NCBI GenBank assembly: GCA_964475245.1
Contig: CAYYVV010000005.1
Coordinates: 19,620 to 83,619 of the forward strand
Length of the DNA stretch: 64,000 nucleotides
Direction of reading: 5' to 3'
Origin: an uncultured Anaerolineaceae bacterium
GTDB taxonomy: Bacteria; Chloroflexota; Limnocylindria; Limnocylindrales; CSP1-4
Numbering within the stretch: the first letter of the stretch is position 1; every line of letters begins with the position of its first letter. Made by a program: the position numbers and the translations under genes. Below are positions 1-64,000 of the stretch, piece by piece. The notes under the pieces are model-generated. The model was given only the letters and a program-made list of their open reading frames with translations. It searched no databases and was not told where the DNA came from.

Positions 1-1488
1 TTCCTGATGCTCGGCGCCGCGTTCGCGACGCAGCGCGCGATCGAGAACGGGCGCCACCGCTGGTTGGTCGTGGCCGGCATCGCGCTCGGCCTCGCGTTCC
101 TGTCCAAGTACTTCCAGGGCCTGCTCGTCGGGCCTGGGCTTGCCCTCGCCTACATCGTCGCGGCGAACGCGTCGCTTCGGCGGCGTGCGGCAGGCCTGTT
201 CGTCCTTGGCGCCACGACCCTCGTCACGGCCGGGCTGTGGGTCGCGGCCGTGCTCGTGACACCGGCCGCGGCACGGCCGTACATCGGCGGCAGCACCAAC
301 AACTCCGTCCTCGACCTCATCTTTGGCTACGACGGGCTGGGCCGGATCTTCGGCGCAACCGCCGGCGGCATCGGCCAGGGCGGCGCCAACTTCAGTGGCA
401 CACCTGGGCTGCTGCGCCTGTTCAACACGGACTTCGGCGGCCAGATCGCGTGGCTGCTGCCGGCGTCACTCATCTTCCTCGTCGCCGGCCTCTACCTCAC
501 CCGGCGCGTCGCGCGTACAGACTTTCGTCGCGCCGGCTACCTGCTGTGGGGCGGATGGCTCCTCGTCACCGTCATCGTCTTCAGCTTCATGTCGGGCATC
601 GTGCATTCCTACTACGCGGTCGCGCTGGCGCCCGCGATCGGTGCCCTGGTCGGAGGCGGCCTCGTCGAGCTGTGGCGCGCGCGCGAGCGCTTCCTGGCCG
701 CCGGCCTGACCCTCGCTGCGGCGATCCTGGTCAGCGTCGGGCTGGCCGTCCTCCTCCTGTTGCGCAGCCCGAGCTTCATGTCCTGGCTGCCGCCGCTGAT
801 CGTCGGCCTGGGCGTAGCGGCGGCGATCGTCGTCGCCATGCCCGCAGCGCGCGGCGTCCGCATCGGCCTCGCCGGCCTGGCGCTGGGTCTCGTGGCGCTG
901 CTCGCCGGTCCTGCCGCCTTCACTGTCAACACGATCGCGACGGCGTACTCGGGCTCGATCGTCGCGGCCGGCCCGACGACGACGGCGACCGACTTCCTGA
1001 GCGGTTCGAGCGATGGCCAGGGCCGCGGTTTCGCGCTGGGTGGCTTCCCGGGCAACGGAGGCCCCGGCAGAAATGGCGGGCCGGCAGGGTTCGCGCCGGT
1101 CCGCGGCATCGGCGGTCAAGGCGGATCGGTCGGCAGCGCTGACTCCTCGCTCGCCTCATACCTCGTCGCCAATCAGGGCTCCGCAACCTGGATCGTCGCC
1201 GTGAGCGACGCGAGTGACGCGGCCGAGCTGGAGCTCGCCACGGGCAAGCCGGTCATGGCCATGGGCGGCTGGAGCGGCTCCGACAACGCACTGACACTCG
1301 ATCAGCTCAAGGCCGACATCGCCAACGGCAGCCTGCGCTACGTGATCGTCGGCGGCCAGGATGCCGGACTGTTCGGCTTCAACGGCGACTCGTCGCAGGT
1401 CACGGCGTGGGTCACCAGCCATGGAACGCTGGTCAACATCCCGGGCAGTTCGACGTCGGTCTACGACCTGTCCAACGCACTCAACTGA
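1..1488 (+). CDS. GT-C fold glycosyltransferase (family 39/83, PMT/ArnT-like), integral membrane, 5'-truncated by the window edge
   Basis: The frame is open from base 1. The multi-TM N-part (…IALGLAFLSKYFQGLL…) and the soluble C-terminal domain (…MAMGGWSGSDNALTLDQLK…) are typical of polyprenyl-P-sugar dependent transferases. It is followed directly by a GT2-GtrA partner gene. Confidence 0.7.
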   Translation, partial: FLMLGAAFATQRAIENGRHRWLVVAGIALGLAFLSKYFQGLLVGPGLALAYIVAANASLRRRAAGLFVLGATTLVTAGLWVAAVLVTPAAARPYIGGSTNNSVLDLIFGYDGLGRIFGATAGGIGQGGANFSGTPGLLRLFNTDFGGQIAWLLPASLIFLVAGLYLTRRVARTDFRRAGYLLWGGWLLVTVIVFSFMSGIVHSYYAVALAPAIGALVGGGLVELWRARERFLAAGLTLAAAILVSVGLAVLLLLRSPSFMSWLPPLIVGLGVAAAIVVAMPAARGVRIGLAGLALGLVALLAGPAAFTVNTIATAYSGSIVAAGPTTTATDFLSGSSDGQGRGFALGGFPGNGGPGRNGGPAGFAPVRGIGGQGGSVGSADSSLASYLVANQGSATWIVAVSDASDAAELELATGKPVMAMGGWSGSDNALTLDQLKADIANGSLRYVIVGGQDAGLFGFNGDSSQVTAWVTSHGTLVNIPGSSTSVYDLSNALN

Positions 1489-1504
1489 CGATCGAGGCAA
1501 CGAC

Positions 1505-2701
1505 ATGGACATCAGCTTCAGGACACTCAACGACCGACGGCCCGCCGAGGGCGGGCCGTCGGTCGAGCTGGTCATCCCGGTCTACAACGAGGAGGCCGAT
1601 CTCGAGCGCAGCGTGCGCCGCCTGCGCACCTACGTCGATGAGCACCTGCCCTATGCGACGACGATCACGATCGCCGACAACGCCAGCACGGACCGCACGT
1701 GGCAGATCGCCCAGCGGCTGTGCCGCGAGCTCGGCGAGGTGCGTGCCATCCACCTCGATCGGAAGGGCCGCGGCCGCGCTCTGCGCACGGCTTGGCTCCT
1801 GAGCCGTGCCGACGTCGTCGGCTACATGGATGTCGACCTGTCGACGGACCTTGCTGCGCTGCTGCCGCTGGTGGCGCCACTCGTCAGCGGCGAGAGCGAT
1901 GTCGCCATCGGCAGCCGCCTCGCGCCCGGCGCGCACGTCGTCCGTGGCGCGAAACGCGAGCTCATCTCGCGCGCCTACAACCTGATCCTGCGCCTCGTCC
2001 TGCGCGCTCGCTTCTCCGACGCGCAATGCGGCTTCAAGGCCGTCAGGCAGCCCGTCGCGCAGGCACTGCTGCCCCACGTCGAGGACAACTCGTGGTTCTT
2101 CGACACGGAGCTGCTCGTGCTCGCGCAGCGCGCCGGGCTGCGCATCCACGAGGTTCCCGTCGACTGGGTCGACGATCCGGGCACGACCGTGAAGGTCGGC
2201 GCCACGGCGCGCGACGACCTGCGTGGCGTGTGGCGGCTGGTGCTGCATCGGAGCGCACCCGAGGTCGGCGGCCTGCGTCGAGCGCCGACCGCCAACCCCC
2301 TTGCTCGGCAGCTCGTCTCGTTCGCGACGATCGGCGTGTTGAGCACCGCCGCCTACGCCGCGCTGTACCTGCTTTTCCGAGCCAGCACGTCGACCGAGAT
2401 CGCCAACGCCGGCGCACTCGTGCTGACCGCGATCGGCAACACCGCCGCCAACCGCCGGCTGACGTTCGGGATCACCGACCACACGCATCTGCTGCGCGAC
2501 CACGCCGCGGGCCTACTCGCGTTTGGCTTCGCGCTCGCGATCACGACTCTCGCGGCCGCGGGCATCCAGCACCTGGGCACGAGCATGAGCCACGTGGCGG
2601 AGCTGGTCGTGCTCGTCTCGGCCAACGCGGTCGCGACGATCGTCCGCTTCGGAGTCCTGCGCCAGTCGATCTCCAGAGCATCGCGCCGTATCCCCGTGTA
2701 G
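1505..2701 (+). CDS. Family-2 glycosyltransferase fused to a GtrA-like membrane domain (polyprenyl-phosphate sugar synthase type)
   Basis: The ATG at 1505 gives MDISF…VELVIPVYNEEADL…IADNASTDRT…DVDLSTD, a GT2 DxD core. The C-terminal ~130 aa form four TM helices (…LSTAAYAALYLLF…NTAANRRLTFG…), which is GtrA-like. The longer 1361 start overlaps the upstream gene and is rejected. Confidence 0.8.
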   Translation: MDISFRTLNDRRPAEGGPSVELVIPVYNEEADLERSVRRLRTYVDEHLPYATTITIADNASTDRTWQIAQRLCRELGEVRAIHLDRKGRGRALRTAWLLSRADVVGYMDVDLSTDLAALLPLVAPLVSGESDVAIGSRLAPGAHVVRGAKRELISRAYNLILRLVLRARFSDAQCGFKAVRQPVAQALLPHVEDNSWFFDTELLVLAQRAGLRIHEVPVDWVDDPGTTVKVGATARDDLRGVWRLVLHRSAPEVGGLRRAPTANPLARQLVSFATIGVLSTAAYAALYLLFRASTSTEIANAGALVLTAIGNTAANRRLTFGITDHTHLLRDHAAGLLAFGFALAITTLAAAGIQHLGTSMSHVAELVVLVSANAVATIVRFGVLRQSISRASRRIPV

Positions 2702-2917
2702 TCCGTGGTTGCCGTGCCCGCTCGCCTGCGTAACTGCCCAGCGGAGCACACGAACCCGTTCCGGCAGTTCAACTCGGCAAGCGCCGTCTACAAGGACAAT
2801 GTCCAGGCGTACTCGAATGTCGAGGCGGCCATCGACTTGACCGCATCGAGCCCGCTCGCTTTCGCACGCCAGGCGCTCGGCCTGTACTGAGGACTACCGG
2901 TTCCGACGATTGACCGA

Positions 2918-3793
2918 TCAATCGGCGCGCAGGAATGCCTCGACCACTGCGGCCGTTTCGTCGGGTTGCTCGAGCTGCGGAAGATCACCTGCGTGTTCGA
3001 TGGTCACGCGTCGAAGATGCTGGTTCGCGGCAACGAGCGCCTCGGAGGCCGCTGGGTCAGTGAAGTGCGGGTGATCTCCGAAGACGAGCAGCGTCGGGTT
3101 GGCCAGCCGCTGGTAGGCGCCCTCCGCCCGAGAATCGTTGAGCATCCCGGCAACAAAGGCCAGCGGGGCACGGAAAGCGCCGGGCTGCTGGCAGGTCCGC
3201 CAGCAGTAGGACGCGTATCCCGGCGGCATCTGGCCCGGATCGGCAAAGATCTGGCCGAGGAACCAGCGGATCACCCGGCGCCGGGCCAGGACCGCGAACA
3301 CGAGGCGACCGATCCCGGTCACGCGCAGGACACGGTAGAGCCTCGCCGGCGTCGGACCGGCACTGCCCTTGAAACGGCCGAAGCCGGTGGGACTGATCAG
3401 GACAATGCGACCGAAACGCTCCGGATGGTCGGCGGCGGCAACGACGACGTACTGCGCCGGCAGGGACAGGGCAACGACATCGACGCTGGTCTCGCCCGGT
3501 TGGAGCACCGCCGCGCGCATGAGGTCGAGTTGCTCTTCGTAGAGAGTCGGGCCATAGGCCGCATCCGGCCGATCCGACGTACCGAAGCCGAGCCAATCGA
3601 CCAGCACCACGCGTCGGCTTTGAGCCAGCCGTAACGCCAGCGGCGCGAGTTCCACACCCGCTCCTGCCGCGTTGAAGCTGTGCAGCAGGAGGACCGTCCG
3701 CCCCTCGCCCAGCTGGTAACCCGCGACCCGGCCGGCAGCGGTCTCGATGTTGAGCCGGACGCCCGAAACTGGTGGAGGAAGAGGATTCGCCAC
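2918..3793 (-). CDS. Alpha/beta-fold hydrolase
   Basis: The 291-aa ORF has …TVLLLHSFNAAGAG…VVLVDWLGFGTSDRP… and a C-terminal HAGDLPQLEQPDE, the pattern of the alpha/beta hydrolase-6 type. Confidence 0.65.
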   Translation of the reverse strand: MANPLPPPVSGVRLNIETAAGRVAGYQLGEGRTVLLLHSFNAAGAGVELAPLALRLAQSRRVVLVDWLGFGTSDRPDAAYGPTLYEEQLDLMRAAVLQPGETSVDVVALSLPAQYVVVAAADHPERFGRIVLISPTGFGRFKGSAGPTPARLYRVLRVTGIGRLVFAVLARRRVIRWFLGQIFADPGQMPPGYASYCWRTCQQPGAFRAPLAFVAGMLNDSRAEGAYQRLANPTLLVFGDHPHFTDPAASEALVAANQHLRRVTIEHAGDLPQLEQPDETAAVVEAFLRAD

Positions 3794-3858
3794 GTTCCCA
3801 TGGTCGTCGCTCGGGCACGATGGTCAAGTGCCAACCGGGCTAGGTTGGGCAGATGTGG

Positions 3859-4740
3859 TCACGCGCCAAATCCGGGCCGCCGCTTGATGAGGGTCAGGGG
3901 CCCGCTTCTCGTCTCATGTGCGTAAGCAATCACGGCGACAGATGCGGCCCAGGCGATGGTGGCCGCGGCGTAGCCCACGTTGAACGCGCCCGCCGCGAAG
4001 AGGGAGGAAAAGATGAGGCCGACTATTCCTAGCCAGACGAGCGGCTTGCCTCCACGGCCGATGTCGTTGGCCAGCCACACGGTCCGCGCCACTGGCAGCG
4101 ATGCCAGGGCGTAGACGACGATCACCCCCGCGAGCACTGCCGGCTGCAGGTAGTCGTCGCCCGTGCCGACGAACAATGAAAGGATCGCGCCGAGTGCGAG
4201 CAGCGCGGACGTCGTCACCTGGAGCCAAGCGTCGATGGTCAGGAGCCTGCGCTCACGTTCCGACGGTGGCTCGGCCAGCGAATCATCGGCGCTGCTCGCG
4301 TTCAGGCGCGCGCGCTCGGCACAGACCAAGAACACAGCGCCAAGCGCCAGCAACGCACCGATCACCATGACGGCAACGGAGAACTCGACTGCGCCCGGTC
4401 GAGGGTCTTGGTAGCCGGTCCAGTAGGAGCCCATGCCGAGGTCGGCCAACAAACCTGCGGTGTAGACGAGCGGCAGGATGAGCAGGACCTCGGCGATTGC
4501 CCAGCGACGGAGGAGGACGGCGACGGCCGCAAGGCCGACGAGCGCGGCTGAATTCCAGAGGACGGAGTCGCTGTAGCCGGCGAGCAACTGGGCGACGGTC
4601 CACGGGCCAGAGGTTTCCGTGCGCGGCACGAAGCTTCGATCAACCACCACCGCGACGAGGATGAAGCTCGCCGTGCTGATGATGCCGACTGGGCCTGCCC
4701 AACGCGCCGCGACCGATTGCTCGTTCATGACGACAGCCAC
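3859..4740 (-). CDS. Hypothetical polytopic membrane protein
   Basis: The 293-aa ORF has 7-8 hydrophobic helices and coding-like third-position GC. It lies 4 nt downstream of a small membrane ORF. Confidence 0.5.
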   Translation of the reverse strand: MAVVMNEQSVAARWAGPVGIISTASFILVAVVVDRSFVPRTETSGPWTVAQLLAGYSDSVLWNSAALVGLAAVAVLLRRWAIAEVLLILPLVYTAGLLADLGMGSYWTGYQDPRPGAVEFSVAVMVIGALLALGAVFLVCAERARLNASSADDSLAEPPSERERRLLTIDAWLQVTTSALLALGAILSLFVGTGDDYLQPAVLAGVIVVYALASLPVARTVWLANDIGRGGKPLVWLGIVGLIFSSLFAAGAFNVGYAAATIAWAASVAVIAYAHETRSGPLTLIKRRPGFGA

Positions 4741-4744
4741 CTGA

Positions 4745-4975
4745 TCATCGGCCAGGAGTCGTCGGCGTTGGCTGATCCTCTAGCTCGCTGACCCTCTGTT
4801 CGAGGTCGTCAACTCTTCGTCGGAATCGGCGAATCTGGCGCACAAGGATGATTGCCACCACGCCAATCCCAAGCATGATGAGCAGGCCGGGGATGCTCCA
4901 AAGCACCACCCTCCAGGTCGGTGCGAGATCGTCGAGGAGTGCGAGCCTGGCAAGTGCGTCAGCCTGTGTCGCCAT
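4745..4975 (-). CDS. Small single-pass membrane protein with a C-terminal coiled-coil segment
   Basis: The 76-aa ORF has one TM (WSIPGLLIMLGIGVVAIILV) followed by RQIRRFRRRVDDLEQRVSELE. It is tightly linked to 3859..4740. Confidence 0.4.
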   Translation of the reverse strand: MATQADALARLALLDDLAPTWRVVLWSIPGLLIMLGIGVVAIILVRQIRRFRRRVDDLEQRVSELEDQPTPTTPGR

Positions 4976-5375
4976 CCAAGTCCTCCGGTAGAGCGGGCAA
5001 CTCCACGGGGAAAGTGGTCCGGAGCAAGGGCTAGGTCAAGTGCCTGTTGTCATTCGTCTCACCTCCGAGCACCCGATCGCCGCCGTCGGCACAGTCACCC
5101 GGCCGAGCAACGACGGTGACTTCAGCGCCACTCGACGTTCACGATCTCGATTGTCTCGGCAGGCCCTTCAGCGTTTCCCTGCGGAGACCGGATGTCCCGT
5201 GTGACTCCCCGACTGTCGCGACGCTGACGACGATCTCGCCGGCGCTTCCGAGGGCCGCAATCCGGGCCGCCTCATCTCGGCAACGGCTAACAGCAGGCGC
5301 GTCTTGCCGATTCCCGGCTCGCAGGCGGTCGATCATGACCGCGCGCCACTCCAGCCCAGATCACGCACAAGCAAG

Positions 5376-5451
5376 TGGAGCGGGAGACGGGATTCGAACC
5401 CGCGACATTCGACTTGGGAAGCCGACGCTCTGCCAGCTGAGCTACTCCCGC
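5376..5451 (-). tRNA. tRNA-Gly (anticodon CCC), CCA encoded
   Basis: The reverse complement reads GCGGGAGTAGCTCAGCTGGCAGAGCGTCGGCTTCCCAAGTCGAATGTCGCGGGTTCGAATCCCGTCTCCCGCTCCA. It folds as a cloverleaf by hand, with anticodon loop TTCCCAA. Confidence 0.9.
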
Positions 5452-5679
5452 TCGGCCGGCCGATTCTAGCGTCCTCCCTTTGGGCGGTCGCCGCCGAAAG
5501 TTATCCACATTTCAAACCCATGACGGCTCGTAAACCGGTTTATCGGCAGAAAACGGGCCATTGTACGGATGCGAATAAGTACCAGCCGTCGCTAGCATCC
5601 GGCGCCTAATCGGGGCGTCTGCCCATTTGCGCGCGAGGGAAGTGCAGCGCGCAGCAGGCACCGCGTGGGGAGGGTCTGG

Positions 5680-8600
5680 ATGTTCGAGGCAAGTCCTCGT
5701 GCGCGCACGTTGTCGGCGCGCCTGGTAAGCATTTTTGTCGGCTTACTGGTGGTTGGTTCAATCGCCTTACCCGACGCGACCCTGGCGGCGTCACACGTAA
5801 CGTCGTTCAGCTTCGGCGCCGGCACCGTCCTGATGGACGGCGACAGCGGCGCAAGCGCGTGGTCCGCGCTCGACGCGTCACGAATGCCCGACTCGCTGGG
5901 CGGCCATCAGGCCGATCTCCAGCTCGATGCCTTCCAGGCTTACCGGCTCAATCGCGGCGACATGGAGGGCCTGCTCAGCAGCGCTCCGGCCCAAAAGGGC
6001 GGCGGCGCGCCGGCAACCACGCTCGACCTGGCCATTCCAGATCCGAGCGGCACCCTCCAGCACTTCGCGATCTACGACTCGCCGGTCATGGATCCCGCCC
6101 TCGCGGCCAAGTTCCCTGACATCCACACCTACAAGGGCGTCGGCATTGACGACCCCACCGCCGACATTCGCGCCGACCTGACCCCGCTCGGCTTCCACGC
6201 CTCGGTTCGCTCCACCAAGGGAACCTGGTACATCGATCCGCTCTACCACCTTGACCAGAGCGTCTACGCGTCGTACACCGGCGCCGCCCTGGAAGACGCG
6301 CACGGCACGTTCGTAGAGCGCGACGCCGACGGCCAACAGATCTCCGTCGATAAGGGCTACTACCACGCGAGCGATACGGTCACACTCAGCGGTTCGACCT
6401 TCACTCCGGACAGCCCCATCTCGATCACGATCTCTGATCCAGAGGGCAACTTCGCAGACCGCAACCTGAGCGCCCAGTCGGACGATCAGGGCAACTTCAC
6501 GACGAGCTTTGTCGCCGATCCTGACGGCAATCTCGACATGCACACCATCACAGCCAGCGACGGCGACCTCAGCGCCGACGCCAGCTACCAGGTCGTCACC
6601 AGTGACGACCTGAGCCACGACCCGCCAACTGGCGACTTCCTGCGCACTTACCGCCTCGCCTTGGTCACGGATCCGGGCTACGCGACGTGGTTCGGCGACA
6701 TCAACGGTGCCAACCCTGCACTGGTTGAGGCCGCCAAGGTCACCTTGATGGGCCGCATCGACCAGCTCTACGAAGACGACATGTCCATCCATATGACCCT
6801 GATTGCGAACGACGATCAGCTCAACCTCGACACATGGGCCAAAGCCACTGCGCCCAACGGTGCCTGCGGCGCCGCCGCGTGCTTCACCCAGGCAAACCTC
6901 ACGAGCTGCAGCACCCTGACCCGCACGCGCTACGTAATTGGCCAGATCATCGGCAACAGCGACTACGACATCGGCCACCTCGCCTTGGGCGAGCCGGGCG
7001 GCGGCGTGGCCGGCCTGGGTGTCGTTGGCAAGGGCACCACCAAGGCGCAGGGCTGCACGGGCATCCCGACACCTACAGGTGACTATTACGCCGTTGACTA
7101 CGCAGCCCACGAGATGGGTCACGAGTTCGGCGCAAACCACCCGTTCAATGGCACGCAGTTCAACTGCTCGACCAGCAACCGCAACGGCGGCACGTCCGTG
7201 GAGCCAGGCTCTGGCTCGAGCATCATGGCCTACGCCGGCATCTGCCTGACTGACGACCTGTCGCGCCACAGCGATCCGTATTTCAGCCAGAAAAGCCAGC
7301 AAGAGATCACGACTTACGTCACTGGCGCTCCAGCCAACGTGAACGAGGTCCAGACGGCATCGTTGGTCCACTTCGGTGGCGGCAACGAAGTCCAGACGGT
7401 TACCTTCGGCCCAGGCTTCCAGACCGCATTGACGATTCAGCCACTGAGCGTCGCCATCGGTGCCGCCAACAGTGGCCCCTCCGACTTCACGAACGTCGGC
7501 GGCATCTCCGAAACGGGCAACGTTGTGACGGTCTCGACCGGCAACGTTGGCGCGGCGACGACATTGACTGTTGGCGATCAGGTCTCGCTCGCCGGCGTCC
7601 CCGTGTCCGGCTACAACGGCGGGCCCTTCATCGTTACGTCCACGCCTTCGTCACGCGGCTTCACCTTCACGAGCCCGAACTCCGGCCTCGCTGTCTCCGG
7701 CGGCGGCACGTTCACGCTTCTCGCCCCAGGCCTGAGTGAGAGTGGTACGACCGCACTGGCGCGCACCACGACGGCCACGGGCCTGTCAACTGGCAACGTC
7801 GTCGTCATCACTGGCGCCGGCGTCGGCGCCTACAACGGCGCGGTCGTAGTGACCGGCACGCCGACCACCAAGTCCTTCACGTACACACCACTGACTCCCG
7901 CATCGACCGCAATCACGACCACGACCAACGCATCAGGGACGCTGGCGGTCTTCAACTCGACCGCTCATGGCCTGGCAATCGGTCAGACCGTGACGGTTTC
8001 GGGCAACTCCGTGGCCGCCTACAACGGCACGTGGGTTGTGACGGCTACGACTACGAACAGCTTCACGGCTGACATCGGCACATCCGGCAACCTGGGCGGT
8101 GCTGGTGGTACTGCGCAGGGCAGCAGCGCCAACCTGCCGAACTCCGGGGCTGGCACCGCGACCTTCACGCCGGGCTTCAAGATCAACATCGGCGGCAACG
8201 ACTCCGCTGAGATCGGCGGCTCGACACAGGCCTACACCAACGCCAACATCACGGCCGCGATGAACGCCATCTCGGGCTTCGCCGGCACGGCGACCGCTAC
8301 TGGCGCTGCCTCGACTGGCTTCGCGGTCACCTACACGGGTGCCTCGGCCGGCCTCGACGTGCCCAACTTCTCGCTCGACAACCTGAGTTGCAACGGCTGC
8401 TTCTCGTCCGTCCAGGAGACGACGCATGGCGGCGCGTTCGACTCGTTCACGATCAACTACAACGGAAATGACTCGTCAGTCATAACGAACAACTCGAACT
8501 ACACGACCGGGTCGATCGCCAATGCGATCGCGGGCGGCAACGAGGTTCAAACGATCGCGTTCACTAACTTCAATGCCCTGAACGCCGGCAACTCGTACCA

Positions 8601-11600
8601 GGTCCAGATCGGCGGCAACCTGTCGGCGGTATTGGGCAATGGCGGCACTGCCATCACGACGGCGAGTGTGGCCGCGGCAATCAATGCCATAAGCGGCTTC
8701 GCCGGCACTGTCACCGTCACGGGTGCCAGCAATACGGCTGGCCCGGTCATCACGTTCACTGCCGCGTCAGCGAATACAGATGTTCCGGCCGTGACGATCG
8801 TCTTCGGTGCCTGCTCGAGCGCCGGTACCCCGTGCACGTACACCAATACCGAGACGGCCAAGGGTTCAACAGGCATCACCGGCTGGCCGGTGGGCGGGAC
8901 CGTCGCAGTCGCCGCCTTCGGCGGTTCAGGCGGCCTCCTCAACACCGGCTTCCAGGTCACATTCAGCGGCACCCTTGCCAACACGGCCGTCAACAAGCTG
9001 ACGTTCACCAACATGTCGGGAGGTTCGTCTGGCTGGTTCGGCATCACCGACCGGCCCGGTGCGGACACCCGTGGCGGCACTTTGAGCGCGACTGGTAATG
9101 ACATCCCGGTTGTCAATGCGGGTCTCGATTACACGATCCCGTACCTGACGCCATTCACCCTGACGGGTAGCGCGACTGACAACAATCCACTGACCTATTC
9201 GTGGGAGCAGAACGACGCCGGGCCAACCTCGACGAGCGGCGGCACCGGCCTGGTCTTCAATGCGAAGCGAAACGGTCCGCTGTTCGCGATGTTCCCCTTC
9301 TCGTCGCAGATCGACGACACCTGCTCGTTGAATTACAGCTGCAACGAGGAGCAATTGCTCACCTCGAACCCGTCCAGGACGTTCCCGGACCTCCAGCAGA
9401 TCATCGATAACAACACCGACGCCGACACGGGCGCGTGCCCAACTGCGCCGATCATCCCGCCGGTCCCGCAGACGCTCGTCGAGTGCTACTCGGAGTACCT
9501 GCCGACCAGCGCATATGTCGGCCAGGGCAGCAACGCCAGCCCGCCACGGCTCAACTTCCGTCTCACGGCACGTGACGGCCTCGGTGGGGACAGTTCCGAC
9601 GACGCCACTCTTACTCTCGCCGTTGGCACGGGACCGTTCCTGGTTACGTCGCCCAACACGGCTGTCAGTTGGAGCAGCGGCTCATCCCAGAACGTCACGT
9701 GGAACGTGGCCGGCACGGACAGCAACGGGATCAATACGGCCAACGTGAAGATCTCGCTGTCGCTCGACGGCGGACACACCTACCCGACAGTGCTCGATGC
9801 GAGCACGCCCAACGACGGGTCGGACACAGTCACCATCCCGAACACCAACTCGACCACCGCGAGGATCAAGGTCGAGGCGATCGGCAACATCTTCTTCGAC
9901 ATCAGCGACGCCAACTTCAACATCACCAAGGCCGACACTTCCGTCGCCCTGTCCAGCTCAGCCAATCCGTCTGTCCACGGTCAGTCGGTCGACATCACTG
10001 CCACCGTATCCAGCGCTGGCGGGACGCCGACAACGGGTACCGTGACCTTCAACGTCGACGGCACCGATCAGGCGCCGACCTTTACGGACGGCTCCGGCCA
10101 TGCGGTGCTGACGACGTCCTCGTTGTCAACCGGCCCGCACACCATCAACGCCACATACAACGGCAACGATGGCTTCAACTCGGGCACCAACTCTTCGCCG
10201 TTCACTCAAACGGTAAACATGGCGGATACGACCACCGCAGTCACGGCCGACTCCGGAGGGACCTCCGTCTACGGCCAGGGCGTCACCTTCACGGCCACCG
10301 TCAGTGCCACCTTGCCTGGCGCTGGAACGCCGACAGGCTCCGTCCAGTTCAAGGTCGACGGCACCGACTCCGGTTCTCCAGTCACCCTGGGCGGCACTGC
10401 GCAGGCAACCTCCGCCTCCATCTCCGACCTGTCAGTCGGACCTCACACCATTACCGCTGTCTACGGCGGCGACACTGACTTCAACGGCTCATCTGACGGC
10501 ACTGGCGCGAGCCAGACAGTCAGTAAGGCCGACACGACAACCGCCATCACCAACGGCGCCGACCTGGGCAACGACACGGTCGTCGGCCAGAGCTACACCG
10601 TGAAGTGGTCGGTCACCGTCAACGCACCGGGCAATGCTCCGGGTGCCACCGCACCCACGGGCACGGTCACGGTCACCGGCGGCAGCGGCTGCACGGCCGA
10701 CGTGACGGCCGGCCAGTGCGACGTCACCTCGACCGAGCACGGCTCGAAGAACCTCGTTGCCACGTACGGTGGCGACGGCAACTTCAACGGCAGCGCCAGC
10801 GACAACGGCCCGCACGACGTCAACCTTGACGACACGACGACCGCGGTCACGCTGGCGACGGGTGCCAACCCGAGCGTTCACGGACAGGCGGTCAGCTTCA
10901 AGGCGATCGTCGGCGTGGTCTCGCCGGGTGTCGGCACGCCAACAGGAACCGTCCAATTCAAGATCGACGGCACGGACTTCGGGTTGCCGGTCACGCTGAG
11001 CGGCGGCCAGGCGATCTCCGCGTCGACCTCGTCGCTCAGCACCCAGGGCCACTCGATCACGGCCGTCTACTCGGGCGACTCCGAGGACAACGGCAGCACG
11101 AGCGGCTCGTTCACCCAGACCGTTAACAAGGCTGATACGTCGAGCTCAGTCCAGAGCTCGATGAACCCATCGGTCCACGGCCAGTCAGTCAGCTTCACGG
11201 CGACTGTCAGCGCGACTTCGCCTGGCGCAGGCACTCCGACGGGCCTGGTCCAGTTCAAGATTGACGGCGTCGACTTCGGCGGCACCGTCGCGCTGAGCGC
11301 TGGCCAGGCGACCTCAGGGACGACCTCGTCACTGACCACGGCGGGCCACTCGATCACCGTTGTCTACGGAGGCGACTCCGACTTCAACGGCAGTGATAAC
11401 ACCGGCAGCCCGCTGACCCAGACGGTCAACACGGCCAACACGAGCACGGGCATCGTGGCCAACACGAACCCGTCGGTCCATGGCCAGGCCGTTTCGTTCA
11501 CTGCCACGGTCACGGCCAGCGCCCCTGGCGCCGGCACGCCAACGGGCAATGTCCAGTTCAAGGTCGGCAACACCAACCTCGGCTCACCGGTCGCTCTCGT

Positions 11601-12027
11601 CAGCGGAATGGCGACGTCGCCCTCCACGACGACGCTGGCCACCGGAACGAGCCAGGTCAAGGCGGTCTACCTGGGTAGCACCGACTTCAACGGCAGCACC
11701 AGCTCAGCCGTCACTCAGACGGTCAACAAGGCTTCGACTACGACCACCATCAGCGATTCGCCGGATCCATCCAAGTTCTCGCACAGCTTCAAGCTGACGG
11801 CGACCGTGACGGCAGTCGCACCAGGCGCAGGTTTGGCCAAGGGCAAGGTCCAGTTCTATATCGACGGCCAGAAGTTCCACTCTCCGGTCAAGCTCAAGAA
11901 CGGGACCGCGAAGGTGACCGTCAACGTCGCGTTCACCAAGGGCACGCATACGATCAAGGCCATCTACCTTGGCAACAAGAACTTCCTGACCAGCACCAGT
12001 CCGAACGGATCTCACAAGATCAACTGA
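5680..12027 (+). CDS. Giant secreted zinc metalloprotease (metzincin/reprolysin-like M12B-type catalytic domain) with novel repeat modules and seven C-terminal Ig-like domains
   Basis: GGAGG lies 6 nt upstream of the ATG at 5680. There is a signal-peptide-like N-terminus (LVSIFVGLLVVGSIALPDATLAAS). The HEMGHEFGANH motif (HExxHxxGxxH, nt 7108-7140) is followed by SSIMAY (Met-turn). Seven ~100-aa repeats of the form ADT(T/S)..…NPSVHGQ.V.FTATV…GAGTPTG.VQFK.DG run from 9931 to the stop. Confidence 0.85.
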   Translation: MFEASPRARTLSARLVSIFVGLLVVGSIALPDATLAASHVTSFSFGAGTVLMDGDSGASAWSALDASRMPDSLGGHQADLQLDAFQAYRLNRGDMEGLLSSAPAQKGGGAPATTLDLAIPDPSGTLQHFAIYDSPVMDPALAAKFPDIHTYKGVGIDDPTADIRADLTPLGFHASVRSTKGTWYIDPLYHLDQSVYASYTGAALEDAHGTFVERDADGQQISVDKGYYHASDTVTLSGSTFTPDSPISITISDPEGNFADRNLSAQSDDQGNFTTSFVADPDGNLDMHTITASDGDLSADASYQVVTSDDLSHDPPTGDFLRTYRLALVTDPGYATWFGDINGANPALVEAAKVTLMGRIDQLYEDDMSIHMTLIANDDQLNLDTWAKATAPNGACGAAACFTQANLTSCSTLTRTRYVIGQIIGNSDYDIGHLALGEPGGGVAGLGVVGKGTTKAQGCTGIPTPTGDYYAVDYAAHEMGHEFGANHPFNGTQFNCSTSNRNGGTSVEPGSGSSIMAYAGICLTDDLSRHSDPYFSQKSQQEITTYVTGAPANVNEVQTASLVHFGGGNEVQTVTFGPGFQTALTIQPLSVAIGAANSGPSDFTNVGGISETGNVVTVSTGNVGAATTLTVGDQVSLAGVPVSGYNGGPFIVTSTPSSRGFTFTSPNSGLAVSGGGTFTLLAPGLSESGTTALARTTTATGLSTGNVVVITGAGVGAYNGAVVVTGTPTTKSFTYTPLTPASTAITTTTNASGTLAVFNSTAHGLAIGQTVTVSGNSVAAYNGTWVVTATTTNSFTADIGTSGNLGGAGGTAQGSSANLPNSGAGTATFTPGFKINIGGNDSAEIGGSTQAYTNANITAAMNAISGFAGTATATGAASTGFAVTYTGASAGLDVPNFSLDNLSCNGCFSSVQETTHGGAFDSFTINYNGNDSSVITNNSNYTTGSIANAIAGGNEVQTIAFTNFNALNAGNSYQVQIGGNLSAVLGNGGTAITTASVAAAINAISGFAGTVTVTGASNTAGPVITFTAASANTDVPAVTIVFGACSSAGTPCTYTNTETAKGSTGITGWPVGGTVAVAAFGGSGGLLNTGFQVTFSGTLANTAVNKLTFTNMSGGSSGWFGITDRPGADTRGGTLSATGNDIPVVNAGLDYTIPYLTPFTLTGSATDNNPLTYSWEQNDAGPTSTSGGTGLVFNAKRNGPLFAMFPFSSQIDDTCSLNYSCNEEQLLTSNPSRTFPDLQQIIDNNTDADTGACPTAPIIPPVPQTLVECYSEYLPTSAYVGQGSNASPPRLNFRLTARDGLGGDSSDDATLTLAVGTGPFLVTSPNTAVSWSSGSSQNVTWNVAGTDSNGINTANVKISLSLDGGHTYPTVLDASTPNDGSDTVTIPNTNSTTARIKVEAIGNIFFDISDANFNITKADTSVALSSSANPSVHGQSVDITATVSSAGGTPTTGTVTFNVDGTDQAPTFTDGSGHAVLTTSSLSTGPHTINATYNGNDGFNSGTNSSPFTQTVNMADTTTAVTADSGGTSVYGQGVTFTATVSATLPGAGTPTGSVQFKVDGTDSGSPVTLGGTAQATSASISDLSVGPHTITAVYGGDTDFNGSSDGTGASQTVSKADTTTAITNGADLGNDTVVGQSYTVKWSVTVNAPGNAPGATAPTGTVTVTGGSGCTADVTAGQCDVTSTEHGSKNLVATYGGDGNFNGSASDNGPHDVNLDDTTTAVTLATGANPSVHGQAVSFKAIVGVVSPGVGTPTGTVQFKIDGTDFGLPVTLSGGQAISASTSSLSTQGHSITAVYSGDSEDNGSTSGSFTQTVNKADTSSSVQSSMNPSVHGQSVSFTATVSATSPGAGTPTGLVQFKIDGVDFGGTVALSAGQATSGTTSSLTTAGHSITVVYGGDSDFNGSDNTGSPLTQTVNTANTSTGIVANTNPSVHGQAVSFTATVTASAPGAGTPTGNVQFKVGNTNLGSPVALVSGMATSPSTTTLATGTSQVKAVYLGSTDFNGSTSSAVTQTVNKASTTTTISDSPDPSKFSHSFKLTATVTAVAPGAGLAKGKVQFYIDGQKFHSPVKLKNGTAKVTVNVAFTKGTHTIKAIYLGNKNFLTSTSPNGSHKIN
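9931..12024 (+). repeat. Seven tandem ~300-bp coding repeats (Ig-like domains, group-3 type) inside the metalloprotease gene
   Basis: The peptide frame (K/M)ADT..…VHGQ.V.F.A.V…GTPTG.VQF..DG…G.H.I.A.Y.GD..FNGS recurs seven times. Confidence 0.8.
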
Positions 12028-12050
12028 CGCTGGCAACAGAACGTCCCTGG

Positions 12051-12092
12051 GCCGGCCGCCGCGAGGAGCGCTCGCGGCGGCCGGCTTCTTCA
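12051..12092 (+). terminator. Intrinsic terminator hairpin between convergent genes
   Basis: A perfect 15-bp stem GCCGGCCGCCGCGAG / CTCGCGGCGGCCGGC (12051-12065 and 12071-12085) with a 5-nt loop is followed by TTCTTCAT. It lies between the stops of 5680..12027 (+) and 12108..13271 (-). Confidence 0.7.
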
Positions 12093-12107
12093 TGTCGAGA
12101 CTGGCGG

Positions 12108-13271
12108 CTAGGCCAAGGGCAGCGTGAAAGTCACCGTCGTGCCGCGGCCTGGTTGACTCTCGAGCGAGATCCGGCCGCCATGCGCCTCGACCAGGTCGCG
12201 GCAGATGGCCAGACCCAGGCCGCTGCCGGGTGAATCGTCCGCCTTGGCAAAGCGATCGAAGACGCGCGGCAGCAGCTCCGGCGCGATCCCCTGGCCGTCG
12301 TCGCGGACGCTGATATCGAGCGCCGCTCCATCATCGGCGCGCTGTGCCGAAACGCTCACGTGACCGCCCCTGGCCGTGTTGCGCAGCGCGTTCGAGATCA
12401 GGTTCGCGAGCACCTGTCCGACGCGCAGCTCGTCGGCGGTCGGCATGGGCAGCCCGGGCGGAAAGTCGGCGCTCAGCGAAACTCCATCCGTATCCGCTTC
12501 AGCGCGGAACGCCGCGACCGCGTTGTCGATCGCCGTGCCGACGTCGAGTGGCGACCGATGCAGCTCCAGGGCGCCAGACTCCGCGAGCGCCACCGTGCGC
12601 AGGTTGTCGATCAGCCGCTCGAGGGCCGCCAGCTGCGCATCGACCGGCGCGAAATGCTCCTTGTCGGCCGGGTAGACGCCATCCTCGATCGCCTCGATCT
12701 GCGCGCGAATGATCGTCAGCGGCGTGCGCAGCTCGTGCGCGGCGTCGGCGAGAAAGGCCCGGCGCCGTTTGTCTGACGCGGCGAGACGGGTACTCATCTG
12801 GTTGAACGCGCGCGCGAGGGAGCGCAGCCGGCGCGGACCCGTTTCGCGCACGCGGGCCGAGAAGTCGCCGCGCTCGATGCGTTCTGCGGCGTCGGCGAGC
12901 TCGTCGACCGGTACGCTCATCCGGCGCACCGCGCTCGCCGCCCGGACCGCCGCGAAGGCGATCACGACGAAGGCAACAAGGCCGAAGATCACGAACGGGC
13001 GCGGTGCGTTGACGAGGCCCGTGATGGCAAAGACGGCCCAGGCGGCGATCGTCAGCGTTCCCGCCGCGAGGACGATGAGCGCCACGACCGCGCAGCCGAA
13101 GGGCCCGGCGAAACCGCCTCGCCAGCGGTGTTGGCGCCTGCCGCGGCCGCCCCAGCCGCCGCGCCAATCGTTTGGCGGCCACTCCTCGTCCTGGGGCCAC
13201 CACGGCGGCCGATGCCGCGGACGGCCTGTGCCGCCCGCGCTGCCGGCGCCGCCCGCGCTGTCCTCGCTCAT
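12108..13271 (-). CDS. Sensor histidine kinase (two TM helices with a minimal loop, HAMP, HisKA, HATPase_c)
   Basis: It has an H-box FLADAAHELRTPLT, an N-box LANLISNALRNT and a G-box GSGLGLAICRDLVEAHGG. The start overlaps the response-regulator stop by 4 nt. Confidence 0.85.
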   Translation of the reverse strand: MSEDSAGGAGSAGGTGRPRHRPPWWPQDEEWPPNDWRGGWGGRGRRQHRWRGGFAGPFGCAVVALIVLAAGTLTIAAWAVFAITGLVNAPRPFVIFGLVAFVVIAFAAVRAASAVRRMSVPVDELADAAERIERGDFSARVRETGPRRLRSLARAFNQMSTRLAASDKRRRAFLADAAHELRTPLTIIRAQIEAIEDGVYPADKEHFAPVDAQLAALERLIDNLRTVALAESGALELHRSPLDVGTAIDNAVAAFRAEADTDGVSLSADFPPGLPMPTADELRVGQVLANLISNALRNTARGGHVSVSAQRADDGAALDISVRDDGQGIAPELLPRVFDRFAKADDSPGSGLGLAICRDLVEAHGGRISLESQPGRGTTVTFTLPLA

Positions 13272-13969
13272 GGCTGGTCGGCGAGGCGGTAGCCGACGCC
13301 GAAGACCGTCAGCAGGTAACGCGGCGAGCGCGGCTCGGGCTCAATCTTGTGCCTGATGTTCTTGACGTGCGCATCGATCGCCCGCTCGTAGGCCTCGAAC
13401 GCGTCGCCGTGAATCGCGTCGAGGAGCTGGCTGCGCGTGAACACCCGGCCGGGCTGGCGGGCCATGGCCAGCAGGAGCTGAAACTCGGTCGCGGTCAGGT
13501 CCGCTGCCCGCCCCGCCACGGTCACGGTCATGCGCGGGACGTCGATATCGAGATCACCGACGCGCACGCGCTCCACTCCTCCGGCCTCGCTGCCTCCCGC
13601 GCTCGTGCGGCGCAGGACGGCGCGCACCCGGGCCACGAGCTCCTTGGCGCTGAACGGCTTGGTCAGGTAATCGTCGGCGCCCAGCTCGAGCCCGACGAGC
13701 TTGTCCGACTCATCTGCGCGCGCGGTGAGCATCACGATCGGGACGTTCGATTCACGGCGCAGCTCGCGCGTCACGTCGAGGCCGTCGCGGCCGGGCAGGC
13801 CCAGGTCGAGCACGATCAGGTCCGGCCGCTCCTGGCGCGCGACACGCAGCGCTTCGTTGCCGTCGCGCGCTGTCAGCACGGCAAAGCCGGCGTGCTCCAG
13901 GTAGTCGCGCGTCAGCCTGACGATGTCTGGCGCATCGTCGACGACGAGGACCGTGGGCACGCCGGCCAT
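13268..13969 (-). CDS. OmpR/PhoB-family response regulator
   Basis: The receiver domain reads VLVVDDAPDI…DLIVLDLGLPGRDG…MLTA and the winged-helix C-terminus reads …TATEFQLLLAMARQPGRVFTRSQLL…GVGYRL. Confidence 0.9.
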   Translation of the reverse strand: MAGVPTVLVVDDAPDIVRLTRDYLEHAGFAVLTARDGNEALRVARQERPDLIVLDLGLPGRDGLDVTRELRRESNVPIVMLTARADESDKLVGLELGADDYLTKPFSAKELVARVRAVLRRTSAGGSEAGGVERVRVGDLDIDVPRMTVTVAGRAADLTATEFQLLLAMARQPGRVFTRSQLLDAIHGDAFEAYERAIDAHVKNIRHKIEPEPRSPRYLLTVFGVGYRLADQP

Positions 13970-13981
13970 GCTAGCCGGGCG

Positions 13982-14431
13982 CTACTTCTGCGTTGGGTCG
14001 GTTCCCTGGCCTGGCTGCGACCGGTTGGTCGGAGCCTGCTCGCCATGTGCCTGGCTATGCCAGTTCCTGAGCATCTCGTCGGCGAACGGGGGCACGCTCT
14101 TGCCGTCCCAGCCCGGGTGATCACCGGGGCCAAAGCCGCGCGGACCGGGGCCGTAGCCGTGGCCATAACCACGGCCGTAGCCGTGCCAGCCTCGCCCGCC
14201 CCAGATGGCGCGTCGGATGAGGCCAAAGATCAGAAACAGGAACAGCAGGCCAAAGATCAGCCCGAAGAACGGGAAGCCGAAGCCGAACCAATGCCAGCCC
14301 ATTGCCGGATAGACGACCGACCCCGCAGCCGCGGGCGCGACCTGCGCGGCGCCCAGCCCGAAGCCGATACCACCGGCGACGAGGGCGAGCAGCACGACGC
14401 CGATCAGCGCCACGATTCCAATACCACGCAC
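13982..14431 (-). CDS. Small membrane protein with a Gly/Arg/aromatic-rich tail, first gene of the two-component operon
   Basis: The 149-aa ORF has two TM segments, then WGGRGWHGYGRGYGHGYGPGPRGFGPGDHPGWDG. Its stop lies 12 nt upstream of the RR start. Confidence 0.5.
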   Translation of the reverse strand: MRGIGIVALIGVVLLALVAGGIGFGLGAAQVAPAAAGSVVYPAMGWHWFGFGFPFFGLIFGLLFLFLIFGLIRRAIWGGRGWHGYGRGYGHGYGPGPRGFGPGDHPGWDGKSVPPFADEMLRNWHSQAHGEQAPTNRSQPGQGTDPTQK

Positions 14432-14514
14432 TTAGATGCGCTCCTTACGTTTGTCGCGTCGCTCCATGCGATCGCTGACTCAAAGGCTGGTCCACAGATG
14501 TGAGCGATTTGTGA

Positions 14515-15354
14515 ATGCGCGATGTGATCCGTGTTGCCTCGGTGAGCGAATATCCGGTCATGAATGAACGCACTGGCGATCGGCTGTTTCCGGTTCTTCT
14601 GCTCCTGCTCATCGCGGCAGGGGCCTTCTTCGGCCTGGCGCCGTTCCTGCTGCCGACACAGTTCGCGAGCTTCTTCGGCTTCGCGGGCGTGGACACGCTC
14701 ATGTATCGCATCGCCGGAGCGGCGACATTCGGCTACGCGGTCGGCCTGGCGCTCGGCTACCGCGCGTCCTGGCCGGAGCTGCGCGTCGGGATCGCCGCGA
14801 CGGCGGTCTTCAATCTCGGCTCGCTGATCGCCTGCGCGCTGGCCATCGCCGCCGGCGCCACGCCGTGGGTCGTGTTCCTGATCACGCTCGCATCGCTCGT
14901 CTTCGCGTCCTCGTGCCTTTACTGCTACTCGCGTCCGCCCACGGATCGCGGCGCGGCACCCGCCGCCGACGACCGACCGATTGCCACCTGGATCACCGCG
15001 CTCTTCGTCATCGGCACGCTCAGCGCGCTCTTCTTTGGCGTTGCCGCGCTGTTCATCGCCGGTTCGTTCGGCCGCTCGCTCGGCTACCCGGGCATGGACG
15101 ACTTCATCTATCGCCAGGGCGGGGCGGCCACGCTCGGCGCCGGGATTGGCGGCGTTCTCGTGCTCATGGACCGGCGCTGGTCGGCAGCGCGCATCCCGAC
15201 CGTCATGGCGCTGACCTTCAACGGCCTGTCGGTCATTGCAGTGCTGCTTGATGTCGCCGCGGGCACGGCCCAGCCGATCGCCTACGTCATCCTGGCCGCG
15301 GCGGCGCTGGTCACGGTCGGCACGGCCGCCGCCCTGATGCGCGGCGGCCGCTAG
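14515..15354 (+). CDS. Hypothetical 8-TM membrane protein built from an internal duplication
   Basis: The two halves align: FASFFGFAGVDTLMYRIAGAATFGYAVG matches FGRSLGYPGMDDFIYRQGGAATLGAGIG, and AVFNLGSLIACALAIAAG matches LTFNGLSVIAVLLDVAAG. An alternative start lies at 14560. Confidence 0.5.
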   Translation: MRDVIRVASVSEYPVMNERTGDRLFPVLLLLLIAAGAFFGLAPFLLPTQFASFFGFAGVDTLMYRIAGAATFGYAVGLALGYRASWPELRVGIAATAVFNLGSLIACALAIAAGATPWVVFLITLASLVFASSCLYCYSRPPTDRGAAPAADDRPIATWITALFVIGTLSALFFGVAALFIAGSFGRSLGYPGMDDFIYRQGGAATLGAGIGGVLVLMDRRWSAARIPTVMALTFNGLSVIAVLLDVAAGTAQPIAYVILAAAALVTVGTAAALMRGGR

Positions 15355-15367
15355 CCGCCGCGCGGTA

Positions 15368-15670
15368 CTAGCCCGTCTGAAACAGACGGGCGATGACCAC
15401 AAGCAGGGCGATCGCGACGACGGCAACGATCACGGCCGCCGTGCGCGGCCGCCGGTTGCGCGTCAGGCTGGTCGTGATCGGCAAGGCGACGAGCGCGATC
15501 GCCGCATAGACATAGTGCAGCGAGTCAGCGGGCGCCCCTCCGCCGAGCAGGATGCCCAGGCCGCCGGCGCTGGCAATCAGGACCGTAATCAGGGTGATAT
15601 TGGCCAGCAGCCCCGTCGTTTGGCTTGGCGGAAGGCTACGAACGGCGCGCCAGGCAGCCTCGATAGCCAC
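15368..15670 (-). CDS. Small hypothetical membrane protein (3 TM)
   Basis: A hydrophobic 100-aa ORF located downstream of the cytochrome b gene on the same strand. Confidence 0.35.
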   Translation of the reverse strand: MAIEAAWRAVRSLPPSQTTGLLANITLITVLIASAGGLGILLGGGAPADSLHYVYAAIALVALPITTSLTRNRRPRTAAVIVAVVAIALLVVIARLFQTG

Positions 15671-15759
15671 GACCGCGACCAGGGCGACCGCGGCCCACGC
15701 GAGCCATGTATGAAGCTGAGTGACGATGGCTGGTTCCCCTGGAGCTGCTGCCGCCTCGG

Positions 15760-16938
15760 TCAGCCGACCGCGGTCACCGAATTCTCGAACAGGCCGATGA
15801 GCAGGATCAACCAGAAGATGATCATGGCCGCGAAGGCGAGGCCACGCTTACGCCAGTCGAATGCCTCTGAGCGCGTCAGCGGCGCGCGCAGGCCGCGATC
15901 GAGGAACGGGATGAGCAGGAGCACGCCGAGCATGACCGCCATGGCGATGACCGTTCCCCAGATGTCGGGATCGATGCCCAGGGAGGCGGCGACGATGTTC
16001 ATGCCACGCGTCCAGCTGATCGGGAAATTGGGCTGAAAGCCAAGCCCTCCTGGATCATCCTGCGTGCCAAACAGCGGGGACGACGGGATCAGCTGTGGCG
16101 CCGTGCCCGCAGACCGCGGGAACACAATCGAGATCACCAATACCGCGCCGATCAGGATGAAGCTGTACAGCAGCCAGGAGCGTATGTGGCGCGAGAAGGA
16201 GTCCGTGCGTCCGCTGACGCGCATCCAGAACGGCGTCGAGATGCCCTTGAGCCGGATGAGCAGGTAGTGCCAGATGATGAAGCCGCCCAGTAGAACGGGC
16301 ACGATCGCAATGTGCACGGCGTAAAGCTGCGCGAGCTTCTCGGTGGCCGTGGCGATGTTCGTCAGACCATCGGTGGCGTAGTTGAAGACACCGGACAATC
16401 CGATGGCGTCCAGGAATTCGCCGATGTTCCAAGGCACTCCGAAGCCAACTTCGTCCCAGTGCAGTGCCTCGCCGGTCAACGAGAGCGTGAAGGTCAGGCC
16501 GGCGAGCCCAACACCGACCAGCCACAGGCCGGTCTTCGCGCCGCGGTAGCCGCCGCTGATGAAGACGCGGACCATGTGAACCATGACCAAAGCGAAGATC
16601 AGGAAGGCGTTGTAGAAGTGGAAGCTCAGGACCGCCGACCAGCCCGGTGATGCGAGGAAGTTCTGGGTGATGTCGTACGCCCGCGACGCGTCCGGGACGT
16701 AGAGGAGTGCGAGCAGAAACCCGGTCAGTATCTCCAGCCCGAGCGAGATCGCCAGGACTCCGCCCAGCGAATACCAGACGCTGTTGGTCTCGACCGGGAT
16801 CAGGTACTTGGTGACGACGTCGCGGAAGCCGAATTGATCTAGCGTGCGTGACCACCATCCGGCGGGCGGAGCGACCGCGTTGTCCGGGTCAGTTTGAGCT
16901 GGCGGTGCCTCGTCCATGGGTTGAGCGGAACCAGACAT
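15760..16938 (-). CDS. qcrB: Cytochrome b (bc-complex type, N- and C-terminal domains in one polypeptide)
   Basis: It reads …VWYSLGGVLAISLGLEILTGFLLALLYVPD…SFHFYNAFLIFALVMVHMVRVFISGGYRG…LYAVHIAIVP…IWHYLLIR, with four His residues placed as the bis-heme ligands. Confidence 0.8.
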   Translation of the reverse strand: MSGSAQPMDEAPPAQTDPDNAVAPPAGWWSRTLDQFGFRDVVTKYLIPVETNSVWYSLGGVLAISLGLEILTGFLLALLYVPDASRAYDITQNFLASPGWSAVLSFHFYNAFLIFALVMVHMVRVFISGGYRGAKTGLWLVGVGLAGLTFTLSLTGEALHWDEVGFGVPWNIGEFLDAIGLSGVFNYATDGLTNIATATEKLAQLYAVHIAIVPVLLGGFIIWHYLLIRLKGISTPFWMRVSGRTDSFSRHIRSWLLYSFILIGAVLVISIVFPRSAGTAPQLIPSSPLFGTQDDPGGLGFQPNFPISWTRGMNIVAASLGIDPDIWGTVIAMAVMLGVLLLIPFLDRGLRAPLTRSEAFDWRKRGLAFAAMIIFWLILLIGLFENSVTAVG

Positions 16939-17084
16939 CCAAGCAGCCTCCCGCAGTATGGCCGCGGCCCGTTGCCACGGAGTGGGTCTGTCGAGCAGGA
17001 GTCTCTACCTAACGTTTGTTAGGGCAAGGGCCGAACGGCCCGATCTCAAAAGGAAGCATACGCTCGGGCTGCTATCGTCCAAGC

Positions 17085-17822
17085 GTGGCAGAAGCTCTCT
17101 CACTCGAGATCAAATGGCTGGGTCGGGTCCCCTATCGCGAGGCGTGGGATATGCAGCACGACCTGGTCGCGCAACGGCGCGCGAACAGCATCGCGGACCA
17201 GTTGCTGCTGCTCGAGCATCCGGCCGTCCTGACGCTGGGCCGCCACGCGGACGCGGCCCATGTCCTGGCCACTGACGAGGAGCTGCAGGCACGCGACATC
17301 GAGGTCATCCGCGTCGAGCGTGGCGGCGAGGTGACGTATCACGGCCCCGGCCAGCTGGTCGCCTACCCGATCATCCGCCTTGCCGATCGCGGCATCCTGC
17401 TCCGGCCCTTCGTCCGTGCCCTGGAGCAGGCGATGATCGATACGGCCGCGGGCTTCGGCGTGGCCGCGGCACGGCGCGAGGGCTATCCCGGAGTGTGGTG
17501 CGACCCGGAATCGCCCAACCCGCGCAAGCTCGGTGCGCTCGGGTTGCGCGTCGAGGGCGGCGTCACGTACCACGGCATCGCGCTCAACATCACCACGGAC
17601 CTCGCCGACTTCGCGCTCATCGACCCGTGTGGCTTCACCGACGCGGGCGTGACCTCCATCGCCAGCGAGGCACGCTGGCCCGCGGTCCAGTCGGAACCGA
17701 GCACGGCGTCGGTCGCCCAGGCGGCGGATCGCTTCGCAATCGACTTCGCCGAGCGCCTCGCCGAGGCCACCAAGGCCACCAAGGCAACCACGCCCGCGCT
17801 GGCGCCAGGCGCCGCGGGCTGA
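17085..17822 (+). CDS. lipB: Octanoyltransferase (lipoyl(octanoyl) transferase)
   Basis: It reads …WLGRVPYREAWDMQ…LLLLEHPAVLTLGR…RGGEVTYHGPGQLVAYPI…KLGALGLRV. The GTG at 17085 is preferred; the ORF is open from 17016. Confidence 0.85.
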   Translation: MAEALSLEIKWLGRVPYREAWDMQHDLVAQRRANSIADQLLLLEHPAVLTLGRHADAAHVLATDEELQARDIEVIRVERGGEVTYHGPGQLVAYPIIRLADRGILLRPFVRALEQAMIDTAAGFGVAAARREGYPGVWCDPESPNPRKLGALGLRVEGGVTYHGIALNITTDLADFALIDPCGFTDAGVTSIASEARWPAVQSEPSTASVAQAADRFAIDFAERLAEATKATKATTPALAPGAAG

Positions 17823-17838
17823 AGGCGGCACAAAAGGC

Positions 17839-18867
17839 ATGCCCGGCGGTCTCTTCGAGCTGCGCAAGGACAGCATCACCGGCTGGTGGGTGGCCGTCGT
17901 CGTCGACCGCGAGTTCCAGAAGGAGCGCTTTCACCGGCCGGCGCAGCACCGCAACCAGCCGATCGAGGATTGCGCCAACTGCAACTTTGCGGCCGCCGAC
18001 AGCGTCCGTTTGCGCATGCTCAAGCCCGACGCGTTCATCGTTGCCGGAACCGAGCGCGAGAAGGACAGCGATACAGACGGGCGTGAGCCCGCGCTCGGGC
18101 TGCTGGGCGACTCCGGTTCGTGGCAGACGATCGTGGCGCCGCGTGGCCACCACGAGTCGTTCGCCCAGACGACGCCCCAGATTGCCTTCGAGCTGCTCGC
18201 GCACACGCGCGATGTGATCCAGTACGCGCGCGAGCAGGATCGGACCGAGTACCTCCAGGTCGTCCAGAACTACGGCCGCCAGGCAGGCGCGCTGACCGAC
18301 CACCTGTGCTTCGACTTCTACGACCTGCCGCAGATCCCGCATCGCGTCGGCGAGGAGCTGGGCGGCGCGGCGCGCTTCGTCATCCGCGAGGGCTCGTGCC
18401 CGTTCTGCCGCCTCGTCCGCGACGAGGTCGCCGACGGGTCGCGGCTCGTCTTCGAGGACGCCGCCAGCGTCTGCTTCGCGCCCTACGCGTCGCGTTCGCC
18501 GTTCGAGCTGTGGGTCGTCCCACGCCACCACAACGCGGACTTCGGCACGGCCACCGACGCGCAGCTCGTCAGCGCCGCAGACACCCTGCAAAGCGTCCTC
18601 GGGCTCTTGTCGAGCCTGGGTGGGCCGGCGTACAACCTGATCCTGCACAGCGCTCCGCTTCGGCAGCGCGTCGACGAGACGTACCACTGGCATTGGGAGG
18701 TCCACCCTCGGTTGCGCGAGATCGCCGGGCTCGAGCTGGGTACCGGTCTGCCGGTCAACCCGGTCTCGCCCGAGGAGGCAACACGCGAGCTGCTCGCCAC
18801 GGCGCGGGCGGAAGCGATCGATACAGGCGTCGCGGTCGGACCGCGCTCGTGGGACGACTTCGCATGA
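17839..18867 (+). CDS. Galactose-1-phosphate uridylyltransferase-like (HIT superfamily) nucleotidyltransferase
   Basis: The N-terminal ELRKDSITGWWVAVV resembles the GalT R.D.LTG.WV motif. There are Cys pairs CANC and CPFC, and a histidine-triad-like YHWHWEVHPRL. Confidence 0.6.
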   Translation: MPGGLFELRKDSITGWWVAVVVDREFQKERFHRPAQHRNQPIEDCANCNFAAADSVRLRMLKPDAFIVAGTEREKDSDTDGREPALGLLGDSGSWQTIVAPRGHHESFAQTTPQIAFELLAHTRDVIQYAREQDRTEYLQVVQNYGRQAGALTDHLCFDFYDLPQIPHRVGEELGGAARFVIREGSCPFCRLVRDEVADGSRLVFEDAASVCFAPYASRSPFELWVVPRHHNADFGTATDAQLVSAADTLQSVLGLLSSLGGPAYNLILHSAPLRQRVDETYHWHWEVHPRLREIAGLELGTGLPVNPVSPEEATRELLATARAEAIDTGVAVGPRSWDDFA

Positions 18868-18901
18868 CGATGCAGCGCGGGCCGCGAGCGTCACAGCAAC
18901 G

Positions 18902-19543
18902 TTGCGCGAGCCGTCACAGGACGGTGCAGAGGCCACGCCCGGGGCGAATGCCGTGACAACCGACCCGGCCAGCGCTCGCTCCTTTGTCGAGCGTTTGTAT
19001 GCCTCGCACCACGGGGAGATATATGCCTACCTCGCCCGAATGCTCCGGGATGATGAGTTGGCGGCCGACTTGACCCAGGAAACCTTCGTCAAGGCGTTTC
19101 GCGCCTTCGACACGCTCGAAGACCACAACCGTGCCCGTGCATGGCTGTACCAGATCGCCGGTCGGACGGCGCTCGACGAGCTGCGCCGGCGCAAGATCGT
19201 GCGTTTCGTGCCGTGGACCGGCGAGAGCCGCGGAAGCGCGTCGAGCGCCGAGGATCAGGTCCTGCGGCTGCGCCTGTCGGCCGATCTGGAACGCGCCCTG
19301 TTGCGCATCCCGCCGCGCCAGCGCCAGGCGTTGCTGCTGTCGGAGCTGCACGACCTGACCGGGCTGGAGCTCGCCGACGCGCTCGGTGTGTCGCACGTTG
19401 CGGCGCGCGCGCTGTTGACGCGTGGCCGCGAGTCGCTGCGCCAGGCACTGGCCGCCGAACGAGCCAAGGCCGCGCTCGAGGAGAATAAGCGCGCGCGCGT
19501 TGCGGCCGACGCACGCGTCGAGCGACGGGACGACCGGCGGTAG
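18902..19543 (+). CDS. ECF-type RNA polymerase sigma factor (sigma-70 regions 2 and 4)
   Basis: Region 2 reads …ELAADLTQETFVKAFRAFDTLEDHNRARAWLYQIAGRTALDELRRR… and region 4 reads …LSELHDLTGLELADALGVSHVAARALLTRGR…. There is an alternative in-frame GTG start at 18953. Confidence 0.85.
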   Translation: MREPSQDGAEATPGANAVTTDPASARSFVERLYASHHGEIYAYLARMLRDDELAADLTQETFVKAFRAFDTLEDHNRARAWLYQIAGRTALDELRRRKIVRFVPWTGESRGSASSAEDQVLRLRLSADLERALLRIPPRQRQALLLSELHDLTGLELADALGVSHVAARALLTRGRESLRQALAAERAKAALEENKRARVAADARVERRDDRR

Positions 19544-19559
19544 AGGCCGCATCGACGAA

Positions 19560-21506
19560 ATGAGAGGCCGCATAGACCAGCACGCGAGATTCCGCGAGCT
19601 GCTTGCCGCGCGCCTGGACCGGCCGCTCACGCGCATCGAGCTGCGCGCGCTGAACGCGCACATCAAGAACTGCCTCGCCTGCGAGCGGGTCGATGCCGAC
19701 TATCGCGCGCAGCGCTTCCTGCTGCGCGGGCTGCCCGCGCGCATCCCGCCGCGCGACCTGTGGGCGCGGACGTCGACCAGCCTCGACCGTGAGGTTGCGC
19801 GCGCGTACCGCGCGCGCAAGTGGGGCCGCCGCCTCGCCCGCGGCCGACGCTCGGCACATCCGTCAACGGCACTGATGACGGCCGTGGCGGTCATCGGCGT
19901 GACCGCCGCGTTGGCAGTTCTCCAGCTCGCGCCGGCGGTCACGCCGGTCGCGAAAGTGCCCGGCCAGCCCACGCCGCTCGACGTTCAACCGCAATCGTTG
20001 GCCATGCTCGGGCTTGGCCCGGGCGATACGGCCATCTACTCGACCCAGGTCAGCCAGGTCTGCCCAGCCTCGGCGCCCGACTGCGTCGAGTCGGAGAAGC
20101 TCGTGCGTTCGCCCGTCTACCTCCCGACAACCATGCGATCGGGCAATGTCGCGCTCAGCCCTTCGGGCGATCAGCTCGCGGTCGTGGGCCACCTCCCGGG
20201 CGAGGACATGATCGCGGTCGTGATGATGCCGCCCGGCGCGAACGATGGCGGCGATTCGAACACCCTTGCGAGCCACTCGGCTCATCCGGAAGGCGGCCAG
20301 ACCGGCGTTCCGACGCAGGCACCGTTGAAGTCGCATCAACCCGATCAGTCCGCGCAGACAGCCGCCCAGGCAACGGACCTCATCTCAGGCGCGGGCGAGC
20401 CGCCCGCAAGCGCCGTGGCCGGCCTGACCGTGCTCGCGATCCTTGAGAACGTGCAAAGCGCGGGCGCCCCGCCGGCCTGGTCGTTGAATGGCGAGATGCT
20501 CGCCTTCTCGGCAATGCCCGACGATGCATCGACCGGCCCCGACGTGTATGTCTGGTCGCCGGGAAACGGCACGGCGCAGGCGATCACCACTGACCACGCC
20601 TCGTACTTCGCATCGTGGTCCGGCAACAGGATCGTCGTCAGCCGCGTCAACTCAACCGGCCGCGTCCATAACTCGGTCATCGATCCGCGCACGCTCGAGG
20701 AGCGCCCGGTCAATGCGCCCGGGCTGTGGCTACCCACCGTCAACGATCAGCGCACCGAGGCGATCGGCTGGCTCGGCGAGCTCGACACGACGGGCGTGCT
20801 CGTCGCACCGCGCCAGGGTGAGCTGTACGTCATGGACTGGGACAGCGTCGATCCATTCGGAGCGGGAGCGAGCGACCAGCCGGCGCCAACCGATACGCCA
20901 GCACCTGCAGCCACTCCGCAAGGCGGCCAGGCGACTGTCACGCCCGATCTGACACCCGCCACCAGCCTGGCGTCCCAGCCGCCCGCCACACCCTCGCCGA
21001 CGCCGATTTCCACGTCGCAGCTGAAGACGCCAACTGCCGCGGCCACGGCACAGTTGTCACCGAGCGCGACCCCGACCTCGACACCGACCGCCTCACCGAC
21101 GCCAGCGGCGACAGATGACACGTCCGACGACAGCTCGGTGCCGCTCGTCGCGCTCGTGCCGGACCGAGATCCTGCCGACGCACCGGCGCTCGACTGGCAG
21201 GTCCACTGGTCGAGCGACGGCCTCGTGGTCGGGGTCTGGATCGCCGACGCGAGCGGCTCAACCTGGGGCAGGCTGGCGGTATTGTCGGTCGACCCGGTCA
21301 CCGAGCAGGTCTCGACCGATTCCCCGCTGCTGGCAATGACGCTCGCCAAGCGCGGCTTTTCGATGGGCTTGGACCGGGTCGCATGGATCGCTCCGTCCGA
21401 CGACAACGTCGACGGCGAGCTGCGCATCCGCACCTGGGGCAGCGACGGAGTCGGCGGCCTGCGCCTCATCGCGCCCGACCAGGAGGACGTCGTCCCGGCC
21501 TTCTAG
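19560..21506 (+). CDS. Anti-sigma factor (zf-HC2) with one TM and a large extracytoplasmic domain
   Basis: The ATG at 19560 gives MRGRIDQHARF…HIKNCLAC (H-x3-C-x2-C). The TM segment is ALMTAVAVIGVTAALAVLQLA. The exterior has TolB/PD40-like stretches and a Pro/Thr/Ala linker. The gene is adjacent to the ECF sigma factor. Confidence 0.75.
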   Translation: MRGRIDQHARFRELLAARLDRPLTRIELRALNAHIKNCLACERVDADYRAQRFLLRGLPARIPPRDLWARTSTSLDREVARAYRARKWGRRLARGRRSAHPSTALMTAVAVIGVTAALAVLQLAPAVTPVAKVPGQPTPLDVQPQSLAMLGLGPGDTAIYSTQVSQVCPASAPDCVESEKLVRSPVYLPTTMRSGNVALSPSGDQLAVVGHLPGEDMIAVVMMPPGANDGGDSNTLASHSAHPEGGQTGVPTQAPLKSHQPDQSAQTAAQATDLISGAGEPPASAVAGLTVLAILENVQSAGAPPAWSLNGEMLAFSAMPDDASTGPDVYVWSPGNGTAQAITTDHASYFASWSGNRIVVSRVNSTGRVHNSVIDPRTLEERPVNAPGLWLPTVNDQRTEAIGWLGELDTTGVLVAPRQGELYVMDWDSVDPFGAGASDQPAPTDTPAPAATPQGGQATVTPDLTPATSLASQPPATPSPTPISTSQLKTPTAAATAQLSPSATPTSTPTASPTPAATDDTSDDSSVPLVALVPDRDPADAPALDWQVHWSSDGLVVGVWIADASGSTWGRLAVLSVDPVTEQVSTDSPLLAMTLAKRGFSMGLDRVAWIAPSDDNVDGELRIRTWGSDGVGGLRLIAPDQEDVVPAF

Positions 21507-21524
21507 GGCCACCGCCATAGGGTC

Positions 21525-22115
21525 ATGCCGCTACCCTTAGGGCCAGTGACAGAGCGCCAGATCATGACCGCCGACGACGTGCGCCGGGCGTTGATTCGGA
21601 TCAGCCACGAGATCGTCGAGAAGCACGGCGGAGTTGACGGATTGGCGCTCGTCGGTATCCAGACCCGCGGCGTGCCGCTCGCAGAGCGGCTTGCGCGCGC
21701 GATCAACGACCACGAAGGGGTTCGTCCGCCCGTGGGCAGCCTGGATATCAGCTTCCACCGCGATGATGTCGCGCTGGGCAGCCGGGCGCCGCACGTCAAG
21801 GGCACCGACCTGCCCTTCCCGCTCGAGTCGAGCACGCTCGTCATCGTCGATGATGTGCTGTACACCGGGCGGACGGTGCGCGCCGCGCTCGACGCGCTGG
21901 TCGAGTTCGGACGTCCCAAGGCGGTCCGGCTGGCCGTGCTCGTCGACCGCGGCCACCGTGAACTGCCCATCCGCGCCGACCATGTCGGCAAGAACGTGCC
22001 GACGTCGCGCGAGGAGCGCATCCGGGTCCGCCTTGTCGAGACAGATGGTGGCGAGGACGAGGTGGTCATCGAGCGGCCCGACGGTGCGACGGGGGTTGCG
22101 CAGGCGACCGAATGA
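21525..22115 (+). CDS. pyrR: Bifunctional pyrimidine operon regulator / uracil phosphoribosyltransferase
   Basis: It reads …[20 protein letters not shown]…[16 protein letters not shown]…[21 protein letters not shown]…, which contains the PRPP-binding motif. Confidence 0.9.
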
Positions 22116-23107
22116 GCTGGTCCGAACGGCACCTGCTTGACGTCGAACGGCTATCGGCCGATGAGATCGAGGCGATCCTCGCGCTCGCGGCCGACATGCG
22201 CGAATTGATCGACGGCGGCCAACAGGTGCCCGACCGCCTGCGCGGCCAGCACCTCGCCCTGCTCTTCGCCGAGCCGTCGACGCGCACCAGGCTGTCTTTC
22301 GAGCTGGCCGCGCGCCGCCTTGGTGCGCAGACCTATGTGCTCGACCCGGGCGCGTCGTCGATGGTCAAGGGTGAGACCTTCACCGACACGGTGCGCAACC
22401 TCGACGCGATCGGCTTCACGATGCTCGTCGTGCGCCACCACCGCACGGGCGCAGCGTGGATCGCCACGCGCCACTTCCGTGGCCACGTCATCAACGCCGG
22501 CGACGGCTGGCACGCCCATCCGACCCAGGCACTGCTCGACCTGTTCACGCTTCGTCAAGCGTGGGGCGGCGGCCGGGACGCGCTCCGCGGCCGGAAGATC
22601 GCGATCGTCGGCGACATCCTGCACTCGCGTGTCGCGCGCTCGAACGTGTGGACGCTGACCCAGGCCGGCGCCGATGTCTGGCTGTGCGGTCCGCGTGCCT
22701 GGTTGCGCGGTTTCGACGAGCTGGCCGGAACGCTGCCGGCAGATCGCCGTCTGTCGGTCACCGATTCGCTCGAGTCGGCCGTCTCAAATGCCGACGCGAT
22801 CATGGGCCTGCGCGTTCAGAAGGAGCGCATGTCGGGCGGCCTGTCCGCGGCCGAGTACGTCGACCGTTACCAGATCACGGCCGCACGGTTCGCGCGGGCC
22901 AAGCCGGGTGCTGTGTATCTCCATCCCGGGCCGATCAACGAAGGTGTCGAGGTCACCCGCGCGGTGTGCCTTGGCCCTCGTTCACTCGTCCTCGAACAGG
23001 TGCGCAACGGAGTGCCGGTCCGGATGGCCGTGCTCGCACTCGTCGCGTCGGTCGCGGCGGGTCAGGCGATGGCCGCGACGCGCGACTTGTCGAGCGTCAG
23101 CCGGTAG
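22112..23107 (+). CDS. pyrB: Aspartate carbamoyltransferase catalytic subunit
   Basis: It reads …[17 protein letters not shown]… (STRTR motif) …[11 protein letters not shown]…[13 protein letters not shown]…[11 protein letters not shown]. The start overlaps the pyrR stop by 4 nt. Confidence 0.92.
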
Positions 23108-23619
23108 CGAAGCTCCTCGACCTCGCGGCCGGCAAAGGTCCGCGTCAGCTTCGCGCCGTCGAGGCGCCATCCCGCCCGCTCGTAGAACGCCCGACCGCGC
23201 GTGTTGTCGGTCAGGCACCACAGGGTCGCTTCCGTGTAGCCGTGGCTGACCAGATCGCGCTCGGCGTGAGTCAGCAGGGTGCCGCCGACGCCGCGGTCCC
23301 AGCACCCGGGTAGAACGTAGATCGCGTACACCTCGGCCTCGCCCGGTCTGGCATCGTCGTTGCGTGATGCGCCCGCCGAAACGAAGCCGACTATCTGACC
23401 CGCCGCCTCGGCTACCCACGGTGCCCGCTCCGCGTGCATTACTCGGAGCTCCTCGCGCCACATGCGCTCCCGATTGTCGACGCTGAGCCCGTTCAGGAAG
23501 GACGGCGGCAGCAGGTCGCGGTAGGCGGCGCGCCAGGTTGCCACGTGAACCTCGGCGATCCCGCGCGCGTCCTGCTCGCGGCCTCGGCGCAAAAGAACGA
23601 ATTCGTCGCAGGGCGCCAT
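23062..23619 (-). CDS. GNAT-family N-acetyltransferase
   Basis: It reads …IAEVHVATWRAAYRDLLP…AIYVLPGCWDRGVGGTLLTHAE…NTRGRAFYERAGW… (acetyl-CoA binding R/Q-x-x-G-x-G/A). The 3' end overlaps the pyrB 3' end convergently by 46 nt. Confidence 0.8.
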   Translation of the reverse strand: MAPCDEFVLLRRGREQDARGIAEVHVATWRAAYRDLLPPSFLNGLSVDNRERMWREELRVMHAERAPWVAEAAGQIVGFVSAGASRNDDARPGEAEVYAIYVLPGCWDRGVGGTLLTHAERDLVSHGYTEATLWCLTDNTRGRAFYERAGWRLDGAKLTRTFAGREVEELRYRLTLDKSRVAAIA

Positions 23620-23768
23620 ATCGACCCTCCTGTCCAATTATCTGTCGCCGGCAGGCGTCGCGCGGAGTCACCCACCGGCGGCCAGATCTCTGTCGCCCGC
23701 GCCGTGAGGCGCCGGCTGCGGCTCGGCGCGAGGCGAGCACGGGCGACCACGTCTACCATCGGACGGAG

Positions 23769-24398
23769 TTGACTGAGCCGACTACTGACAAAGAGCCCGA
23801 AACGAGGGACCAACCGGCGCCGGAAGGCGCGCCGCCGGCGGATGGCGCGCAGCCCGCGGCCGGCGACCAGCCCGCGGCCGGTGCGCAGTCAACGGCCGGT
23901 GCGCAGTCAACGGACGGCGACCGGCCCGCGGCCGGTGCGCAGCCAACGGATGGCGCGCCGCCCGCGGCCGGTGCGCAGCCAACGGATGGCGGGCCGCCCG
24001 CGGCCGGTGCGCCGTCACCGACCGGGATGCCCGAGTACAAGGGCGGCCCGCTCGACGCCGACCGCGGCCCAGGCCTGGGCTGCTTCTGGGCCCAGGTCGT
24101 GCTGCTCGTGCTGCTGCTGGTGCTTACCCCGCTGAGCGTCTACATGGACGCGCCATCCTGGCTGAGCGCCACGCTCCTGATCCTGATCCTGGTCCTGCTC
24201 TTCTTCGTCGGCCAGACGATGATCTTCCTGCTCCGGCTCGTCGCCGCAGACCGCCGAACCCGCCGCCGGCCGCTCGGCGCTGCCGCCCGCAGAACCGTCG
24301 GCCAGCTCGAAGATGCACAGACTTCAGCGCCCGCCTCCCCGGCCGTGCCCGATTACTCAGACGAGGATGACTCCGCTCCCGACGAGCCGCTCACCTAA
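23769..24398 (+). CDS. Pro/Ala/Gly-rich repeat protein with two C-terminal TM helices (start uncertain)
   Basis: The N-terminus has imperfect 12-aa repeats PAAGAQPTDG(A/G)P. Then come GLGCFWAQVVLLVLLLVLTPL and ATLLILILVLLFFVGQTMIFLL. The ORF is open from 23538, but that part overlaps the GNAT gene. Confidence 0.45.
   Translation: MTEPTTDKEPETRDQPAPEGAPPADGAQPAAGDQPAAGAQSTAGAQSTDGDRPAAGAQPTDGAPPAAGAQPTDGGPPAAGAPSPTGMPEYKGGPLDADRGPGLGCFWAQVVLLVLLLVLTPLSVYMDAPSWLSATLLILILVLLFFVGQTMIFLLRLVAADRRTRRRPLGAAARRTVGQLEDAQTSAPASPAVPDYSDEDDSAPDEPLT
23830..24015 (+). repeat. Imperfect tandem 36-bp (12-codon) repeats
   Basis: The unit CCCGCGGCCGGTGCGCAGCCAACGGATGGCGCGCCG recurs about 4-5 times with variants (…CAGTCAACGGCC/ACGGAC…). 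Confidence 0.7.
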
Positions 24399-25022
24399 AC
24401 GTAGCGAGCGGAGGATCGTCCGAGGCGATGTCGCGTAATCGGCGCCGAGGCCGTGGCGCAACTCATCGACGACCCGCCGATTGTGTGCCGTGTCCGCCAG
24501 CACCACGAGGATGCGATCAGCGTGTCCGTCACGCTCGCGTCCTCGCGTCCGCCGAACAAGCGCCTGGACGTCCCAGACCTTCGTCTCGATGTCGACGCCC
24601 ACGAGGTAACGCGGGTTCTCCCCGACCAACCGCAGCAGCTTGTCCCACGCGCGCTGTTCGCCGGCTCCGGGTAGAAGGGTCTCGTCGGTCACCCGCCACG
24701 CGTCGGACAGCATGGCTGCGAGCCTCTTCCCAACGGCGAGTTGCCCTTTGTCGCGCAGGGAATCGCCGATCGGATGCAACCCGACGCTCACCTCGTACCC
24801 GAGCACGCTTGCCGCGATGCTGAGATCGACGATGCCGAGATCCTTGAGCTGTGCTCCTTCGAAGCGGGCGTAACCCGGCTGCGACCAACTCATCGCCGAC
24901 GCAGCGTCCGCCTGGCTCAATCCGGCCGTCAGTCGCGCGTCCCGGATCTCGCGCAGAAGGCGGCGGGCCAGGTCTCGACCCTTGCGCTGCCCGCGTTGTC
25001 GGCGAGTCTCCTTTGTCGCCAT
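24357..25022 (-). CDS. XRE-family HTH protein fused to a PD-(D/E)xK-like C-terminal domain
   Basis: The ATG at 25022 gives MATKETRR…LTAGLSQADAASAMSWSQPGYARFEG (HTH_3-like). The C-terminus has …YLVGVDIETKVWDVQALVRRT… (D-x-E-x-K, nt 24579-24593). The 139-aa Arg/Ser/Pro-rich upstream extension of the ORF is rejected. Confidence 0.6.
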   Translation of the reverse strand: MATKETRRQRGQRKGRDLARRLLREIRDARLTAGLSQADAASAMSWSQPGYARFEGAQLKDLGIVDLSIAASVLGYEVSVGLHPIGDSLRDKGQLAVGKRLAAMLSDAWRVTDETLLPGAGEQRAWDKLLRLVGENPRYLVGVDIETKVWDVQALVRRTRGRERDGHADRILVVLADTAHNRRVVDELRHGLGADYATSPRTILRSLRLGERLVGSGVILV

Positions 25023-25329
25023 CGGTCGAGTCTGGCGGCGACGGGTTGCCGCGGGCTTACCAACCGGTCGACCGCGGCTTACTCGTTTTCCGGATGATCC
25101 GTCCGCTGGATGCCTGTCGATCAGGCGACCTTGGCTCGTCGAGTGCCCGCGGCGGCAGCTTTGGCCTGGCTGCGAGTGCTTCCGTGCGGGAACGTCCGGC
25201 GCCGCCTGCGAGTTGTTGCGTCGTGCACCGGCCTCGGCGGACGAATGACTCGATTTCCGAGTAACTGGGCTTCGGGTGCGTGGCGGATCGGGGGAAGGCG
25301 GAGCGTGCGACAATGCCCGCGCCCTATGG

Positions 25330-25674
25330 ATGTCGGAGCCTGACGCCGTGCCCGTGCTGGCTACGTTTTTCTCTGTTCGCCGTGGCCGCGATCCGTTCTT
25401 CAAGTTCTTCATGCGCAAGGTCTTCCCACGCCAGGTCAAGCGCTACGAGGACGAGTTCGGGATGCGTTTCCTGGGCTGGTACAACGTGGCCTATGGCTGG
25501 GACTTCGACAACGTGATCCTGCTCGAGATGCCCGACTACGGGACGATCGACAAGCTCGAGTCGGACGAGCGCTCGCGAGCTATTGGCCACCGCGCCGGCG
25601 AGTGGATGTTCGAACGCCATCACGCGATGTTCCTGCGCGAGCGCATGGGCACCGATCTCGAATACCACCCTTAA
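25330..25674 (+). CDS. Hypothetical small cytoplasmic protein
   Basis: 114 aa: MSEPDAVPVLATFFSVRRGRDPFFKFFMRKVFPRQVKRYEDEFGMRFLGWYNVAYGWDFDNVILLEMPDYGTIDKLESDE…. It has non-low-complexity, globular-looking composition and is divergent from the XRE gene. Confidence 0.5.
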   Translation: MSEPDAVPVLATFFSVRRGRDPFFKFFMRKVFPRQVKRYEDEFGMRFLGWYNVAYGWDFDNVILLEMPDYGTIDKLESDERSRAIGHRAGEWMFERHHAMFLRERMGTDLEYHP

Positions 25675-25689
25675 GGACGACGTGAACGC

Positions 25690-26775
25690 ATGAGCTTCAG
25701 ACGACAACTTCCGACCGAGGACGACGCCCAGGGACAAGGAGGACGATCAAAGATGGCCAATGACTCCGGCGCCCTGGGTGAGATCGCGTCCGACGCGAGC
25801 CTCGAGCGGACGAGCTACCTGGCCACCGCAGGCGACCAGCTCAAGCGCTTCCTCGACGCCAACCGCGACCGCATCAAGGCGATCGGCGGACTCGTGCTGA
25901 TCGACGACGACCCGGACTACCTGTCGGTCGCGCCGGACGGCTCGTTCCGCAGCCGGACGCGCTACCAGGACGAGGTCACCGGCGAGTGGCACTCGGAGAC
26001 GGAGGTCATCGAGAGCGCGGCCGAGCTGGCCGAGCTGTACAACCCGGCCGAAGTCTTTGCCGCGTTCGCCGAGGCCGCGCGGGAGCAGGCGGGCCTGCCG
26101 TCGGAGCCGACCGGCACCGAGGGTTTGCTGGAGGCAGCGGGCGTCGCACCAGACGAGACGGTCGGGGTCGGTGTCGGCGAGGACAGCGTTGCCGACGAGG
26201 GCTACGCCCACGCCGCCGACCAGTGGGCGCGCCGCCAGAACGCGAAGGGCGAGCCAGTCGACGCCGAGGACGCCGCGCGCCGCATCTACGACCTGGCGCT
26301 GACCTTCCAGGAGCGCAGCCAGCACACCGAGGCGCGCCTGATCGAGCAGTTCGAGACGGTCGCCCAGGACCTCGCCCCGCACCTGGGCGACCTGATGGTC
26401 CTCGACGACGAGGATGAGCGCCTGTGGCTGAAGCGCAATGGACACTTCGAGGCGGAGGTCGTGCCCGAGCGCGACTCGGACGACAAGGTCGCCGAGGGCG
26501 ATTGGAAGCGACTCAGCTCACCGGACGACATGGTCGAGTTCTACGACCCGACCGACATCTTTGGCGATCTCGCCGAGGCCCTCGCCGAATCCTTCCCGTC
26601 GATCTCCGAGGACGCGGACGCAGACGAGGATGACGACACAGACGACGCCGAAGAGACCGACGACGACCAGGAGGAGGACGACGACGAGGCTGCCGGCGAG
26701 CCCGATGCGGACGCCCCCGATGCCCCCGACGCCGACACGCCGCACGCGTCGCCCGGTGCGCAGCCGAAGAAGTAG
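25690..26775 (+). CDS. Hypothetical highly acidic protein with an internal ~70-aa duplication and a poly-Asp/Glu tail
   Basis: Repeat 1 is LVLIDDDPDYLSVAPDGSFRS…VTGEWHSE…AELAELYNPAEVFAAFAEAA. Repeat 2 is LMVLDDEDERLWLKRNGHFEA…AEGDWKRL…DDMVEFYDPTDIFGDLAEAL. The tail reads EDADADEDDDTDDAEETDDDQEEDDDE. An alternative start at 25753 is preceded by AGGAGG. Confidence 0.55.
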   Translation: MSFRRQLPTEDDAQGQGGRSKMANDSGALGEIASDASLERTSYLATAGDQLKRFLDANRDRIKAIGGLVLIDDDPDYLSVAPDGSFRSRTRYQDEVTGEWHSETEVIESAAELAELYNPAEVFAAFAEAAREQAGLPSEPTGTEGLLEAAGVAPDETVGVGVGEDSVADEGYAHAADQWARRQNAKGEPVDAEDAARRIYDLALTFQERSQHTEARLIEQFETVAQDLAPHLGDLMVLDDEDERLWLKRNGHFEAEVVPERDSDDKVAEGDWKRLSSPDDMVEFYDPTDIFGDLAEALAESFPSISEDADADEDDDTDDAEETDDDQEEDDDEAAGEPDADAPDAPDADTPHASPGAQPKK

Positions 26776-26796
26776 GACGCGACCCCCGCAAGAGAG

Positions 26797-27660
26797 GTGA
26801 AGCTGCTCAGCGCGGAGCTCCTCGAGACGAAGGAGTTCCTGCCCGGGCAGTGGCTCCAGCGCTTCCGCGCCCCGTCGCTCGCGGCCGGCGCACAGGCGGG
26901 ACAGTTCGTGCACGTGCGCACGCCCGACTACTCGGGGCTCGTCCTGCGCCGCCCGTTCAGCATCAACACGTACGACCGGAAAACCGGCGAGATCACGATC
27001 CATTTCAGGATCACCGGTGTCGGCACCGAGTGGATCGCCCGAACAAGGCCGGGGGATCTGGTCGAGATGCTCGGGCCGTTGGGCAAGCCATTCGAGCGCG
27101 ATCCGCGCGCGCGCCATCTGTTGCTGGTCGCCGGCGGCCTGGGCATGGCCGGCGTCAGGTCACTGGCCGACGAGGCGCTCGCCGCGGGCTGCACTGTCAC
27201 GCTGCTGTTCGGGGCGGCGAGCGCCGCGCAGGTCTACCCGAGCTCGCTGCTGCCGGATGAGGTCGAGTACGTGGTCGCGACCGACGACGGCAGCTTCGGC
27301 CACAAGGGCCTCGTGACCGAGCTCGTGCCGCAGTTCGAGCGCTGGGCCGAGCAGTGCTTCGCGTGCGGGCCGCAGCCGATGCTTGCCGCGCTCGCCCGAC
27401 TCGCCGCCGGCCGCCAGGAGCGTCTCGGCGTTGCCCGCCTCGGCGCGCGCCGTGGCGGCGGACGCAGGTCCGCGCCACTGGGCTCGAGCCAGGCGCGTCG
27501 CCGGGCCTGGCTCCAGGTGAGCATGGAGCAGAACATGGGTTGTGCCGTCGGCGCATGCCTGGGCTGCGTCGTGATGGGCACGGACGGACAACCACAGCGC
27601 GTCTGCCGCGAGGGCCCGGTCTTCGCGGCCGAGGAGATCAACTGGGAGGGCTGGCGATGA
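26797..27660 (+). CDS. pyrK: Dihydroorotate dehydrogenase B electron-transfer subunit (FAD / 2Fe-2S)
   Basis: It reads …GQFVHV…RRPFSI… (FAD-binding RxxS), LLLVAGGLGMAG, and the C-terminal cluster motif MGCAVGACLGCV…VCREGPVF. Confidence 0.85.
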   Translation: MKLLSAELLETKEFLPGQWLQRFRAPSLAAGAQAGQFVHVRTPDYSGLVLRRPFSINTYDRKTGEITIHFRITGVGTEWIARTRPGDLVEMLGPLGKPFERDPRARHLLLVAGGLGMAGVRSLADEALAAGCTVTLLFGAASAAQVYPSSLLPDEVEYVVATDDGSFGHKGLVTELVPQFERWAEQCFACGPQPMLAALARLAAGRQERLGVARLGARRGGGRRSAPLGSSQARRRAWLQVSMEQNMGCAVGACLGCVVMGTDGQPQRVCREGPVFAAEEINWEGWR

Positions 27661-28310
27661 GACCGGTCGGCGCAGTGGTGGGCGTCTTTGGATCGGCGGC
27701 GATCGCAATCGGGTCGGTCGTCTCGGCGATTGCCTATTCGGGGACGCAGAGCGAGCAGTATTCGCCGTTGACCCACTGGGTGTCGGAGCTGGGCCAGGTC
27801 GGCGTGTCCGCGCTGGCGTCCGTCTTCAACGCCGGGCTGATCGTCGGTGGCGTCTGCTTCGCCGTCTTCATCACCGCGCTCGGCGCGACGCGCCGCACCC
27901 GCCTCGCATCGCTGTACGTGCCCATCGGCATTGCCGCCGGCATCGCCGGTTCGCTCGTGGGCGTTTACCCCATGAACGACCTGGACCTGCACGGCATCGC
28001 CGCGCTGACGTTCTTCAACCTGGGCTGGATCTGCGTCGGCCTCGCGTCGTGGGACTTCGTGCGCAGGCGCGAAGCCCGATTTCCGTCTTGGCTCGCCGTC
28101 ATCGGGTCGCTCACCGTCGCCGCGTTCATCGCCTTTCTGGTCTTACTCGTGCCGTTGCTCGGCGGCGACGGCCTCGGGACGCCCGACGTCAGGCCGCAAG
28201 GCTTCTGGATCGTTCCGGCCCTCGAATGGGCGGTCGTGATCGGCATACTGGTCTGGACCTTCGCGACCTCGGTCAGCTGGTGGAGGACACAAGTTGGCGC
28301 TCGTGACTGA
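27657..28310 (+). CDS. DUF998-like polytopic membrane protein embedded in the pyr operon
   Basis: Its ATG overlaps the pyrK stop (ATGA). It has six hydrophobic helices and the motif …YSPLTHWVSELGQ…FNAGLIVGG… seen in the DUF998 family (from memory, not searched). Its 3' end overlaps the pyrD start by 17 nt. Confidence 0.55.
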   Translation: MRPVGAVVGVFGSAAIAIGSVVSAIAYSGTQSEQYSPLTHWVSELGQVGVSALASVFNAGLIVGGVCFAVFITALGATRRTRLASLYVPIGIAAGIAGSLVGVYPMNDLDLHGIAALTFFNLGWICVGLASWDFVRRREARFPSWLAVIGSLTVAAFIAFLVLLVPLLGGDGLGTPDVRPQGFWIVPALEWAVVIGILVWTFATSVSWWRTQVGARD

Positions 28311-29283
28311 GGCGGTCGAATCGGGCGTGGACCTGTCGGTCGACCTTGGCCGCGGCCTCGTGCTCGACAACCCGGTCATGGTCGCGTCGGGCACGTTCGG
28401 CTACGGGATCGAGTACGGCGACGTGGTCGACGTGCAGCGCCTGGGCGCGATCTGCTCGAAGGGGACGACGCTCCGGCCGCGGATCGGCAATCCGCCGCCG
28501 CGCGTGACCGAGACGCCGGCCGGCATGCTCAACTCGATCGGACTGCAGAACCCGGGCGTCAATGCAGTGCTCGACAAGTACTCGACCACCTGGTCGCGCT
28601 GGACCGTGCCAGTCATCGTCAACGTCGCCGGCGAGTCGATCGAGGACTATGTCGAGGTCTGCCGCCGGCTTGACGGGCAACCCGGCGTCGCGGGTATCGA
28701 GCTCAACATCTCGTGTCCGAACGTTGGCGCAGGCGGCCTGCAGTTCGCGCTCGATCCGGGTGCGGCCGGTGAGCTGACGGCTGCCGTTCGCGAAGCCACC
28801 GACCTGCCGCTGATGGTCAAGCTCTCCCCCGCCGCCGCGGATATCCGAACGATCGCCAAGCGCATCGCTGAAGGTGGTGCCGATGCGATCAGCGCATGCA
28901 ACACGCTGCCCGGGATGGCCATCGACCGGCTGCGCCGCAAGCCGCTGCTGGGCAACGTCTACGGGGGCTTGAGCGGACCCGCGTTGAAACCCGTCGCGCT
29001 GCGCGTCGTCTACGAGGTCGCGCAGGTGGTCAAGATCCCGATCGTCGCGATCGGCGGCATCGGCTCGCTCGACGACGTGCTCGATTACCTGTTCGCGGGC
29101 GCGGCCGCGGTCCAGGTTGGCACGGCCGTGTTCGCCGATCCGGTCCTGCCGCTGCGGCTCATCGATGAGCTTGCCGCCTGGTGCGCCGCGCACGGGTATT
29201 CGTCGCATCGCGATGTCGTGGGCGCGGCTCTGCCGCAACGGCGCGACAAGCCGAGCGTCAAGGTTTCCGAGTACCGGCCGTGA
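28294..29283 (+). CDS. pyrD: Dihydroorotate dehydrogenase, class 1B catalytic subunit
   Basis: It reads …LDNPVMVASGTFGYG…GAICSKGTT…MLNSIGLQNPG…IELNISCPN…. GGAGGA lies 6 nt upstream of the TTG at 28294. Confidence 0.9.
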   Translation: MALVTEAVESGVDLSVDLGRGLVLDNPVMVASGTFGYGIEYGDVVDVQRLGAICSKGTTLRPRIGNPPPRVTETPAGMLNSIGLQNPGVNAVLDKYSTTWSRWTVPVIVNVAGESIEDYVEVCRRLDGQPGVAGIELNISCPNVGAGGLQFALDPGAAGELTAAVREATDLPLMVKLSPAAADIRTIAKRIAEGGADAISACNTLPGMAIDRLRRKPLLGNVYGGLSGPALKPVALRVVYEVAQVVKIPIVAIGGIGSLDDVLDYLFAGAAAVQVGTAVFADPVLPLRLIDELAAWCAAHGYSSHRDVVGAALPQRRDKPSVKVSEYRP

Positions 29284-29936
29284 GCGATGTTGCGCAGCGC
29301 GTCGAGCAGCTCTTCGCTGAATCCGGCGCCTACCGGCAGGGTCATTTCAAGCTCAAGAGCGGCCGTCACGGCGATCGCTACCTGGAGAAGTTCCAGGTCC
29401 TGCAATGGCCGGAACGGGTCGCGGAGATCTGCGGCTTCATGGCCGACGCGTGCCGCGAAGCCGCCGGGGCAACGCCGATCGAAGTCGTCGTCGGCCCGAC
29501 GACCGGCGGCGTGATCCTCGCCTACGAGGTCGCGCGACGGCTGGGCACGCGCGGCTTTTTCGCCGAGAACGTCACCGACGCCAACGGCTCGCGGCGCGAG
29601 CTGCGCCGCGGCTTCCGGATCGAGCCGGGTGAGCGCGTGGCGCTGGTCGACGATGTCGTCACGACCGGCGCTTCACTGCTCGAGATGATCCCGCTGATCG
29701 AGTCGACCGGTGGCGAGATCGCGGCAATCGTGGTGATCGTCGACCGCTCGGGCGAGCTGGCCGGCCTGATCTCGCCGTCGACCGGCGAGCGCTACCGTGC
29801 CGAAGCCCTGTGGAGTCTCAACCTGCCCACCTACGAGCCCGGTCCACAGACATGCCCGGCCTGCGCCGCAGGCCTGCCGGTGGAGGCGCCGGGCTCGAGC
29901 GGCACCTCGACCGGACTTCAACTACCGGATCGTTGA
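29280..29936 (+). CDS. pyrE: Orotate phosphoribosyltransferase
   Basis: The GTG at 29280 overlaps the pyrD stop (GTGA). It reads …YRQGHFKLKSGRHGDRYLEKF…VALVDDVVTTGASL… (PRPP motif). Confidence 0.85.
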   Translation: MSDVAQRVEQLFAESGAYRQGHFKLKSGRHGDRYLEKFQVLQWPERVAEICGFMADACREAAGATPIEVVVGPTTGGVILAYEVARRLGTRGFFAENVTDANGSRRELRRGFRIEPGERVALVDDVVTTGASLLEMIPLIESTGGEIAAIVVIVDRSGELAGLISPSTGERYRAEALWSLNLPTYEPGPQTCPACAAGLPVEAPGSSGTSTGLQLPDR

Positions 29937-29983
29937 ATTTGCAGAATGGCAGCACAGGTTGACCCGATTACGCCTGGTTTGGC

Positions 29984-30772
29984 CTAGGTGTGAGCGCCGC
30001 CCAGCGAATTGACGACAGCGCTCACGGCGTAGCCCACGATGGCCGCGCCCAGTCCGATGGCGACCATCTTGGCGCCGCTCATGCGCCAGTCGCCGACGAG
30101 CGTGATCGCCGAGTAGGCGCCGACGGCGAAGAGCGTGATAGCGCTCAGGACGAAGGCGACGACGATCGCGGCCGAGCGATCGAGAAAGACAAACGGGACG
30201 AGCGGGATCACATGGCCGATGAGGGTCGCGACGGTGATGACGACCGACGTTCGGGCGATCTGGCGCGTCTCGACGGGCTGCAGGTGGAGCTCCTCGCTCA
30301 TCATCGTGTCGACCCACCGGTCGCGGTTGGCGACGATCGTCTCGACGACCTGGTCGAGCAGCTCGCCACTGAAGCCCTTGGCAGCGTAGATCTCGCGCAC
30401 CTCATCGCGCTCGACCTCGGGCTCCGACTCGATCTCCTCTTGCTCGCGCCCCTCCTCGGCGCGGTAGAAATCGCGCTCGGAAACCGACGACGTGTAGCCC
30501 ACGGCACCCATCGAGATCGATTCGGTGATCGCGGCGGCAACGCCGGTCACGAGCAGCACGGTCGTCGAGCCGCCGCCCGCGATGACGCCGAGGATGATGC
30601 CCAGGATGTTCACCAGGCCGTCCTGGCCACCCAGGATCACGTCGCGCAGCCAGTTCGTGCCGCGATGCGGCTCGGCGTGTCTCTGCCGCGCGCGTCCGCC
30701 ATGGGCGGCGCGCGCGGCGCGGCCCAGCTTGGTCTTGGCTTCAGACGGGGGCGAGGCGATGGTCTTTGCCAT
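29984..30772 (-). CDS. VIT1/CCC1-family iron/manganese transporter
   Basis: It reads …NWLRDVILGGQDGLVNILGIILGV…, followed by a cytoplasmic acidic helix region EEGREQEEIESEPE and three C-terminal TM helices. Confidence 0.75.
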   Translation of the reverse strand: MAKTIASPPSEAKTKLGRAARAAHGGRARQRHAEPHRGTNWLRDVILGGQDGLVNILGIILGVIAGGGSTTVLLVTGVAAAITESISMGAVGYTSSVSERDFYRAEEGREQEEIESEPEVERDEVREIYAAKGFSGELLDQVVETIVANRDRWVDTMMSEELHLQPVETRQIARTSVVITVATLIGHVIPLVPFVFLDRSAAIVVAFVLSAITLFAVGAYSAITLVGDWRMSGAKMVAIGLGAAIVGYAVSAVVNSLGGAHT

Positions 30773-30783
30773 CGCCTCGAAGG

Positions 30784-31734
30784 TTAGCCGCTCAGGTCCG
30801 CGTTGAACGCTGCGCGCAGCTCCTCATCTGAGGCAATGCCCTCGAACTTGGCCGTGACCTTGCCACTCGAGTCGACGACGAAGATGTACGGCTCCGTCTG
30901 CAGCCCCCACACGTTCGTGGCGTCAACCGGGATGGGCAGGTTGTCGTCCGAGAGCACCGGCTGGAGCTGACCGCTGACGATCTGGAGCTTGTATGGCTCG
31001 ATGTGGATGAAGGTCAGCTTGTCCTTGTAGTCGGCGGCGACGGACTTGACCAGGTCGAGCGTCGGCCCGCAGGTCGCCGAGCGGCAGAACGCGGGCGTGG
31101 CGAAGACGAGAACGAACGGCTTGTGCTGGGCGAGCGCGTCCGATTCGGAGACCTTGTAGAAGTCGGGGTCGGGCGACGTGTCGGACGAGATGGTCGCGAT
31201 CTGTGCCGGCGTGGTCGCGGTGGGCGTCGGCGTGTTGGGCGCCTGGGCGCCGATCGCCGGCGTAAAGCCTGTCGGCAGCACCTGGAACACCACGCGCCCG
31301 GTGCGCTTGGTTCCGTCCGGCTCGCTGGCGATCGCTTCGAGCCCCCAGTCGCCGTCCGCATCGAAGCTGACGCCCGTGCGGTACAGCCCGGGCCGGCCCT
31401 GGATCGTGGGCAGGTAGACGGCCTGCTCGTCCGCCTTTGGCTGGCTCGGATCAACGGCCAGGTCGTAGAAGCGCAGCTCGACGGGCAGTGTGGGCGACGC
31501 GAGCGCGTTGTTCTGCTGGTCGATCAGGTTCACGAGCAGACGGTTTGGCCCGACGACTATCTCGGTCGAGACCGGATACGGGATCAGGTCCGAGCTGACG
31601 TTGGGCGGCCAGCCGGGATAGCCACCGACCGGCGCCTGGACAGGCGACGGCGTCGGTGCGCCGCCCGCGGCCCCGCAGGCAGCCACGAGCAGGGCAACGG
31701 AGAAGAAGAGTGCCACACGACGCATCCGGGCCAA
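30784..31734 (-). CDS. Lipoprotein with a thioredoxin-fold C-terminal domain (candidate copper/oxidase assembly factor)
   Basis: The lipobox is LLVAAC. The C-terminal …KPFVLVFATPAFCRSATCGPTLD… resembles the redox Cys pair of the Trx-like/SCO-like family. The gene is divergent from ctaA-ctaB. Confidence 0.6.
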   Translation of the reverse strand: MARMRRVALFFSVALLVAACGAAGGAPTPSPVQAPVGGYPGWPPNVSSDLIPYPVSTEIVVGPNRLLVNLIDQQNNALASPTLPVELRFYDLAVDPSQPKADEQAVYLPTIQGRPGLYRTGVSFDADGDWGLEAIASEPDGTKRTGRVVFQVLPTGFTPAIGAQAPNTPTPTATTPAQIATISSDTSPDPDFYKVSESDALAQHKPFVLVFATPAFCRSATCGPTLDLVKSVAADYKDKLTFIHIEPYKLQIVSGQLQPVLSDDNLPIPVDATNVWGLQTEPYIFVVDSSGKVTAKFEGIASDEELRAAFNADLSG

Positions 31735-31793
31735 CAGTAACGCCGTTTCCTTAAGGGCGGCTTAACGCGCGATGCATACAATCGATCTTCCCG

Positions 31794-33713
<1,920 letters not shown>

Positions 33714-34659
33714 TTCGCGCCACTCTGACCGACCCGATCTCCCGGGCTCAAGCCAGCCAGGCACGGATCGACGCGCTGTGGGACTTCGACGACCCGTCTG
33801 CGTCGGAGGCCCGACTCCGGGCGGCAGCCGATTCCGCGACCGGGGTTGAGCGCGACGTACTCCTGACCCAGGTTGCCCGAGCAATTGGCCTGCAGGGTCG
33901 TTTCGACGACGCGCTGGCCATCCTCGGATCGGTGCGCTCCGAGGAGCGCGAAACCGTCGTTCGAGTCTTGCTTGAGAACGGTCGCGTGATCAACTCACGT
34001 GGCGAGCCGGAGCGTGCACGGCCCGAGTTCGATGCAGCGCTGGCGGCCGCGAGCGACGCCGGCCTGGACCAGCTCGCGGTCGATGCGCTGCACATGCTCG
34101 CCATCGTGGCGCCGCGTTCGGAGCAGGACGCGCTGAACCAGCGCGCGCTCGGCCTTGCCGCTTCGTCGGCCGACCCTCGCGCGCGCCAGTGGCGAGGCAG
34201 CCTGCTCAACAACATGGGCTGGACCGCGTTCAACCGGGCCGATCTCGACGCGGCGCTCGCGCTCTTCGAGGTCGCGCTCGCAGAGCGGCGGAGCCAGGGC
34301 AAGGCGACCGACGTAATCGTCGCGCGCTGGTGCGTGGCCCGGACCTTGCGCGAGCTGGGCCGAGTGACAGCCGCACTCGCCATCCAGCTCGAGCTCGCTG
34401 ACGAGCTGCGCGCGGCAGGCAAATCAGACCACTACGTAGACGACGAGATTGCCGCCTGCCGCGCCGCCCTGATCGGCCACGCCGATCAACCGTCCGCCGA
34501 GCGCTGATTCGCACGGGCCGCAACCGGGCTGTGATCACGCCCTCATCATCAATCCGCGCTCCAGACGGCCAAAACGTCGCTCGAAACAGTCCGAAACCGG
34601 GTCCGGCCGTGCCTCGCGAGCGGCACACCGGACGTTTGATCGGTCACACCGATCACGTC

Positions 34660-34719
34660 CGCAGCCAGACGCCAGCCAGGCGCAGCCAGACGCAGCCAGA
34701 CGCAGCCAGACGCAGCCAG
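34660..34719. repeat. Tandem 10-bp repeat (CGCAGCCAGA), about 6 units with the outer ones degenerate
   Basis: It reads GCAGCCAGAC GCCAGCCAGG CGCAGCCAGA CGCAGCCAGA CGCAGCCAGA CGCAGCCAGT, in the 460-bp non-coding gap between convergent genes. Confidence 0.8.
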
Positions 34720-34967
34720 TCCGGGGGTTACTCGATTTGCGGGTCATTCGTCCGCCGAAGGCCGCGATTCGTGGCGCCGGACCTTCCGGTGCGGAGCCCA
34801 GGTCCGGTTCCCACGCTCCAGCATCGGCAGTCGATTGACCGGCACGAGGGCGAAATCCCGTGATCGGGTCGCTCGGCGGACGGTTGACTCGGAATACGAG
34901 TAGAAGCGGTCGCTGGCCATGCACTGGCTGGGCGACAAGGACCCCTGACCGCTTGGTCGGCCGGAGG

Positions 34968-35984
34968 TTAGTCGGTGGGAGGCTGGGGTGCGGGTCTGGC
35001 GGCGAGTCGGGCGCGCTGGGCCTCGTCGCGGTCGAGCTTCTGGTCGGCCAGCCGGCCGGCCTCCTCCTCTGCGCGCAACCAGACCCACACGGCCAGGATC
35101 ATGGCCGTCAGGAAGAAGAGATCGCCGCCCAGCCACATGATGCCGCCCGCGAGCTGCTGGTCCTGGAGCGGAGTTGGGCCCCAGTTGCGCACGAGCGTGG
35201 CGTAGTGCTGGTAGATCGGCCCCGGCGCCGAGAAGATGGCCAGGCCGAGGAACGACGACTGGGGCATGCCCAGGGCGAGGTAGCCGACGCGCGCCGGATG
35301 GGGCAGCCGCCACGGCGTTGGGTCGGCGCCGACGACGGGCCACCAGAAGAGCAGCCCGGAAGCCAGGTAGAGACCATGCTCGAAGACGTGGATCGCGTCG
35401 TTGTCGAGCGACGCTTCGAAGAGCCCCGAGAAGTGGCTGCCCCACATGACCGCGGCGAACAGCGTCCAGGTCACGATCGGGTGACCGATCAGGCGCACGG
35501 GCCACGAGTGGAGCACGGGCAGGATGACGCGGCGCCGCGTGTCGGACGATGAGATGCGCAACAGGAGCGTGATCGGCGCGCCCATCGCCAGCAGCGGCGC
35601 CGCGATGAAGACCAGCGCGAGGTGCTGGATCATGTGGTCGGCGAAGAGAGTGTCGTCGTAGACCGCGATCGGCGAGGCGAGAGCGATCAGCAGCGTGAGC
35701 AGGCCGCCGTACCAGAACCACGAGCGGTAGCGCGGCACGCGGTTGCCCGGATGCGCGGCGTTGACCTTGGTGACCGCCCAATGCCAGAGCAACGCGGCGA
35801 TGGCCAGCGGCAGCAGCGTGTACCAGTCGAGCTGCCAGGAGAGCAGCACGCTCAGCATCGATCCGGGCGGCGGCGCATAGCCATGGGCCAGGACCGGAGC
35901 CGGGACGACCAGAGCGATGAGCGCGAGACCGACGATCCCCGCAGCGAATCGCAGCGTTCGCGCGAGCACGGCGATGCGGATCAC
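34968..35984 (-). CDS. ctaG: Cytochrome c oxidase assembly factor CtaG (caa3 CtaG family membrane protein)
   Basis: It reads …WQLDWYTLLPLAIAALLWHWAV…LFADHMIQHLALVFIAAPLLAMGAPITLLLR… with a GTG start. It is divergent from coxB. Confidence 0.75.
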   Translation of the reverse strand: MIRIAVLARTLRFAAGIVGLALIALVVPAPVLAHGYAPPPGSMLSVLLSWQLDWYTLLPLAIAALLWHWAVTKVNAAHPGNRVPRYRSWFWYGGLLTLLIALASPIAVYDDTLFADHMIQHLALVFIAAPLLAMGAPITLLLRISSSDTRRRVILPVLHSWPVRLIGHPIVTWTLFAAVMWGSHFSGLFEASLDNDAIHVFEHGLYLASGLLFWWPVVGADPTPWRLPHPARVGYLALGMPQSSFLGLAIFSAPGPIYQHYATLVRNWGPTPLQDQQLAGGIMWLGGDLFFLTAMILAVWVWLRAEEEAGRLADQKLDRDEAQRARLAARPAPQPPTD

Positions 35985-36044
35985 GGCCTATTATGTGGGC
36001 TGCCCGTCTCGAACGATCCTTTCCGACCTTGACAGGGAGTCTGC

Positions 36045-37214
36045 GTGCCACTGGTCGGCGTGCGAAGCCTCGTCCGTAAACCAGACACTGAGCGAAGCGA
36101 GCGCCCCGGCCGCGCGGGTCGGTTGGCGCGTGCCTTCGCGCTGTTCGCCCTCGTCGCGCTGACGACGCTCCTGGTCGCGTGCTCGGGCGCGAAGCTGCCC
36201 ACGGGCAACGAGCCGGGCAGCGAGCCCGCGCCGGGTATCACCCCGGTCGCGCCCGTGTCGACGTCGGGTGAGGCAACGCTGAACCTGTACGTGATCACGT
36301 TCGTCATCGCGATCATCGTCTTCTTCCTCGTCGAAGGGCTGCTGCTGTTCATCTCCTTCCGCTTCCGACGGCGCAAGGGCGACGACAAGCTGCCCACGCA
36401 GACGCACGGCAACAACGTGCTCGAGATCCTGTGGACGATCGTGCCGGCTCTGGTTGTCACGGGCCTGTTCGTGCTCGTCGTCGGAACGCTCAACCAGGAG
36501 CAAGCGATCTCCGCCAACCCGGCCGTGACCATCGACGTCACCGGCTTCCAGTGGCAGTGGACGTTCGAGTACCCGGACCAGGGCCTGAAGTACACCGGAG
36601 CCGGTCGAAACGGCCCAGTCATGGCGCTGCCGGTCAACGAGACAGTTCATATCCGGCTCCACTCAGCCGACGTGATCCACTCGTTCTACGTGCCCCAGTT
36701 TCTCTACAAGCTGGACGTCATCCCGGGCCGGACGAATGAGTTCGACGTCGTCGTCCAACAGGTTGGAACGTTCGCCGGCCAATGCGCCGAGTTCTGCGGC
36801 ATCGGCCATGCCGACATGCACTTCACCGTCCAGGCGATGAGCCCGCCCGACTTCCAGACCTGGGTTGCGCAACAGCAGGCGCAGGAATCGGCCGCGCCCG
36901 CGCAGCCATCCGGTGCGCCCGGCGCGCAGACCGTGCAGGTCTCGTCGGTCAGCGCCACGTCCGGCTTCAACCCGAACGCGCTGACGATCACGGCCAACCA
37001 GCCATGGACCGTCCAGCTCACCAACGCCGACCCGTCAGTGCCGCACAACTTCTCGATCCACAAGGCGAATGCGGACGGCAGCGACTGGCTCGCGCCGGTC
37101 AACGCCGACGGCGGCGGCAGCGCCGTGTACAACCCACCGCCGCTGGCACCGGGTGACTACCAGTTCTTCTGCAGCATCCATCCGAACATGGTCGGCACAC
37201 TCCATGTCCAGTAG
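36045..37214 (+). CDS. coxB: Cytochrome c oxidase subunit II (CuA) with a C-terminal type-1 cupredoxin domain
   Basis: The lipobox-like signal is LLVACSG. There are two TM helices and the CuA site HSFYVPQF…CAEFCGIGHADM. An additional ~95-aa C-terminal domain (nt ~36933-37211) has …VPHNFSIH…YQFFCSIHPNMVGTLHV (H…C-x2-H-x2-M). Confidence 0.85.
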   Translation: MPLVGVRSLVRKPDTERSERPGRAGRLARAFALFALVALTTLLVACSGAKLPTGNEPGSEPAPGITPVAPVSTSGEATLNLYVITFVIAIIVFFLVEGLLLFISFRFRRRKGDDKLPTQTHGNNVLEILWTIVPALVVTGLFVLVVGTLNQEQAISANPAVTIDVTGFQWQWTFEYPDQGLKYTGAGRNGPVMALPVNETVHIRLHSADVIHSFYVPQFLYKLDVIPGRTNEFDVVVQQVGTFAGQCAEFCGIGHADMHFTVQAMSPPDFQTWVAQQQAQESAAPAQPSGAPGAQTVQVSSVSATSGFNPNALTITANQPWTVQLTNADPSVPHNFSIHKANADGSDWLAPVNADGGGSAVYNPPPLAPGDYQFFCSIHPNMVGTLHVQ

Positions 37215-37223
37215 GAAGGTCTG

Positions 37224-38930
37224 ATGGCAACTACCGCGCTGGCACCCAGGGCTGCCGTCGGCTACGGACGACGGTCATGGCTGTACCAGTGGCTGACGAC
37301 GACCGACCACAAGAAGATCGGCGCGATGTACATCACGACGGCCTTCGGCTTCTTCCTGCTGGGCGGCATCTTTGCCCTGATCATCCGCAGCGAGCTGGCC
37401 CTGCCGGGCATCCAGTTCGTGGATCCTGAGACGTACAACCAGCTCTTCACGATCCACGGAACGACGATGATCTTCCTGTTCGTGATGCCGATGATGACCG
37501 GCCTCGCGAACTACATCGTCCCGCTTCAGATCGGCGCCGCCGACATGGCCTTCCCGCGCATCAACGCACTGTCGTTCTGGATGATCCCGCTCGGCGGCAT
37601 GATCCTTTTCTCGGGCTACCTGCTCGGCGGCGCGGCCGACGCCGGCTGGACGGGCTACGCCCCTCTATCTGAGCAGAGCGGCACGGGCGTCGACCTGTGG
37701 ATCGCCTCGCTGACGCTCCTCGGCATGAGCTCCGTGCTCGGCTCGATCAACTTCCTGGCCACGATCTTCAAGATGCGCGCGCCGGGCATGACCCTGCTGC
37801 GCATGCCCATCTTCGTGTGGAACACGCTCGTGACGAGCGTGCTGCTGCTCTTCTCGGTCCCCGTGCTGACCGCGGGTCTGATGATGCTCTTCATCGACCG
37901 CAACTACGGCGGTGGCTTCTTCGACCCGGCGCTCGGTGGCAACCCGATCCTGTGGCAGAACGTGTTCTGGTTCTTCGGCCACCCGGAGGTCTACGTCCTG
38001 ATCTTGCCGGCGTTCGGCATCGTGACCGAGATCCTGCCGGTCTTCTCGCGCAAGCCGCTCTTCGGCTACAAGGCGTTCGTCTTCGCGACGTCCGCGATCG
38101 GCGCGCTCGGCTTCACGGTCTGGGCCCACCACATGTTCACGACGGGCGCTGTCTATCTGCCCTATTTCAGCTTCTTCACCTTCCTGATCTCGGTGCCCAC
38201 GGGCATCAAGTTCTTCAACTGGCTGGGCACCATGTGGGGCGGCAAGCTGCGCTTCGACACGCCGCTGCTCTACAGCCTGGGCTTCATCTCGCTCTTCCTG
38301 ATCGGCGGCCTCGACGGCGCGTTCCTGGCCGTCGTGCCCTTCGACTTCCACGTCCAGGACACGTACTGGGTCGTGTCGCACCTGCATTACGTGCTCGTGG
38401 CGGGCTCGGTGTTCGGTATCTTCGCCGGCCTCTTCTACTGGTTCCCCAAGATGACCGGGCGCGCCCTCAACGAGCGACTGGGCAAGATCCAGTTCTGGGT
38501 CCTGTTCGTGGGCACCAACCTGGCCTTCTTCCCGATGCACCTGCTCGGCCTTGACGGCATGGTCCGGCGCATCGTCGACTACGCGCCGAACCCGGGCTGG
38601 ACGGAGCTCAACTTCACCTCGACAATCGGCGCCTTCACGATCGCCGTGAGCATCCTGCCCTTCCTGTGGAACGTGTTCATCACGCTCCGCTCGCCCAGGA
38701 CCGCCTCCGACGATCCGTGGGACGGCAACACGCTCGAGTGGGCGACGACGTCGCCGCCACCGCCGTACAACTTCGACACCCTGCCGGCGATCCGCTCAGA
38801 GCGACCGCTGTTCGACCTCAAGCACGGGACGGCTGCGGCCCACGCTGTGGCACTCCCCGCCCTCGCCGGCACGACCGACGATGAGACACGCGCCGACGCT
38901 CCCGACAAGCCGGCGGAGGACACGAAGTGA
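37224..38930 (+). CDS. ctaD: Cytochrome c oxidase subunit I
   Basis: It reads …TDHKKIGAMYI…FTIHGTTMIFLFVMP…WFFGHPEVYVLILPAFG…HHMFTTG…, with canonical heme-copper oxidase motifs. Confidence 0.95.
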   Translation: MATTALAPRAAVGYGRRSWLYQWLTTTDHKKIGAMYITTAFGFFLLGGIFALIIRSELALPGIQFVDPETYNQLFTIHGTTMIFLFVMPMMTGLANYIVPLQIGAADMAFPRINALSFWMIPLGGMILFSGYLLGGAADAGWTGYAPLSEQSGTGVDLWIASLTLLGMSSVLGSINFLATIFKMRAPGMTLLRMPIFVWNTLVTSVLLLFSVPVLTAGLMMLFIDRNYGGGFFDPALGGNPILWQNVFWFFGHPEVYVLILPAFGIVTEILPVFSRKPLFGYKAFVFATSAIGALGFTVWAHHMFTTGAVYLPYFSFFTFLISVPTGIKFFNWLGTMWGGKLRFDTPLLYSLGFISLFLIGGLDGAFLAVVPFDFHVQDTYWVVSHLHYVLVAGSVFGIFAGLFYWFPKMTGRALNERLGKIQFWVLFVGTNLAFFPMHLLGLDGMVRRIVDYAPNPGWTELNFTSTIGAFTIAVSILPFLWNVFITLRSPRTASDDPWDGNTLEWATTSPPPPYNFDTLPAIRSERPLFDLKHGTAAAHAVALPALAGTTDDETRADAPDKPAEDTK

Positions 38931-39571
38931 CGGCCGACAGCCAGGCCCTCCCCGTGCCCCACACCGAAGAGGACGCGCACGAGGGCCATCCGGCGCAGGG
39001 CGTGAACACGGCGCTGCTGGGCATGCTGCTGTTCATCGGCAGCGAGGTGATGTTCTTCGCCGGGCTCTTCGGCGCCTACTTCAACACGCGGGCAACCGCG
39101 CTCGGCCTCGGCCAGCCGTGGCCTCCGCAGGGCCTCGACACGGTCATCGAGCCGGGCATCGTGCCGATCGCCGCGACGATCATCCTGATCCTGAGCTCGG
39201 GCACGATGCAATGGGGCCTGTGGCGCATCCGCAAGGGCGACCGGACGGGCATGAACCGCGCCCTGGCTCTGACGCTGATCATGGGCATCACCTTCCTGCT
39301 GCTCCAGGCATACGACTACCTGAGCCTCGTCAGCGACCACGGCTTCGGCATCAACAGCGGCATCTACGGCTCGCTCTTCTTCACCATGACCGGCTTCCAC
39401 GGCGCGCACGTCTTCGGCGGCGTCGTCGGTATCTCGGTCATCCTGCTGCGCGGGCTCAACGGCCAGTTCTCGGCCAAGCACCACATCGCGGTCGAGGCGG
39501 TCAGCGCATACTGGCACTTCGTCGATATCGTCTGGATTGCCCTCTTCACCACGCTGTACTTCCTGAAGTAG
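38927..39571 (+). CDS. ctaE: Cytochrome c oxidase subunit III
   Basis: It reads …LGMLLFIGSEVMFFAGLFGAYF…TGFHGAHVFGGV…YWHFVDIVWIALFTTLY. The start overlaps the ctaD stop by 4 nt. Confidence 0.9.
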   Translation: MTADSQALPVPHTEEDAHEGHPAQGVNTALLGMLLFIGSEVMFFAGLFGAYFNTRATALGLGQPWPPQGLDTVIEPGIVPIAATIILILSSGTMQWGLWRIRKGDRTGMNRALALTLIMGITFLLLQAYDYLSLVSDHGFGINSGIYGSLFFTMTGFHGAHVFGGVVGISVILLRGLNGQFSAKHHIAVEAVSAYWHFVDIVWIALFTTLYFLK

Positions 39572-39579
39572 GCCGCACG

Positions 39580-39765
39580 GTGTTCGTCTGGCGCAACGCA
39601 GTCATCCTGGGCATCCTCTTCGTGGTGATCGGCGCTGCCTACTGGTACCTGCAGGGCGACAATGTGCTCCATCTCGATGCCGCCGGCGCGACCTTTCTGA
39701 TCCTGCTCGGGGTAGCTATGGCCTTCGTTTTCACGGTCCTGGTGCGCGGATCGCGTGAGCTCTAG
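39580..39765 (+). CDS. Small 2-TM membrane protein (candidate small oxidase subunit)
   Basis: A GTG start 8 nt after the ctaE stop gives 61 aa: VFVWRNAVILGILFVVIGAAYWYL…ATFLILLGVAMAFVFTVLV. Confidence 0.45.
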   Translation: MFVWRNAVILGILFVVIGAAYWYLQGDNVLHLDAAGATFLILLGVAMAFVFTVLVRGSREL

Positions 39766-39796
39766 CGCTCTGGGGCGAGCGAACTACGGCTGACAC

Positions 39797-41062
39797 ATGA
39801 ACGACCTGATCACTGGCTTCTTCAACTTCCTCTCGCAGCTGATCCTGCCCAACTGGTCGGATCTGATCAACCTCGTGCCGTGGGTCCTGGTGGCGATCAT
39901 GCTCCTGGCCCTGGCCGGCATCGCCTACGCGTGGCTGCGCACGATGCGCCGGACGGCGTCGCGCGTACCGCGGCCACTGGCCGGTGGCGCTCCGCCGGCC
40001 GGCATCCACCTGCCCGGGCCGTCGCGCTGGCCGTTCGTCGCGCCGATCGGCGCCGCGCTGTTGCTGTTCTCGCTCGTGCTTGCGCCGCAGGACGCATCTG
40101 GGCACGCAACGTCGCCGGTCAACGTCCAGCTCTTCGCGCTCGGCCTGGTCGTGATCCTGGTCGCGATCGGGGGCTGGCTGTGGGACGCGATGCGCGAGTG
40201 GCGCGCGACGGATCAGCCGCACGTCGCGCAGGCCGGCGGCACGGCCGCGGCACTGCCCGCCGGCTCGAGCGCCGCGGTCGCTCTCCATCCTGCGGCCGGT
40301 GGCCAGGTCGCCCGCTGGGGGGCGGCGGCTCCGGCAGCGGCCGCTGAACCTGAGTACCCGGAGCCGCCTGCGGGCGTGCACATGCCCGGCCCCAGCCCGT
40401 GGCCGTTCTTCGTGCCGATTGCGGCGACCGTGGTCCTGTACGGCGTCATCTTCAGCGCCGTGCTCATCGTCGGTGGCCTGATCCTCGCCGTGATCGCTGT
40501 CACCGGCTGGTATCTCGACGCCGGCCACGAATACTTCACCACGGAAGAGGTCGGCCACGCCGTGCCACGGACGCGCGATCCGGCCAAGGCGTGGCCGCGG
40601 CGGCTGGTGCCCGTCTACGGCGCGGTGATCGCGATCTCCATCGCCATCGTCCTCGCACCCATTGGCCTGGGCTGGCTCAACTCACTGACGCCTGTCGCCG
40701 CGACGGCCAAGCCGGTGACCGTGCCGGCACAGCCAACGATCTCGGCCAAGGGCATCAAGTTCGACACCTCGACCCTCGTCGTTCCCGCAGGACGCCCGTT
40801 CGACCTCGTCTTCAACAACAATGACGCGGGGGTCCCGCACAACGTCGCCATCGCCGACAGCTCGGCGCTCGGGACGATCCTCTTCGCCGGTGACAAGGTC
40901 ACGGGCGTCACATCGGTCACCTACCACGTGCCCGCACTCCAACCTGGGAGCTACTACTTCCTGTGTCAAGTCCATCCGAACATGAACGGGACGGTGCAAG
41001 TCGTGCCCGAAGCTGGTGGCGGCGCGGCCAGTCCGGCACCGGGGACGAGCCCCGCGCCCTGA
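39797..41062 (+). CDS. Membrane protein with two CtaF (oxidase subunit IV)-like modules and a C-terminal type-1 cupredoxin domain
   Basis: The repeated motifs are GIHLPGPSRWPFVAPIGAALLLF (nt ~39999) and GVHMPGPSPWPFFVPIAATVVLYG…VTGWYLDAGHEY (nt ~40373). They resemble the SPHSWWP…FEYY region of actinobacterial CtaF. The C-terminus has …VPHNVAI…YYFLCQVHPNMNGTVQV. Confidence 0.65.
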   Translation: MNDLITGFFNFLSQLILPNWSDLINLVPWVLVAIMLLALAGIAYAWLRTMRRTASRVPRPLAGGAPPAGIHLPGPSRWPFVAPIGAALLLFSLVLAPQDASGHATSPVNVQLFALGLVVILVAIGGWLWDAMREWRATDQPHVAQAGGTAAALPAGSSAAVALHPAAGGQVARWGAAAPAAAAEPEYPEPPAGVHMPGPSPWPFFVPIAATVVLYGVIFSAVLIVGGLILAVIAVTGWYLDAGHEYFTTEEVGHAVPRTRDPAKAWPRRLVPVYGAVIAISIAIVLAPIGLGWLNSLTPVAATAKPVTVPAQPTISAKGIKFDTSTLVVPAGRPFDLVFNNNDAGVPHNVAIADSSALGTILFAGDKVTGVTSVTYHVPALQPGSYYFLCQVHPNMNGTVQVVPEAGGGAASPAPGTSPAP

Positions 41063-41613
41063 GGCGGCCGGCCGCTGTCGCGGCCGTATTGGTCTGTGTC
41101 GTGCTTGCCGGAGCGTTGGTCGTGGGCGCCCTCGCGATCCACATCCAGACTGGACCCGGGCCCACCTCGAGCGTGACCGTCGTCGGCCGCAACCCGCTCG
41201 TCGGCCAGCCGGCACCTGCGTTCAGCCTCCAGACCGTCGACGGCCAGACGATCTCGCTGGCGGACCTGCACGGCCGGCCGGTGATCGTCAACTTCTGGGC
41301 AAGCTGGTGCCTGCCGTGCCGCGACGAGTTCCCGCTCCTCGCCGCGGCCTACGCCAAGTATTCGGCGCAGGGCCTCCAGATCGTCGGCGTGATCCACGAC
41401 GACGGGCCGCAGACCGCCACCGACTTCGCCACGCAGTACGGCGCGACGTGGCCGCTCGTGCTCGATCCGGGCGACGCGACGTACGAGGCATACGACGGCG
41501 GGGTCGGCGTGCCGATCAGCTACTACATCGACCGCGACGGCGTCGTCCGCGCCGTCAGCTACGGCCCGCCACCGTCGGGCTTTCTCGATCAGCAGATCTC
41601 GCAGATCCTCTGA
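40963..41613 (+). CDS. TlpA/ResA-like membrane-anchored thiol:disulfide oxidoreductase (start uncertain)
   Basis: The TM anchor is AAVAAVLVCVVLAGALVVGALAI. The Trx fold reads …APAFSLQTVDGQTISLADLHGRPVIVNFWASWCLPCRDEFP…. The GTG at 40963 overlaps the upstream gene by 100 nt. Confidence 0.75.
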   Translation: MSSPSEHERDGASRARSWWRRGQSGTGDEPRALRRPAAVAAVLVCVVLAGALVVGALAIHIQTGPGPTSSVTVVGRNPLVGQPAPAFSLQTVDGQTISLADLHGRPVIVNFWASWCLPCRDEFPLLAAAYAKYSAQGLQIVGVIHDDGPQTATDFATQYGATWPLVLDPGDATYEAYDGGVGVPISYYIDRDGVVRAVSYGPPPSGFLDQQISQIL

Positions 41614-41648
41614 ACCGCGGACGCCGCGGACGCCGCGGACAAAAGAAA

Positions 41649-41680
41649 ACGACCCCGGGAGGCGGGTCCGCGGGGTCGTT
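41649..41680 (+). terminator. Candidate terminator hairpin after the oxidase cluster
   Basis: A 9-bp stem ACGACCCCG…CGGGGTCGT follows the tlpA-like stop. The T-tract is weak. It is preceded by 3 copies of CCGCGGACG (41615-41640). Confidence 0.4.
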
Positions 41681-41872
41681 CGGTCAATGTGCGCTTTCGC
41701 TCCTCAAAATCTAGCACAACGCGCCGACTCGCCAGCCTGAGACGGGTCCCAAGAGACACACAGGTCGCTCACAGCGCGAGCGCAGATCGCGCCAAGTCCA
41801 GTCGCTGAACATGCTTCACCGGGGGCAGCGTCGTCACGCTCCCTGTCGCTGTCCCGGAAAGGAAACGTCCAC

Positions 41873-43387
41873 ATGCCCTGGCGCACGCTCGGCGCCCTCG
41901 CGCTGATCATCGTCGGCGTCGGCGCCGTCTTCGTCGCAGTCTTCGGCCCTACCCTGGCCAAGTCGGACACGACTCAGTACATCACCAGCCAGGCTGCGGT
42001 CACAAACGTCGTCAACCAGGCCGTGGCTGACGGCAACCTGGCGGCCGCGCAAACGTATGGGCTGGCCTTCGGTAGCGATCCCGCGCTCGTCTCCTCGAGC
42101 TCGTCGGCTTCAGGCGGTTCGTCGGGCACATGGCTGGTCAAGGAAGTCGACGCGAAGGTCGGCCAGCAGGTCAAGCAGGGCGATGTCCTCGCCATTGCCG
42201 ACACGACCGACGAGCAGAACGCGCTCGACCTGGCACAGGCCAACCTCGCCTCCACCCAGGCGAAGTACGACGCCGACATGGGTGGTCCGAGCTCGACCGA
42301 CGCGCAATCGGCGCAGCTGTCCATCCAGCAGGCGCAGGACCAGCTCGCTGCAGCCAAGACGTCGCGTGACAACACGGCCAGCCAGAACACGATCAAGCTC
42401 TCCCAGGCGCAGGACTCCGTCACCACGGCGCACAGTCAGCTCAAGACCGACCGTTCGAACAACGCGCCGAGCACGGTCATTGACAACGACAAGCAAAACC
42501 TGAGCCAGGCGCAGACCAGCCTGCAGCTGACAAAGACGCAGATCCAGGCGTCCAACCAGCAGGCCGACCAGCAGGTGTCGTCGGCTCAGCTGTCATTGCA
42601 AACGGCGCAGAACAACGCCCAAAGCCAGACCGCGCCGGCGAGCGACCAGACGATCGCCTCCGACAAGGCCTCGCTCCTCCAGGCGCAGCAGTCGGTGGCC
42701 AATGCTCAGCAGGAGCTCGACGGCGCTAAGATCACGGCCCCGCAGGCGGGCACGATCGTCGTCGTCAACATCGTCCCGGCGGCGACCGCCCCGAGTGGTA
42801 ACGCGATCGAGCTGATGACGGCCGAGCTCGACGTCACGGCCAATTTCGCAGAATCGGACATACCGAACCTTGCCGTGGGCCAGAGCGCCACGATCACAAT
42901 CAGCGCGACGGGCGACGTGGTGCCGGGCACGGTTACGGCGATCGCACCAGTCGCGGCGACGTCCGGCAGCGGTAGCGTCGTGAGCTACGCGGTCACCGTC
43001 CAGCTTCAGAGCTCGCCGGCCAAGGCGCTGCCGGGCATGTCGGCCCAGGTTGCCGTGACGATCGCCGAGTCAGACAGCGTGGTCGCGGTGCCGGCCATCG
43101 CACTGGTCGGCACCAGCGGCAACTACGCGGTCCGCGTTATGGACGCGAACGGCGCAGTCTCAGTCGTGCCTGTCCAGGTCGGGCTGGTGACCACGAGCCT
43201 GGCCGAGATCAAGTCGGGCGTCAGTGCCGGAGACACGATCGTCACGGGCACGGCCTCTTCGTTGACCTCGACCTCGAACAGCAGCACCACCGGCTTCCCC
43301 GGCGCCGGCCTCGGCGGTGGAGGAGCGTTCCCCGGCGGCGGCACCTTCGTTCGGGGCGGGGGCACGCGAACCACGACCGGTCAATGA
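41873..43387 (+). CDS. HlyD/MacA-family periplasmic adaptor (membrane fusion protein)
   Basis: It has an N-terminal TM and a lipoyl-like …VKQGDVLAIAD… motif. A long Gln/Ala-rich coiled-coil hairpin is followed by a beta-barrel (…ITAPQAGTIVVVN…) and a Gly-rich tail. Confidence 0.8.
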   Translation: MPWRTLGALALIIVGVGAVFVAVFGPTLAKSDTTQYITSQAAVTNVVNQAVADGNLAAAQTYGLAFGSDPALVSSSSSASGGSSGTWLVKEVDAKVGQQVKQGDVLAIADTTDEQNALDLAQANLASTQAKYDADMGGPSSTDAQSAQLSIQQAQDQLAAAKTSRDNTASQNTIKLSQAQDSVTTAHSQLKTDRSNNAPSTVIDNDKQNLSQAQTSLQLTKTQIQASNQQADQQVSSAQLSLQTAQNNAQSQTAPASDQTIASDKASLLQAQQSVANAQQELDGAKITAPQAGTIVVVNIVPAATAPSGNAIELMTAELDVTANFAESDIPNLAVGQSATITISATGDVVPGTVTAIAPVAATSGSGSVVSYAVTVQLQSSPAKALPGMSAQVAVTIAESDSVVAVPAIALVGTSGNYAVRVMDANGAVSVVPVQVGLVTTSLAEIKSGVSAGDTIVTGTASSLTSTSNSSTTGFPGAGLGGGGAFPGGGTFVRGGGTRTTTGQ

Positions 43388-44079
43388 GCGGCATCGTCGA
43401 CATGCGCGGCGTGAGCCGCGTGTACGAGACCGGCCGTCTCCAGGTCGCCGCCCTGCGCGGCGTCGACCTGCTGGTCGAGGAGGGCGAGTTCGTGGCCATC
43501 GTCGGCCCATCGGGATCGGGCAAGTCGACGCTGATGCACATCATCGGCTGCCTCGACCGGGCCAGCGGCGGCGAATACCTGCTCGCCGGAACGAACGTCG
43601 ACGAGCTCGATGACGATCAGCTCGCCCGCCTTCGCAACCGCACGATCGGCTTCGTTTTCCAATCGTTCAACCTGCTGCCGCGCACGTCCGCGCTCGACAA
43701 CGTCGCCACGCCACTGCTGTACCAGGGTGTCGGCCGTGGCGAGCGGCACGCGCGCGCGAGTCGCGCCCTGGAGCGGCTCGGCCTCGGAGATCGTCTCGAT
43801 CATGAGCCGACCGAGCTTTCCGGTGGCGAGCAGCAGCGTGTCGCAGTCGCGCGCGCCCTGGTCACCGAGCCGAAGCTGATCCTCGCCGATGAGCCGACCG
43901 GCAATCTCGACTCGCGCTCCGGCGCGGACGTGATGGACGTATTCCGCGAGCTGCATGCGAGCGGCAGCACGATCGTGCTCATCACTCACGATCCCGGTGT
44001 TGCTGCGGAGGCTGGACGCCAGGTTCACGTCCGCGACGGCCTGATCGACCAACCTCAGCCAACGACGGTCGCGGCATGA
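43384..44079 (+). CDS. ABC transporter ATP-binding protein (MacB/LolD type)
   Basis: Walker A is GPSGSGKST, the signature is [15 protein letters not shown] and Walker B is [11 protein letters not shown]. The gene overlaps both neighbours by 4 nt. Confidence 0.92.
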
Positions 44080-45278
44080 ACCTGCTCGAGCTTGTCCGGC
44101 TGGCTTTTGGGCGCCTGCGGACGAGCCGCCTGCGCAGCGTGCTGACCATGCTCGGCGTGATCATCGGCGTCGCTTCTGTGGTCGCCCTCGTAGGTGTTGG
44201 CCAGGGCGCGACGGCCGGCATCACCTCGCAGATCCAGGCGCTGGGCACGAACCTGCTGACCGTCAACCCGGGCAGCTCGACAACGGGCCTCACCAACCTG
44301 GGCTTCGGCACGGCCGACACGCTGACGCTGGGTGACAGCGACGCCATTGCCGCACTGGATGGCGTAGCCGCAGTCGCGCCCGAGGTAACGACGTCGAAGC
44401 TGGTCATCGCCGGTACGAAAAACACGACGACTTCGATAGTTGGCACAACGGCCAATTACGCCAGCGTCCGCAACCAGGACATCTACCAGGGCACTTTCCT
44501 CAACGACGCATCTGACGAGAGCTCGCTCCGCGTCGCGGTGGTCGGCTCGACCACCGCGACGGACCTGGGCTTGACCGCTGCCGACGTGGGCAGTGACATA
44601 ACGATCGGCGGACTTCCCTTCCGGGTGGTCGGCCTGCTTCAGCCCACGGGCGGAGTCGGCAACCAGGACGACCAGATTCTCGTGCCGCTCAGCGTTGTCC
44701 AACGCGAATTCGTGTCCGGCGATTCAGTGCGCTCGATCTTCGTCAGCGTGGCCGACAAGACTGACATCAACCAGGCCAAGGCAGAGATCACCGCCGCGCT
44801 CGAACAGCGCCACGGGACGAGCGGGACGAACGACGACTTCTCGATCTCCGACCAGTCCCAGCTGCTCAATACGTTCAGCAGCGTCAGCGGGCTGCTGTCG
44901 CTGCTGCTCGCCGGCATCGCCTCGATCTCGCTCGTCGTGGGCGGCATCGGGATCATGAACATCATGCTCGTCTCCGTTCGCGAGCGGACGCGCGAGATCG
45001 GCATCCGCAAGGCAATCGGCGCGCGCGGACGCGACATCCTGGCGCAGTTCCTCATCGAGGCCCTGACGCTATCAATGTTGGGCGGACTGTTCGGCATCCT
45101 CGCCGGCGTCGTCGTGTCGGCGGTAATCGGCGCCATCGCCGGCTGGGGCTTCCAGTTCAGCGTGACGACAGTCGCCGCCGCCGTCCTCTTCTCACTTCTC
45201 GTCGGCGTCGTTTTTGGTGTCTGGCCCGCGCGCCAGGCGGCGCGCCTCGATCCAATCGCTGCACTTCGTTACGAATAG
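44076..45278 (+). CDS. ABC transporter permease (MacB/FtsX type with a periplasmic domain)
   Basis: The order is TM1, a ~220-aa periplasmic domain, then the FtsX-type C-terminus …VGGIGIMNIMLVSVRERTREIGIRKAIGA…. Confidence 0.88.
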   Translation: MNLLELVRLAFGRLRTSRLRSVLTMLGVIIGVASVVALVGVGQGATAGITSQIQALGTNLLTVNPGSSTTGLTNLGFGTADTLTLGDSDAIAALDGVAAVAPEVTTSKLVIAGTKNTTTSIVGTTANYASVRNQDIYQGTFLNDASDESSLRVAVVGSTTATDLGLTAADVGSDITIGGLPFRVVGLLQPTGGVGNQDDQILVPLSVVQREFVSGDSVRSIFVSVADKTDINQAKAEITAALEQRHGTSGTNDDFSISDQSQLLNTFSSVSGLLSLLLAGIASISLVVGGIGIMNIMLVSVRERTREIGIRKAIGARGRDILAQFLIEALTLSMLGGLFGILAGVVVSAVIGAIAGWGFQFSVTTVAAAVLFSLLVGVVFGVWPARQAARLDPIAALRYE

Positions 45279-45288
45279 GAGCCATTTA

Positions 45289-45912
45289 GTGTCCGACCCC
45301 GTTTCCGACCCAACCTCGACCCCGCCCGCGCCGCAGCCGGCGCCTGTCACCTACTCCGCGCCAGCGGTCCGCCCGGTCAAGAAGCAGAACCGGAGCGGCA
45401 CGATCCTGCTCGCCGTGGCGGGCGTGGTGGCCGTGGCCGGCGTGGCATTTGCCGGCGGCCGGCTGACCGCGCCACCCGCCGCCGCGGCCAATGGCGGCAC
45501 GCGAACAGGCGGCAACCCGTTCGGCAGCTTCGCGCCGGGTGGCGGATTCCGCGGCGGCGGCACCGGTGCGTTCCCCGGCGGCGGCGGCGCAGCCGGCCTG
45601 GCACGCTCAATCGACGTGCGTGGCCAGGTCACGGCCGTGACGGCCGACTCGATCACCATCCAGACCGACACCGGCACTGCCGTGACGCTGCCCACCAACT
45701 CATCGACCACGTACCACAGCGCCACGGCCGCGACATCGAGCAGCGTGACAGTCGGCAGCACCGTCGTCATCGAACCCGGCGCGGGCACCGGCGCAGGCCA
45801 GAGCTTCACTCCGGGCGGCGCGGCACCCAGCCTGGCACCCGGCGCAACTCCGGGCCTGTTCGGTGGCTTCAACCTCGGCCCGGCCACGGACGTGACCGTA
45901 ATCCAGCCCTAA
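45289..45912 (+). CDS. Membrane-anchored Gly-rich protein with a small beta domain (DUF5666-like)
   Basis: AGGAG lies 7 nt upstream of the GTG at 45289. The TM is ILLAVAGVVAVAGVAFAG. The C-terminus reads …VRGQVTAVTADSITIQTDTGTAVTLPTNSSTTYH…. Confidence 0.55.
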   Translation: MSDPVSDPTSTPPAPQPAPVTYSAPAVRPVKKQNRSGTILLAVAGVVAVAGVAFAGGRLTAPPAAAANGGTRTGGNPFGSFAPGGGFRGGGTGAFPGGGGAAGLARSIDVRGQVTAVTADSITIQTDTGTAVTLPTNSSTTYHSATAATSSSVTVGSTVVIEPGAGTGAGQSFTPGGAAPSLAPGATPGLFGGFNLGPATDVTVIQP

Positions 45913-45953
45913 CCCAGAAAACGGCCCGCCGGAACGGACCGCCGGACAAGAAG

Positions 45954-45978
45954 AAACCCGCCCTCGGAAGGCGGGTTT
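45954..45978 (-). terminator. Intrinsic terminator downstream of tRNA-fMet
   Basis: The 9-bp stem AAACCCGCC / GGCGGGTTT has a 7-nt loop. On the minus strand it is followed by TTTCTTCTT, and it lies 14 nt after the tRNA 3' end. Confidence 0.7.
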
Positions 45979-45992
45979 CGAGATCGAAGGTC

Positions 45993-46067
45993 TGGTTGCG
46001 GGGGACGGATTCGAACCGCCGACCTTCGGGTTATGAGCCCGACGAGCTGCCGCTGCTCCACCCCGCG
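45993..46067 (-). tRNA. Initiator tRNA-fMet (anticodon CAT), CCA encoded
   Basis: The reverse complement reads CGCGGGGTGGAGCAGCGGCAGCTCGTCGGGCTCATAACCCGAAGGTCGGCGGTTCGAATCCGTCCCCCGCAACCA. It has the C1:A72 mismatch and three G:C pairs in the anticodon stem, both initiator hallmarks. Confidence 0.92.
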
Positions 46068-46873
46068 ACCTGTAATTCTAGCGCCCCGCGCGAATCGTGC
46101 CCCCGAGATTCCCGGCTGGGTAGTCCCGCCTCCCGCTGGCGCACGGCAAGGGCGACGCGCCAGAGTTCGAGCGTGGTCGGCCACCACGCGTCGATTACCT
46201 CCTCGTCGCCGTACCACGGCGAGCCGATCATCCCGTGGCGGACGCCCGGCAGGGTAAGTTGATGCGCTCCTTCGAGGCGTGCGGCAGCGGCGGGCACTAT
46301 GCCATCCCCGTCAGTCGCGGCCTCGTCGCCGACCATCATGCGGAAGAGCTCAGCGACGAAGCGCCCTGCCGGCCAGCGCGGCGCGGCCAATTGGACCAAG
46401 CCCCCGACCGACAGATATGACGTGCGTGGCGCGAAGTAGGCGCCTGGCGACTCGCGCTCCAGGAACGCGACCGCGTCGTGGCCGGCGTGCCGGGAGCGAT
46501 TGGTGAGCGTGCCCAGACCGTGGGGAGTGCCCAGCGTGACCAAACAGCCCACGGCCTCTGACACGCCGGCCACGCGGCCGTTGAACGGCCGCTCGGACAT
46601 CGCCAGGCGAGCGACGATGCCGCCCGCAGAGTGGCCGACGACGATGATCGGGCGGCGGCCGCCGGCGCGATGGGTGGCGGCAATTGCGCGGCCCGCGCGG
46701 CGCATGATCGGCCCGAAGCCGACCATCCCGGCGAGCAGCCAATCAGGCGTCCACAGCTGACAGATATCGACGCGGGCCGCGCCGCGCCGCAGGAGCCGGC
46801 TGCGCAGGCCGAGGTAGTTGGGCGGCATCGTCGCGAAACCGCCGACGATCAGGACGTTCGGTTCCTCGATCAC
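46031..46873 (-). CDS. Alpha/beta hydrolase (lipase/esterase-like)
   Basis: It reads …VLIVGGFATMPPNY… and has the nucleophile elbow VVGHSAGG. The last 12 codons plus the stop overlap the tRNA-fMet gene on the same strand. Confidence 0.65.
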   Translation of the reverse strand: MIEEPNVLIVGGFATMPPNYLGLRSRLLRRGAARVDICQLWTPDWLLAGMVGFGPIMRRAGRAIAATHRAGGRRPIIVVGHSAGGIVARLAMSERPFNGRVAGVSEAVGCLVTLGTPHGLGTLTNRSRHAGHDAVAFLERESPGAYFAPRTSYLSVGGLVQLAAPRWPAGRFVAELFRMMVGDEAATDGDGIVPAAAARLEGAHQLTLPGVRHGMIGSPWYGDEEVIDAWWPTTLELWRVALAVRQREAGLPSRESRGHDSRGALELQVAGWSSGSSSGS

Positions 46874-47106
46874 GAAATGGTTCTAGCACGGAACGCCCGT
46901 CCAGCGCTCATCGATGTCCGCAACGATCTCGCCGCCGGCGCGCTTGACGATGTCGATCGCCCCGCCGGCCTGCGCATCGGGGAAGCGTCCCGCGAGCAGC
47001 GCATCGCCGGCAACCGGCTCGCCCGGATGCGCGAGCGGCGCAACGGCGACATCGCCGGTGCGCGGGGGAGCCTTACGGTCAGGCGCGATCGGACGCGCCC
47101 CGGCTT

Positions 47107-49125
47107 TCAGTCGCGTTGCCGCTCGGCGAGGTGCGCCACCTTGACCGGCTCGAAATCATCGGCGAGCTCGAAGCCGAACACCTGGGCGTAGAACGACAGC
47201 TCGGCTTCCAGCGCGCGCCGGATATTCGCCGATTGGCGGAAGCCGTGGCCCTCGCCGGCGAAATGCAGATAAGCATGGGGAATGCGCTGGCGTTCGAGCG
47301 CGGCGACGATCTCCTCGGCCTGGGCGATGGGCACGACCATGTCATCGTCGCCCTGGAGCACGATCAGCGGCCGGCTGAGCCGTTCGATGTGGCGGATCGG
47401 CGAGCGCTCGCGGTAGACGTCGATCCTCGCCGGATACGGCGCGACTAGGCGATCCAGGTAGCGCGACTCGAACTTGTGCGTCTCACGCGCGAGCGCCTCG
47501 AGGTCGCCGACCCCGTAATGCGACGCCCCCGCGGCAAAGACATCGTGAAAGACGAGCGCGGCAAGCGTCGTGTAGCCACCAGCGCTGCCGCCACGGATCG
47601 CCATCCGATCCCGGTCAACGTCACCCCGCTCGGCCAGGTAGAGCGCCGCGGCGATGCAGTCGTCGACGTCGTAGACGCCCCATTGGCCGTCGAGGCTGCG
47701 CATGTACTCGCGTCCGTAGCCGTTGCTGCCGCGGTAGTCCACGTCGACGACGGCAAAGCCACGGCTGGTGAAGGCGTCGATCTCCATCTGCAGGGCGGTC
47801 GTCGCGGCCGAGGTCGGCCCGCCGTGAATCTCGACCACGAGCGGCGGCTTCTCGTCCGCCGGGCCCTCGAAGTCCGGGTTGGTGGGCGGGTAGAAGTAAG
47901 CGTGCGCGGTCTGACCGTTGGTGGTCGGAAACTCGATCGGCTCCGGTCGCGCGAGGAACGCGCGATCGACCTCGAGCTCGAACGCGCGACGCAGGACACG
48001 CCGGCTGGCGACCTGTCCGCCGGCGGTCAGCTCGACGACGACGACCTGGCGTGGTTCGGACCAGCCACCACCGAAATAGCACAGCACAGTCGGGCCGCCG
48101 CGATGGAGCGAACCGACCTGGAGCGATTCGACCCGCTCGTCGGGCAGCTCAACAAGGGCCGGGGCCGCACCTGGGCTGATGCGCCACACGCCGCCACGGC
48201 CCGCACCGCCGCCAGTGGCATAGATCGTGCCGTCCTCGGCGATGCCGTACCACGACATACCGAACACCCACTGCGGCCCCGCGAAGTCACCCGCCATCGG
48301 CGCCAGAGCGGTGACCTCTCCGTTCGGCGTCCAGCGGTAGAGGTTCCACCAACCGGAACGGTCGGAAACGAAGACGAGCGATCCGTCGGGCGCCCATTGC
48401 GGCTGGACGATCGACTCGTCTGCGCCGCCGGCGATCATGCGCGCGTTCGACTGGACGCCGGAGTCGGCGATCTCGGCGACCCACAGCTCAGTCGAATCCC
48501 AGGGCATGTTGGGATGGCGCCAACAGAGCCAGGCCAGGCGGTCGAATGTCGGCCGCGGCGAGGAATAGAAGTCGTGCCCGGTCGCGAGCACGCTGACCGC
48601 GCCACTGCCGATGTCGACCGATACGAGCTCGTTACGTGGTTCGGCGATCCGTTCGCCCTCAGCTGCCGTCGCGTGGTGGTCGAGCCCGGTGTGATCCTCG
48701 CGGATGCAGACGAGGCGGCCCTGCGACCAGTCGAACGAGAGGTCGCCATAGCGAAAAGCGCCCTCAGGTGTCAGCGCGACCGGTTCACCGTCGCGTGCCT
48801 GGCGGTAGATGCGGCCGTCGGCGAGGCTCGTGAAGTAGACCGTTCCGTGGACCGGGTCGATGACATACCAGCCACCGCCGTACTCGTGGATCATCGTGCG
48901 CGCGTTGAAAGGTGCCGGAGTGACGTCCATCGCGCCGGCGCCGGGTGTCCAGCGCACGATGACCTGGCGGCCTTTCTCCTTCGGCCGACCCTCGGTCCAG
49001 TAGACGGCGTTCCCCGCGAGGCGCGGCTCGCGCAGGACGGTCGATGCCGACACGGCCATGTCGACCGTGATCGGCGACAGCCACGAGCCGTAGGACAGGA
49101 CGCGCCGCTCCGACATTGGTCTCAT
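47107..49125 (-). CDS. S9-family serine peptidase (prolyl oligopeptidase / acylaminoacyl-peptidase type) with an N-terminal beta-propeller
   Basis: The catalytic region reads …VDYRGSNGYGREY…IRGGSAGGYTTLAAL…QGDDDMVVP…GEGHGF (Ser/Asp/His). Confidence 0.88.
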   Translation of the reverse strand: MRPMSERRVLSYGSWLSPITVDMAVSASTVLREPRLAGNAVYWTEGRPKEKGRQVIVRWTPGAGAMDVTPAPFNARTMIHEYGGGWYVIDPVHGTVYFTSLADGRIYRQARDGEPVALTPEGAFRYGDLSFDWSQGRLVCIREDHTGLDHHATAAEGERIAEPRNELVSVDIGSGAVSVLATGHDFYSSPRPTFDRLAWLCWRHPNMPWDSTELWVAEIADSGVQSNARMIAGGADESIVQPQWAPDGSLVFVSDRSGWWNLYRWTPNGEVTALAPMAGDFAGPQWVFGMSWYGIAEDGTIYATGGGAGRGGVWRISPGAAPALVELPDERVESLQVGSLHRGGPTVLCYFGGGWSEPRQVVVVELTAGGQVASRRVLRRAFELEVDRAFLARPEPIEFPTTNGQTAHAYFYPPTNPDFEGPADEKPPLVVEIHGGPTSAATTALQMEIDAFTSRGFAVVDVDYRGSNGYGREYMRSLDGQWGVYDVDDCIAAALYLAERGDVDRDRMAIRGGSAGGYTTLAALVFHDVFAAGASHYGVGDLEALARETHKFESRYLDRLVAPYPARIDVYRERSPIRHIERLSRPLIVLQGDDDMVVPIAQAEEIVAALERQRIPHAYLHFAGEGHGFRQSANIRRALEAELSFYAQVFGFELADDFEPVKVAHLAERQRD

Positions 49126-49151
49126 CTTGATGATGCGAATGTATCCTGCCC

Positions 49152-49913
49152 TTGCCCATGGCGAGCGATGGAGTGCAGCCGCCCCGTCCGCCTGGCCAAC
49201 GTCACGCAGGCGTCGTCCACGGCGGCCTTCGCCGCGGCCCGATGCCCGCTCCGCGGCGCGACTGGGTAGCCGGCGGCATCGTCGCGGGGCTTACGCTGGC
49301 CAGCCTGGTTATCGTCGCCAATGTCTTCGGCGGCCGCCAGCCGACCGTCGCCGTCATCGACAGCCCGAGCCCGACCGCGAGCCCGGTCTCGTCGCTGCCC
49401 GTCTACATCCAGGAGACGCCGAACCCGACTCCGCCGCCGACGCCGTACTGGACGCCGACGACCTACTGGACACCCTCACCCTCCCCGACTCCCACACCTT
49501 CACCATCTCCGACACCGGCGCCAACACCGGCGCCGACGCCGACACCCACGCCGACTCCTCCCCCAACTCCCTCACCCACACCGAGTCCTTCGCCCACGCC
49601 CGCTCCAACCTCGAGTCCGTCATCGTCGGTGGCTCCCGCGCCTACCCCGCCGGCGTACGGCCTGATCATCCTCGAGCCGCTCGACAGCGCCGCTGTCACG
49701 GACCATGTGCTGGCAATTCGCGGCCTGACCCAGCCCGGCGCGACCATCACGCGCGACGTGCCGCTGTGGCTCGACGAGCACACCGTGGCCGACTCGACCG
49801 GCCGCTGGTCCTTCATCGAGTCGCTCAACAGCGGCGCGAACACGTTCACGTTCCGGGTCGGCGACGATAGGGCGACTGACGTTACGCTCACCGTCTACCT
49901 ATCGCCGCAATAA
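49152..49913 (+). CDS. Membrane-anchored or secreted protein with a long Pro/Thr/Ser linker and a C-terminal Ig-like beta domain
   Basis: The TM is [17 protein letters not shown]. About 80 aa read TPxPTPSPSP (nt ~49400-49640). The C-terminus reads …[28 protein letters not shown]…NTFTFRV…. Confidence 0.6.
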
Positions 49914-49954
49914 GGAGCCGATCCCTGAACGACCCGCAGGCGCCAGAGGGACAG

Positions 49955-50833
49955 GTGCTGGTTGTCGGATCCATAAACGTCGACCTCGTCGTGTCGGTGG
50001 CCGTCCTGCCGGAGCGCGGCGAGACCGTCGCCGGCGGCGTGTTCGCCCAGCACCAGGGCGGCAAGGGCGCGAACCAGGCCGTCGCCGCGGCACGCATGGG
50101 AGCGAAGGTCGCGTTTGTGGGTGCGGTCGGTCCGGATGACTACGGCCGCGCCGCGCTCGACGAGCTGCGGGGCGAGTCGATCGACGTCAGCCGCATCGAC
50201 ACGCTGACTGCGGAGTCGACCGGCATCGCGCTGATCATCGTCGACGGCCGCGGCCAGAATCAGATCGCGGTCGCGTCGGGTGCGAACGCCCGCGTCGACG
50301 GCCGCTTCGTGACCAGGACGCTGCGCGGGTCGCCCGTCGCCGCCAACGTCCTGCTGACCAACTTCGAGATACGCAACGACGCCGTCGTCGCGGGCGCCCA
50401 GTTTGGCGCCGCGAACGGCATGACGTTGCTCGTCAACCCGGCGCCGGCACGCGCCATCGCCAGCGAGCTGATCGCGCTCCGGCCGATCCTGATACCGAAC
50501 GAGTTGGAGGCAGAGGCCTTGACGGGCGAGCGCGACCCCGTCGCTGCCGGCCGGCTGCTCGCCGCTCGGACCGGCAATGCCGTCATCGTCACGATCGGTG
50601 CGCGCGGCGCGGTCGTCGTCTCCACGTCGACGGTGGAGCACATCCCCGCGCCATACGTCGAAGTGGTCGACACGACCGGTGCCGGTGACGCGTTCTGTGG
50701 GGCGTTCGCCGCGGAGATCGCGGCGGGCTCCGATATGAGCACCGCCGCGCGCGTCGCGGTCCGTGCCGCGTCGCTGTCGACGACCGCGCGCGGCGCCCGC
50801 GGCGCAATGCCGACCCGGGCGATGGTCGGCTGA
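49955..50833 (+). CDS. rbsK: Ribokinase
   Basis: It reads VVGSINVDLV…GGKGANQAVAAARMG…DTTGAGDAFCGAFAAE (PfkB signatures). Confidence 0.85.
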   Translation: MLVVGSINVDLVVSVAVLPERGETVAGGVFAQHQGGKGANQAVAAARMGAKVAFVGAVGPDDYGRAALDELRGESIDVSRIDTLTAESTGIALIIVDGRGQNQIAVASGANARVDGRFVTRTLRGSPVAANVLLTNFEIRNDAVVAGAQFGAANGMTLLVNPAPARAIASELIALRPILIPNELEAEALTGERDPVAAGRLLAARTGNAVIVTIGARGAVVVSTSTVEHIPAPYVEVVDTTGAGDAFCGAFAAEIAAGSDMSTAARVAVRAASLSTTARGARGAMPTRAMVG

Positions 50834-51615
50834 TGGGCGACGCAGATCAGACGCTGCCGGAGCACGTCCGACGCAATCGCGGCTACTGGGACACGCTGGC
50901 CCACGAATACGTCGAAGCCGGACAGCGTGCCTGGTCCAGCGAGGAAATGTATTGGGGCATCTGGAGCATCCCAGATGCGGATGTCCACCTGCTGCCTGAC
51001 GACGTCAGCGGCATGGACGTCATCGAACTCGGCTGCGGCACGGGCTATGTCTCGGCCTGGCTTGCCCGCCGTGGCGCGCGGCCGGTGGGCATCGACAACT
51101 CGCCCCGCCAGCTCGAGTCCGCAAAGAAGTTCCAGCACGAGTTCGGCCTCGAGTTCCCGCTGATATTCGGCAACGCCGAGACCGTTCCGCTTCCGGACGC
51201 GTCGTTCGACCTTGCCGTTTCCGAGTACGGAGCCGCGCTCTGGGCCGACCCATACGCCTGGATTCCTGAAGCGGCCCGGCTGCTCCGACCCGGCGGTCAG
51301 CTGGCATTCCTGACCAACTCGACGCTGCTCATGCTGTGCGTGCCGGATCTCGAGGCGGAGGGGCATGTGACGACCCAGCTGCGCCGGCCGCAATTCGGGA
51401 TGCATCGCGAGGAGTGGCCCGATTCGGACGGAGTCGAATTCCACTTGGGCCACGGCGACTGGATTCGTCTGTTGCGCGAGAACGGGTTCGAGGTCGAAGA
51501 GCTGATCGAGCTGCGCCCGCCCGCAGACGCCAGGACGCTGTACGACTTCGTCGACACCGATTGGGCGCGCAAGTGGCCCAGCGAGGAAGCCTGGAAGGTG
51601 CGCAAGCGCTCCTGA
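50833..51615 (+). CDS. Class I SAM-dependent methyltransferase
   Basis: Motif I is VIELGCGTGYVSAWLARRG. It is followed by …GIDNSPRQL… and …LRPGGQLAF…. Confidence 0.8.
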   Translation: MGDADQTLPEHVRRNRGYWDTLAHEYVEAGQRAWSSEEMYWGIWSIPDADVHLLPDDVSGMDVIELGCGTGYVSAWLARRGARPVGIDNSPRQLESAKKFQHEFGLEFPLIFGNAETVPLPDASFDLAVSEYGAALWADPYAWIPEAARLLRPGGQLAFLTNSTLLMLCVPDLEAEGHVTTQLRRPQFGMHREEWPDSDGVEFHLGHGDWIRLLRENGFEVEELIELRPPADARTLYDFVDTDWARKWPSEEAWKVRKRS

Positions 51616-51686
51616 GGCGCGCGGTTTCTCCCCCGAAGGCTAGCGGGGTTTGCTTCTCGGGAGAGCATGAGCGCTGGTGGGATCAA

Positions 51687-52130
51687 TCAACCGTTGGAGA
51701 TCACTGTCGGAGCGCCCGTGGCCTGATTTACCTCGATTAGGAAGTGTGACCCGTAGCTAGCACCGCTCGACTCGACGACTTGCGCATCAACCTGAACAAG
51801 CCAGACCGGTTGGCCGGCATTGGGACCGCTAGGGCTCCCGCTACCCTCGTGACTCGTGGACGTGAGGTCTTTGATTGTTTTGTTTGGATCTTGGCAAGCG
51901 CGGTACAGAGCCGCACTAATGTTTTCGGCAACCGCGGCCGACACAGGACCGGGTACAAATGTGAAGGCGATGGGACTCGGGCTATGCCCCAACGGCTGGC
52001 ATGAACTTGCCTCCCCGGCCGATGATGCCGCGCTAGTCGTCGTCGGAGAACCTGGCCCACTTTGTGACGCCGCCGGTGAGCATCCAATCAACGTGATGAC
52101 CGCAATTGCAGCGACAAGCCGGACATTCAT
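51687..52130 (-). CDS. Lipoprotein with a PepSY-like C-terminal domain
   Basis: AGGAAGG lies upstream of the ATG at 52130. The lipobox is LIGCS. The C-terminus reads …GQPVWLVQVDA…SHFLIEVNQATGAPTVISNG. Local G+C is lower. Confidence 0.55.
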   Translation of the reverse strand: MNVRLVAAIAVITLIGCSPAASQSGPGSPTTTSAASSAGEASSCQPLGHSPSPIAFTFVPGPVSAAVAENISAALYRACQDPNKTIKDLTSTSHEGSGSPSGPNAGQPVWLVQVDAQVVESSGASYGSHFLIEVNQATGAPTVISNG

Positions 52131-52293
52131 CTGACAACCTTCCTGGGTTCGCGTGACGGTACGCCTCATAAGCAGTTTCACATGTGCTGCGCGACCGCCG
52201 CATGACATCATGAGCAGGTGTTAGTCCGCACCGATGCGACGCACGAGCGCCATGTATCCATGCGCCAATGAACTTTGGCGGGCGCCTACAGTG

Positions 52294-52515
52294 TCATCCT
52301 CGGCCCACAATCTCAGCTGTACCAGTAATCGCATTAACGTGAATCAAGTAAGGCTCGTCGCCCGCACGCCCCGCGATGTCCCACGTCAATTCCTGCACGC
52401 CTTCGTCGTTGAAAGTGATCTCAAGGTCAATGGAGTGGACGATGAGGGCGACGCTGCCTCCCGGCGAGTCGACGCGATGGTCGGCTACGTCCCTATGTGC
52501 GTATAGGGCCGTTTG
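52294..52515 (-). pseudogene. Start-less ORF remnant paralogous to the C-terminus of the adjacent lipoprotein
   Basis: The minus-strand frame reads …VALIVHSIDLEITFNDEGVQELTWDIAGRAGDEPYLIHVNAITGTAEIVGRG*. No ATG, GTG or TTG lies near its 5' end. Its end mirrors …FLIEVNQATGAPTVISNG* of 51687..52130. Confidence 0.35.
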
Positions 52516-52661
52516 TCATGATGTTGAGTAATGGTTGTCGATGGGGTATAGCGCGATGGAAGCCAGACGAAACAACTTGCGCGGGCGGGATTCCGGGTTG
52601 TGCATCTTGGGTTGGCACCGTCGGTAGCGACGCTAATGACGAGTTCTCGTCGGGGGAGGCG

Positions 52662-53711
52662 CTAGACGAACAGCAGGGTCAGCAGCAGCGCGCCAAGAGC
52701 GGCGACCGACCCGACGAGTCCGTAGCGCCAGGCTGAGCGCAGATAGGTCGGAACCTCGACCACGATCCCCTGCCGGCGGCCGACTCCGTAGGCGAGCATC
52801 GTGGCCACCGATCCGTGGGGCGTCGCGACGACGGCGATGTTCGTGCCGATCAGAAAGGCCATGATCGCGGGCGCAGGCGACGCCATCAGCCAGACCGTGC
52901 CCAGGGCGGCGGCGGGAAGGTTGTTGAGGGCCGCGGCGAGCACGGCGCCGACGACGAGCGCCAGGAGCAGACCGCCCGCGTCGGCGCCCGGCTTGGGCAG
53001 GTACGCAGCGAGGTCGGCGATGAGCGGGCCGGCAACTGCGGCCGCCACGACAACAGCGACACCCGCAACCGGGATGGAGCGCAGCACCAACGGAACCTGT
53101 GTACGGCCGCCAAGGACGGCGGCACCGACGAGCACTGCGGAGCAGACCGCGAACGGGATGGCCATATCGGCGCCGATGGCACCGGCGATGATCGCGGCGA
53201 TTGCTCCGACGAGCGCCACTCCGGCGGCGACCGTCGCGCCTCGCGTGCGGTGAGCAGACGGGCCTGCATCATTCTCATCGGGCGCAACGAAGAGCTGCTC
53301 GCCGATCGCGCGCCGGGCCCGGATCGCGAGCAGCACGCCAACCGCGAGCGCGGCAGCGGCCTGGGGCAGGACGGAGTAGGTGACGAATGTCGTGAGCGTC
53401 AGGCCGGCGCTCGCGACGAGCAGCAGGTTGGTCAGGTTGCTGAACGGGAAGAGCAGCGAGCCCACGTTTGCGCCGAGCGCGGCCGAGCCGAGCTGCCAGC
53501 GCTGCTCGTCCTCGTTCTCGCCGGCGACCGCGAGACCAACAGATGCCGCCGCCACAGCCGCGACATCGAGCGTCAGCAGGGAGCTGACCGCGATCCATAG
53601 CGCATAGGTCGCCGAGATGCGCGGCGTAGCGCGCTTGATGCGCAGCAGCTGCGCCGCGAGCGCGTCGCGCCAGCCGAAAGCCTCGAGCCCGACGGCCAGC
53701 GGCGGCAGCAC
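52662..53711 (-). CDS. ArsB/NhaD-superfamily permease (anion/metalloid transporter type), start unresolved
   Basis: It reads …LLFPFSNLTNLLLV… and …IGTNIAVVATPHGSVATMLAY…, resembling the two hairpin motifs of the ArsB_NhaD fold. The frame stays open for 47 more codons upstream (to 53852) and encodes a further TM helix. Confidence 0.65.
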   Translation of the reverse strand: MLPPLAVGLEAFGWRDALAAQLLRIKRATPRISATYALWIAVSSLLTLDVAAVAAASVGLAVAGENEDEQRWQLGSAALGANVGSLLFPFSNLTNLLLVASAGLTLTTFVTYSVLPQAAAALAVGVLLAIRARRAIGEQLFVAPDENDAGPSAHRTRGATVAAGVALVGAIAAIIAGAIGADMAIPFAVCSAVLVGAAVLGGRTQVPLVLRSIPVAGVAVVVAAAVAGPLIADLAAYLPKPGADAGGLLLALVVGAVLAAALNNLPAAALGTVWLMASPAPAIMAFLIGTNIAVVATPHGSVATMLAYGVGRRQGIVVEVPTYLRSAWRYGLVGSVAALGALLLTLLFV

Positions 53712-53852
53712 GAACAGCAGCGCCAGCGGCGAGCTGAGGTGGCCGATCGGCGCGCACCAGAATGGTGCCGTGGCGAGGGCGATGCCGAGCGCTACGGCGG
53801 CTACTCGCCGCCTGAGGTCAGGAGTCAGGGCTTTGACGGCACGTCGCCAGCG

Positions 53853-54629
53853 TCAGCCGCGCCGGCCCCGCGCAGCTTGCTCTGCCATTTCCTCGTCGTG
53901 CCGCTCAGAGTGGACGAAGTCCATGAACGCGACGGCAAGGAGCGACCCGACGATCGGCCCGACCCAGTAGATCCACAGGCTGCCAAAGTCGAGCGTGGCC
54001 AGCGCCGGTCCGGTCGAGCGGACCGGGTTCATCGACGCGCCGTCGAGCGGCAGCGCCACCAGGCCGCACAGGATGATCGTGGCGCCAACCGCGATCGCGG
54101 CGTTGGGACCCACAAGGTGGGCTCGGTCGGCCGTGCCCAGGATGACCGCCACCAGCGTCCCTGACAGGAGGATCTCGAGGCCCAGGGCAACCCACGGCTC
54201 GATGCCGTGCGGCTCCGTGACGGCGTGCGTCGCCGCGTCGTGACCGAAGAGGAGGACGAGCAGCAGGCCGGCGAGCGTGGCGCCAACGAGCTGGGCCACC
54301 CAATACGCGGGCAGCCAACGCGCGGGGAACAGCCGCTTGAGGGTGAACCCAAGCGTCACGACCGGGTTGATGTGCAAGCCGGAGACGTCTCCGATGGCAT
54401 AGATGAAGGCCATCACGAACAGCCCTGGCGCGATGGCCCGCGCGACGGGCGTAACAGCGCCTCCGGTGACGAACCCGGCAACGTCGCCCAGGCCGGCCAC
54501 CGCCGTCAGCCCGAAGGCTCCGACCAGCTCAGCCACGAGCCGCTTCGCGCCCGGACTCCAGGTGCGCGACTCCTTGATGCCAATGCGCGGGACCCTGCCT
54601 GCTGGGGTCGCCTCGCCCGACTCTCCCAC
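53853..54629 (-). CDS. MIP-family channel (aquaporin/aquaglyceroporin-like) with NPV/NPV boxes
   Basis: It has six TM helices. The first box is GLHINPVVTLGF and the second is GASMNPVRSTGPAL. Confidence 0.85.
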   Translation of the reverse strand: MGESGEATPAGRVPRIGIKESRTWSPGAKRLVAELVGAFGLTAVAGLGDVAGFVTGGAVTPVARAIAPGLFVMAFIYAIGDVSGLHINPVVTLGFTLKRLFPARWLPAYWVAQLVGATLAGLLLVLLFGHDAATHAVTEPHGIEPWVALGLEILLSGTLVAVILGTADRAHLVGPNAAIAVGATIILCGLVALPLDGASMNPVRSTGPALATLDFGSLWIYWVGPIVGSLLAVAFMDFVHSERHDEEMAEQAARGRRG

Positions 54630-54679
54630 AGGCCCGAGGATATGAGCATCGCGGCAAGGATGTTTGTTGGAGGACGCAA

Positions 54680-55246
54680 ATGCGCGTGACCGTCAGCTCG
54701 GAACAGATCCGCTCGGCCTTCGAGGCCGTCAAGGACGATCCGTCCTTCGACGAGAGCCGCGGCCTGTGGGAGCGCGGCAGACCGCCGGTCGAGATGATCC
54801 AGGCAATGTGCCTGCGGCCGGAGATCCTGCGCGGCTTCGGCGGCTTCGGCGACTGCGTCTACCCGGGTGGCCTGCTCGAGCGGCGCGTCAAGGAACTCGT
54901 CATCATCACCGCCTCGGAGCGCAACGACTGCCAGTTCTGCACGAACTCGCACTGCGACCTCGTGCGCATCTCGGACATCATCGCGGACCCCCTCGTCGCG
55001 ATTGCCCACCCGCACGGGCTGGCGCCGCGCGAGCGAGTCGCGGTCGAGTACACGCGCGCGGCAATGACCGACTCGAACCACATCCCGGACGCCCTCCGCG
55101 GCGAGCTGACAGAGCTCTTCAGCGACCCGGAGCTGGTCGAGCTGTCGTTCCTGATCGGCTTCATCAACATGCTCAACCTGTTCAACAACCTGCTCGAGGT
55201 GCGCTACAGCGGCGAGTACAGCGTGTTTGCCCAGCCGCCCGCCTGA
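54680..55246 (+). CDS. Carboxymuconolactone decarboxylase (AhpD-like) family protein
   Basis: It reads …LVIITASERNDCQFCTNSHCD… (the CxxC of the AhpD/CMD fold). Confidence 0.7.
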   Translation: MRVTVSSEQIRSAFEAVKDDPSFDESRGLWERGRPPVEMIQAMCLRPEILRGFGGFGDCVYPGGLLERRVKELVIITASERNDCQFCTNSHCDLVRISDIIADPLVAIAHPHGLAPRERVAVEYTRAAMTDSNHIPDALRGELTELFSDPELVELSFLIGFINMLNLFNNLLEVRYSGEYSVFAQPPA

Positions 55247-55251
55247 CGCGT

Positions 55252-56310
55252 CTAGCTCGGAGTGGTGAAGTCCATGGCCGCGAGGGCCGGGTCGGTCGGA
55301 CACATGGCCCACGCATCCTTGCCGGCCTTCTTCGCGAGGTACATCGCGTAGTCGGCAGCGCGCAGGAGGACTTCGGCCTCGGTTCCATTTTGGGGACGGA
55401 GACTGATGCCGATGCTCACCGTCACCTTCACCCTGCGCCGCTCCAAGGTCATCTGGCGTGCCAGGTTGCGGCGCAAGTTGGCTGCTACGACCGGCGCATG
55501 CTCGGCCTTGTCGAGGGTGTCGAGGATCACGACGAACTCGTCGCCGCCGATCCGCGCGACTGTGTCGCTCGAGCGGACGCTGGTCACCAGCCGCTCTGCG
55601 ACGGCGCGGAGCACCAGGTCGCCGAAGTCATGCCCGTGCGCGTCGTTGACCGCCTTGAAGCCGTCGAGATCGATGAACAGGACGCCGACGATGGTGTCGG
55701 AGCGCTTGGCCTGCAACAGGATGCGCTGGAGGCGGTCCATCATCAGGTTCCGGTTAGGCAGTCCGGTAAGGGTGTCATGGGTCGCGAGGTCCTGCAGATC
55801 GATTTCGGTCTGCTTGAGCTCGTTGATCTCGCGGGTAATGCCCATGAGGCCCACGACCAGGCCCGCTTCGTCGTGGAGCGGCAGCTTGCTCGTGAGCGTC
55901 CAGTTCAAACTTCCATCCTCGAGCAGTCGACTCTCCACGAGGCCGACGATGCCTTCGTCCGAGTCCATGATGCGCATGTCATCGAGGTAGGTCTGCTGCC
56001 CGAACGCCTCGCCGAAAAGCTCCCGATCGGTCTTGCCGATCACGTCGGCAGGGTTCGTGAAGCCGAGGTTCTGGGCGAGCCGCCGACTCACCCGCTGGAG
56101 GCGGCACTCGCGATCCTTGAAGTAGATGCTGTCCGACGTCGCGTCCATCAGGGCTCGGAAGTAGAAGTCGTCATCCAGGCGATTTAGGGGCCGCGCTGCT
56201 TCGACGCGTGCCGCGCTACGCGGAGCTGGGGCCGCCTTGCGTCGCGCATCGGACATGACCCATCGAGTATGCGCTGTCCTGTACGGCCAAGAAGCGAGAC
56301 CTCTTGACAT
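55252..56310 (-). CDS. PAS-domain diguanylate cyclase (GGDEF)
   Basis: The PAS region reads …SDSIYFKDRECRLQRVS…. The GGDEF domain reads …HDTLTGLPNRN…FIDLDGFKAVNDAHGHDFGD…ARIGGDEFVVIL…. Confidence 0.88.
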   Translation of the reverse strand: MSRGLASWPYRTAHTRWVMSDARRKAAPAPRSAARVEAARPLNRLDDDFYFRALMDATSDSIYFKDRECRLQRVSRRLAQNLGFTNPADVIGKTDRELFGEAFGQQTYLDDMRIMDSDEGIVGLVESRLLEDGSLNWTLTSKLPLHDEAGLVVGLMGITREINELKQTEIDLQDLATHDTLTGLPNRNLMMDRLQRILLQAKRSDTIVGVLFIDLDGFKAVNDAHGHDFGDLVLRAVAERLVTSVRSSDTVARIGGDEFVVILDTLDKAEHAPVVAANLRRNLARQMTLERRRVKVTVSIGISLRPQNGTEAEVLLRAADYAMYLAKKAGKDAWAMCPTDPALAAMDFTTPS

Positions 56311-56345
56311 GCGATAGCTAACGCTATATCGTTACCCATCGTTAG
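56304..56345 (+). promoter_or_regulatory. Promoter-like element and candidate PadR operator
   Basis: In the AT-richer divergent gap, TTGACA (56304-56309) is followed 15 nt later by TATATC. There is an inverted repeat TAACG-N6-CGTTA (56319-56334) and a third CGTTA at 56340-56344. Confidence 0.4.
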
Positions 56346-56369
56346 ATATCCACTCATGGAGGTCCCTCG

Positions 56370-56951
56370 ATGGGAACCAATAACGAATCAGCCGAGACGT
56401 TTGCCGGATGGCACGAGGCTCGGCATCTACACGGCATGCGTCAGCGCATGCGCGGCTTCGCCGGCGCCCCGGGCTTCGGTCCGGGTGCCTGGGGCGGCTT
56501 CGGTCGCGGCGGCGGCGGCCGGATGCGCCGCGGCGGCATGCAGGTCGCGATCCTCGCGCTGCTCGATGAGCAGCCGATGCACGGCTACCAGATCATCCAG
56601 GAGCTGGCCACCCGCAGCGGCGGTGCGTGGACTCCGGGCGCAGGGTCGGTCTACCCGGCGCTCGAGCAGATGGAGGCACTCGGGCTGATCACCGGCGATC
56701 AGCAGGAAGACAAGCGCGTCTACACGATCACCGACAAGGGGCGCCAACTCGCCCAGCGCACGCACCATCGCGCGCCATGGGACGAGGCCGCTGAAGCGTC
56801 GGGCCCGCGAACCGCACTGCGCGAGTCGGTCTTCGCCCTGCTCCACGCCTCGCAGCAGGTGGGCAAGACGGGCACCGACGAGCAGGTCGCCAAGGCTATC
56901 GAGCTGATCGACCAGGCACGCAAGCAGGTTTACCTGATCCTGGCCGAGTAG
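56370..56951 (+). CDS. PadR-family transcriptional regulator
   Basis: GGAGG lies 8 nt upstream. It reads …ILALLDEQPMHGYQIIQELATRSGGAWTPGAGSVYPALEQMEALGLI…KRVYTITDKGR…. Confidence 0.85.
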   Translation: MGTNNESAETFAGWHEARHLHGMRQRMRGFAGAPGFGPGAWGGFGRGGGGRMRRGGMQVAILALLDEQPMHGYQIIQELATRSGGAWTPGAGSVYPALEQMEALGLITGDQQEDKRVYTITDKGRQLAQRTHHRAPWDEAAEASGPRTALRESVFALLHASQQVGKTGTDEQVAKAIELIDQARKQVYLILAE

Positions 56952-56956
56952 CAGCC

Positions 56957-58201
56957 ATGACCAATCAACCCAGCAGGGCGGCCTTGCCCGTCCTGCTGGC
57001 CATCACCTTCCTGAGCGCCGTGGGCATGTCCGTCGTGTTCCCGGTGCTCCCCTTCGTCGTCCAGGGCCTGGTGCCCAACACGATGTCGGTCGCGTTGTGG
57101 GTCGGCGTTCTCGAGTCCGTCTATGCCGGCTGTGCTTTGTTCGCCGCGCCCGTGCTCGGATCCCTTTCTGATCGACTCGGCAGGCGGCCCATCCTGATCG
57201 TCAGCCTCATCGGCTCAGCCCTCGGCTGGCTGCTGTTCGGCATCGGCGGCTCGCTGGCCGTGCTGCTGATCGCGCGCATCGTCGACGGCGTCACCGCCGG
57301 CGACATGTCGGTCGCGTTCGCCTACATGGCGGACATCAGCGAACCGAAAGATCGCGCGAAGCGATTTGGCCTGGCCGGTGCAGTCTCCGGCGTCGGCTTC
57401 CTGGTCGGCCCGGCAATCGGTGGCCTGCTCGCCAGCGTCAACGTGGCCGCGCCCGTGTTCCTGGCGGCCGGCGCGAGTGCGCTGACGGCTGTGATCGCAC
57501 TCGTGGCACTGCCGGAAAGCCTCGCCGCGGAAAACCGGACGGCGGCAGAACCGTTCAAGCTCGCCAGCCTCAACCCATTCGGGTCCATGGCGTCGCAGCT
57601 GCGCCGGCCGACCCTGCGCCCGCTCCTGATTGGCTTCGCCCTGCTCAGCGTGACGCTCACCGTGCTGGCCAGCAACTTCCCCGTGTTCGCGCTGGACGTC
57701 GTAGGTTGGGAGCCGATCCAGATCGGCCTGCTGCTCACCGGCGTGGGCCTGGTCGACATCATCGTTCAGGGCGGCCTGCTCGGACTGATGATCAAGACCG
57801 CCGGCGAACGTGGCGTGGTGCTCGGCGGCATGATCGGCGTGGCCGTCTCATCGGCCGCCATCGTGGCCGTGGCCCTGGTAATTCCAAATCCAATCGTGCT
57901 GATCGTCGCCGGCCTGACATTCGCCACGGCCGAGGGAGCGACGACTGCCACTCTCCAGGGCCTGCTGTCGAACGCGGTCGAGGCTGACGAGCAGGGCGCG
58001 CTCGCGGGTGGCGTTTCAGCGATCGGATCGGCCATCCAGTTGGTCGGACCGATCGGCGCCGGACTGCTCTTTGCGCAAGTCGGGCCGGCCGCGCCCTACG
58101 TGGTCAGCGTGATCGCCGCATTGCTCGCGGTTGTCCTTGTCCGCTCACGACTCGGCCTGCGACCAAGCGCCGCCGTGCCCGGATCGCTCGCGACAGCGTG
58201 A
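56957..58201 (+). CDS. MFS transporter (DHA1 / TetA-like efflux pump)
   Basis: It has 12 TM helices and motif A GSLSDRLGRRPILIV. It lies immediately downstream of padR. Confidence 0.85.
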   Translation: MTNQPSRAALPVLLAITFLSAVGMSVVFPVLPFVVQGLVPNTMSVALWVGVLESVYAGCALFAAPVLGSLSDRLGRRPILIVSLIGSALGWLLFGIGGSLAVLLIARIVDGVTAGDMSVAFAYMADISEPKDRAKRFGLAGAVSGVGFLVGPAIGGLLASVNVAAPVFLAAGASALTAVIALVALPESLAAENRTAAEPFKLASLNPFGSMASQLRRPTLRPLLIGFALLSVTLTVLASNFPVFALDVVGWEPIQIGLLLTGVGLVDIIVQGGLLGLMIKTAGERGVVLGGMIGVAVSSAAIVAVALVIPNPIVLIVAGLTFATAEGATTATLQGLLSNAVEADEQGALAGGVSAIGSAIQLVGPIGAGLLFAQVGPAAPYVVSVIAALLAVVLVRSRLGLRPSAAVPGSLATA

Positions 58202-58205
58202 GTGG

Positions 58206-58232
58206 TGATGTCATAGTTGACGAATGACATCA
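58206..58232 (+). promoter_or_regulatory. Perfect 9-bp inverted repeat upstream of the RHH-Fic module (candidate operator, or the MFS terminator)
   Basis: It reads TGATGTCAT-AGTTGACGA-ATGACATCA, with TTGACG in the spacer. CATAGTT is repeated at 58212 and 58240. Confidence 0.4.
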
Positions 58233-58251
58233 TCCATCGCATAGTTCGGGC

Positions 58252-58563
58252 ATGAGCGGCTTTCCCCTCCGGTTCACCAACCCAAACACTCGTGAGCAGC
58301 TTCGCATCGTGGCTGAGCAGTTGGGCACGTCCATGAACCGGCTCGCTGAGGGCATGATCGAGCGAGAACTCGCGGCGATCAGCCTCGCTCTCGAGGACGA
58401 GCTCGAAGACACGCTCCGGCGACTACGCGAGCTTCGCCCCAGTGATATCGAGGCTTCGCTCGTGGCCTGGGCTGAGGCCGAGGGGCAGGCCGACCCGATC
58501 TCGGCTCAAATGGCCGTCCATCACGACGATCCGTACGAGATAGCAGCCGCTTTCGGCCGCTGA
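58252..58563 (+). CDS. Small ribbon-helix-helix-like protein (candidate antitoxin/regulator of the downstream Fic gene)
   Basis: 103 aa: the N-terminal FPLRFTNPNTREQLRIVAEQLGTSMNRLAEGMIEREL fits a beta-strand/helix/helix pattern. The C-terminus is acidic. Its stop overlaps the Fic ATG by 1 nt. Confidence 0.55.
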   Translation: MSGFPLRFTNPNTREQLRIVAEQLGTSMNRLAEGMIERELAAISLALEDELEDTLRRLRELRPSDIEASLVAWAEAEGQADPISAQMAVHHDDPYEIAAAFGR

Positions 58564-59201
58564 TGCCGACGCCGTGGAATGATGACCCACCGGCATCACT
58601 GCCCCTGATCGCTCAGAACGTGGCGGTCGTAGCGACAACCATCCGGGCACAAGCCTCGGCACGGGTCCAGCCCACCACCGCTCTCGCCCAGGACTGGCAC
58701 CGCATGATCTATCAAGGCGTGCCGCTGCCGGTCGCCTACTACGCGGGAGAGATTCGTGACAGTGATCCGGCATATCCCGAGCTGATCGGGTATGACGTAG
58801 TCGTCGCAGGGCTGCCCGGAGTCGACCACACCCAAGTTCCCGGCGAGCTGACGACGTTTGAGTCCGGCTTGCGAGCTTTGTGCGAGACCTTCGATCGGAC
58901 CATTTCCTCGCGCACAGCACCGACTACGGCCTCAGCTCTCGCTGGCGTCATCCGCTTCTCGGCGTTTGCTCACGGCGAATGGGTGCGCATCCATCCATTC
59001 GCCAACGGGAATGGCAGGGTGGCGCGCTGCTGGGCCAACTTCATCGCCTTGCGCTACGGACTGCCTGCCATCGCGACGATCAAGCCACGACCCGCCGACT
59101 TGCTCTATGGCCAGGCCGCACGCGCCTCGATGCTTGGAAACCACGGGCCGACACAAGCGCTGTTCGCAGCGTTCCTTTCGGCGGCCATAGCCGGTCCGTG
59201 A
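58563..59201 (+). CDS. Fic-domain protein (AMPylase-type toxin family)
   Basis: The Fic motif HPFANGNGRVAR lies at nt 58992-59027 (consensus HxFx[D/E]GNGRxxR, here with Asn at the D/E position). Confidence 0.8.
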   Translation: MPTPWNDDPPASLPLIAQNVAVVATTIRAQASARVQPTTALAQDWHRMIYQGVPLPVAYYAGEIRDSDPAYPELIGYDVVVAGLPGVDHTQVPGELTTFESGLRALCETFDRTISSRTAPTTASALAGVIRFSAFAHGEWVRIHPFANGNGRVARCWANFIALRYGLPAIATIKPRPADLLYGQAARASMLGNHGPTQALFAAFLSAAIAGP

Positions 59202-59239
59202 GACGGACTGAGACGTGCCCGATCTGGTGCGGACTGAGA

Positions 59240-59285
59240 GGGCCGACTGGGATTCGAACCCAGGACACGAGGATTAAAAGTCTCG
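59240..59285 (-). other. 3'-half fragment of a tRNA-Lys(UUU) gene (anticodon arm to acceptor end), candidate att site
   Basis: The minus strand reads CGAGACTTTTAATCCTCGTGTCCTGGGTTCGAATCCCAGTCGGCCC. It has a good T-arm and 3' acceptor strand and an anticodon loop CTTTTAA. There is no D-arm or 5' acceptor strand upstream, and no encoded CCA. Confidence 0.6.
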
Positions 59286-59697
59286 CCGAAGAGCGTGCAC
59301 CGGGTCGCTCAGGACCCTACCGCGTCCACCCCACGCGCGCCTCGCGTCCATCGGCTCCACCGCCTCAGACCGCGTTGCACCGCCGTGGCTGTCAACGTGG
59401 CTGTCACGTCCTCGCGCTCGGACACTATGACCACATCGTGTCTCGCCGCTGGTCAAGTACGAGAGCGGTCGGATGCGCGACGCGATCGAGCAGCGCACAA
59501 ACGGTTAACAGTCGCCCGTTTCAGACAACTTCTTGAGCATGAAACGAGCTCACTGCCGCGGCTTACGTAGTCACTCACTCAGTCACCGAGTCGGCCATGG
59601 GTTCGTTGCCCCGCATCGTTTGAATCACTCGCACGCGCGCGCACCCAGCGCTCTCAAGAGCGGCACCTTCCGGCCGCTGTCACGCGATCCGCTGTCG

Positions 59698-60960
59698 ATG
59701 AAGTTACTCGCGCCGGGCCACAATGTGCTCATGCCCGAGCCCGATTTGCTCTTCTCGGCCGGCCGGCTTGCCGATGTTCTCGACAACCAGGCACGACTAG
59801 TCGACGCCGCGGCCCAGGCGATCCCGGCGGAGCACGCGCTAGCGCGAAGCATCGATGAGTTGGCCGCGGAACTAGTCGAGCGCTACGAGATCGAGCCGGT
59901 CGTGCTCGATTGGAGCGGGGTGACTTTGTCCTCTGACGAGGTGAAGATCGACGTGACCTACGACCCGCGGCGCGGATTCTTCGGCGACGAGGGGCGGGTC
60001 CACGTTGCTGGCACGCGCCTGACATTTCACGTTCCCCTCAGCGGCGAATCCAAGCTCCTCAAGCTCCGGCCGTCGCACTACACCAGCAACCCACCTCGCG
60101 GCGCCGTCAGCGCGACGGAGTTGCGCCTGGTCTCGGAGGCGCCCGTGGACAGCCGCGATGGACTGAAGGGTGTCCTTGAGGCCGAGGCCGACAACGTCAG
60201 GCGCTACCTCGACTTCGCGAGCGCGGACCTGACGACGTGGAGCGCCACGCTGCCAAAGATGGCCCACGACGGAGTCGAGCATCGAAGGCAGCAGGTCATC
60301 GCCGACCGCGAGTTCGTGGCTTCGATCGGCGTTCCGCTCCGCAGACGTGAGGACGCGCGACCGACCTACGCAGTGGCGCCGATTCGCCGTCAAGTCACCA
60401 AGCCGCCAACGAGCGGACACCGGCCGAGCGCGCCCGAGCCCTTCCTGCCGAACGAGGAATACGAACGCATCCTCGAGATCTGCCGTGGCATGGCCACCGT
60501 GCTCGAGCGTAGCCCGAGGGCATTCGCCCGCGCCGGCGAGCAAGCGATCCGGGACCACTTCCTGGTGCAGCTCAACGGTCAGTACCAGGGCGAAGCCATG
60601 GGCGAGACATTCAACAACGAGGGCAAGACCGACATCCTCGTGCGCGAGAAGGGCAGCAACCTCTTCATCGGCGAGTGCAAGTTCTGGGATGGGCCGCAGA
60701 ACCTCTCGGACACTGTTGACCAGATCCTCCGCTACCTGACCTGGCGCGACACGAAGAGCGCGATCTTCCTGTTCAACTGCGGGCGCGAGCTGACGAAGGT
60801 GCTGGCCGCGATCAGTCCGACTATCGCCGAACACCCCAGCTTCGTGCGTGAGATCGACTATGGCACTGAGACCGACCGACGGTTTGTGCTCCGACACCGC
60901 GACGATCCAGAGCGCGAGATGACGCTCACGGTGCTCACCTTCGAGGTGCCCACCGTCTAG
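59698..60960 (+). CDS. Hypothetical protein with an unknown N-terminal domain (~280 aa) and a C-terminal PD-(D/E)xK nuclease-like domain
   Basis: The C-terminus reads …FNNEGKTDILVREKGSNLFIGECKFWDGPQNLSDTVDQILRYLTWRDTKSAIFLFN… (D-x13-E-x-K then Q-x3-Y; nt 60631-60681). An alternative ATG lies at 59731. Codon usage is atypical (CTA, TTG, TTA). Confidence 0.6.
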   Translation: MKLLAPGHNVLMPEPDLLFSAGRLADVLDNQARLVDAAAQAIPAEHALARSIDELAAELVERYEIEPVVLDWSGVTLSSDEVKIDVTYDPRRGFFGDEGRVHVAGTRLTFHVPLSGESKLLKLRPSHYTSNPPRGAVSATELRLVSEAPVDSRDGLKGVLEAEADNVRRYLDFASADLTTWSATLPKMAHDGVEHRRQQVIADREFVASIGVPLRRREDARPTYAVAPIRRQVTKPPTSGHRPSAPEPFLPNEEYERILEICRGMATVLERSPRAFARAGEQAIRDHFLVQLNGQYQGEAMGETFNNEGKTDILVREKGSNLFIGECKFWDGPQNLSDTVDQILRYLTWRDTKSAIFLFNCGRELTKVLAAISPTIAEHPSFVREIDYGTETDRRFVLRHRDDPEREMTLTVLTFEVPTV

Positions 60961-61140
60961 TGCCAAACTCGCTGCGGTGTGCCGCGCAACGTGGCAGCAT
61001 ATGGGCGCCCAAGTTGCTAGGTCAGCACGTGCCAGACTTCGCTGCGGACCGGACCGGTTGTTGAACCCGAGGTCCGTGGCGAAGGCGATAACTGGCTCTG
61101 GGCGATTTCGCTTAGCAGCCGCGCTGGTTCAGAGCGGCCG

Positions 61141-63606
61141 TTGAGCAATCTTGTACCGCGCTTGGTAACGAGTGGACCGTGCCACAGCTCTGTTTCGCCG
61201 GGAGGCTTGGAATTGGGTAAGTCAATCGGGCAGGTCAGCAAGCTGTCGTCCGAAGCCCTGAAGGTTGCTCAGACCGACACGGTCATTCGTTCCAGATCGA
61301 GCGGATCCTCCGTCGGCCGCGGTCAATTGGTGGTGCTCTCAACTCCCGCGGCCTTCGCCCGCCTGCAGGCCCTGCACCGACGTGCAATAGCGCAATCCAC
61401 GGGCATTCGTGCCGTGGACAAGCTCGATCCAGTCAGCGCACGAGGCTGGTACGAGCGGGCGCTGGCCGCGGCGCTGGGCCATCTCGTTGTCGTTGACGAG
61501 TCCACACGTGCACGGATAGGTAATTCGCTCGCTCGCTACTGCGCGCAGGTCGGCAACTACGACGGCCTCGAGAGTCTGTTGTTAAGCATCGCGATCGATG
61601 CGCTTGCGACGGCGCCCACGAGTCATGAGCCGATTGTCGGCCGCCAGCGCTCCAGCCAGGCGACGCCGATCCGTTCCGGCAAACCGAGACTTACAAGTGC
61701 ATCCAGGGTCGCAACGATGCAGCAAGTATTGAGCAGCCAAAGGTTTCCATCCACGCTGGGTGGCGGCTTGTCCGCTTCGGTGATCGCGCTATTTGAAGAA
61801 GCCGAGCTGTACACGGTTTCACAGACCGCCGGCGAATCTCTAGCCGCGCAACTCGGCGTTGCTATACCCGGACAGTCGGCGGTTCAGAATATTTCGGGAC
61901 AGTTGGCGGTTCTGGCCGGTGCAGATGCCGACGGCCAATCCACGTGTCAAAAGGTAGTTGCCGGTGCGGGCGCAGTCGTGACGCTCGCCGTTCTTCTCGG
62001 AAAGACTGCCGTTGACACGGCGGGAGCGGCCGAGACTGGGAACACCAGCGGCGTGGAGCAAGACGAAGAGATCGCGGAGAATCTGCAGCCAGCTACCAAG
62101 GAACTGCTCGGCCCCGCCATCACCCTGGTGAGCAGCGTCGTCTGCGGTCTGGTTTCCGCGGACAGTCCAACGAACACGACGACAACCACGAGCACGCTCC
62201 CAGGCGGCACAACGGTTACCGTCGTTGCAACTACCTCTGGCGGAAGGACGACGGTGGTGACAACATCCGTCGCGCCGGATGGGAGTACGGCAGTCGAACA
62301 AGTGAACCCCGACGGCTCGATCTCATTCACTCAGACCGGATCCGACGGGACGGTCACGAAGGTCGTCGCAGGCGCAGACGGAAGTTACGGCGTGACCGTG
62401 ACGACGGCTGATGGGACGACTACGGGCGAATGGACAGATGCCTCGGGCAACTCAGGCACCTGGACCCAGCAAGTGGGCGGTAGTTACCAGGCGACACAGA
62501 CTGGAACGGATGGCACGGCCGTGTACACGACTTTCGACGCATCGACACGCACGACTACGACGACGCAGTTGACGCCGGACGGGGCGACAACAACGTGGGT
62601 AGATAACGCCGATGGCACTTCGATCACGACTCAGGTCAATGCCGACGGCACGCAGACACAGTGGACGACGGACGCGAGTGGGACGGTCGCCACGATCACG
62701 GCCGCGGATGGCTCCACCACGAGCTTCACATTCGACAAGAACGGCAATCAAACCTCCGGGCCCAACACTTCCAGCGCCGATCAAACCTCGCCGTCGCCGT
62801 CAGCACCCGAGACACCTGCAGCCGATCCAGGTGCGGCGACGGGCAATGATTCGGGCAACGGCACTTCCACGACTTCCGGTGGCACGGACCTCAGCAGCAA
62901 CGACCCAGGTAGTGACGCGAGCGCACAGCAGTGCATTGACCAAAGCGGGTCAACGGAGAACGACGGCGGCTTCATCGCGGGCGATTGGGACGATGGCTAC
63001 GGCGATGACTCCGGGCCAATTCGCATCTCCTTCTCAAATGGCGGTGACCCGGCCGACACAGGTAATGCATCCAGAGATACTGGTGGGCTAAATCAAGGAA
63101 CGATCGGCTTTGGCGAAGGCATCGGGGACATCGACAAGTCGGCGGGCGATGCGAAGCTGAACGCGTCATTGCTGACGAGCGGCGTTAGCGACCCCTCCAC
63201 GGAGGATGATTCCGGTAAGTCCAGTGGCGGCGGACTGCGCGGACCTGCGCCAGCAGCGTTCAGTGCGGCTGTTCCAGGCATTCCGGCCAGCGCCCTCCTA
63301 GCCGGGCAGTTAGCTGGGACCAACGGCAGCTACAAAATCTCCGATACACCCACGATCAGCGCAGACGGCTCTATCAAGACCGGATACACAGCTTCGTATG
63401 CGGCCATGAAAGGCATCGGAGATACGGCCAGCGTCGCCAACATAGTCAGCGCGGCTAAGGCCACAACCGTCGTCTCGGTCCTGCAGGCAAACGCGGCTCT
63501 CGCGCAGTCGAAGGTCGGCGCAGCCATCTCCGGCAAGAACCTTGGCGGTCTCGCCTCGCTCACCGTCACCGGGGTAGCCATAGGCGTCAATCTCCGAGGC
63601 GGCTGA
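61141..63606 (+). CDS. Large hypothetical protein: helical N-domain, two hydrophobic segments, Thr/Gly/Asp-rich degenerate YD-like repeats, acidic Gly/Asp region, Ala/Ser-rich C-terminus (start uncertain)
   Basis: The 821-aa ORF has DG(S/T) recurring every ~10-12 aa (…WTDASGNSGTWTQ…WVDNADGTSITTQ…FTFDKNGNQTS…). There is no signal peptide at the TTG start. G+C is lower than in the core genes. Confidence 0.5.
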   Translation: MSNLVPRLVTSGPCHSSVSPGGLELGKSIGQVSKLSSEALKVAQTDTVIRSRSSGSSVGRGQLVVLSTPAAFARLQALHRRAIAQSTGIRAVDKLDPVSARGWYERALAAALGHLVVVDESTRARIGNSLARYCAQVGNYDGLESLLLSIAIDALATAPTSHEPIVGRQRSSQATPIRSGKPRLTSASRVATMQQVLSSQRFPSTLGGGLSASVIALFEEAELYTVSQTAGESLAAQLGVAIPGQSAVQNISGQLAVLAGADADGQSTCQKVVAGAGAVVTLAVLLGKTAVDTAGAAETGNTSGVEQDEEIAENLQPATKELLGPAITLVSSVVCGLVSADSPTNTTTTTSTLPGGTTVTVVATTSGGRTTVVTTSVAPDGSTAVEQVNPDGSISFTQTGSDGTVTKVVAGADGSYGVTVTTADGTTTGEWTDASGNSGTWTQQVGGSYQATQTGTDGTAVYTTFDASTRTTTTTQLTPDGATTTWVDNADGTSITTQVNADGTQTQWTTDASGTVATITAADGSTTSFTFDKNGNQTSGPNTSSADQTSPSPSAPETPAADPGAATGNDSGNGTSTTSGGTDLSSNDPGSDASAQQCIDQSGSTENDGGFIAGDWDDGYGDDSGPIRISFSNGGDPADTGNASRDTGGLNQGTIGFGEGIGDIDKSAGDAKLNASLLTSGVSDPSTEDDSGKSSGGGLRGPAPAAFSAAVPGIPASALLAGQLAGTNGSYKISDTPTISADGSIKTGYTASYAAMKGIGDTASVANIVSAAKATTVVSVLQANAALAQSKVGAAISGKNLGGLASLTVTGVAIGVNLRGG

Positions 63607-64000
63607 CTCAAGCCAAATCCACGACCACCAAGTCAGGCCGAAGGTCTCTGTCTCGAGCCCGCAGATCTTGGCGACGACCGCCAAGGTCCACGTCAGCTGG
63701 CCGGCGGCAACGGACGCGTCCGGCATCGACAGTTACCAGCTCCAGAAGAAGAAGGGTACTGGTGCCTGGGCGACCGTCACCCTGTCGTCGCCGACCGCGA
63801 CTTTGGCCGACGTCACGGTCACGACCGGCACCAAGTACCAGTTCCGACTGCGCGCCACGGACACCTCGGCCAAGCACAACACCAGCGCCTGGGTTACGAC
63901 TACCGCCTCCAAGCTGGCGCTCGTCCAGGAGAATGCGACGACGTTCAGGTATTCGGGCACCTGGAAGAGCACTGCGCTCGCGGGCAGCTCGGGTGGCTAC
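63584..64000 (+). CDS. Fibronectin type III domain ORF, 3'-truncated by the window edge, with no canonical start near its 5' end
   Basis: The frame opens after the TAG at 63581 and runs to base 64000 without a stop: …PKVSVSSPQILATTAKVHVSWPAATDASGIDSYQLQKKKGTGAWATVTLSSPTATLADVTVTTGTKYQFRLRATDTSAKHNTSAWV…FRYSGTWKSTALAGSSGGY. The only candidate start is the TTG at 63668, which lies inside the domain. The frame is +1 relative to 61141..63606. Confidence 0.5.

Follow-up and report, generated by a model that had tools for sequence, protein, structure and literature searches.

What kind of protein is encoded at 59698–60960 of the 64,000-nt stretch of DNA analysed here (the window), and is defence against phages a reasonable account of its function? 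An earlier note on this DNA had described a stand-alone protein of 420 aa, in which an N-terminal half of no recognisable type was fused to a PD-(D/E)xK nuclease core, and had proposed it as a candidate single-gene defence effector that did not obviously belong to any named system. We examined the gene and its start, its family, its two halves, its surroundings in the window and the surroundings of its homologues, and then weighed the functions that these suggest.

The gene and its start codon

The open reading frame ends in a TAG stop at 60960 on the forward strand and contains three in-frame ATG codons, at 59539 (473 aa), 59698 (420 aa) and 59731 (409 aa). Gene callers pick the ATG at 59539; homologues show no counterpart of the extension that this would produce. 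The nearest homologues begin with MSLPDLLF, which aligns with M12-PEPDLLF of the 420-aa protein, typical family members are 407–410 aa long, and the match to the PADLOC profile described below begins at residue 12 (420-aa numbering). For these reasons, the ATG at 59731, which gives a protein of 409 aa, is most likely the true start. The gene placed at 59698–60960 is genuine, while its ATG at 59698 is probably early, by no more than 11 codons. All of the motifs reported previously were found, with GKTDILV at residues 309–315, IGECKFW at 324–330 and QILRYLTW at 342–349. The features of the locus are collected in Table 1.

Table 1. Positions of the gene, its predicted domains and motifs, and the elements directly upstream, in window coordinates (residues in 420-aa numbering).
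Feature	Position	Strand	Remarks
Fic gene	58563–59201		Pfam E = 1.2e-9
tRNA-like 3′ fragment	59226–59289	-	Between Fic and the PDC-S54 gene
Coding gene	59698..60960	+	420 aa plus stop; from the ORF list, start codons checked
N-domain, residues 12–215	59731..60342	+	Three helices, four-stranded sheet and long C-terminal helix (AF2 prediction)
Helix, residues 150–210	60145..60327	+	Single amphipathic alpha-helix of ~60 residues (DSSP on AF2 model)
Arg-rich, Pro-rich linker, residues 216–245, RREDARPTYAVAPIRRQVTKPP...	60343..60432	+	Centre predicted to be disordered
C-domain, residues 246–420	60433..60957	+	Predicted PD-(D/E)xK (RecB/HsdR-like) fold; strongly conserved
D312, predicted catalytic Asp (GKTD-ILV)	60631..60633	+	Starts second core strand; kept in 120/120
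E326-C327-K328, (D/E)xK motif (IGECKFW)	60673..60681	+	Third core strand; predicted catalytic
Q342-I-L-R-Y346, QxxxY motif	60721..60735	+	Helix 333–346, after the ExK strand

Membership of the PADLOC family PDC-S54

When compared with PADLOC-DB, the protein matched the candidate family PDC-S54 (HMM PDLC05036) with E = 1.6e-128 and 427.7 bits, over residues 12–418 and profile positions 1–407 of 410, and this was its sole PADLOC match at E <= 1. By its sequence, then, the window protein is a full-length member of PDC-S54, with nothing that sets it apart from the family, and the claim that it corresponds to no named system is out of date, as it matches a PADLOC-DB candidate from end to end.

PDC-S54 is one of 145 phage defence candidates that were put forward through guilt-by-embedding and presented without tests; the PDC set comprises genes located within BREX, DISARM or type I restriction-modification (R-M) systems, and mobilome-associated families were dropped before the PDCs were named (Payne et al., bioRxiv 10.1101/2024.01.29.577857). 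Because Payne et al. proposed the family by the same embedding logic, the idea is not new. The name PDC-S54 was not found in paper texts, nor in the supplements of Payne et al., and a literature search for a characterised PDC-S54 protein found none. Of eight other PADLOC candidates, four made E. coli B resistant to one phage or more, and PDC-S54 was not among the eight assayed (PMC12881386). In the catalogue, the family has neither a domain description nor a mechanism or experiment attached to it, and the domain dissection given here is an addition to that entry.

Homologues are numerous and patchily distributed across bacteria and archaea. From 8000 candidates scored, we recovered 929 homologues at E <= 1e-3, all of them 372–541 aa in length and most about 410 aa, and an exhaustive profile search gave 6755 clusters (50% identity), with E <= 1e-30 for 2556 of them; nearly all of the best 150 of the 6755 clusters were full-length. 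With so many homologues, the reading frame did not arise by chance. The family is found in the genomes of at least 565 species, bacterial and archaeal, as well as in 22 plasmid records and 2 phage records. These searches showed a two-domain architecture that is fixed, at the sequence level, across thousands of homologues.

The comparison with Shedu made previously was apt in one respect, as PDC-S54 shares with Shedu the logic of one protein whose N-terminal domain varies and whose C-terminal PD-(D/E)xK nuclease needs restraint. It did not extend to family membership. The window protein had no Pfam match, to DUF4263 (PF14082) or any other family, at E <= 1 or at E <= 10; nor was DUF4263 among the 25 families most often matched by 120 diverse family members, PADLOC gave no SduA match, and no Shedu structure appeared among the C-domain Foldseek matches listed. 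Judged by these searches, the protein is not a member of Shedu (SduA).

Domain layout and the N-terminal half

AlphaFold2 (AF2) modelling supported the proposed two-domain layout, but not the proposed sizes of about 280 and 150 residues. In the model, the N-domain comprises residues 12–215, followed by a disordered linker (about 216–245) and a C-domain of 175 aa (246–420). Block-mean pLDDT was mostly above 90 in the N-domain and fell below 50 at linker residues 220–244; the family consensus of the linker is LGxPLRRRxDAPxTY. The two halves differed sharply in conservation, with a mean pairwise identity of 25% for the N-domain versus 52% for the C-domain, and with 13 of 204 versus 62 of 175 positions conserved at >=80%. 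The 13 conserved positions of the N-domain are mostly G, P, L or F.

The predicted long helix at the end of the N-domain carries hydrophobic residues at positions 164, 167, 171, 174, 178, 181 and 185, an alternating spacing of 3 and 4, and its hydrophobic periodicity peaks at 3.6 residues. On the strength of the model, we infer that this helix may serve as a coiled-coil or oligomerisation element.

The N-terminal half had been said to lack any recognisable motif, and we found the same. Searches of Pfam, NCBIfam and PDB sequences, with the protein and with a 41-sequence profile, gave nothing usable, PHROGs returned a match to a family of unknown function (E = 7e-4), and when the full-length model was compared with PDB and BFVD in Foldseek, nothing matched at E < 1e-3. 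The top entries in that Foldseek search (acetyl-CoA carboxylase central domain, TUT7, SHP2 and DNA polymerase beta/lambda) had rmsd values above 10 Å and were set aside as noise. Two specific origins were also considered and rejected. A globular domain followed by a long helix could resemble a half-HsdS target-recognition domain, but hhalign of the N-domain profile against HsdS proteins from the homologue loci gave E = 0.17. A degenerate second nuclease was likewise not supported, with hhalign comparisons against the C-domain and HsdR N-termini yielding short helix matches of 1–3.5% probability. We infer a role for the N-domain in sensing and/or oligomerisation, the sensing purely so because the domain shows no known sensor fold.

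The predicted C-terminal nuclease domain

Modelled by itself in AF2, the C-domain reached a pLDDT of 90.2 and a pTM of 0.88, and its elements followed one another in the order alpha-beta-beta-beta-alpha-beta (in domain numbering, helix 37–51, strands 56–62, 65–73 and 76–85, helix 89–102 and strand 109–117). D312, E326 and K328 correspond to 68, 82 and 84 in this numbering, so that the Asp starts strand 2 and the ExK motif lies on strand 3. Residue conservation was counted in the 120 diverse family members: besides the invariant Asp, E326 and C327 were each kept in 119/120, K328 in 116/120 (it is absent from four representatives), Q342 in all 120 and Y346 in 119/120.

Weak similarities converged on the same fold. 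Among the 120 members, weak Pfam matches were to HSDR_N (13 members, best E = 3.2e-4), pPIWI_RE_REase (9), DUF234 (3) and PDDEXK_9 (2), and the recurrent ones were all PD-(D/E)xK families. In an hhalign comparison with HsdR N-termini (E = 0.0033, probability 9.6%, 37 columns), D, ExK and QxxxY all lined up with their counterparts. Foldseek against solved and viral structures gave no match at E < 1e-3, and TM-scores did not exceed 0.36; the highest-probability matches included NucS (0.72), McrC (0.69) and NucC (0.66), together with a viral Mrr-domain protein (0.89, over 108 columns), all with E >= 0.01. Chains of protein tyrosine phosphatases, mostly SHP2, outnumbered the nucleases in this C-domain list, and we rejected them because their rmsd was about 10.5–13 Å and their probability lower than that of the nuclease matches. 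The PD-(D/E)xK signature originally read from the motifs is therefore joined by a matching predicted topology and by weak matches pointing the same way, and we predict from sequence and model that the C-domain is a PD-(D/E)xK nuclease of RecB/HsdR-like type.

With HsdR (HSDR_N) and RecB-family nucleases the C-domain shares the D...ExK motif, followed in register by QxxxY, and the core topology, a likeness to HsdR that stays below threshold in both the best Pfam match and the hhalign probability given above. HsdR proteins additionally possess an SF2 translocase (ResIII / SWI2_SNF2) and C-terminal domains, whereas the window protein, at 409–420 aa, has no helicase motifs; the true HsdR neighbours found at homologue loci are about 1000 aa long and do carry these domains. 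The C-domain of PDC-S54 also has invariant residues of its own that distinguish it from HsdR, namely E270, E281, R285, a GETFN loop and WRD at 349–351.

The same C-domain occurs in a second setting. Two 344-aa plasmid proteins, WP_097506613.1 (E. coli pEC_CBJ3C) and WP_263056742.1 (Pantoea), matched PDC-S54 positions ~245–408 with E = 9e-38 and 8.5e-39, respectively, and both retain GKTD, ECK-W-G and NQLLGY. Their N-terminal 180 aa are unrelated to the PDC-S54 N-domain (hhalign E = 0.23). As the C-domain is also joined to this unrelated N-terminus, it is a portable module. A distant 344-aa relative had a weak Specificity_I match, but an HsdS-like identity was rejected here too, with hhalign of its N-terminus against the HsdS proteins of the loci giving E = 0.53. 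In pEC_CBJ3C, the 344-aa gene is followed by a gene for a 1020-aa SF2 helicase, with a retron nearby, which suggests a different, two-gene arrangement.

Genomic neighbourhoods and the locus in the window

Neighbourhoods were sampled at 80 genome loci, and the neighbouring proteins were clustered. No neighbour cluster was common to more than 16 of the 80 loci, and the commonest, HsdR, lay at a variable distance; with no conserved neighbour, the description of the protein as stand-alone and single-gene holds. The hsd genes found nearby encoded HsdR (16/80 loci), HsdS (10/80) and HsdM (10/80). At 10 of the 80 loci the homologue formed part of a type I R-M (hsd) operon, reading in the same direction and placed, as a rule, between hsdS and hsdR, while about 80% of the loci had no R-M gene within 10 kb. 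Immediate neighbours of homologues include HsdS, HsdR, NYN, mad5, GmrSD_N and Cas1; many others are ordinary metabolic genes. The closest relatives are flanked by tyrosine integrase, Replic_Relax, T4SS and toxin-antitoxin (TA) genes and travel as cargo on integrative or conjugative elements. Homologues thus occur in type I R-M operons, beside defence genes of other kinds and on mobile elements, and these settings fit a single-gene defence effector.

In the window, the gene lies outside any R-M system, with Fic and a repeat protein as its neighbours. The gene does follow a Fic module, as had been stated. Ahead of the Fic gene lies one of 103 aa that has weak Arc-like matches and whose stop overlaps the Fic start, and this Fic pair, with a partial PDC-S04 match, is the only nearby defence-like element in the window. 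A promoter scan found no promoter-like site upstream of the PDC-S54 gene except a single one, at 58217–58245, which belongs ahead of the 103-aa gene; a terminator scan found no terminator-like site. The further suggestion that the gene is the first one inside an island is partly supported: the tRNA-like fragment and a fall in GC content (to 0.62–0.65, versus ~0.70 further upstream) speak for it, but no bounded island was found. Neither the window nor the next 3.06 kb (contig L095) holds an integrase, an intact tRNA or a second repeat copy that would support a bounded integrated island starting from the tRNA-like fragment. The fragment is possibly a decayed att remnant.

Function: the favoured reading and its rivals

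We favour the interpretation of the protein as a stand-alone, two-domain PDC-S54 nuclease and a candidate for defending the cell, as a single gene, against phages or other mobile elements, to which we would give about an even chance of being right. Under this interpretation, the RecB/HsdR-like C-domain would be the effector, a Mg2+-dependent DNA nuclease. The N-domain and linker would keep it inactive in the uninfected cell, a restraint assigned to them as no immunity protein or antitoxin accompanies the nuclease, and the fast-evolving N-domain would recognise a cue derived from the invader, which could be a protein or an unusual nucleic acid. Through the 60-residue amphipathic helix, at least two nuclease domains could then be brought together, upon which DNA would be cut and replication of the invader halted, whether or not the cell dies.

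If phage protection by PDC-S54 is true, the family would be a large single-gene immune family spread across bacteria and archaea, with thousands of clusters, and its members compact effectors of ~410 aa whose N-terminal domain no current library recognises. The dissection supplies a likely start, domain bounds, the residues D312, E326, K328, Q342 and Y346, a candidate oligomerisation helix, and natural examples that are embedded or carry another N-terminus. We suggest annotating the gene as "PDC-S54 family PD-(D/E)xK nuclease, candidate defence gene", and not as a new discovery.

The protein could instead be a type IV modification-dependent restriction endonuclease, in which the N-domain reads a modified base or backbone and the C-domain cuts incoming DNA; no immunity gene would be needed, because host DNA lacks the modification. 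Mrr and MspJI are likewise stand-alone proteins, with an N-terminal non-catalytic binding domain, a C-terminal PD-(D/E)xK domain and no partner gene, and they often lie beside type I R-M systems. The PDC-S54 gene often adjoins type I R-M genes as well, and in E. coli K-12 mrr adjoins hsd. The weak Foldseek match to the viral Mrr-domain protein, a weak Mrr_cat match (E = 0.031) in a C-domain-only relative and the GmrSD-type enzymes among the neighbours are also consistent with this account. We nonetheless consider it unlikely. No Mrr_cat, SRA, EVE, YTH or winged-helix domain was found in the window protein or among the 25 top families of the 120 members, no modified-DNA reader was present among the Foldseek matches listed, and the few conserved polar or aromatic positions of the N-domain are unlike a conserved base-binding pocket. 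Furthermore, the QxxxY motif and the HsdR-like matches indicate another nuclease subgroup, the C-domain being closer to the RecB/HsdR type than to Mrr_cat.

RecB-family nucleases commonly function in recombination and repair, and we also considered whether the enzyme might serve its mobile element, in DNA processing, recombination, exclusion or stabilisation of a plasmid or integrative and conjugative element, with no antiviral role. The position of the closest relatives beside tyrosine integrases, Replic_Relax, T4SS and TA pairs would accord with such service, as would the plasmid and phage records. Within those elements, however, the gene keeps neither a constant position nor a constant partner, and chromosomal hsd operons without mobility genes contain it too; a sporadic cross-domain spread and a variable N-domain, both seen here, typify conflict genes, and the PADLOC curators' removal of mobilome-associated families before naming speaks against it as well. 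This function therefore seems distinctly unlikely to us.

Members embedded co-directionally in type I R-M operons share the niche of PrrC, an ABC-ATPase fused to an RNA nuclease, whose gene sits between hsdS and hsdR in the prr locus. Payne et al. (bioRxiv 10.1101/2024.01.29.577857) cite PrrC as the classic embedded system and note that it hardly ever occurs outside type I R-M. Unlike PrrC, the window protein lacks an ATPase domain and has a fold of DNA-nuclease type, and most PDC-S54 members are not embedded. That the family consists of PrrC-like guards of type I R-M, latent nucleases docked on Hsd and freed when an anti-restriction protein disables the complex, would agree with the 10 operon-embedded loci and with the HsdR nuclease domain as the commonest, though weak, Pfam family, but it is very improbable, since the large majority of sampled loci, this window included, have no hsd gene within 10 kb and the closest relatives are carried by integrative or conjugative elements that lack R-M genes, which excludes an obligate R-M partnership.

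A bolder reading would have the N-domain represent an undescribed trigger-sensor fold and the embedded members act as PrrC-like guards that monitor the type I R-M complex and free their HsdR-like nuclease upon phage anti-restriction. We hold this to be a long shot; if it is true, PDC-S54 would amount to a "back-up restriction" module that is widespread in both bacteria and archaea and senses through a new domain.

Start codon and family of the nuclease gene

The best-supported reading of the window protein is that of a single-protein defence nuclease. Its ORF, on the plus strand and ending at 60960 in the window ORF list, offers three in-frame ATGs (59539, 59698 and 59731), and gene callers start it at 59539 (473 aa) or 59698 (420 aa) on identical metagenome contigs. 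Because the N-termini of the closest homologues (65–68% identity; MSLPDLLF, aligning with M12-PEPDLLF of the window protein, whose residue 1 we place at 59698), the homologue lengths (concentrated at 407–410 aa) and the start of the PADLOC profile PDC-S54 (residue 12) agree, these alignments point to the ATG at 59731 (409 aa) as the most probable true start. The ORF proposed in the earlier note, 59698-60960, is real, and only its start probably has to be moved; the corrected codon is one contribution of the present analysis. A long antisense ORF (59872-60966) overlapping the gene was rejected as the usual high-GC artefact. It is the plus frame that homologues back: a word-indexed search gave 929 at E<=1e-3, and searching exhaustively with a profile gave 6755 clusters (50% identity), of which 2556 reach E<=1e-30.

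No match to the window protein was found in Pfam, NCBIfam or PDB sequence searches. The earlier impression that it did not obviously read as any named system was overturned by its sole match in PADLOC-DB, a full-length one to PDC-S54 (PDLC05036; E=1.6e-128), in which residues 12-418 cover positions 1-407 of the 410 in the profile. Payne et al. (bioRxiv 10.1101/2024.01.29.577857) are the source of the PDC set: they collected genes lying within BREX, DISARM or type I R-M loci, removed known defence, mobilome and housekeeping families, and entered the remainder into PADLOC, stated explicitly as untested candidates. When eight PADLOC candidates were later assayed, four protected E. coli B, S54 not being among the eight (PMC12881386), and the name PDC-S54 was found neither in the literature searched nor in the supplements of the Payne et al. 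preprint. The name itself brings no functional knowledge, and the window protein is an ordinary member of a catalogued, uncharacterised family, not new as a candidate; single-gene defence by a sensor domain joined to a PD-(D/E)xK nuclease is also a well-known class that will not surprise specialists. New here are the domain dissection, the RecB/HsdR-like assignment with a QxxxY motif and the evidence that the nuclease module is portable; the analysis also confirms independently that the gene is embedded in type I R-M loci and carried by mobile elements. Given the size of the family and its unrecognised N-domain, we consider the gene worth experiment.

A conserved, portable and probable nuclease domain

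Modelling with AlphaFold2 on an alignment of 41 sequences (mean pLDDT 85.9) divided the protein into a confidently modelled N-domain (residues ~12-215), a linker and a C-domain (see table); the full-length pTM was 0.50 because the mutual placement of the two domains is undefined, and the C-domain modelled by itself reached pLDDT 90.2 and pTM 0.88. Among 120 representatives with mutual identity of at most about 50%, the C-domain showed 52% mean pairwise identity and was at least 80% conserved at 62 of its 175 positions.

The motifs on which the earlier note had based a C-terminal PD-(D/E)xK nuclease were found in place (GKTDILV 309-315, IGECKFW 324-330, QILRYLTW 342-349), and their signature residues are nearly invariant across the representatives (D312 and Q342 120/120, E326 and Y346 119/120, K328 116/120), alongside the invariant E270, E281, R285, E303, W349 and D351. 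The C-domain model runs helix, three antiparallel strands, helix, strand, with D312 opening strand 2, ExK on strand 3 and QxxxY on the next helix. Scanned one by one against Pfam, the 120 members matched HSDR_N (13; best E=3.2e-4), pPIWI_RE_REase (9), DUF234 (3) and PDDEXK_9 (2), and the only recurrent families were PD-(D/E)xK ones. Profile-profile comparison (hhalign) with 11 HsdR N-terminal domains from the fetched loci brought D, ExK and Q..Y into register over 37 columns (E=0.0033, at a probability of just 9.6%). Foldseek gave no match below E=0.01 with the C-domain model; its highest-probability matches were McrC (6hz4_M, 0.69), NucS (2vld_A, 0.72) and NucC (7zgv_A, 0.66), interspersed with protein-tyrosine-phosphatase matches, mostly SHP2, at rmsd about 10.5-13 A, and in BFVD an Mrr-domain protein gave the best partial match (108 columns, probability 0.89). 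Residues, topology, Pfam, hhalign and Foldseek are five independent lines that agree, none individually significant, and together they make it very probable that the C-domain, as modelled, belongs to the RecB/HsdR-like subgroup with QxxxY of the PD-(D/E)xK superfamily, within which it is a distinct, previously undescribed subfamily.

The domain also occurs apart from the rest of the protein. In a tblastn search of plasmids, 22 records matched, 12 of them over at least 80% of the query, and several others matched only from residues ~243-261 to 417-420. Among the latter are two proteins of 344 aa, one encoded by an IncHI2 plasmid of E. coli and the other by a Pantoea plasmid, which matched only positions ~245-408 of the PDC-S54 profile (E values of 9e-38 and 8.5e-39), their N-termini being unrelated. 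The nuclease domain is therefore portable as a module, in keeping with a role as effector. The E. coli gene lies directly upstream of a 1020-aa SF2 helicase (ResIII/Helicase_C; weak PbeA and HamB matches), near a retron St85 reverse transcriptase, and with the helicase may form an undescribed two-gene nuclease-helicase system.

A divergent N-domain

In the same 120 representatives the N-domain showed 25% mean pairwise identity and 13 positions out of 204 that are at least 80% conserved, mostly Gly, Pro, Leu or Phe. The earlier note had recognised no motif here, and we likewise obtained no Pfam, NCBIfam, PHROG or PDB-sequence match and no Foldseek match at E<1e-3 in PDB or BFVD; the domain is unrecognised by the libraries searched, which falls short of a claim to a new fold. 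Two candidate identities were rejected: a half-HsdS-like target-recognition domain plus helix (hhalign E=0.17) and a degenerate second nuclease domain (probability <=3.5%). Helix 150-210 is amphipathic (periodicity 3.6, with hydrophobic positions from 164 to 185 spaced alternately 3-4), a pattern that would fit a coiled coil or other helix-packing interface.

These features bear on whether the protein could be a type IV, modification-dependent restriction enzyme. We regard this as unlikely; the absence of a known modified-base reader and the poor conservation of the N-domain surface both count mildly against it. Under the preferred reading of a single-protein defence nuclease, architecture, conservation and context are what we observed, and from them we infer catalysis, substrate, sensing and oligomerisation. 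The conserved RecB/HsdR-like domain would be the effector, the fast-evolving N-domain the likeliest sensor, and the long helix the likeliest oligomerisation element, which would pair nuclease domains for double-strand cleavage.

Gene neighbourhoods of the homologues

With one genome scanned for each species, there were at least 599 pattern matches, at least 565 of them confirmed relatives; those listed include Chloroflexota, Proteobacteria, Cyanobacteria, Firmicutes, Planctomycetota, CPR and Archaea (Bathyarchaeia, Promethearchaeota, Methanolobus). When ORFs were called in 80 kept loci, all neighbours clustered and the frequent ones identified by Pfam, no neighbour proved conserved, so that the gene stands alone, as first proposed. 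The lack of an immunity partner implies self-restraint, and the nuclease would thus be restrained within its own molecule.

The actinobacterial relatives nearest to the window protein are carried as mobile-element cargo. Homologues adjoin a tyrosine integrase (L101), accompany Phd/YefM-like genes in an element that bears a T4SS (L102), share a small integrative element with an integrase, Replic_Relax and a Gp49/HTH pair (L089-L091), or stand beside AAA_21, methyltransferases and a resolvase (L087). A further one, 58% identical, adjoins Replic_Relax at the edge of an ICE-like region (L103 8001-17230; TraC/TraG-like ATPase, SLT/M23 hydrolase), followed by Prok-JAB/ThiF/AAA_16 and SIR2_2 genes that look like a cluster of more defence-type genes. 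That the nuclease serves its own mobile element nevertheless seems to us quite doubtful.

Frequent neighbours in the 80 loci were HsdR (16), HsdS (10), HsdM (10), ABC ATPases (8), tyrosine integrases (5), serine recombinases (4), N6_N4 methyltransferases (4) and NYN-LOTUS proteins (3). In 10 of the 80 (L003, L021, L029, L032, L034, L048, L061, L065, L076, L077) the gene is co-directional within an hsd operon, typically ordered hsdM-hsdS-X-hsdR, and the survey arrives independently at the embedding signal by which PDC-S54 was defined. That the protein is a PrrC-like guard of a type I R-M system is nonetheless improbable, slightly more so than service to a mobile element. PADLOC and Pfam identified, among 112 immediate neighbours, HsdS (6), HsdR (3), NYN (4), mad5 (4), GmrSD_N (2), Cas1 (1) and integrases (2), together with ordinary metabolic genes. 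The MADS system component mad5 (best E=8.5e-61, loci L001-L080) and the NYN-domain proteins are the recurrent defence-type neighbours outside R-M.

The locus in the window

Features of the window locus, the window protein and the 344-aa plasmid loci
Feature	Position	Strand	Remarks
103-aa gene	58252-58563	+	weakly Arc-like (Pfam Arc E=0.13; PHROG Arc-like repressor E=0.014)
212-aa Fic gene	58563-59201	+	Pfam Fic E=1.2e-9
tRNA-like 3' fragment	59226-59289	-	between Fic and nuclease gene; perfect T arm (CTGGGTTCGAATCCCAG)
N-domain helices	residues 24-40, 44-49, 52-63, 150-210		AlphaFold2; 150-210 very long
N-domain strands	residues 76-85, 102-115, 134-137, 141-149		AlphaFold2
Linker	residues 220-244 (pLDDT <50)		AlphaFold2; Arg/Pro-rich, disordered
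C-domain	residues 246-420		AlphaFold2
797/821-aa protein	61141/61213-63606	+	Thr/Gly/Ser-rich, repetitive; sub-threshold YD/RHS repeats
344-aa protein locus, E. coli plasmid NZ_ON960341.1	L099 5455-9880		
344-aa protein locus, Pantoea plasmid NZ_CP134740.1	L100 5467-6501		

The Fic module that the earlier note had placed before the nuclease gene is present; the stop of the 103-aa gene overlaps the Fic start, and the two resemble a toxin-antitoxin pair. The Fic protein matches part of PADLOC PDC-S04 (positions 100-202 of the 205 in the profile; E=1.7e-14) and, more weakly, SoFic. The tRNA-like fragment, unique in the window and called by neither ARAGORN nor Rfam, has an acceptor strand of 7 nt and an anticodon arm (UUU) that is imperfect, and may be a decayed attachment-site (att) remnant of an element integrated to its right. 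GC is 0.62-0.65 from ~58 kb to the window end, against ~0.70 at 45-51 kb.

Downstream of the nuclease gene follow the 797/821-aa protein (Pfam RHS_repeat E=0.0036 and TIGR01643 E=0.023, both sub-threshold), a 209-aa gene extending past the window end, and an SBP_bac_5 transporter gene, the region continuing past 64000 in the metagenome contig L095. The repeat protein accompanies the nuclease gene in every identical metagenome contig and is absent from homologue loci elsewhere. The proposed island is plausible as old horizontally acquired DNA but is not delimited, since the 3.06 kb of L095 past the window end hold no integrase or intact tRNA; they hold no repeat copy either.

In another metagenome version of the locus (L096), an extra segment of ~640 bp (L096 593-1231) with a 146-aa ORF is inserted at window 58192/58196, between an MFS transporter gene and the Arc-like/Fic pair, so that strains differ at the junction immediately upstream of the Fic module. 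Elsewhere in the window, GC falls to 0.60-0.64 at 51000-52500 against ~0.70 on both flanks; this segment, with a minus-strand ORF of 173/174 aa that has a signal/lipoprotein-like N-terminus, may be another small acquired piece.
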